From Methanocellales archaeon (GTDB lineage: Archaea > Halobacteriota > JAWCLZ01), in contig JAWCMA010000007.1 in NCBI GenBank assembly GCA_038850285.1, positions 1 through 30,753 of the forward strand: a stretch of 30,753 bases of DNA, read 5' to 3'. Each line of letters begins with the position of its first letter. The stretch's first letter is position 1. The notes beneath the pieces are model-generated. The model saw nothing but the letters and a program-made list of their open reading frames with translations, made no database searches and had not been told where the DNA came from. Below are positions 1-30,753 of this stretch, piece after piece. Made by a program: the position numbers and the translations under genes.

Positions 1-304
1 TGTTGCCCACGAGCACCATGCGCGCGATCTCTAGGGTTTCCTCATCGGTAATCCGCAGCCCAGAGACAAATTCGGGTTTCTTCCCCATTTTCTCCATCTT
101 CTGTGAAATCTCAGGGCCTCCTCCGTGGACTACTATTGGGTTTATGCCCACGTATCGCAAAAGCACGATATCCTTAACAATATTTTCTAGAGTTATTTTA
201 TCAACCATCGCGTGCCCGCCGATTTTTATTACTAAATGAGAATCGTGGAATTCTCTGAAATAAGGCAGCGCTTCAATTAATACATTTTCTCTCTTCACCT
301 GCAT
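1..304 (-). CDS. argB: Acetylglutamate kinase (N-terminal part; gene runs off the window edge)
   Basis: Hand translation of the minus strand from ATG 304: [33 protein letters not shown]...[46 protein letters not shown], with the NAGK motifs. Not in the ORF track because it is truncated. Confidence 0.95.
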
Positions 305-372
305 ATTTTCTCGAGTGCTATAAATTATTAGCTATTCCACCATTAGATTTGCGGTTGCTGCTTTACATCAAT

Positions 373-573
373 TTACAGTCTACCCAGCATAGCTCTTTGA
401 GCATATTTCTTATAAATGGCACATTTAATATGAGCGGGGGTTTCACAAAATTGCTTCCGCTCAGCATATTCCACTTTGCGCTCCCTATTTCCAGCTCTGC
501 AAAAGAATTCTTGCTGGTCTACCGCGTAGTAACCCCTTTCATATATTTTGAAGTGGAAATATGGGCAGGCCAT
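373..573 (-). CDS. Small hypothetical protein with 4 Cys (66 aa)
   Basis: ATG start, fills the gap between argB and the MBL gene, TTTATA box shortly upstream on the minus strand. No family recognised. Confidence 0.55.
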   Translation of the reverse strand: MACPYFHFKIYERGYYAVDQQEFFCRAGNRERKVEYAERKQFCETPAHIKCAIYKKYAQRAMLGRL

Positions 574-627
574 AAACCCATTGAATACTATAAATATTTT
601 CCAACATAACTATTTTACTATGTGGTA

Positions 628-1503
628 ATGATGAAAATTATTCCAGTTGCTTTTGATAGTTTAGGCACCCGCAGTATGGCAACCTTTGTTCAAACCCAGG
701 ACTGCCGGATTTTAATCGATCCTGGCGTTTCACTTGCGCCATCTCGCTATGGACTGCCGCCTCATTCCTTGGAATTTACGCGGATGAAGGAACACTGGGG
801 GGAGATAAGGAAATTTGCCGAAAAAGCAGAAGTGCTAATCGTGACCCATTTCCATTACGATCATCACGATCCAAGTGAACCTGAGATATATGAAGGAAAG
901 ATTCTTTTAATGAAGAACCCGCGTGAGAAAATAAATATAAGTCAAAGGGGAAGGGCCAAGTTTTTCCTTGAGATGCTGGGCAACTTGCCCCAGAAGATCG
1001 AATATTGCGATGGAAGGGAATTTAAATTTGGAGAAACCCAGATAAAGTTTTCACAGCCTGTGCCTCACGGTACGAATGCTAAACTTGGCTATGTCACTGA
1101 GGTTTGCATAGTAGATAGAGAGGGGAAGTTCATTCATACCTCAGATATAGAGGGAGGGAGCTTGGAGGAGCAAGCTTCATTTCTAATTCAAGAGAATCCA
1201 GATATAATTTTTCTAGATGGACCTATGACTTATATGCTGGGCTATCGCTATTCTCAAGCAAGTTTGCAAGCTTCTATAGATAATATATTAAAGGTAATGG
1301 GGAGAACCTCTGTCAAGCGAATAATCCTTGATCACCATTTCTTGAGGGATTTAAATTGGAAGGAATACATTCTAGATATATTCAAAGCCGCCGCTCGCAG
1401 GGGGATAAAAATTCAAACTGCAGCTGAATTCGCGAATTTGGAGAATGACTTGCTTGAAGCGCGCAGAAGAGAACTTTATCGAGATTACCCATTTGAAGAA
1501 TAG
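628..1503 (+). CDS. MBL-fold metallo-hydrolase (archaeal UPF0282-like)
   Basis: THFHYDHH motif, N-terminal AFDSLGTRSMAT and IDPGVSLAP, VPHG, HTSD, LDHH. Start at ATG 628 or 631. Confidence 0.85.
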   Translation: MMKIIPVAFDSLGTRSMATFVQTQDCRILIDPGVSLAPSRYGLPPHSLEFTRMKEHWGEIRKFAEKAEVLIVTHFHYDHHDPSEPEIYEGKILLMKNPREKINISQRGRAKFFLEMLGNLPQKIEYCDGREFKFGETQIKFSQPVPHGTNAKLGYVTEVCIVDREGKFIHTSDIEGGSLEEQASFLIQENPDIIFLDGPMTYMLGYRYSQASLQASIDNILKVMGRTSVKRIILDHHFLRDLNWKEYILDIFKAAARRGIKIQTAAEFANLENDLLEARRRELYRDYPFEE

Positions 1504-1536
1504 CTTTTTAACATAGGAACTATAAATTGCTGTGCA

Positions 1537-1743
1537 ATGAGGAAGAAAGAAAACTGGCGAGAGATCTGTTTTACCTGCAAAGAGTATAAACCGGGAAGTG
1601 TGCATGGAGTATGTCTCCTTCAGAATAGCTGTAGAAAGATAATAAATCAGGATCAAGAGTTAAAAGAAACTTCTAATTGGAGCAAGTGGAAAGTTGAAAC
1701 AGATAGAGATGAAATAAAAAGATGGAAAAGGCAAAAGACCTAG
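1537..1743 (+). CDS. Small hypothetical protein with CxxC and two further Cys (68 aa)
   Basis: ATG start downstream of a TATAAA box, fills the intergenic gap, stop overlaps the alba stop. No family recognised. Confidence 0.45.
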
Positions 1744-2021
1744 GTCTGGCGCTTTAGCAAGATTTCAATTGAGGAAACGTTGATTTCCTCTCCTTTCTCT
1801 CCTTGAATTTCCTCGGTACCTATTTTTATGCCTCCAACTGTTACATTTGGCAAAAATCTATTCCTCGCAACCTCTGCTGTGTCAACTGCTCGAGATATTG
1901 CTCTACCTCTTGCTTTTATTGTAACCTCTTTCGCACCTTCATTGAATTGAGTTACAGTTGCGAGTACATAATTCATTATTGGTTTGTTCCCAACGTAGAT
2001 CACGTTATCTTCTTCTGCCAT
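1740..2021 (-). CDS. albA: DNA/RNA-binding protein Alba
   Basis: [33 protein letters not shown]; GGAGG RBS upstream. Confidence 0.97.
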
Positions 2022-2155
2022 CTATGCAACCTCCGATTGTGAAGTTAGATAGTTTACTCTCACTCCTTGTATATAAATATAATGAAAAACATTTTACGAT
2101 GAACAGATTTATAAAGATTAAATCGCCATTAAAAAATATTCAAGGCGGAATTTGC

Positions 2156-3175
2156 ATGGCAGCTACGATAATTGTAGGAGGATTCTTTGGAGACGAGGGA
2201 AAAGGGAAGATCGTTGCACATATTGCAAATACAGATAAGCCAGCTATAATTGCAAGAGGCGGGGTTGGCCCTAACGCAGGGCACACCGTTGAAGTTAGCG
2301 GGCAGAAGTTTGGCGTGAGAATGATTCCAAGTGGATTTGTCTATCCAAAGGCCCGTTTATTGATAGGTGCAGGGGTGCTCGTAGATCCCAAAGTTTTTCT
2401 AAGGGAAGTTGAAATGCTCAAGGTTCGCGGTAGAATTGGCATTGACAAGCGCTGCTGCATAATTGAAGAATCCCATATAGAGAGGGATCGTGTAAATAAA
2501 CATCTCTCCAGCGTAATAGGTACAACTGGCACTGGATGCGGCCCGGCAAATGTGGATCGTGTAATGCGAGTGGCTAAGCAAGCGAAGGATATAGCTGAGC
2601 TTCAGGAGTACATCGTGGATGCAGCTCTTGAGATAAATCAAGCTTTAGATAGAAAGGAGAATGTAATTTTAGAGGGCACACAAGGCTTTGGAATTTCCCT
2701 TTTCTATGGCACTTATCCCTATGTGACCTCAAAGGATACATCTGCTTCACAGGTGGCAAGTGATGTTGGCGTGGGTCCCACGCGGATTAAAGATGTGATT
2801 GTTGTTTTCAAAACTTTTCCAACTCGCGTTGGCTCAGGCCCCTTTGCAACGGAGATGCCTGCAGAGGAAGCTAAGCGGCTGGGAATAGAGGAATTTGGCA
2901 CGGTCACAGGTAGAAGAAGGAGAATAGGATGGTGGAATGGAGAAATGGGGCGCTATTCCGCGATGGTGAATGGCGCAACTCAAGCTGCACTTACAGGTAT
3001 AGATAAATTAGATTCCAGTTGCTATGGGGCTAAAAAGTGGGAGGAATTGAGTGAGAAAGCGAAGCAATTTGTCCTTGCCTGCGAGAAACAAGTAAGGGTT
3101 CCATTTACCTTGATTTCAACTGGGCCTGAGCTATCTCAGATCATCGACCTTAGATCTGAAAAAATTGGGAGGTAA
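2156..3175 (+). CDS. purA: Adenylosuccinate synthetase (short archaeal type)
   Basis: [48 protein letters not shown]. Start placed at ATG 2156, not the track's 1958. Confidence 0.97.
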
Positions 3176-3179
3176 AAAA

Positions 3180-3377
3180 ATGAAGAGAGAACTCATGGAG
3201 ATACTCGCATGTCCCCTTTGCAAAGGAGATTTGAAACTTGATGTTAAAGAGGAAAATGAAATTGAAATAATAACTGGCTCGCTTTACTGTGAAAAATGCA
3301 AAGAAACCTATCCAATAGAAGAAGGAATTCCCAATCTTTTGCCTCCTGAATTAAGGGAAAAGTCTAAGAAGCTTTAA
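3180..3377 (+). CDS. Trm112-family methyltransferase partner (zinc knuckle)
   Basis: LMEILACPLCKGDL...LYCEKC..YPIEEGIPNLL; GGAGGT RBS before ATG 3180. Confidence 0.9.
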   Translation: MKRELMEILACPLCKGDLKLDVKEENEIEIITGSLYCEKCKETYPIEEGIPNLLPPELREKSKKL

Positions 3378-3404
3378 TGTATTAGGAGGACGAAAATAAA
3401 TTGA

Positions 3405-4016
3405 ATGGTTTATCAAGAGGTACATATTAATAGAAAAGAAGTCAACTCCATTGAGTTTGCAAATAATGAAATATTCATCCCCCTCAAACCCGGTGAAGAG
3501 CATACATTTGAAATTAGCATCATTAATCACGGCACGCCCACGCATGTTCATCTCTCAACCAGCACCAATCTCCGCGATAAAATTGTTTTCCTCAGGGATA
3601 ATCCCTATGTGCAGAGAGAAGTTAAAATTCCAGCAGTTGTACATTTACCAGCAAGCAGTGAGAAGTTATATCAAGGGGAAATTTACGTTAGCACTGGCTA
3701 TGGATCAAAGAAGAAGAGCTTCATAGCTAAGCTAGGAGTGGAGATGGAGGAGGAGAAAACCCTGCAGGTAGTTGTGGATGAAAGTTTATCTCGACATGAG
3801 AGGCCAATTGAAAGACCAGCTGAGAAATTTAGATTTAAATTACCAGCAATGCCTAAGGTAAACCTCACTCTCATGCTCTTACTCATTTCCCTAGGAATTG
3901 GATTTGCCTTAATAGCACTTTCCTTCTTGAGAGCAATTGATAGATTCTATGGTTCCATTGCTGCATCTGCAATCATAGTTTATTTACTAATATATCTCGC
4001 TGGTAGAGTTAAGTGA
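3405..4016 (+). CDS. Hypothetical protein, soluble N-terminal domain with two C-terminal TM helices
   Basis: AGGAGG upstream; hydrophobic stretches [22 protein letters not shown] and [16 protein letters not shown]; directly abuts pyrG. Confidence 0.8.
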
Positions 4017-4017
4017 G

Positions 4018-5634
4018 GTGGAAATGAAATATATAATTGTAACTGGCGGGGTCATGAGTGGGCTAGGAAAGGGAATAACCACGGCTTCCATTGGGAGAAT
4101 CCTTAAAAATCGTGGGTATAGTGTTACCGCCATAAAAATAGATCCCTATATCAACATAGATGCTGGAACCATGAATCCCCTTCAGCATGGCGAGGTATAT
4201 GTGCTTAAAGATGGAGGGGAGGTAGATCTCGATCTAGGGCACTATGAACGCTTTCTGGATGTAGAGCTCACAAGTGAGCATAATATAACCACTGGCAAGA
4301 TCTATAAAGCAGTTATAGAGAAAGAGCGAAGAGGAGATTACCTCGGTAAAACTGTGCAGATAATACCCCACGTTACAAATGAAATAAAGGAAAACATTCG
4401 CAGAGTTGCAAAGAAAAGCAACTGCGAGATTTGCTTAGTTGAGATAGGTGGAACTGTGGGTGATATAGAAAGCATGCCATTTCTTGAAGCAGTTCGCCAG
4501 ATGCACGCTGAGGAAGACGAGAAGGATATGGTTTTCATTCATGTAACGCTAATACCAACCGATACCATGGGGGAGCAGAAAACAAAGCCAACGCAGCACT
4601 CAGTTAAAGCCCTCCGTGAACTTGGACTGCAGCCAGATGTAATCGTAGGCAGATCCAAAGAGCCACTCACCGCTGGCACGAAGCAAAAGATTGCCTTATT
4701 CTGCGATGTGCCGCAGGGAGCAGTGATAAGCGCTTATGATGCAGATGATATCTATAAAGTACCCCTTATGCTTGAAAAAGAAAGACTTGGAGATTATCTA
4801 ATTAGGAAACTTGATCTAGCGCCTAGAGAACCAAGTAAGGAGTGGGAGGAAACTGTCACGCGCTTAGATAAAGCGGATAAAGAGGTAACGGTGGCTATAG
4901 TTGGTAAATATGGCATTGAGGATGTATATTTAAGCATAAAGGAAGCCCTTCGCCACGCTGGTGTAGACCTAGGCTGCGCGGTAAACATACTTTGGATAGA
5001 TTCCGAGGACTTAGAAGAAGACCCTGAGGCGCTGCGCTGCTTAGAAAAAGTAGATGGAATTCTAGTACCAGGAGGTTTTGGAGTTCGAGGTACTGAGGGA
5101 AAGATACTTGCAATTCGATATGCAAGGGAAAATAACATTCCATATCTAGGTCTATGCTTTGGCTTTCAATTAGCAGTAGTGGAATTCGCTAGAAATGTAC
5201 TTGGCTTAAAAGATGCCAATAGCTCAGAGCTTGCTAATACCTCAAATCCAGTGATCGATCTCCTACCGGAGCAAGAGCAGGTTAAGAATAAAGGAGGAAC
5301 CATGAGGCTTGGAAATCATATAGTGACGATTAAAGAAGGAACCCTTGCCCACAATTTCTATGGTAAAACAAAGGTCGTTGAGAGACATAGACATAGATTC
5401 GAAGTAAACCCGAAGTTCATTCCAATGTTCGAGGAAAAAGGCTTAGTTTTCTCAGGCTATGATGAATATAGAATGGAGATCCTTGAGATTCCAACCCATA
5501 GATTCTTCATAGGCACTCAATTCCACCCGGAGTTTAAATCTGCTCCAGGCAAGCCCTCTCCTGTATTTAAGGCATTTGTTCAAGCTATGATTGAAAAAGG
5601 CGCTGGGAATGCTAAAAAGACGGCTTGCAGCTAG
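4018..5634 (+). CDS. pyrG: CTP synthase
   Basis: [51 protein letters not shown]. Start at GTG 4018 or ATG 4024. Confidence 0.98.
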
Positions 5635-7492
5635 CTATTTTCCATATAAACTTAGGGAGAAGCAAGAGGAATTAATTTCCTTTATAAAGCAAGAGGTAGC
5701 AGCTGGAAAAAATGTTGTAATATGCGCCCCCACTGGCTTTGGCAAAACTCCCGCGATACTAGCTGGGCTTCTACCCAAAGCTTTAAAGGAGAAGAGAAAA
5801 ATCCTCTGGGCAGTTCGAACAGGTAATGAAACAGATCGACCTGTGGAGGAACTCAAGCAGATTAATCGCGCTGTGGGTTTAGAGTTATTCGGTCTTTCAT
5901 ATAGAGGTAAAAAAGACATGTGCCTGCTGCTGCGAGATTTAAAGCTAAGTGAAGAATTGGACTTCGAAGATGCCTCATTCCTATGCAAGCTGAAGGAGAA
6001 AGAATGCAAATACAGCCTAGGCTATCAAAATTATGAATTGGAACCTGAGCTAATTCAAAAACCTAGGCTTTATTCCGAGATCTTGAGATACTGCGAGAAC
6101 CACGGGATATGTGCCTATAAATTGCAATCGGATTTAATATTATACGCGGATTTAGCTGCACTGAACTACAATTATATAATAGATGAAGCCATAAGCTGGG
6201 CAATGCATAGGAAAGTAAACTATGGGAGAAGCTTGCTTGTGGTTGACGAAGCCCATAATCTACAAGCAGCCTGTGCAAATCTCAATTCCAACGAAATAAC
6301 CCTAGGCACAGTTAAGCAAGCATTGAAAGAAATAGCGCAATTTAACTCGAGGAAGGTGGAGATTTTTTTAGAAAAAATGCAAGCACACTTGCAAGGAATA
6401 CATCGCAGCATGGAGCATGAGGAGCGAGAATTCAATGTTAAAGAATGCATTGAGAAATGCTCCAGTGGCTATGAGGATTTTGAAATTAGTATAAAGCTGG
6501 TTAAAAAATTTGGCACATTAGTGAGAAAAGAAAAGCTTGCTTTAGATAAAGCACCTAGATCTAGCCTATTTCGTCTAGGCAGCTTCTTCGGTGGAGTGCT
6601 TGAAAATTTAAATGTGGATGGAATTGCATTTCTCGCTACTAAGGAAAAACAAAATTTGAAAATTGAGATGTGGGATATGAGGTCAAGCGCAGTTTTAAAG
6701 CCGAGATGGAGGAATTTCCACAGCATTGTTTTCTGCTCAGGCACCCTTAAACCAATTGAGGCATTTGCAGAAACAATTGGCTTAGAGAATTACTCAGGGC
6801 GCAGCTTTCCCTCTTTTTTCAATAAGCAAAATGCACTATCGCTTATAGTTAAAGACTTAAGTGCAGAGGGAGAGGAATTGAGCAAGCAAATGGCTTTGAA
6901 GTATTTGCAAGCTATAGATGAATTTTTAAAAGCACTAGATGCAAATATAGCTATTTTCTCAGCAAGCTATCGAATTCAAAAATCGCTGTTAAAAGCGGGC
7001 TTGAAGAGCATAATTAAGCAGAATAATAGAAGATTATTCTTGGAAGAAAAGGGAATCTCAGGCTGCGAGGGCAGAAGAATTTTAGATGGATTCAAAAGCT
7101 CTAAGAATGGCGTGCTATGTGCAACTATGACAGGAAGATACGCTGAAGGCGCTGATTTCCCAGGTCGAGAGCTGGAAGGAATATTTTTAGTTGGAATTCC
7201 ATTCGATAAAGTAACTATTCGAACCCAACTCTACATAGATTACTACCAACGCCTCTATGGTAAGGAGAGGGGCAGCTTATATGCCTATATATTGCCTGCA
7301 ATGAGAAGAGCTTCACAAGCACTAGGCAGAGCACTTCGCTCTAGAGAAGATCGAGCAATATTCATACTGGGCGATTCTAGATATATATCCAAGCGCTTCA
7401 TAGCTTTTTTACCGGATTTCGTGAAGTGGAACTGCAAAAGCGTGGAAATTGGGGAAATAGGCAGAGAGATTAAGAAGTTCTGGCAACCTTAA
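5609..7492 (+). CDS. XPD/Rad3-family Fe-S DNA helicase
   Basis: Q motif [17 protein letters not shown], four Cys in the Fe-S region (DMC, FLC, KEC, ICAY), [17 protein letters not shown]. Overlaps the pyrG end. Confidence 0.9.
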
Positions 7493-9348
7493 CCCGCAAA
7501 TTTGGGCCTGTAGGAGAGCCTCGCTGGAAGGGGAAGAGGTTTAAATGGCTTGGCCTTGCATTGATCGCGCACCCTTTGAATTAGCTCCTCTATAGAGAGC
7601 TCTTCCAGCGTTCCACCTTCTCTAATTCTAATCGCTAGCTTTCCCTTTAGCTCCTTCTCGCCTATTACCCCTATATATGGAATCCATTCTCTCTCTGCAT
7701 TTCGTATTTTTTTACTCACAGTTTCCTCGGTGTCGTCTAAATCAGCTCTTATGCTTGAATTCTGAAGATGATTTAATAATTCCTCACAGTATTTTTCATA
7801 CTCCCGTCCAACTGGTATGAGTCTCACCATAACTGGGGAGAGCCAGACTGGTAGCATTGGCTTATTTTGCTGCATGCTGGCTTTTTCAAGCAGTGCATAA
7901 ATGCAGCGCTCTATTGCTCCACTTGGAGAGCAGTGCAGTATCACTGGTTTTCTCTCCTCATTACTTGCATCTATATATTTTATTCCATAGCGCTCCGCAT
8001 TTTCAACGTCTATTTGAACCGTTGAAAGCGCGCTTGCTTTATCAAGGGCATCTATGAAGTTGAATTCGAATTTGAGGATGAAGTAGAAGAAGCGCTCATC
8101 CCACATCTCTATGAGCACTGGTTTGTTAACAATTCTTACTAGAGAAACTATGAATTCTTTATATTCGCGATAGAAATCTCTTGTGAATCTAATGGCCACT
8201 TCATAGTCCTTGAGAGTTAAGCCAATTTCTTTAAGCACATCCATGCAGAATTCATACTGCTGTTTAAACTCCGCTATCGCTTCCTCCATATCTCTGCATA
8301 GTGTGTGCATATCAGGCATTGTGAAGGCCCGGAGGCGGCGCAATCCCACCAACTCCCCTCTTTGCTCCCTCCTGAAGCTATATCTCGTTAGCTCGATCAT
8401 CTTAAGGGGTAAGTTTTTGTAGGAAATAACCATGTCTTGATTCATGAGGAATTGCCCAAAGCAAGCTGCGAATCTCAAAAACATATTTCTCTTATCTGAT
8501 TCAATGGAATACTGCCTAGCTGGGAATCTATCAAGGTAGTCCTTAAGTGCTGGATGCTCCATGTCATACATCAAAGGCGTTTCAACCTCCATCGCACCAT
8601 ACTCTATGGAGCGATTTAAAACATAGTTCTCCAATAAGCTCTTAATCAACCTCCCCTTGGGGTAATAGCGCATATTCCCTGGGTCTGAGCTTGATTCATA
8701 GTCCGCTATTTCTAATCTTCTCATTAGCTCAACGTGAGGAGGGGGTTTATCTACCGCGCGGCTTTTTGCAATTTCATAGCTTGCGAATTTCCTGAGTTTT
8801 TCATGTGCTGTGAAATTAAATTTATCGACTTCAACTAGCTCGCCATTGGGAGTGAGCACATACCAATATGACTTGGCTTTTTCCTCTGCTTTAATTGCCT
8901 TAGAAACTATTTCCCCAGGCTCGCTTGATTTAATAGATCTTGAGAGCTCAGATAGCGGGTGACCTTTACAAGCTATTTTGAATGCCTTATACCAGCCAAA
9001 TGGCGCTCGCTTCACTTCGAATTTATTAAGCGCTTTTAGCGCTGCCTCAAGTCTCTTGAGCACTTCAATTGCTACTTCAGGTTTAGCGAGGCTGGAACTT
9101 AAATGAGCATAGGGATAGAGCATTATTCTATTCGCCTGTACTTTTTGAGCTACATCTAGGATATTTACAATACCCTTATCCACTATTTCCAGTGGAGCTG
9201 CTTCATCGCTTTTCTCCACAGCTATAAATACCACTAGGGCATCTTCTATTCTATCGCCTTTATAATTTTCAGCTATTTTCTCCGCCACTGAAGTGCTCTT
9301 TTTAATCTCAAACTCAATGAAGTCCGCGTGGATGAATAAAATCTGCAT
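7489..9348 (-). CDS. thrS: Threonine--tRNA ligase, archaeal type with N-terminal editing domain
   Basis: YPYAHLS and APFGWYK editing-domain motifs; [26 protein letters not shown]. Confidence 0.97.
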
Positions 9349-9397
9349 TCACAACCCTTTGAGATATTGAAATAAGCTTGGGGGTAGATAAGCATTG

Positions 9398-10051
9398 TCA
9401 TGCATATTTAATCCAAGTGCATATAGCTTGCTTTCCCTCAAGCACACTGCGCAGTCTTCTTGAAATCCTTCCATTTACGATGCAGCAGTTCATTTTATAT
9501 CTAACTAGCAATTCCGGCAGCATTTTATCCACGCATTTCATATCCTTATTTATTTCCGCTGCTTTCACTTGATGCAGCAGAAGTTTTTTCTCAGTTTCAA
9601 AGTCTTTGTATATTCCATTCACATCTTTCACCAAGATAAGTTTACTTGCCTTAATTTTCATAGCGATATAGCAAGCTATTGAATCGGAGGTTACATCCCA
9701 AGAATGGGGAAGGATTTTTTCACTTACTTTGAGCAGTGATTGAGAGGGAAGTAGAATTGCGTATCTCTCTTTTCTAGCTTGATCTATTCTCTGCACTATT
9801 GCAGCGTTGGTTAAAAACTGGCTTAGAAAAAGGCCATATTGATCCATGGCTAATAATGCCATTTTATGGGATATAGTTGGAGATAGCTGAAAGCTGCTAT
9901 CCAGATTTCTAATGTGATCGGCAAAACTCCCTCCCCCTGGGATGATTAAGAGTTTGTGATAAGCTGAGAGCTTCTCGATTTCCATGCAGAGCTGCTTTAG
10001 TTTTCGCGGATAATTCATCAAGCTTCCGCCGATTTTAATCACGCTATGCAT
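9398..10051 (-). CDS. mfnE: Amino-acid-kinase family, [5-(aminomethyl)furan-3-yl]methyl phosphate kinase
   Basis: VIKIGGS, PGGGSFAD, HKMALLAMDQYG, LPHSWDVTSDSI, KDVNGI; overlaps mfnF. Confidence 0.85.
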   Translation of the reverse strand: MHSVIKIGGSLMNYPRKLKQLCMEIEKLSAYHKLLIIPGGGSFADHIRNLDSSFQLSPTISHKMALLAMDQYGLFLSQFLTNAAIVQRIDQARKERYAILLPSQSLLKVSEKILPHSWDVTSDSIACYIAMKIKASKLILVKDVNGIYKDFETEKKLLLHQVKAAEINKDMKCVDKMLPELLVRYKMNCCIVNGRISRRLRSVLEGKQAICTWIKYA

Positions 10052-11085
10052 TTTTCAGCCTCGAGTTTCTCAGCTAGCATAATTGCAAGTGCTGCCGCGG
10101 GAGCGGCGTTTGCTAGCTCCAGGCCCATGATTTCATCCAAGTCTATTATTTTATCAACGCCTAGTTTCTTAGCTGCATCCCGGGCTATAAATTTCCCGAG
10201 TCCAGTTATGACGATGGGGAATTGCTTGTAGGGCTTTCTAACTTTGGAGAGCGAATTTGCAACCAGCCAGACTTGCTCTTCATATATATATCTAGCCATT
10301 GCCTTTACTTCTTCTCGAGAGAGCATTTCTAGGTCTGCACATATCACTCTCGCGAGGCGTGCCATTGCCTCGCGCACTGTCTTGCCCCGTCCATCTGGGG
10401 TTTCACAGCTGTAGTCTCTCTTTTTAATTTTGCCTAGAATTAAATTAACATCCCCTGTGATGGAGAAGTACTCCGATGAAACTCCTGCAAGGGAACCTTT
10501 AATGGGTATTCTTCTTACAATCGCAGCCACGTTAGATCGAAGTGCCCCGGTATAGACAAGCTCGCTTGAAATCAAGCGATCTAAATCTGTTTTTCCCTTT
10601 GCCTTTATATTTCCATTGACTATGGGAATTATATCAGTAGTGGTACTGCCTACATCAACTAATATGCAGCTAGGCAGTTTTTTGCTCAATACATATGCAG
10701 TTGCCACCCAATTCACGCTGGCTATTTTCAATGGATCTTTCACTGCCTCAGGTATTGATCGCAGTTTGCCTTTGACGTCTAAAACATAGATTGGGGCAAA
10801 TGGTAGTGCTTTTTCAACACTCCTTAAAACATGCTCTATCCCCTCTCGCTTAGTTGGATATACATCGCTTAGTTCAGCTGTGGTGGTTACTCCAATTGCG
10901 CGGATCTCCCCATCAATTTTCATTTTATTATAAATCTGTTTAAGTTTGCTTGGCAGTTCATCTCGTTTTCTCCAAATTGGAAAATACACCGAGTAATTCT
11001 CTGCTTTAATAGCACCTTTTTCATATTCCACTAAGGAGAGTTTTATATTTGCTCCTCCAATATCAAGACCTAAGATTCGAAGCAT
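10039..11085 (-). CDS. mfnF: Hydantoinase-A-like methanofuran biosynthesis protein
   Basis: GLDIGGANIK, TTAELSD, DVGSTTTDIIP, ELVYTGALR, TPDGRGK, RLARVICAD. Confidence 0.9.
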   Translation of the reverse strand: MLRILGLDIGGANIKLSLVEYEKGAIKAENYSVYFPIWRKRDELPSKLKQIYNKMKIDGEIRAIGVTTTAELSDVYPTKREGIEHVLRSVEKALPFAPIYVLDVKGKLRSIPEAVKDPLKIASVNWVATAYVLSKKLPSCILVDVGSTTTDIIPIVNGNIKAKGKTDLDRLISSELVYTGALRSNVAAIVRRIPIKGSLAGVSSEYFSITGDVNLILGKIKKRDYSCETPDGRGKTVREAMARLARVICADLEMLSREEVKAMARYIYEEQVWLVANSLSKVRKPYKQFPIVITGLGKFIARDAAKKLGVDKIIDLDEIMGLELANAAPAAALAIMLAEKLEAEKCIA

Positions 11086-12257
11086 CTCTCCTCCTTCAAT
11101 ATATGATATATTTCTTTCTTTGCAGCTGCCAATGCAGCCGATACTCTTTTCTCATCCCTACTATGGGAGCTAATGAATGCAAGTGTTTCCCCTTCATTGA
11201 GGTATTCATTAATCGCTAGAGGCGGACTTACCACGCCTTTTAAGCTCCATATAGCTTTCGCAAGCTCCTCGGTTATAAAAATTCTGCGAGGGGTAATAAT
11301 GCGCTCAATCGCAGCGAAGCCTTTTCCCATGATTCCCTCCGGGAGTTTCCCCTCTAGCACCGCTTCACTAATTGCTTTAACAATATTGATCCCTGCTACT
11401 TTCCCAGCGATTAGGCAAGAAGTAGTAAGCCTGGGATTTATCTCCACGATGTATACTTTATCCTTCGTTAAAACCATGTCCACACCTGCATATCCCCTTA
11501 GCCCGGGTATGCTTAAAACTGCTTTTCGAGCAGCCTCTTTTGCCATTTGCTCAAGAGGGTGATGTAAAGGCGCTGAATTGCCAAAGTACTTTAAACCCTC
11601 ATTTTCCACGATTTTCTGGGAATTTAAAGTGAGCACCACTCCATTATTCGAATTGCAGATCACACTAGCGCTGGCGTGCTTGCCTTTTATGTATTCCTCA
11701 GCTAGAAAGTACTTTAATTTAGTCTCCAACTTCACCTTGGATATAGCTGCTTTCACCTCAGCTTCTTTCCTCACAATGCTTGTGCCACTACCTCCAACGC
11801 CATCAAGTGGCTTAATTACAAAAGGGTATTCAATTCCAATCTCTCTTTTTGATTCAAAAGCAATTTTTTGAGAATCTGGAGTAAAAATATCCTTAGACCT
11901 CAATAGCTCCTGGGTTTTGGATTTATCGCCAGCTATATATATCCCCTTTGAGGTGCATCCTAGAAGTGGTAATCTAGCTTTTTCCACTTCCCTTGCGAGT
12001 TTATAGAGAATAAGGTCTGTTTCAGGTGCAATTACAAGCACTCCATCTACCTCTTTAAGAGCTGCTTTAAAATCTCTGAATCCCACCTCTATGAGTTCCA
12101 GTTTTGCAATACGCGGGTCAAGGATTGTTACAGCCTCAAAGTTTGCTTCTTTGGCTTCTTGGATTGCGAAGTTAAGCATCGCAAATCCTTCGGTTAAAAG
12201 AGAGCTTGCTCTAGCTAAACCGCTACTTGCATATTCAAAGATTAAAATGCGCTTCAT
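11070..12257 (-). CDS. mfnD: ATP-grasp tyramine--L-glutamate ligase
   Basis: ILIFEYA, EGFAML, IAPETD, IKPLDGVGG, GYAGVD, VEINPRLTTS; in an operon with mfnF and mfnE. Confidence 0.85.
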   Translation of the reverse strand: MKRILIFEYASSGLARASSLLTEGFAMLNFAIQEAKEANFEAVTILDPRIAKLELIEVGFRDFKAALKEVDGVLVIAPETDLILYKLAREVEKARLPLLGCTSKGIYIAGDKSKTQELLRSKDIFTPDSQKIAFESKREIGIEYPFVIKPLDGVGGSGTSIVRKEAEVKAAISKVKLETKLKYFLAEEYIKGKHASASVICNSNNGVVLTLNSQKIVENEGLKYFGNSAPLHHPLEQMAKEAARKAVLSIPGLRGYAGVDMVLTKDKVYIVEINPRLTTSCLIAGKVAGINIVKAISEAVLEGKLPEGIMGKGFAAIERIITPRRIFITEELAKAIWSLKGVVSPPLAINEYLNEGETLAFISSHSRDEKRVSAALAAAKKEIYHILKEERCFES

Positions 12258-12272
12258 TATAATAAAAAGAGT

Positions 12273-12605
12273 TTAATGCGCTGCAAGATAAGGCGGGTGA
12301 TGATAAACCTCTTCACAAGCTTTCAAACAGCTTTCGCAGAGCTTCTTGGTTATTAACACCGGCTCTGGAATTTCTGGCTTGGGAATTTGAACAGCATATA
12401 TTTGAAGTTTCGAATCACAGAGATCGCATTTCCCAATGCCAAGCTTGCTCAAGGTATTAAATTTTTTATATGCCTCGTGGCAAGCGGTTAAGCAGCTCTT
12501 GCATAATCCCTTCCATACACCCCTAGGATATGCCATTCTAGGGGTATTTACCTTAACTGGTATGCAAGTAGGCACAGCCACCAAGCAAATATCACAATCT
12601 GCCAT
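12273..12605 (-). CDS. fpoO: F420H2 dehydrogenase subunit FpoO homolog
   Basis: MADCDIC...PT.IPV...AYPRGVWKGLCKSCL...GKCDLC...LCESCL matches the FpoO pattern as I recall it; AGGAGG RBS before ATG 12605. Confidence 0.85.
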   Translation of the reverse strand: MADCDICLVAVPTCIPVKVNTPRMAYPRGVWKGLCKSCLTACHEAYKKFNTLSKLGIGKCDLCDSKLQIYAVQIPKPEIPEPVLITKKLCESCLKACEEVYHHPPYLAAH

Positions 12606-12671
12606 TTTATTCCTCCTTTTGGAGTAAGAAACACTTGGCAAAAAGAATGATAAATACTTTTTTAAATTATT

Positions 12672-12699
12672 TTAAGAATTAAGAATTAAGAATTAAGAA
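12672..12699. repeat. Tandem heptamer (TTAAGAA)x4
   Basis: Four perfect copies between the prs stop and the fpoO promoter region. Confidence 0.95.
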
Positions 12700-12706
12700 A
12701 TTATTT

Positions 12707-13615
12707 TTAGAGTGAAAGATCTCTCACTGCATTTGCAATCAATGGGGCAACGCTCACTGCGCCAGTGCTCTTTTCAAGGGTATCAGTGGATATTACCTCC
12801 TTCACCCCTGCGCTGTAAAGCTTGGAAAGAGCACCTCCAGCTAGAACTCCATGCACGCAGGCCACATATACTTCTCTCGCTCCCTGTGACTTCAATACCT
12901 TAACTGCCTCTAGAATTGTTCCCCCGGTTGAAATTATGTCGTCTATTAGCACTATTTCCCTCCCCTCAACGCTGAGTTTTTTAGATTTAATCTCAACTTT
13001 TTCTGCACTCAAGCGCTTTTTCTCCAAGTAATCATATTCTAAATTAAATTTCCCCGCTACTGTTTCCGCAAGTTTAATAGCACCTATGTCAGGAGCTATT
13101 AACACTGGATTTTCTATGACTTTGGAGAGATATTCCCCGAGAAGGGGAGCTGCATTTAGGTCATAAGCTGGGCATTTGAAAAACTGCAGCACCTTTTTAC
13201 TATGTATATTGATCGTAAATATTCTATCCACCTCTAATGCTCTTGCCATTGCTCTTGCACTAACCGCTTCACCCTCCTGAAAGCGTCTATCCTGTCTAGC
13301 ATATCCAAAATAAGGTATTACAGCAGTAATCCCAGCTCCTTCGCAAGCATCTATAAGCTGCAGGAGGTGTATGTATTCACCATCACTTGGAGTGCTTTGA
13401 ATAATTGCAATCTCACCTGCGATCTCGCCTAATACTCTAGTATAGGCTTCCCCATCTGGAAACCACCTGAATTCAATTTCCAAGAGATCGCATCTCAGCA
13501 GTTTGGCAACTTTGGCAGCTAGATTTTGAGAAGCATGTCCGCCTATAATTTTCAATCTATCGCAGGTAGATTTCATCTTCGTCTCCATCTTAACATTAGC
13601 AATTAGCTCGGTCAT
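12707..13615 (-). CDS. prs: Ribose-phosphate pyrophosphokinase
   Basis: FPDGE, PYFGYARQDR, APDIGA, LIDDIISTGGT, CVH. True start may be later (ATG 13576 or TTG 13555). Confidence 0.96.
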   Translation of the reverse strand: MTELIANVKMETKMKSTCDRLKIIGGHASQNLAAKVAKLLRCDLLEIEFRWFPDGEAYTRVLGEIAGEIAIIQSTPSDGEYIHLLQLIDACEGAGITAVIPYFGYARQDRRFQEGEAVSARAMARALEVDRIFTINIHSKKVLQFFKCPAYDLNAAPLLGEYLSKVIENPVLIAPDIGAIKLAETVAGKFNLEYDYLEKKRLSAEKVEIKSKKLSVEGREIVLIDDIISTGGTILEAVKVLKSQGAREVYVACVHGVLAGGALSKLYSAGVKEVISTDTLEKSTGAVSVAPLIANAVRDLSL

Positions 13616-13678
13616 ATCTTCAGTTGATGTTCACTTTGTTCCCTTTGAAATATCTGATAGCGCGCTGATATCCTTCTT

Positions 13679-13909
13679 TTATTTGATTCGCTTCTCAAAG
13701 ATCAAGCGCGTTTCCTTAATCCCTTCAATGCCTCGAAGCACGCCTGAAACGAAATCAATTGCTTCTATAGAATCCTTTGCCTCTATCCTCGCCAAGATAT
13801 CAAATTCTCCAGTTATTATATAGACCTCTGATACCTTGGTGTTTTTAGCAAGTTCAGCTGCAACATCTCTTTCCCTTCTAACATCAGTTTTAACAATCAA
13901 AAAAGGCAT
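13679..13909 (-). CDS. Stand-alone Lrp/AsnC ligand-binding (RAM) domain protein
   Basis: EVYIITGEFDILARI...LRGIEGIKET; no HTH; GAGGTG RBS before ATG 13909. Confidence 0.85.
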   Translation of the reverse strand: MPFLIVKTDVRRERDVAAELAKNTKVSEVYIITGEFDILARIEAKDSIEAIDFVSGVLRGIEGIKETRLIFEKRIK

Positions 13910-14003
13910 ATTTAACACCTCAGTTTAAGAAAAAGTTTTATTAATATAAATTTTTTTAGATCGAGCTAAAGCTTAAGTTAAAGAATGGATATGAATAGGC
14001 TAT

Positions 14004-14240
14004 ATGCCAATTGGAATTGTGCTTATCAACGTTGAAATAGGGAAGGATCGCGAGGTCTATGAAAAATTGATTAAAAAATTTAAAGAAGTCTACTTCTTAT
14101 TTGGCAAATATGACTTGATAATTAAGCTTGAGGTAAAGGATTTTGATGAACTTAGCGAGATCGTTTTCAATGAGATTAGAACAATTGAGGGCATTAAGTC
14201 AACCACGACTCTCGCTGGCACCAGTTTACCGGATAAATAG
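14004..14240 (+). CDS. Stand-alone Lrp/AsnC ligand-binding (RAM) domain protein
   Basis: VLINVEIG, EVYFLFGKYDLIIK, IRTIEGIKSTTT; no HTH. Confidence 0.88.
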   Translation: MPIGIVLINVEIGKDREVYEKLIKKFKEVYFLFGKYDLIIKLEVKDFDELSEIVFNEIRTIEGIKSTTTLAGTSLPDK

Positions 14241-14741
14241 CTATTCCAATTCGATTTCGATTTTCTCAGGCTCAGCCATAATTTTTTTCACATACTTCCG
14301 CATGAAGGGGCGCTTTGATCTAGCGCCGGAGAAAACTTCTCTTCCTTCTTTTTTAAGGGCTTTTTTGCTGAATTCCTCGATAGTGGAACTGCACTGGGAT
14401 AGAAGCAAGCCCGCGAGGTTCTCTTCAAATTTCAAAGCTGGATAGCGCTTTCCAATGAATTGCTTTAAATCTTCAGCTGTAACCTCTATCGATTTATCTT
14501 TCAAGCTAATTGTAATTTTCTCACGCGTTGCTTCTAAACGATTTATTAATCTAGGGAAGTTGGAAAAAATGAAGCTATTTTCCCCTGCTTCAAATTCTCG
14601 TGAGATGGCTTTTGCATTTTTCATTTTTTCAATTAAACATGGTGTTAAGAATGGATCGGGTCTTGAGAGAAGTGAGTGAATTAGATTAAGCTGTACTCCT
14701 AAATGATCCCTTATCTCCGACCTAGTGATTTCAATTTTCAT
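14241..14741 (-). CDS. Hypothetical protein (166 aa) downstream of sufB
   Basis: ATG 14741 lies 1 nt after the sufB stop; the frame fills the gap up to the convergent gene. No family recognised. Confidence 0.7.
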   Translation of the reverse strand: MKIEITRSEIRDHLGVQLNLIHSLLSRPDPFLTPCLIEKMKNAKAISREFEAGENSFIFSNFPRLINRLEATREKITISLKDKSIEVTAEDLKQFIGKRYPALKFEENLAGLLLSQCSSTIEEFSKKALKKEGREVFSGARSKRPFMRKYVKKIMAEPEKIEIELE

Positions 14742-14742
14742 A

Positions 14743-15969
14743 TCATAAGATTTGTTTTTCACCTAGCCTTATTATACGCTTGACTTCATCTCTAAGCTGT
14801 TCCGGTAAACTGGGTATATCAACATCTAAAAATCCCCGCACGATCACCGAAGTTGCTTCATCGCTGCTCAAGCCCCGTGCCATTAGATATTGGATTTCCT
14901 CCTCAGCAATCTTGCCAACTGCTGCTTCGTGAGATAGATCAACCCCTTCAACTTTCCCCTCAAGTTCAGGTATAGCGTGAATCCAACCGCCATTTCCAAG
15001 GATCAAGCCTCTGCATTCCAAGTGCGCCTTAACCCCTGGAACTTCTCCAACAATGTGGCCTCTGGAAACGATCCTCCCTCCCTTTGTAATTGCTCTAGTT
15101 ATTATCTCAGCTCTATTTGCTTTAGATTTAAGATATACTCTAGAGCCAACATCTAAATTGCTTCCCCTGGGGGCATATAAAACTGTGTTATATCTTGCAA
15201 TTGCCTTCTCGCCTAAGAGATAAGCAGCTGGATACATTTGCAAGCTCTTCACCGAGCGCATGCAGATATAGTTGCTCAAGAAAACTCCATTTTCCTCAAC
15301 CAAAGTACCAGTTCTAGGTCGAACCTCAACTTCTTCTGCCCAGTTGTGGATCATTGTAAAACTCAACTTAGCATTTTTCTTTACATAGAACTCCGATATG
15401 CCTATGTGCAGTGCACTCTTAACCTCTGGAGCAGTGGTACAGCCTGTTATTATATGCAATTCACTTCCTTCCTCTGCTATTATGATGTTGTGCACATTTT
15501 GAGCTAGCTTTGGTGTGCCTATGAAAAGGCAAGCTTGAACTGGGTATATCACCTTCACTCCGGGTTTAGCTCTTATGAAATATCCATGGTTTAGATGCAG
15601 CTCAGCTTGAGCAGTATACTTATCCGCATCCACATCCACCGCTCGCCAGTAATAATCCCGCAGCCATTCATATTTCTCAAGCGCTTCAATGGTACTCATT
15701 ACCTCTACATCAGGTGATTGCGCTTTAGAGCAAATCACTGAGTGATCAAGTTGAAAGAAAGTACCGGCCCTCTGCTTCTCCTCTAAATCCACCCCTGTTT
15801 TGAACGCTTGATCTCGATATCCCAGGGGTAGATCTTTATAATTAATTGATTCAAAATAGGAGCCATCGAGCTTGAATCTTTCTAAGTTTATATCCTCGCC
15901 AATTGGGGCTTTTTTATTCTGCGCTGCAAGAGCTCTTTGCTTTATCTTTACCTCAGGCAAGTAATACAC
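14743..15969 (-). CDS. sufB: SufB/SufD-family Fe-S scaffold (SmsB-type)
   Basis: PVQACL, QNVHNIIIAEEGS, ITGC, HLECRGL, AIPEL, LSHEAAVGKI, YLMARGL. Exact start uncertain. Confidence 0.93.
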   Translation of the reverse strand: MYYLPEVKIKQRALAAQNKKAPIGEDINLERFKLDGSYFESINYKDLPLGYRDQAFKTGVDLEEKQRAGTFFQLDHSVICSKAQSPDVEVMSTIEALEKYEWLRDYYWRAVDVDADKYTAQAELHLNHGYFIRAKPGVKVIYPVQACLFIGTPKLAQNVHNIIIAEEGSELHIITGCTTAPEVKSALHIGISEFYVKKNAKLSFTMIHNWAEEVEVRPRTGTLVEENGVFLSNYICMRSVKSLQMYPAAYLLGEKAIARYNTVLYAPRGSNLDVGSRVYLKSKANRAEIITRAITKGGRIVSRGHIVGEVPGVKAHLECRGLILGNGGWIHAIPELEGKVEGVDLSHEAAVGKIAEEEIQYLMARGLSSDEATSVIVRGFLDVDIPSLPEQLRDEVKRIIRLGEKQIL

Positions 15970-16697
15970 CCCTCGTAGCCTTTTTCCTTGATATCTTCCA
16001 GTAGCTCAAGTGGGTTGCCTGAGCACATTAGCATGCCATCCATCATTATATGTGCTCTATCCACTTTTACATAATTCAAAATATGCCCAAAATGGGTGAT
16101 TATCAAACCGCATTTGGTTCGCTTGCTCATTCGCTTCCCTCTTTCTAGAAGTTCATTGATTACTTCGCCTACTAGATGTATGTTTACGAGATCGATCCCT
16201 GAGTCTGGTTCATCAAGCATTAAGAAATCGGGTTTTAAAGCGAGGAGCTGAAGCAGTTCCGAGCGCTTAATTTCTCCCCCTGAGAAGCCCAAGTTCACAT
16301 CTCTATTTAAAAAGTCCTCTCCAAAGTTAAGTCTCCTAGCGAGCGCTGATGCTTCCTCTTTCTTAATCTGATTATCTTTTTCGCCCAAGGCAATACTTAA
16401 AATGTCCCTGAGTTTGACTCCTCTTAAAACAGGTGGATGTTGAAATGCAAGTCCAATGCCTAGCTTGGCGCGTTCATTGATGGGCAGCTCAGTTATATCA
16501 ATGCCTTTAAAAAATATCCTTCCAAATTCAACCTTATACTTAGGGATGCCCATGATTGCCATGAGCAGCGTTGTCTTTCCACTGCCATTTGGCCCTAGAA
16601 GAGCGTGAATCTCTCCCCCATCGATATTTAAATTCACATTCTTCAAAATCCTTTGACCCTCAACGCTTACCGTGAGATTTTCTATTCTAAGCATCAC
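15948..16697 (-). CDS. sufC: SufC-family ABC ATPase (SmsC-type)
   Basis: GPNGSGKT, RDVNLGFSGGEIKRSE, LDEPDSG, IITH, C-terminal GYEGCITC. Confidence 0.93.
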   Translation of the reverse strand: MMLRIENLTVSVEGQRILKNVNLNIDGGEIHALLGPNGSGKTTLLMAIMGIPKYKVEFGRIFFKGIDITELPINERAKLGIGLAFQHPPVLRGVKLRDILSIALGEKDNQIKKEEASALARRLNFGEDFLNRDVNLGFSGGEIKRSELLQLLALKPDFLMLDEPDSGIDLVNIHLVGEVINELLERGKRMSKRTKCGLIITHFGHILNYVKVDRAHIMMDGMLMCSGNPLELLEDIKEKGYEGCITCLR

Positions 16698-16802
16698 TTA
16701 AACCTCTTTAGTTTATTTCTGAATTCTTGGATAAGAGGATTTCCCTTTGCATTGCACGCAGACCAATTTGTTTATAAATGATAATGCTTAAAAAAAGCTA
16801 TA

Positions 16803-17807
16803 ATGCAATTTCGAAAGCGAAGGCACATAATCTTTGCAATTATCATTGGCGGGATCATCTTCTCTATATTTACATTTGAAATTGGCTGGGGAAAATTTAT
16901 TCAGCTCCTCTATCAGAGCGAAAAGCGCTTTTTATTGCTGGCAGTTGGCTTTAACTTTCTCAATGTACTTGCCTTTACTCTCTCTTGGAAGGTAATTGTA
17001 TTTGAAAAAATAAATCTCCGCAGGCTGATGAGGCTATACTTAGTCGGAGTATTTGTGAATTATATCACCCCTTCAATGGGCACTGCGGGGGAGCCTGTGA
17101 AGGCATATCTATTGAGTAGAGATACTAAAAGTGAGTATGCAAAAGCATTTGCAACGGTTATGACTCAGCGATTGCTCAACATGCTTCCCTTCACAATTGT
17201 AACAATCCTAGGAATAGGCACATTAATTGCATTTCGCCACTCAGCAGGCTGGGAGTTCTGGGTGCTTGGAATTTCTTTCTCCATCACCATTGCTATGTTC
17301 CTATTTTTGATCTATCTCTACACTAGAAAAGAGCGGCTTAAAACTATTGCAAGAGTTTTTTTAAAGCTCTTCTTCCCCTTGATTCGGCGCTATCAAAGAG
17401 GTGGCGTTGACTATGAGAAATATCTGCATAAAATCGATCACTCAGTTGATTCCTTCCACTCAGGCTTGAAGGAGATTTCAAATCATAAAATTAGATTAGC
17501 TAGTTCCATATTCTTTTCATTCCTAGGCTGGTTCTTCGATGTACTGCTTGCATATACAATCTTCCTAGCTCTAAATTACAATATTGACATTGGAATTTTA
17601 ATAGTGGCATACTCAGTTGCAATGGTTGCAGGCATGCTTCCGCTCTTTTTACCCGGAGGACTTGGAACTGTAGATGCAACAATGGCATTGCTCTACGTAG
17701 CAGCGGGCGTGCCAGTTGAGATCGCATTGCTCTCAACCGTGCTCTATAGATTAATTCAATACTGGCTGACCACGATTATTGGAGCAACCTGCACCATTGG
17801 AATATAA
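16803..17807 (+). CDS. Flippase-like / lysylphosphatidylglycerol-synthase TM domain protein (UPF0104)
   Basis: Polytopic membrane protein with FVNYITPS..AGEPVKAY, LPGGLG and LYRLIQYW. Confidence 0.85.
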   Translation: MQFRKRRHIIFAIIIGGIIFSIFTFEIGWGKFIQLLYQSEKRFLLLAVGFNFLNVLAFTLSWKVIVFEKINLRRLMRLYLVGVFVNYITPSMGTAGEPVKAYLLSRDTKSEYAKAFATVMTQRLLNMLPFTIVTILGIGTLIAFRHSAGWEFWVLGISFSITIAMFLFLIYLYTRKERLKTIARVFLKLFFPLIRRYQRGGVDYEKYLHKIDHSVDSFHSGLKEISNHKIRLASSIFFSFLGWFFDVLLAYTIFLALNYNIDIGILIVAYSVAMVAGMLPLFLPGGLGTVDATMALLYVAAGVPVEIALLSTVLYRLIQYWLTTIIGATCTIGI

Positions 17808-17836
17808 ATAAAAGTATTAGTATTAAGTATCAAGAA

Positions 17837-17953
17837 TCAAGAGCTCTTTGATATGAATCTCCTTACTATAAGCACTATTAAAATAGCAATAAAGGCTCCT
17901 ATTAATCCACCCACTAATCCCGCGACAATTGCTATTGTAAGTAAAGGCAGCAT
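17837..17953 (-). CDS. Single-TM microprotein B (38 aa)
   Basis: Hand translation MLPLLTIAIVAGLVGGLIGAFIAILIVLIVRRFISKSS*; ATG directly follows the upstream TAA, with AGGTG RBS-like sequence. Confidence 0.7.
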   Translation of the reverse strand: MLPLLTIAIVAGLVGGLIGAFIAILIVLIVRRFISKSS

Positions 17954-18076
17954 TTAAACACCTTCAAGCCTATTTCTTATCTTTAAAAATAATATGATCG
18001 CTATACCTGCGCCCGTTAAGCCGCTGATTATACCAGCGATGAACATTGAGATTACAGCATCCATTTCACTTATCAT
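17954..18076 (-). CDS. Single-TM microprotein A (36-40 aa)
   Basis: Hand translation MISEMDAVISMFIAGIISGLTGAGIAIILFLKIRNRLEGV*; TATA-like CTATAAA/TTTAT just upstream on the minus strand. Confidence 0.7.
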   Translation of the reverse strand: MISEMDAVISMFIAGIISGLTGAGIAIILFLKIRNRLEGV

Positions 18077-18187
18077 TTTACCCAAAACTTAATTTTTATA
18101 GATAAATAGTTTACGACCATTAACCATTAAATGGTAATAATTAAGTAATCAATAGAGCATAAACACCTTCGATTAGGAGGACTTAAC

Positions 18188-18844
18188 ATGAGATTTGTAT
18201 TACTCGGCCCCCCAGGTGCGGGGAAGGGCACACAGGCGCAGATGCTTGTAACTAAATATGGAGTGCCTCAAATTGCAACAGGTGATATTTTAAGGGCAAA
18301 TGTTAAAGCTGGAACAGAGCTGGGGAAAAAAGCGAAGATCTACATGGACAAAGGGGAACTTGTGCCTGATCAGCTGGTAATTGCCTTGCTCAAAGAGAGA
18401 ATTTCTCAGCCTGATGCAAAAAAGGGTTTTATTCTCGACGGCTTTCCTAGAACGGTTGCTCAAGCAGAAGCCCTTGAGGTTTTACTCAAAGAACTCAATA
18501 TGAAGCTCGATGCAGTTATAAGCATCGATGTGGCTCCTGAAGAATTAATAAGGCGATTATCGGGACGTAGGATCTGCAGAAATACCGCGTGTGGAGCAAG
18601 CTATCATTTGATCTTCAATCCCCCTAAGGCTGCAAATAAATGCGATAAATGCGGTTCTGAGTTATATCAAAGGGATGATGATAAAGAGGAAGCGATTAAG
18701 AACCGGCTGAAGGTTTACACCGCTCAAACTGAGCCTTTGATAAATTATTACCAGCGGAAGGGTAAGCTTATTAAAGTCGATGGTGCGAGAGAGATAAATG
18801 CAATATTCAATGAATTAAGCCAGATCTTTGAGAGATATAAGTAG
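18188..18844 (+). CDS. adk: Adenylate kinase, bacterial type with Cys-containing LID
   Basis: GPPGAGKGTQ, TGDILR, GELVPD, LDGFPRT, RRIC...C...CDKC, QRDDD; AGGAGG RBS. Confidence 0.97.
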   Translation: MRFVLLGPPGAGKGTQAQMLVTKYGVPQIATGDILRANVKAGTELGKKAKIYMDKGELVPDQLVIALLKERISQPDAKKGFILDGFPRTVAQAEALEVLLKELNMKLDAVISIDVAPEELIRRLSGRRICRNTACGASYHLIFNPPKAANKCDKCGSELYQRDDDKEEAIKNRLKVYTAQTEPLINYYQRKGKLIKVDGAREINAIFNELSQIFERYK

Positions 18845-18853
18845 GAAAGCAGT

Positions 18854-19438
18854 ATGGCGAAAAAATATATCGAATACGCGGCACTTGGACTCGGACTAGT
18901 TCTCATGCTTGCACTTTTTAATGAAGGCACGAGAGTAGCGATTGGCCGCGCGATGGAAGTAATTTTTGGCCCCCTGGCAAGTGCTCTACCATTTCACATT
19001 GTCATCTTAATTCTAGCTTCAATAACGGGTGTTTATTCCGCGATTATTCAAAGATATACCATAGACTATGAGCTTGCGAAGAGATTTCAAGCGGAGTGGA
19101 AAAAACTCAATCAAGAATATAAAGAGGCGATGAAAACCAAGAATCAAGCCAAGCTTAAAAAACTGCAGGAGAAACAGCGCGAGTTAATGAGGAATCAAAG
19201 CGATTTAATGATGCAGCAATTCAAGCCAATGCTCTACATAGGCATAATCTCAATTCCAATCTGGCTATGGATATATCTATATACCATTAACAACCCTGAA
19301 CTTGCGATGATTTTTCCATTCTTCGGTGAGAAGCATTTGACTGAGAGCGTGCTTGGTCCCTTTTCAGTATGGATCGTTTGGTATATCCTTTGCTCCATTC
19401 CAATAGGGCAAGTCTTCAGAAAGGTACTCGGGATGTAG
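18854..19438 (+). CDS. DUF106 / EMC3-TMCO1 (Oxa1 superfamily) membrane protein
   Basis: TM helix, coiled coil, QFKPM..I.IP, W..WYILCS; usual position after adk. Confidence 0.9.
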   Translation: MAKKYIEYAALGLGLVLMLALFNEGTRVAIGRAMEVIFGPLASALPFHIVILILASITGVYSAIIQRYTIDYELAKRFQAEWKKLNQEYKEAMKTKNQAKLKKLQEKQRELMRNQSDLMMQQFKPMLYIGIISIPIWLWIYLYTINNPELAMIFPFFGEKHLTESVLGPFSVWIVWYILCSIPIGQVFRKVLGM

Positions 19439-19455
19439 GAATAGGATGTAAAAGA

Positions 19456-19980
19456 ATGTTAATTGCATTAAGCGGGCCTCCAGGGAGTGGCAAGTCCACT
19501 GTTGGAATGGAAATCTCAAAGCGCTTGAAGTTTGCATTCATCTCCGCCGGTGATTTATTCCGAAAGATGGCGAGTGAAAAAGGGCTTTCTCTAGCGGAAT
19601 TCAGCAAGCTCGCAGAGAGCGATCACGAAATTGACAAGCTGGTAGATAGCAAGCAGCTGGAGCTTGCATTAAGCCATGAAAATGCAGTTATAGAGGGACG
19701 CCTAGCAGCATATAAAATACCAGCGGATCTAAAAATTCTGCTCCTAGCTTCAATTGAGACAAGAGCAGCTAGAATTGCCAAGCGAGAGCAAAAGCCATTT
19801 ATGCAAGTTTTAAAGGAAACTAAAGAAAGGGAGCGCAGCGAGCAAAAGCGATATAAGCAGATCTATGGCATAGATTTGAACGATTTATCGGCCTACGATT
19901 TGATAATTAATACTGAGAGATTTGATCAAGCGAAAGTGGTTGAAATAGTACTAGCAAGCATAAGATCTCTGGAGCGATAA
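19456..19980 (+). CDS. cmk: Cytidylate kinase, archaeal type
   Basis: IALSGPPGSGKST, SAGDLFR, EGRLA, RYKQIYGID, YDLIINT. Start at ATG 19456. Confidence 0.95.
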   Translation: MLIALSGPPGSGKSTVGMEISKRLKFAFISAGDLFRKMASEKGLSLAEFSKLAESDHEIDKLVDSKQLELALSHENAVIEGRLAAYKIPADLKILLLASIETRAARIAKREQKPFMQVLKETKERERSEQKRYKQIYGIDLNDLSAYDLIINTERFDQAKVVEIVLASIRSLER

Positions 19981-19981
19981 G

Positions 19982-20974
19982 ATGAAGTTTCCATTTGATG
20001 TAGAGCGAGAGCTGCTGCTTAAAAAACCTGCTAAAACCGATCCTAGATATGGCACTTTCCCTGATAAACGCCCTTTACTTGAGCACATCAACCTTGGAGT
20101 GGTTAACCTCGATAAACCCCCTGGTCCAACGAGCCACGAAGTAGTTGCTTGGGTTAAAAAAATTTTGAATTTACGAATCGCAGGCCACAGTGGCACTCTT
20201 GATCCTAAGGTAACTGGGGTTCTTCCGATAATGCTTGGAGATGCAACTAAAGCAGTTGGAGCATTGCTTGAAGCAGGCAAGGAATACATTTGTGCTATGA
20301 GGTTGCACAGGCAAGTTTCAGAGAAAAAAATTCGCGAGGTATTCAAGGAATTCACTGCCACTATTTATCAAAGGCCGCCTCTCAAGAGCGCTGTTAAAAG
20401 GGAAATTAGAATGCGGAAAATCTATTATATGGATATCTTGGAAATTCAAGGCAGGGATGTTCTCTTCAAAGTAGGCTGCGAAGCTGGCACTTATGTTCGA
20501 AAGCTTTGCCACGACCTAGGAGAAGCACTTGGTTCAGGTGCGAATATGTCAGCCTTGCGCCGCACGCGATCCGGTTCTTTTAAAGAGGATAAGACGCTTG
20601 TCAAGCTCCATGAGTTAAAAGATGCCTATATTATCTGGCAAGAGGAAGGGGAGGAATCTCTGCTGCGAAGGATAATTCTGCCAATGGAATATGCTCTTGA
20701 GCATCTGCCTAAGATATACATTCGAGATACCGCTGTTGATGCTATATGCCACGGCGCTGATCTCGCAGTACCGGGAGTGGTTTCCCTTGAATCGAAGATA
20801 GCCCGCGGGGATCAAGTTGCGATTTTCACATTGAAAGGTGAAGCTGTGGCCTTGGGTATAGCGCAGCTCTCGAGCGATGAAATATTGAAATCCAGAGATG
20901 GCATAGCTGTAAACTCCAAGCGAGTTATAATGCCCCTTGGAATCTATCCCAAAGGCTGGACAAGTGCTAAATAA
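19982..20974 (+). CDS. cbf5: H/ACA pseudouridine synthase Cbf5 (TruB family, PUA domain)
   Basis: LDKPPGPTSHEV, GHSGTLDP, YQRPP, CEAGTYVR, LRRTRSG, C-terminal PUA domain. Confidence 0.97.
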   Translation: MKFPFDVERELLLKKPAKTDPRYGTFPDKRPLLEHINLGVVNLDKPPGPTSHEVVAWVKKILNLRIAGHSGTLDPKVTGVLPIMLGDATKAVGALLEAGKEYICAMRLHRQVSEKKIREVFKEFTATIYQRPPLKSAVKREIRMRKIYYMDILEIQGRDVLFKVGCEAGTYVRKLCHDLGEALGSGANMSALRRTRSGSFKEDKTLVKLHELKDAYIIWQEEGEESLLRRIILPMEYALEHLPKIYIRDTAVDAICHGADLAVPGVVSLESKIARGDQVAIFTLKGEAVALGIAQLSSDEILKSRDGIAVNSKRVIMPLGIYPKGWTSAK

Positions 20975-21003
20975 AAATTGGGGGGCACATTTTGATTTTG
21001 ACC

Positions 21004-21031
21004 ACGCAATATCCGCTACGCAATATCCGCT
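21004..21031. repeat. Tandem 14-bp direct repeat (ACGCAATATCCGCT)x2
   Basis: Copies at 21004-21017 and 21018-21031 span the stop codon of the HDAC-family gene. Confidence 0.9.
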
Positions 21032-21858
21032 AATTTCTTTATTATTCCAAGACTTGAAATCGTTGCTATATCTGTTCTAGAGCCACCCCCGAGGACTACC
21101 TCAAGTTTTCCCTCGCATATTCGCTCTGCTATTTTTTTAACCACCTCTGCTATCTCCAGGTAACATTCAACCGTTAATCCAATTTCACCGTAGTCTCCAA
21201 TGTGAGTATCATGTCCAAAATACCAGAAAATGAATTCAGGCTTGAACTTCTCCACTCTTGGAACAAACTCTCGCTTCACTAAGTCAATGTATCTCTCATT
21301 GGTAATTCCCCATTCGACTCCAACATCTACTTTTGTCCCATCCCAGGAAACTTTGGTTATTCCACAAAGGCAAACGTGAAGCACGTTTTTATCATGCTGC
21401 AGTAGCTCACGCGTGCCATCACCGTGATGTGCATCGGTATCGAGGATGGCAAATTTTTTAACTCCAAATTTTTCTCTTAAATTTACGATTGCAAGTACTA
21501 CATCGTTGAAGCAGCAGTATCCCCAGAAGTAATCCCTGCTCGCGTGATGTCCACCTGCACCGATGTATACAAAGGCATTTTTTATTTCACCAGTCCAGAT
21601 TTTCTCTGCTGCTTCAACTACTCCACCGGCTGAGTGCCAAGCTGTTGAGCAAAGCGCGTGCTCTTTAACCATGTTTATCATTTCCCTACTGTGAACTTTG
21701 AGCAATAGCTTCTCATCCACTTTTTTGGACTCATAGAATATTACATCTGGGCAGTTAATCTGTGAAAAGGCATCTGGGAACTCGCTCAATCTAACACCTA
21801 TGGTTAAATAGCTCCTCTGGCTGAATGAAGGATGATAGAAAACGCCTGTCTTGCTCAA
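21016..21858 (-). CDS. Histone-deacetylase-family (HDAC/AcuC) Zn hydrolase
   Basis: GGHHA, GYCCFND, DTDAHHGDGT, GHDTH; TTG start with GGAGGT RBS. Confidence 0.88.
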   Translation of the reverse strand: MSKTGVFYHPSFSQRSYLTIGVRLSEFPDAFSQINCPDVIFYESKKVDEKLLLKVHSREMINMVKEHALCSTAWHSAGGVVEAAEKIWTGEIKNAFVYIGAGGHHASRDYFWGYCCFNDVVLAIVNLREKFGVKKFAILDTDAHHGDGTRELLQHDKNVLHVCLCGITKVSWDGTKVDVGVEWGITNERYIDLVKREFVPRVEKFKPEFIFWYFGHDTHIGDYGEIGLTVECYLEIAEVVKKIAERICEGKLEVVLGGGSRTDIATISSLGIIKKLADIA

Positions 21859-21905
21859 TGTTGACCTCCAATTGCTTAATAATCCTCAAAGGTTATATGC
21901 TTTTT

Positions 21906-23012
21906 TTAATGCGAAGGCAAGAAGTCCTTCAATCTTCTTATTGCTTTGAGTTTTTCCTCCCTGCCAACTTTTGCTTCCTCAACCCCTGTTTTAATCACCT
22001 CAATGGTTTTATCCATTGTTTTTCTATCCACTGGATATGGAACGCCATCTTTGCCTCCAACTGCAAATGAATATTTAACTGGATCTCTCCAGCTTGGACT
22101 TTTGCCATAAATCAATTCTGAAATAAGCGCTAGGGCTCTAACTGTCGCTGGGCCTATGCCATTTATCGCGAGCAGTTCTTCATAATTCTTCGGCTGAAAC
22201 TCATATGCTTGCCTGAGGGCTTCCCAGTCAACTCTCCTCGGCAGCACCATAATCGTGGGAAGTACTTCGCTTTCACCTTCTATCCAGTTTGCAAGGGTTT
22301 TCTGATAGCGATCCCACGTGAGGGATTTAAGCATTTTCTCAAGCTTCTCCGTTGGCTCTCTAGCTAGATCTAGGGAAACACTGCGTGCTTCTTCGCTCTC
22401 CCTAGAGGTCATATTTAAAACGCGATCTAGCTTCACGCTGCCTATTATTGCCTCGTGGGGCTCAATCACAAAACTCTTCACGTGAGCTCCAAACCAGTGA
22501 TATCTTCGAGCATATTGAGAAGCAACATTCATACCCTGCTGCACAACTGCCCAACTGCCACTCTCACTGATGAAAAAAGCATGCTGATAAAGCTTGTAAT
22601 TGTCTTGAATTGCAGCATTATCAACCTTGGCAGTCATTTTACTAGCATATCGCAACTGCTCCACGTTTATATCAAAAATGGCCTGGAGCTTGACGATTTC
22701 CTCAGGCACAGCTCTAGCAGCACTGCCCTTGCCACCAAGTATAGCTAAGCCGTGAACTTCTGGTTTAATAGCGCTCTTTAAAGCAGCGCTGGTAACTGTG
22801 GTTGTACCGCTGGAGTGCCAGTCAAAGCCAAGTACGCAGGAAAGTGCTTGAAACCAAAATGGATCAGCGAGTCTATGAAGCACTTCATTTGCTCCAAAAT
22901 CGTGCACCATAACACTCACTATGCCTTCAGCTAGTTTGACCATTCTCTGGAAAAGCCAGCTTGGAGCTCTACCGTAGTGAAGGGGCAGGTCTGCGATGCC
23001 TGTTCGATGCAT
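21906..23012 (-). CDS. DUF763 family protein
   Basis: ADLPLHYGRAP, DPFWFQAL, GFDWHSSGTTT, VVQQGMN, ARRYHW, HhH-like GIGPATVRAL, GGKDGVP. Confidence 0.92.
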   Translation of the reverse strand: MHRTGIADLPLHYGRAPSWLFQRMVKLAEGIVSVMVHDFGANEVLHRLADPFWFQALSCVLGFDWHSSGTTTVTSAALKSAIKPEVHGLAILGGKGSAARAVPEEIVKLQAIFDINVEQLRYASKMTAKVDNAAIQDNYKLYQHAFFISESGSWAVVQQGMNVASQYARRYHWFGAHVKSFVIEPHEAIIGSVKLDRVLNMTSRESEEARSVSLDLAREPTEKLEKMLKSLTWDRYQKTLANWIEGESEVLPTIMVLPRRVDWEALRQAYEFQPKNYEELLAINGIGPATVRALALISELIYGKSPSWRDPVKYSFAVGGKDGVPYPVDRKTMDKTIEVIKTGVEEAKVGREEKLKAIRRLKDFLPSH

Positions 23013-23108
23013 TCACTTTAATAATTTAATTCAAGCATAAATAAATCATTCTTAGTATTCTTAGAGCAAGTTTTATAAGGCTTGGATTTAAAACTGATAA
23101 AGGTAAAG

Positions 23109-23202
23109 GCCGAGGTAGCCTAGCGGCAAGGCGCAAGCCTGGAGTTTTTCAGAGAGCTTGTGGGGCGAAAGTCCCTCAGGAGTTCAAATCTCCTCCTCGG
23201 CG
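23109..23202 (+). tRNA. tRNA-Ser(GGA) with a 10-nt intron at 37/38 (23145-23154)
   Basis: Acceptor GCCGAGG/CCTCGGC plus G discriminator; D stem GCC/GGC; anticodon stem CAAGC/GCTTG with spliced loop CT-GGA-GA; variable arm GGGGC-GAAA-GTCCC; T arm AGGAG-TTCAAAT-CTCCT; CCA not encoded. Confidence 0.95.
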
Positions 23203-23404
23203 TAAATCTCGCAGTTTAACGCCTCTTTTTTAAATAAGCTTTTAAAATATTATTTATTTTATATATAAACAATATTTATTTTTAATTAAAAAATTATATC
23301 GAAACTCAGACCCAAATTATGAAAATACTTGGATGATTTCTTCAAACTAAAAAGTGGAGAAAAAATTTAAAGATAAACTTGATTTGCGATATATTTACTC
23401 CAAC

Positions 23405-23482
23405 TTACTGCTTGGGTTCTTCAGGCTTCTTCTCCTCAGGCTTCTTCTCCTCAGGCTTCTTCTCTTTTCTTTTCTTAGCCAT
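23405..23482 (-). CDS. 25-aa charged micropeptide MAKKRK(EKKPE)3EPKQ
   Basis: ATG 23482 to TAA 23405; AGGAGG SD 8 nt upstream; GAAAACTTTATC promoter-like element about 60 nt upstream; 15-bp repeat in frame. Confidence 0.6.
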   Translation of the reverse strand: MAKKRKEKKPEEKKPEEKKPEEPKQ

Positions 23483-23755
23483 GAGAAACGCCTCCTATGC
23501 CTACAAGCGGCACATTCGATAAAGAGAATGCTTTGCAAGGATAAAGTTTTCGCATATCATTCTCTAAATATGGTTAATGGTTTAAATATTGGAGTAACTA
23601 ATGTTCAAAAAAACCTTAAAAAACCTCCGCTCCCTGAGAAGAACTCTGAAAAATGAGGTGTTCATTTTAGTAATCGCTTTCTCATTTCTCAGCTATTTCG
23701 AGCATTCTCCCGTAGCTGAGGATGTCAATTCTTCATGAAAACATCTGTTTGTCTC

Positions 23756-24112
23756 TCAAATTTTCTCCCCTTCTCTTGGAACATATGCACCTGAGCATAC
23801 AAAGGCAGGATTAACCCTATTCAGCCGAATAAGCTCGTTGGTTTCATAATAACTTCTTCTTTGAACAAGTTTCACTGATTTATTAAGCTTCTTGGAGAGA
23901 TAGTCAAAGAGCACTTGATAATAAATAAATGTCTCTTCCGGCGAGATGATGCTTGAAACGGCTATTCTTATTTCCTCTTCCTTATATAAGCTTTCATTGG
24001 TTCTATCTGAAAGGTTCACCTTTTTTGCCTCTTCAAATGTTAAGCAACTATTGAACAAAAATATGAAGCATGAGAATATAACAATTGCAAGTTTTTTTGA
24101 CACATTTTCCAT
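23756..24112 (-). pseudogene. Truncated PhnD-like (phosphate/phosphonate-type) substrate-binding protein
   Basis: N-terminal anchor, then IRIAVSSIISPEET..YY..L.DYLSKKLNKSVKLVQRRSYYE...AFVCSGAYV; stops at 118 aa, well short of a two-lobed binding protein. Confidence 0.7.
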
Positions 24113-24226
24113 TCTCTCCCTCTTAATATAAAATTTTAAATTTCGCTGATTTATAAAACAAGTCTCAATGGGATTAGTTATTTTCTTAACCTAAATCTTT
24201 TAATATTTCTTGCATAAATTAGAAAG

Positions 24227-26059
24227 ATGATGTTTCAAATTGGGGGCTGCTGGGGTAAGCTCTTGCGAGTGAACCTAACTAGTGAAAAAATTGAAGTTGA
24301 AACTATAAAGAAAGAAGTTTTTCAAAAATTTTTAGGGGGCAAGGGACTTGGAGCTTATCTGCTGTATAATGAGCTGCCAAAAGGCGTAGATCCCCTCTCA
24401 CAGGAGAATAAGCTTGCATTTCTCACAGGTCCTTTAACCGGTACCGCTCTCATGGGCAATCGCTTTGCAGTTTGCACAAAGTCGCCATTAACTAATGCTT
24501 GGTTGGACTCTCACTGCGGAGGGTTCTGGGGAGTGGAATTGAAATTCGCAGGCTTTGATGGTATTATAATGGAAGGTAGATCGAAAGCTCCAGTTTATCT
24601 TACAGTATTTGAAGAAGAAGTGCAATTGCACGATGCCGAAATCCTCTGGGGGCTTGATACTTTTGAAACCGAGCGATTGCTAAAGAAAAAATATCCAGGC
24701 GCGAGGGTTTTATCCATAGGTCAAGCTGGAGAGAAGCAAGCTTTAATTGCAAGTATAATGGCAGATACACGCGCAGCAGCTAGAGGTGGAAGTGGTGCTG
24801 TAATGGGCTCAAAAAACTTAAAAGCCATTGCAGTGCGCGGGAGCAAAAAGCCAGAGGTAGCGAGTGAAGCAAAAGTGGCAGAGGTAGCAGCGCAGTGGAT
24901 TGAGAAATTGAAAGCCTCGAAAACCACTTCGCAGGCTCTACCTAACCAAGGTACTTTAAATATAATAGAAGGGGTGAATTACTCAGGTGGATTGCCCACG
25001 AGGAACTATCAAACCGGTAGATTTGAAGGCATAGAGGAAATAAGTGGAGAAGCCTATCAATACAAACTCTGGGGAGGGGGTAAACATCGCAGGGCTTGTT
25101 GGCACTGCCCCGTGGCTTGCATTAGAATATCCAAGACCTCTGAGGGAAAAGCAGCTGAAGGTCCGGAGTATCAAACAGTTGCTCAATTAGGTGCAAACTG
25201 CGGCATAGCAGATCGAGATTTAATTGCCAGAGCAGATTATTATGCCGATGCATATGGAATGGATACAATTTCACTGGGAAATACCCTTGCATTTTTAATG
25301 GAATGCTTTGAAAAAGGCCTTCTTAAAAAAGAAGAGATCGATGATGTAAAGCTTGAGTTTGGGAATAAAGAGGCATATCTTAAAGCTATACATGCAGCGG
25401 GCACAGTTACAGGAAACTTAGGGAAGTTAATAGCTAGTGGAGTTAAGCGCGCATCTGAAAAAATAGGTAGGGGAAGTGAGAAATTTGCAATGCATGTAAA
25501 GGGACTTGAAATACCTGGCTACGACCCTAGAGGGGCACTTGGTCAAGCTTTAGCATATGCTGTTGCAGATAGAGGAGCTTGCCATCTAAGGCCTTGGACA
25601 TATGGATCTGAACATCTAGGGAGTGGAGTGCCTGTAAATCCCAAAACCTATGAGGATAAACCAAAGTTAATTGCAAGTGGACAGCGAAATATAGCGGTTT
25701 TAGATTCCCTAGGTATATGTCAATTCATTACATTTGCAATAGGCTTTGGCGATTTATTAAACATGCTTAACGCAGTTACCGGATTTAATTACACTAGAGA
25801 TGAATTTAGAATTATCGGGGAGAGAATTAATACCTTAACTAGATCCTTCAACTGCCGCGAGGGATTTGATAGCAAAGACGATACATTACCCTATCGAGCT
25901 TTAAATGAATCATTAGATACAAGCGTGAGGAAGGGGGAAAAAATAATGCTTGAAAAAATGCTGCCAAGTTACTATGAAAGCTGCGGATGGGATGAAAGAG
26001 GTATGCCGCTTCCAAGAAAGCTAGAAGCGCTTAAGCTTGATTTCGTAGAGGTGAAATGA
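24227..26059 (+). CDS. aor: Aldehyde:ferredoxin oxidoreductase family (tungstopterin)
   Basis: KSPLT, SIGQAGE, RAAARGGSGAVMGSKNLKAI, CWHCPVAC, GPEY, GMDTIS, YDPR, RGACH, DSLGIC. Confidence 0.93.
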   Translation: MMFQIGGCWGKLLRVNLTSEKIEVETIKKEVFQKFLGGKGLGAYLLYNELPKGVDPLSQENKLAFLTGPLTGTALMGNRFAVCTKSPLTNAWLDSHCGGFWGVELKFAGFDGIIMEGRSKAPVYLTVFEEEVQLHDAEILWGLDTFETERLLKKKYPGARVLSIGQAGEKQALIASIMADTRAAARGGSGAVMGSKNLKAIAVRGSKKPEVASEAKVAEVAAQWIEKLKASKTTSQALPNQGTLNIIEGVNYSGGLPTRNYQTGRFEGIEEISGEAYQYKLWGGGKHRRACWHCPVACIRISKTSEGKAAEGPEYQTVAQLGANCGIADRDLIARADYYADAYGMDTISLGNTLAFLMECFEKGLLKKEEIDDVKLEFGNKEAYLKAIHAAGTVTGNLGKLIASGVKRASEKIGRGSEKFAMHVKGLEIPGYDPRGALGQALAYAVADRGACHLRPWTYGSEHLGSGVPVNPKTYEDKPKLIASGQRNIAVLDSLGICQFITFAIGFGDLLNMLNAVTGFNYTRDEFRIIGERINTLTRSFNCREGFDSKDDTLPYRALNESLDTSVRKGEKIMLEKMLPSYYESCGWDERGMPLPRKLEALKLDFVEVK

Positions 26060-26979
26060 AAGCAAGCGATTTTGAATTAATAACCACAATAACCGGGAGC
26101 TATCCAACTCAGCCAGAAGAAGCCAAAGAAGAGCTGATCTCAGTGGCGATTAAAGAAGCAATTGCTGATCAAATCAAAGCTGGAATTCGACTTATTTCAG
26201 ATGGACAAATTAGAGATCAAACACGCTTGCTAGCTGAGAATATAAATGGAATTGAAATAGTGGATGATAAACCAGTTGTAGTGGATGAAATTTCCAGGCC
26301 CAAGAAGCCTTTGCTTCATCAAGACTATAAGCTCGCTGTTTCATATGCCTCAGGAAAAGCAGATGTTAAGGGGATCATAATAGGGCCAATTAGCTTTGCA
26401 CATCAATGCAAGCTGGAGAAAACTGCGCCCTATAAATCCAATGAAGATATAGAACTTTTCTATGACCTAGCCGAGGTTCTAGCTTTCGAAGCAATAGCGT
26501 TAAAAAAAGCTGGAGCTGAGGTTATTCAAATCAATGAATCTATTCTAGCAGCTATACCTTACCTGAAAACCGCGAGGGATGTAATAAATTCCATCGCAGA
26601 GCACATACCAGTACCTGCTTTGCATGTATGTGGAAGCCTTCGAGGGGTGATAGAGGAAATTTTAGAAATAGATGTAAGCGTGCTCGACATAGAATGCACT
26701 AAGTATAAAAATCTGGTATTATTGGATAGAGATATGGTTGAGCCATATGATGTTAGAATTGCATTTGGCTGTATTGATACATCTCTTAATGAAGTTGAAT
26801 CAATTGAGGTAATTCAAGAGCGAATTATGCAGGCAATTGAAAGACTGGGGGAGGAAAACATCTGGATCAAGCCAGACTGCGGCATGCGAAACTTGCCTCG
26901 TGAGATTGCTTTTGAGAAATTAAAGAACATGGTTGAAGCAACAAGAAAAATTGAGAAAAAATTGTTTAAAATAAGATGA
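26056..26979 (+). CDS. Core-MetE / MesA-like Zn-dependent thiol methyltransferase
   Basis: TGSYP, ISDGQ, KGIIIGP, Zn ligands HVCG...DIE...PDCG, AFEKLKNMV; ATGA overlap with the aor stop. Confidence 0.85.
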   Translation: MKASDFELITTITGSYPTQPEEAKEELISVAIKEAIADQIKAGIRLISDGQIRDQTRLLAENINGIEIVDDKPVVVDEISRPKKPLLHQDYKLAVSYASGKADVKGIIIGPISFAHQCKLEKTAPYKSNEDIELFYDLAEVLAFEAIALKKAGAEVIQINESILAAIPYLKTARDVINSIAEHIPVPALHVCGSLRGVIEEILEIDVSVLDIECTKYKNLVLLDRDMVEPYDVRIAFGCIDTSLNEVESIEVIQERIMQAIERLGEENIWIKPDCGMRNLPREIAFEKLKNMVEATRKIEKKLFKIR

Positions 26980-27942
26980 TCAAGCAGAGGCAATTGAGTT
27001 CTTAAGCACCTCGGGATTTATCCTTCCTGCGCTATATGTTTTCCCAGTTTTAATGTTGGTGGCTGATAGCGCTGCAGGGGCGAAGAGTGCATTGTCTATT
27101 TTATAGAAATCAAAGCCAGCGGCTTTATAAATTTCATAAAACGGCTTGCCATAGTCCCTAGCATTGGAAGAGGGACATTTGCTTATTAATTCAGCTAGCT
27201 TGGCATCATCATCGAAGTCAACCGTGTAATATGTAACTCCTCCATAAAAAAGCGCGTCATTCGCCATGCCCATTGCCTTATCTGCATCTGGATGGGTTGG
27301 CATGACGGGAGCATATCCCGCGCCAAATAAGACCTTCAAGGGATCAAAGCCTAGTACTTCTAATCTAAATAATCCAGTTTCCACAATCCTAGCAGCAATT
27401 TGCACCGCACCAGCAACACTTGCAGTGGGCGAGAGCACGAGATAAACATTCTCAGGCTTAACATTACACTGCTGTGCAACAATCAATGCTGCCTCATCTG
27501 GGGGTTTTTCCTTGGTTTCAAGCACTGCAATCGCTATATCTGAGATATCAGAATATTTTATCTTCTCAAACAGCTTTTTAGGTTTCTTCGCAAGTGCTCT
27601 CGCTGGACCTGAACCAATTGCGAAAAATTTTCCATCAGCAGTTTTAATGTTCCAGCCTGCGAACTGTGCAGCTAGTAGAGAAATCGCAGGGTGATCGGTG
27701 GTCACCACGACGGTTGGAAGGTCTAGCTCGCCATATTTCATATAGCTAAGCGAAGCAGTGCCATAGCCTCCCATGCAGATCTCTGAAACCCTTATACCTG
27801 CGAGATATCCTCCTGGTGCTTTCAATCCGGTATCTATAACGGTTGCTCCACAGGGAAGTTTTTCAACTAATACACCATATTCCTGGGGGTTATTTAAAAG
27901 CTCTTTGACAGCTTTAAACGCTCCCTTGTTCACACTTAGCAT
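26980..27942 (-). CDS. mch: Methenyltetrahydromethanopterin cyclohydrolase
   Basis: MLSVN, EICMGG, QFAGW, GSGPARAL, APT-like SPTAS, QIAARIVE, ND..FYGG, YGKPF, FDFYKID..LFAPA; AGGTGG RBS before ATG 27942. Confidence 0.97.
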   Translation of the reverse strand: MLSVNKGAFKAVKELLNNPQEYGVLVEKLPCGATVIDTGLKAPGGYLAGIRVSEICMGGYGTASLSYMKYGELDLPTVVVTTDHPAISLLAAQFAGWNIKTADGKFFAIGSGPARALAKKPKKLFEKIKYSDISDIAIAVLETKEKPPDEAALIVAQQCNVKPENVYLVLSPTASVAGAVQIAARIVETGLFRLEVLGFDPLKVLFGAGYAPVMPTHPDADKAMGMANDALFYGGVTYYTVDFDDDAKLAELISKCPSSNARDYGKPFYEIYKAAGFDFYKIDNALFAPAALSATNIKTGKTYSAGRINPEVLKNSIASA

Positions 27943-28067
27943 AAAACCACCTATATTTAGAAACATCGAAATAACTAATAAGCCTTTATATTTGGATTGA
28001 AATCTTAACACCTTCCTTCTTTGACTTATAAATTTTTTGGATCCAATAATTGATCAAACTTTGTTAT

Positions 28068-28080
28068 CAAAAACTATAAG
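28068..28080 (+). promoter_or_regulatory. Putative BRE/TATA promoter for the structured RNA
   Basis: CAAAAACTATAAG lies about 25-30 nt upstream of the first GC-rich paired segment (28104-28106), which is normal archaeal spacing. Confidence 0.6.
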
Positions 28081-28103
28081 AATCTCAGAGTTTAACAACA
28101 TAT

Positions 28104-28480
28104 TTGCCCGGCCAGTTATGATTCACTAGCCGCGGAATAGGGATCATAACTGGAAGAGCGCGTGCTTCCCGATGGGCAAGCTAGAAGATTCGAGGCCGTC
28201 CTACATCAGACTCACTGTTGGAACGGGCGCTAACAGGTAGATCTGTAAACCACTTTCCTGAAACCTGGGAATGGGCTAATCACCCATATACGTTAAGGAA
28301 ATTGGGTAGGAATGGTCAGCGGCTTCACCCGCAAGGGGCGTGAAAAAGCGCAAGTTCCGTCCAGAAATCGGCAATCGTGCCGCCGAGGTACCTAAGCGGC
28401 ATAGAGGCCGTGAGGGTGGATGGAAGCCTGGTCACCGGATGCACGATCGAATCCGAACCGGGTCAGCCCATCACCATAAC
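28104..28480 (+). ncRNA. Candidate large structured non-coding RNA of unknown family (about 375 nt)
   Basis: No ORF of 60 aa or more; 54% GC by hand count (206/380 over 28101-28480) inside very AT-rich flanks; at least nine nested helices; G-U pairs and a GCAA tetraloop work on the plus strand. Confidence 0.75.
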
Positions 28481-28488
28481 CCAATACT

Positions 28489-28550
28489 AATTTTTAATTA
28501 TAATTAAAAAAAATAATTAAAAAATTTAATTTAAAATTTATTAATTAAAT
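28489..28550. terminator. AT-only tract with a 20-bp palindrome, probable bidirectional terminator
   Basis: TTTTTAATTATAATTAAAAA at 28491-28510 and T runs on both strands, between the candidate RNA (+) and the fpoF stop (-). Confidence 0.55.
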
Positions 28551-28558
28551 AGGAGAGT

Positions 28559-29557
28559 TCATCCGCTTTTTGCAGTTTCAGTTTTTGCAGCTACTGTAGC
28601 TGGAGCCGCTGCAGCAGGCTTTGGGGCATTTTCAGTGTGCTTTAGAGTGGTTAACTTTTTAACCACGTCCAGTTTTACCTCTGGCTTAATCTCAAATTTA
28701 TCTCGAATTAAATCAAACATTTGCTTGCCTCTATCGGTGCGTATAAATACTGTGTTCCAACCTTCTGGCGAGCCAACTGAGCCGCATGATATATCTGCGT
28801 AATAAGCAGTGAAATCAAGGCAACTGTGACAAGGAGTTCTCGCTAGGGGCTTTACCTCTTTTAGAGAAACTGATTTCACTACATCAGGCGCGGCATATGC
28901 CCAGAATTTACCCTTAGTGATATTCATCTTGGTTATTTCCCTGCAGGAGAGACCCAGCTTCTTAGCTATGATTTCATTGCATATGGTATCATAGGTGAAG
29001 CTCTCCATGCAGAAGATGCCAACTATTAAGGCAATTCTCTTTTCATATCTCCCCAGTTTGCGGCGAAGTAAATTTGCAGCATGGGCTTGACAGGGCACTC
29101 CAACTACCATGATCTTTTTATACTTCCTTGAGGTTTCGCGCAGGACTGAGAGCACTGGCACGCTACTATACTTCGTACCACTCATTTTTATAACCTCAGC
29201 AGGGGTGGTTATCACCACAGGTGAAGCACGCCAATCTGCATCGCGCTCCACGCCTATAACTGCATCGATTGCACCTATTTCCAGCAGATTCTTTGCAATT
29301 CCAGAGACTGTTGCTCCATCTTGCCCTACAAGTCCACTTCTGGCGATGAACATCTCCTTTATGTTATCAAATTCATTTTCAGTGGGATATGGGTGAAGCA
29401 CTGGGCATACTTCACCGCAGACTTCGCAGGCTATGCAGTCTCCGCCGATCTTTGCCGCATCTGTAACTGTGATCGCGGTGGTGGGGCAGAATGCTGCACA
29501 TCCAGCACACGCGGTACATCGCTTGTTTTTGACAACACCTACGATGGGAATTGCCAT
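28559..29557 (-). CDS. fpoF: F420H2 dehydrogenase input subunit (FpoF/FqoF; FrhB family with N-terminal 2x[4Fe-4S])
   Basis: CTACAGCAAFCP and CIACEVCGEVCP, GQDGATVS, SGTKY, VGVPCQ, GIFCMESF, CHSCLDF, ADISCGSVGSPEGW; directly downstream of mer. Confidence 0.85.
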   Translation of the reverse strand: MAIPIVGVVKNKRCTACAGCAAFCPTTAITVTDAAKIGGDCIACEVCGEVCPVLHPYPTENEFDNIKEMFIARSGLVGQDGATVSGIAKNLLEIGAIDAVIGVERDADWRASPVVITTPAEVIKMSGTKYSSVPVLSVLRETSRKYKKIMVVGVPCQAHAANLLRRKLGRYEKRIALIVGIFCMESFTYDTICNEIIAKKLGLSCREITKMNITKGKFWAYAAPDVVKSVSLKEVKPLARTPCHSCLDFTAYYADISCGSVGSPEGWNTVFIRTDRGKQMFDLIRDKFEIKPEVKLDVVKKLTTLKHTENAPKPAAAAPATVAAKTETAKSG

Positions 29558-29575
29558 TTTATCCCTTCTCTAATT

Positions 29576-30586
<1,011 letters not shown>

Positions 30587-30753
30587 TTAAGAAACAGCAA
30601 TTAAGTTTAAAAGTTTATTGATTTGAGATTATAAATATTACAAAAATATAAAAATAATTTGTTTTTACTGCTTATGCAAATATAACCTAGTTATAAATCA
30701 GCTAAATCAAAGTTTAATTATGACTTTATCTCCTGCTTTCAATTTAAAAATGC

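What the first reader, a model, noticed from the sequence alone, without database searches (positions are those of the whole stretch)
28104..28480. Unassigned, independently transcribed large structured RNA between mch and fpoF-mer
Seen: ORF-free 54% GC island with a TATA-like box upstream and an AT-only tract downstream. Helices found by hand: 28103-110/28173-180; a 13-bp stem 28112-124/28141-153; 28194-204/28306-317, which closes a junction holding 28215-221/28230-236 (extended by 28207-210/28242-245) and 28250-259/28296-305 (inner 28271-275/28283-287); 28324-328/28340-344 capped by CC-GCAA-GG; 28378-383/28396-401; and a long 3' hairpin 28415-440/28451-475. Known: SRP RNA needs the helix-8 signature and RNase P RNA needs the CR-I/P4 signature; I see neither. 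Inference: an undescribed archaeal ncRNA (ribozyme, scaffold or regulator) sitting among H4MPT/F420 C1 genes.
Basis: partly seen in the sequence, partly recalled or inferred. Interest (0 to 1): 0.88.

Follow-up and report, generated by a model that had tools for sequence, protein, structure and literature searches.

The report
New large structured RNA in methanogen
A roughly 390-base, highly folded non-coding RNA gene that matches no known RNA family sits beside a methane-pathway gene in an uncultured hot-spring methanogen lineage, and its function is unknown.

Summary
Window 28104-28480 is an ORF-free island of 54.6% GC in a 41.5% GC window. It has a TATA-like box upstream and a 64-nt AT-only tract downstream.

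- **Fold:** the plus strand folds far better than shuffles (z -3.98, 0 of 100). The minus strand does not (z -1.40).
- **Known families:** no Rfam family matches. The genome's real RNase P and SRP RNAs lie on other contigs.
- **Homologs:** they lie beside mch, in the same divergent arrangement, in all 3 genomes of this 4-species class where mch is assembled. None was found in about 148 other genomes of the phylum.
- **Pairing:** between two genera, 104 modelled pairs are 97.6% kept, with 7 compensatory changes. Slid controls gave 0-2.
- **Expression:** contigs from three RNA libraries hold it.
- **Coding and copy number:** no coding signal and no second copy.

It is a new, lineage-restricted, stable structured RNA, and its function is not shown. 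My best guess is the core of a stable particle. Three conserved palindromic hairpin loops hint at self-assembly.

The parts
28069..28081 (+). A-rich BRE-like run followed by a TATA-like box (CTATAAGA, 28074-28081). It lies inside a roughly 60-nt block (28040-28103) conserved between genera.
   Evidence: Sequence. The block is nearly invariant in the window, G002 and G003. The spacing of about 25 nt to the conserved 5' end is read against recalled archaeal promoter geometry.
28104..28495 (+). The RNA gene, about 390 nt. The 5' end is inferred at 28102-28112 and the 3' end at the T5 run.
   Evidence: Conservation starts at 28104 and ends at about 28482. RNA-library contigs of two studies start at 28111/28112 with no loose end, where a DNA run goes on; this is a weak hint. 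Fold z is -3.98.
28112..28153 (+). P1: a 13-bp stem, a bulged A and a 3-bp apical stem, capped by a 9-nt loop with the palindrome CCGCGG (28130-28135) at its centre.
   Evidence: helix 1: 16 pairs, 1 compensatory, 3 one-sided, 1 broken cell. The loop is identical in the window, G002 and G003, and the X8 RNA contig shows no difference there. Unpaired probability is 0.84-0.86.
28154..28170 (+). J1/2: a conserved linker with one change (C to U) among the sequences compared.
   Evidence: alignment. X8 shows no difference between 28111 and 28194.
28171..28177 (+). P2, 5' strand (GAUGGGC). With its partner it forms the 7-bp helix that closes the whole core.
   Evidence: It pairs with 28466-28472. 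G to A at 28175 is compensated by C to U at 28468 in G003.
28184..28326 (+). Central, most variable domain: P3 (28184-187/28323-326 and 28191-192/28320-321), P4 (28194-202/28309-317), then a three-way junction with P5 (28207-245) and P6 (28250-305).
   Evidence: A four-sequence alifold recovers these helices. G003 carries an 18-nt self-pairing insertion inside P6.
28328..28351 (+). P7 (a 3-bp stem with a GCAA tetraloop, 28328-28337) and P8 (28338-341/28348-351). The pairs are invariant.
   Evidence: helices 9 and 10 never vary, so they say nothing for or against.
28355..28425 (+). P9 domain: P9 (28355-363/28417-425), P9a (28369-372/28407-410) and P9b (28377-383/28396-402). A 12-nt loop holds the palindrome GGUACC (28387-28392).
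   Evidence: helices 11-13 (2 compensatory, 3 one-sided, 0 broken). G003 has GGUACU, still self-complementary through G-U. Unpaired probability is 0.67-0.71.
28426..28463 (+). P10 hairpin (6 bp, an internal loop, 5 bp). Its 10-nt loop holds the palindrome CGAUCG (28444-28449).
   Evidence: helices 14-15. The palindrome is identical in G003. Unpaired probability is 0.85-0.90.
28466..28482 (+). P2, 3' strand (GCCCAUC, 28466-28472), followed by a conserved ACCA (28473-28476) and a conserved tail ending in AACCC.
28488..28551 (.). AT-only tract. T5 at 28491-28495 is the likely terminator of the RNA. The A-runs read as T-runs for the convergent fpoF-like gene.
   Evidence: and the sequence. G003 has a T4 run at the same place. 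The terminator role is inferred.
26980..27942 (-). mch (methenyl-H4MPT cyclohydrolase), transcribed divergently from the RNA. It is the only neighbour conserved across genera.
   Evidence: Pfam MCH, 6.1e-117. The arrangement is the same in G002 and G003. The start at ATG 27942, rather than GTG 28011, is inferred from the Pfam match starting at residue 26 and from the G003 start.
28559..29557 (-). F420 dehydrogenase/hydrogenase beta-like gene (fpoF/frhB family), convergent with the RNA. It is not the neighbour in G003.
   Evidence: Pfam FrhB_FdhB_C 2.1e-40 and FrhB_FdhB_N 4e-19. In G003 the DNA downstream of the RNA reads quite differently; I did not search it.

Best explanation
SHOWN: 28104 to about 28495 (+) is a single-copy gene for a roughly 390-nt non-coding RNA that folds into a conserved multi-helix structure. 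A 5' hairpin (P1) and a conserved linker precede a core that is closed by a 7-bp long-range helix (P2). The core holds a branched variable domain (P3-P6), two small hairpins (P7, P8), a three-tier domain (P9) and a 3' hairpin (P10). The RNA belongs to no Rfam family. It is confined, as far as searched, to one deep-branching class of hot-spring methanogens (4 species representatives; one homolog-bearing genome (G003) is labelled Methanocellales in its record). There it always sits divergent from mch.

INFERRED:
- It is transcribed on its own from the conserved TATA-like promoter, ends in the T-run, and accumulates as a stable RNA.
- It is not a cis-regulator, because no gene follows it on its strand.
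- Mechanism (my odds about 0.3): it acts in trans as the structural core of a stable particle, an RNP or an RNA-only assembly.
- The three apical loops of P1, P9b and P10 each present a conserved, exposed 6-nt self-complementary sequence. These could form symmetric kissing contacts between copies, as in the bacterial OLE, ROOL and GOLLD RNAs.

The confidence figure is for the 'new stable structured RNA gene' claim, not for the mechanism.
For: - **No known family:** the whole window gave 1 Rfam hit at gathering thresholds, a tRNA at 23109-23202. Region 27950-28600 at E<=10 gave only rli62 at E 3.1, 15.9 bits against an 83-bit threshold. RNase P RNA is at G000:C17 (205.8 bits) and SRP RNA at G000:C1 (215.8 bits).
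- **Fold:** z -3.98 on the plus strand, -1.40 on the minus strand.
- **Homologs:** BLAST found it in 3 of 41 genomes including the window's own, all in family f1. G003 is 78% identical over the full length. G002 is 94% identical but cut by its contig end. In all 3 of 3 genomes with an assembled mch, the RNA is divergent from it.
- **Pairing between two genera:** RNAalifold predicted 103 pairs, 7 compensatory, 0 broken. The refined model has 104 pairs, 97.6% of cells paired and 7 compensatory. With partners slid by 1-3 columns, 31-41% are paired and 0-2 are compensatory.
- **Strand:** 14 pairs change on one side only while staying paired. Most of those changes pass through a G-U pair, which would be a mismatch on the minus strand.
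- **Strain variants:** two variants read from RNA-library contigs recover the central helices.
- **Not coding:** at least 3 stops in every frame of both homologs. Substitutions fall 26/23/22 by phase, and there are 1-nt indels.
- **Single copy:**
- **Same class of locus as known stable RNAs:** among ORF-free islands with GC>=0.52 in the 1.28-Mb genome, only 4 of 38 reach 350 nt. These are the SRP RNA, the RNase P RNA, an rRNA-sized piece and this element.
- **RNA libraries:** contigs in 3 RNA runs from 3 studies cover 28111-28363, with k-mer depths of 2570, 1017, 123 and 78. Depth is a poor measure of expression.
- **Palindromic loops:** 3 of the RNA's 4 six-nt palindromes lie in apical loops. 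The MFE fold puts 2 in loops, against a mean of 0.157 in 300 dinucleotide shuffles; 2 or more occurred in 2.7% of shuffles and 3 or more in 0.3%. The genome's RNase P and SRP RNAs have 0. All three are kept in G003, one through a wobble-preserving change. They are 0.67-0.90 unpaired, against a 0.4 average.
- **Precedent:** symmetric kissing loops with palindromic loop sequences hold OLE and GOLLD homo-oligomers together (PMC12286853, passages read).
Against: - Only two full-length sequences exist, plus one 5' fragment and two partial strain variants, so covariation cannot be tested statistically.
- In the shuffle control, 22 of 500 shuffles reach the observed number of compensatory pairs and 13 of 500 reach the observed percentage paired.
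- Several helices (P7, P8, P10b, the P6 tip) never vary.
- In the four-sequence central alignment, 7 of 59 pairs have a broken cell.
- All RNA evidence comes from assembled contigs, which show neither strand nor ends nor level. The 3' third (28364-28480) is not covered by any RNA contig laid.
- Total six-nt palindromes are not enriched: 4 against 5.8 expected. The loop pattern was noticed after the fact.
- No partner protein, target or activity is known.
- Outside the class the search covered a sample of 151 genomes of the phylum, one 19-mer scan of species genomes and two short-pattern scans of metagenomes. Wider relatives could have been missed.
Confidence: 0.72

Rival explanations
1. It is a trans-acting regulator tied to C1 metabolism. 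It would sense a methanogenic cofactor or metabolite (H4MPT, F420 or similar), or a regulatory protein, and control mch or other pathway genes.
For: mch is the one neighbour kept across both genera. In the window the other neighbours are fpoF-like and mer. The RNA's promoter block is unusually well conserved for intergenic DNA and holds palindromes that could bind a regulator.
Against: No gene lies downstream on its strand, so it is not a riboswitch leader. By my reading of the likely start codons and TATA boxes, the mch transcript should not overlap it. At 390 nt with ten helices it is far larger than known archaeal base-pairing sRNAs (recalled). Synteny within one small class can be mere inheritance. 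The fpoF-mer neighbourhood is not kept in G003.
Confidence: 0.12
2. It is a tRNA-like or tmRNA-like molecule. The 7-bp closing helix followed by ACCA would mimic a tRNA acceptor end. RNase P would then cut before 28171, and the 3' end would be used by the CCA-adding enzyme or an aminoacyl-tRNA synthetase.
For: The helix is exactly 7 bp and is followed by ACCA in both full-length homologs, with one compensatory change inside the helix. The P10 hairpin lies two bases before the 3' strand of that helix.
Against: ARAGORN finds no tRNA or tmRNA here, though it also missed the window's intron-bearing tRNA. The Rfam tRNA and tmRNA models give nothing at E<=10. The P10 loop is 10 nt in the window and 9 nt in G003, so it is not a fixed 7-nt T-loop. 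Conservation runs on past ACCA. The 67 nt before the helix are the best-conserved part of the RNA, which is unlike a leader that gets discarded. None of this genome's 28 tRNA genes found by ARAGORN encodes CCA. No SmpB was found in the genome.
Confidence: 0.06
3. It is a ribozyme: a catalytic RNA of a new class, or a very diverged relative of RNase P RNA.
For: Its size, multi-junction core, GNRA tetraloop and strongly conserved unpaired linkers are of the kind seen in large ribozymes (the resemblance is recalled).
Against: No ribozyme family matches at E<=10. A complete RNase P RNA exists elsewhere in the genome. No substrate, cleavage site or mobile-element context is visible, and the RNA is single copy.
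Confidence: 0.07
4. It is not a functional RNA. It could be a GC-rich remnant of a decayed gene or mobile element, or a long minus-strand leader of mch.
For: On the minus strand it would lie between fpoF and mch. Contigs cannot give the strand.
Against: The minus-strand fold is no better than shuffles. The wobble changes only make sense on the plus strand. Compensatory changes and a self-pairing 18-nt insertion argue for selection on structure. There is no frame or periodicity signal. It is single copy. The 3' domain is 91% identical between genera whose Mch proteins are 84% identical.
Confidence: 0.03

Closest known systems
Archaeal RNase P RNA (Rfam RF00373)
   Same: Similar length: the genome's own copy is 368 nt. 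Both are GC-rich ORF-free islands in an AT-richer genome. Both are branched cores closed by a long-range helix, and both are stable RNAs with their own promoter.
   Different: The family model gives no match even at E<=10. A full-length RNase P RNA (205.8 bits) lies on another contig. blastn-short and nhmmer found no similarity to any other locus of the genome.
Archaeal SRP (7S) RNA (Rfam RF01857)
   Same: Size class, GC-rich island, stable RNA.
   Different: No model match. The true SRP RNA (215.8 bits) is on contig C1. The shape is a branched core, not a long rod.
OLE, ROOL and GOLLD: large ornate bacterial and phage RNAs of unknown function that form RNA-only homo-oligomers (PMC12286853)
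   Same: A large, intricately folded orphan RNA found in RNA libraries and restricted to particular lineages. Its apical loops carry conserved self-complementary sequences, the feature that forms symmetric kissing loops in OLE and GOLLD.
   Different: No sequence or model similarity; these families are in Rfam and none hits. It is archaeal, not bacterial or phage. At about 390 nt it is shorter. Oligomerisation here is only inferred.
tmRNA and other tRNA-like ends
   Same: A 7-bp terminal helix followed by ACCA, with a hairpin just before the 3' strand.
   Different: There is no T-arm of fixed size and no ARAGORN or Rfam match. No SmpB was found. The 5' extension and the 3' tail are both conserved.
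GC-rich RNA islands found by base-composition screens of AT-rich thermophile genomes (Hgc RNAs of Methanocaldococcus; recalled, paper not read here)
   Same: The same kind of signal: a GC-rich, ORF-free island in an AT-richer thermophile genome. My own screen of this genome picks out the SRP RNA, the RNase P RNA, an rRNA-sized piece and this element.
   Different: The Hgc families held in Rfam do not match. This RNA is much larger than those as I recall them.

Membership tests
RNase P RNA (archaeal) | Match to the family covariance model at or above its gathering score (84 bits). | tested here: not met
   No match even at E<=10 on 27950-28600 or at gathering thresholds on the window.
RNase P RNA (archaeal) | It is the genome's RNase P RNA locus. 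| tested here: not met
   A full-length match of 205.8 bits lies at G000:C17:23616-23983.
SRP RNA (archaeal) | Match to RF01857 at or above 96.5 bits, and being the genome's SRP RNA locus. | tested here: not met
   No match here. A 215.8-bit match lies at G000:C1:136468-136781.
tRNA / tmRNA | A cloverleaf or tRNA-like domain recognised by ARAGORN or the Rfam models. | tested here: not met
   ARAGORN found 0 genes in the window. This is a weak negative, since it also missed the tRNA at 23109. Rfam gave nothing at E<=10.
tRNA / tmRNA | A 7-bp acceptor helix with a 3' NCCA. | tested here: met
   28171-177/28466-472 followed by ACCA in the window and in G003. Conservation continues beyond it.
tmRNA | The partner protein SmpB is encoded in the genome. 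| tested here: not met
   PF01668 gave 0 matches in G000, which is 93% complete.
Y RNA-like | A Ro60/TROVE protein is encoded in the genome. | tested here: not met
   PF05731 gave 0 matches in G000.
CsrB-type protein sponge | A CsrA partner is encoded; there are many GGA motifs in loops. | tested here: not met
   PF02599 gave 0 matches. GGAA occurs 7 times against 2.2 expected, but the sites are partly in stems and 2 of 7 are lost in G003.
Riboswitch / cis leader | It lies in the 5' UTR of a gene on the same strand. | tested here: not met
   The next genes are convergent (fpoF-like, mer) or divergent (mch).
MITE / repeat element | Several copies in the genome, with terminal inverted repeats. 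| tested here: not met
   One copy by BLAST, blastn-short and nhmmer.
Homo-oligomeric ornate RNAs (OLE/ROOL/GOLLD-like behaviour) | Conserved self-complementary sequences exposed in apical loops. | tested here: met
   CCGCGG, GGUACC (GGUACU in G003) and CGAUCG sit in the P1, P9b and P10 loops, with unpaired probability 0.67-0.90.
Homo-oligomeric ornate RNAs (OLE/ROOL/GOLLD-like behaviour) | Multimers are observed (native gel, SEC, cryo-EM). | not testable with these tools
   No tool here models RNA quaternary structure.
Homo-oligomeric ornate RNAs (OLE/ROOL/GOLLD families themselves) | Match to their Rfam models. | tested here: not met
   No hits.

The most novel reading that the evidence does not exclude
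This would be the first archaeal 'ornate' RNA that builds an RNA-only, or RNA-dominated, multimeric particle. Copies would join through three symmetric kissing loops (the P1, P9b and P10 palindromes), giving each monomer three bonding points. That is enough for closed cages or lattices rather than simple dimers. The particle would be a major stable RNA component of a deep-branching hot-spring methanogen lineage.
Probability: 0.15. Interest if true: 0.9.

Novelty: categorically new. Interest (0 to 1): 0.72.

Why it matters
Large, intricately folded RNAs of unknown function are rare, and almost all described ones are bacterial or from phages. Archaea are credited with few stable large RNAs beyond rRNA, RNase P RNA and SRP RNA (recalled).

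An RNA of about 390 nt with ten or so conserved helices, its own promoter, and presence in environmental RNA libraries would add a new class to that short list. It comes from an uncultured, deep-branching methanogen lineage with small genomes of 1.3-1.9 Mb, in which I would expect each retained gene to matter.

If the palindromic loops do mediate self-assembly, RNA-only quaternary structures would extend from bacteria and phages to archaea. Even if not, the RNA is a clean target for cryo-EM, probing and pull-downs. It is also a marker locus for this lineage in hot-spring data.

Tried and rejected
**Searches for more homologs**
- Metagenome scan with a 20-nt conserved pattern: 0 hits.
- Second scan with a 21-nt pattern: 1 hit (L009). 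On reading it is high-GC DNA that looks coding and is unrelated, so it is chance.
- Species-genome scan with a 19-mer: only the G003 contig.
- Covariance model R1 (3' domain, 172 positions) on 151 genomes sampled from the phylum: only G000 and G003 are real. Four weak hits had E 0.002-0.57 per genome. L012 and L014 lie in what reads as coding DNA, L013 is a short AT-rich intergenic hairpin, and L015 (14.4 bits, the weakest) was not read; none has an Rfam hit. For a moment I read a shared hairpin motif among these as a wider family, then dropped it.
- Model R2 (5' domain, 118 positions) on the same kind of sample: only G000, G002 and G003. All others had E>=0.1 per genome.
- Synteny: the mch loci of 27 other-family genomes have at most 370 nt of ORF-free upstream DNA, and none is GC-rich. 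R1 with filters off, run on 25 of those 27 loci, gave a best E of 0.3.
- G001 (same genus) has neither the RNA nor mch in its assembly, so it says nothing.

**Motifs looked for by eye and not found**
- K-turns.
- Box C/D or H/ACA arrangements.
- A bulge-helix-bulge processing site around P2.
- A conserved internal reading frame (tmRNA-like tag).
- A T-loop of fixed size.
- A 16-nt exact same-sense match of the 3' tail at G000:C1:178399 lies inside a giant ORF and is chance.

**Read-laying results that cannot be used as evidence**
- The RNA-library contigs gave no cover over the mch and fpoF flanks, or over 28364-28480.
- Contig ends at 28159, 28347 and 28355-28363 fit k=31 graph branching at strain differences, not RNA ends.

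**Literature**
- Three full-text searches listed no description of an RNA like this in methanogens or in hot-spring archaea. I judged this from the listings only. Apart from PMC12286853 (passages) I read none of the papers, and supplements were closed.

Full report
**What is in the sequence**

Window 28104-28480 is 54.6% GC. The window as a whole is 41.5% and the spacer 28012-28103 is 25% (profile). A CTATAAGA box at 28074-28081, preceded by an A-run, lies about 25 nt before the point where conservation begins. A 64-nt AT-only run (28488-28551) follows, beginning with a T5 at 28491-28495.

No frame is open. The window and its G003 homolog each have at least 3 stops in all six frames. Substitutions between them fall 26/23/22 by phase, and several indels are 1 nt long.

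The neighbours are mch on the minus strand (Pfam MCH 6.1e-117), then an fpoF/frhB-like gene and mer, both on the minus strand. The RNA is therefore divergent from mch and convergent with fpoF. No gene follows it on its own strand.

**It is more than chance**

The plus strand folds to -148.7 kcal/mol, z -3.98, with 0 of 100 dinucleotide shuffles as stable. The minus strand gives z -1.40, with 5 of 100 as stable.

I screened the whole 1.28-Mb genome (41.4% GC) for ORF-free stretches with GC>=0.52. This returned 38 islands, of which 4 reach 350 nt: the SRP RNA, the RNase P RNA, a 1.9-kb rRNA-sized piece and this element. By this signal it belongs with the cell's large stable RNAs.

**It is not a known RNA**

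- Rfam 15 at gathering thresholds finds only a tRNA at 23109-23202 in the whole window.
- With permissive filters and E<=10 on 27950-28600, the only line is rli62: E 3.1, 15.9 bits against an 83-bit threshold, on the minus strand across the AT tract.
- The genome's RNase P RNA (205.8 bits, C17:23616-23983) and SRP RNA (215.8 bits, C1:136468-136781) are elsewhere.
- ARAGORN reports nothing here, but it also missed the window's intron-bearing tRNA, so this negative is weak.
- The element is single copy by BLAST, blastn-short and nhmmer.

**Relatives**

BLAST of 41 genomes (the window's own plus 40 relatives) found it in 3, all in family f1.
- G003, in a different genus, is 78% identical over the full length.
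- G002, in the same genus, is 94% identical but cut by its contig end after about 130 nt.
- G001 has no match, but it also lacks mch, so that part of its genome is not assembled.

The order and class hold only these 4 species representatives. The G003 contig's record is titled as an uncultured Methanocellales archaeon.

In G000, G002 and G003 the RNA lies divergent from mch. Downstream, G003 has different genes. The roughly 60 nt upstream of the RNA, including the TATA-like box, are nearly invariant across the three genomes.

Nothing convincing was found outside the class.
- Model R1 (3' domain) and model R2 (5' domain) were each run on 151 genomes sampled from the phylum. Only chance-level hits appeared outside f1.
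- The mch loci of 27 other-family genomes show no comparable island.
- Three collection scans with short exact patterns gave only G003's contig and one chance hit.

**Structure and strand**

RNAalifold on the two full-length sequences predicts 103 pairs, 7 with compensatory double changes and none broken. I refined the central domain with two partial strain variants read from RNA-library contigs.

The merged model has 104 pairs in 15 helices.
- 97.6% of cells are paired and 7 pairs are compensatory.
- 14 pairs change on one side only and stay paired.
- Sliding the 3' partners by 1-3 columns drops pairing to 31-41% and compensatory pairs to 0-2.
- The shuffle control is only modest with two sequences: 22 of 500 shuffles reach the compensatory count.

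Most of the one-sided changes pass through G-U pairs, which would be mismatches on the minus strand. Together with the fold asymmetry and the positions of the promoter and terminator, this sets the strand as plus.

G003 carries an 18-nt insertion that pairs with itself inside P6. That is how structured RNAs usually grow.

- 28103-110/28173-180 gives way to the long-range P2 (28171-177/28466-472). The change at 28175 is compensated at 28468.
- 28324-328/28340-344 gives way to P3, P7 and P8.
- The outer part of the long 3' hairpin gives way to P9 and P2.

**Transcription**

The locus is held by hot-spring metagenomes. I laid four runs on 27600-29000.
- A DNA run (X3) matches at 100% identity.
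- Three RNA libraries from three studies give contigs over 28111-28363. One is a hot-spring metatranscriptome; the other two are microbial-mat metatranscriptomes, possibly from a single campaign.
- Those contigs have k-mer depths of 2570, 1017, 123 and 78. One is identical to the window; the others are about 90-93% identical.
- Contig depth is a poor measure of level, and contigs show no strand.
- Two RNA contigs from two studies start at 28111 and 28112 with no loose end, where the DNA contig continues. This is a weak hint of the 5' end.
- The other contig ends fit graph branching 30 nt from strain differences.

**Anatomy worth noting**

(a) Conservation is uneven. The 5' 118 nt (P1, linker, start of the core) has 93% mean column identity in three sequences, and the X8 variant shows no difference from 28111 to 28194. 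The 3' domain is 91% identical between genera. The central P4-P6 domain carries most substitutions and indels.

(b) The core is closed by a 7-bp helix followed by ACCA, in both homologs. This looks like a tRNA acceptor end. However, conservation continues for six more bases, the upstream 67 nt are the best-conserved part, and the adjacent hairpin loop varies in length. None of the genome's 28 ARAGORN tRNA genes encodes CCA, and no SmpB was found. I rate the tRNA-like reading low.

(c) Three of the RNA's four 6-nt palindromes sit in the middle of apical loops: CCGCGG in the 9-nt P1 loop, GGUACC in the P9b loop and CGAUCG in the P10 loop.
- A 6-nt palindrome cannot pair with itself within one loop, so it is free for contacts between molecules.
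- All three are kept in G003. The one change there (C to U) keeps self-complementarity through G-U.
- Their unpaired probability is 0.67-0.90, against a 0.4 mean.
- In 300 dinucleotide shuffles folded the same way, the mean number of loop palindromes is 0.157. Two or more occur in 2.7% of shuffles and three or more in 0.3%. The MFE fold of the real RNA shows 2 and the consensus model shows 3.
- The genome's RNase P and SRP RNAs show none.
- The overall palindrome count is not high (4 against 5.8 expected), and I noticed the pattern after the fact.

(d) GGAA occurs 7 times against 2.2 expected. Five of the seven are kept in G003. No CsrA-like partner is encoded, so I draw nothing from this.

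**How it most likely works**

Shown: it is a conserved, structured, single-copy RNA gene that is not cis-regulatory and belongs to no known family.

Inferred: it is transcribed on its own and accumulates as a stable RNA.

My preferred mechanism (about 0.3) is a trans-acting structural core of a stable particle. The three loop palindromes would offer symmetric kissing contacts between copies. The precedent is the homo-oligomeric OLE, ROOL and GOLLD RNAs. In those, symmetric kissing loops with palindromic loop sequences hold the chains together, and switches from one palindrome to another were used as evidence (PMC12286853, passages read).

Rivals, with my odds:
- a trans regulator or sensor tied to C1 metabolism (0.12);
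- a new ribozyme (0.07);
- a tRNA-like mimic (0.06);
- no function (0.03).

The remaining odds belong to 'a stable functional RNA of some other kind'.

**Comparison and novelty**

It behaves like the large stable RNAs (RNase P RNA, SRP RNA) in size, composition and gene layout, and like the bacterial ornate RNAs in being a large orphan. It fails every membership test I could run for those families. I therefore file it as a new RNA class of unknown function.

Limits:
- There are only two full-length sequences.
- RNA evidence comes from contigs only.
- Genomes outside the class were sampled, not searched in full.
- Three literature searches were judged from their listings, and supplements were closed.

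Noticed in passing
window 23109-23202 (+): A tRNA-Ser (GGA) gene with an intron and a long extra arm. Rfam scores it at 50.2 bits. The session's ARAGORN tool missed it, but ARAGORN run with intron search in the script box found it.
   Followed up: partly
window 27942 vs 28011 (-): The mch ORF listed from GTG 28011 (343 aa) probably starts at ATG 27942, giving about 320 aa. The Pfam match begins at residue 26, and the G003 gene starts at the equivalent ATG behind a purine-rich stretch.
   Followed up: partly
window 28040-28103: The RNA's upstream block is almost invariant between genera and holds two palindromes (GGATCC, and TGATCA in the window). It may be a regulator binding site shared by the divergent mch and RNA promoters.
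   Followed up: no
G002:C35 end (L003) and window 28344-28520 in run X3: Assemblies break inside the 3' half of the RNA. The G002 contig ends about 130 nt into it. The DNA contigs of run X3 stop at 28344 and resume at 28520. The cause could be strain micro-heterogeneity or an assembly filter; it is unexplained.
   Followed up: no
G000:C1 around 178399: There is a reading frame open for about 7,517 codons, possibly a giant surface protein.
   Followed up: no
G000: C1 4669-4878, C2 82847-83084, C4 40920-41145, C19 10417-10622, C15 16917-17104, C33 292-486: Further GC-rich, ORF-free islands of 190-240 nt. None overlaps an ARAGORN tRNA call. They could be 5S rRNA, guide RNAs or other unannotated RNAs.
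   Followed up: no
G000 whole genome: ARAGORN finds only 28 tRNA genes. None is for Ala, Asp, Glu, His, Thr or Trp. It also makes one 'tmRNA' call on C3 that overlaps tRNA-Pro and is probably false. Detection is likely incomplete because of unusual introns or missing contigs.
   Followed up: no
L014 1830-1930 (G079:C27): Several (4-5) tandem copies of a roughly 22-nt unit sit just after a long ORF that reads like a replication protein. This looks like an iteron-type plasmid or viral origin.
   Followed up: no
L002 490-830 (G003:C71): Downstream of the G003 RNA lie two short minus-strand ORFs. By eye they looked like a small toxin-antitoxin pair, but I did not search them.
   Followed up: no
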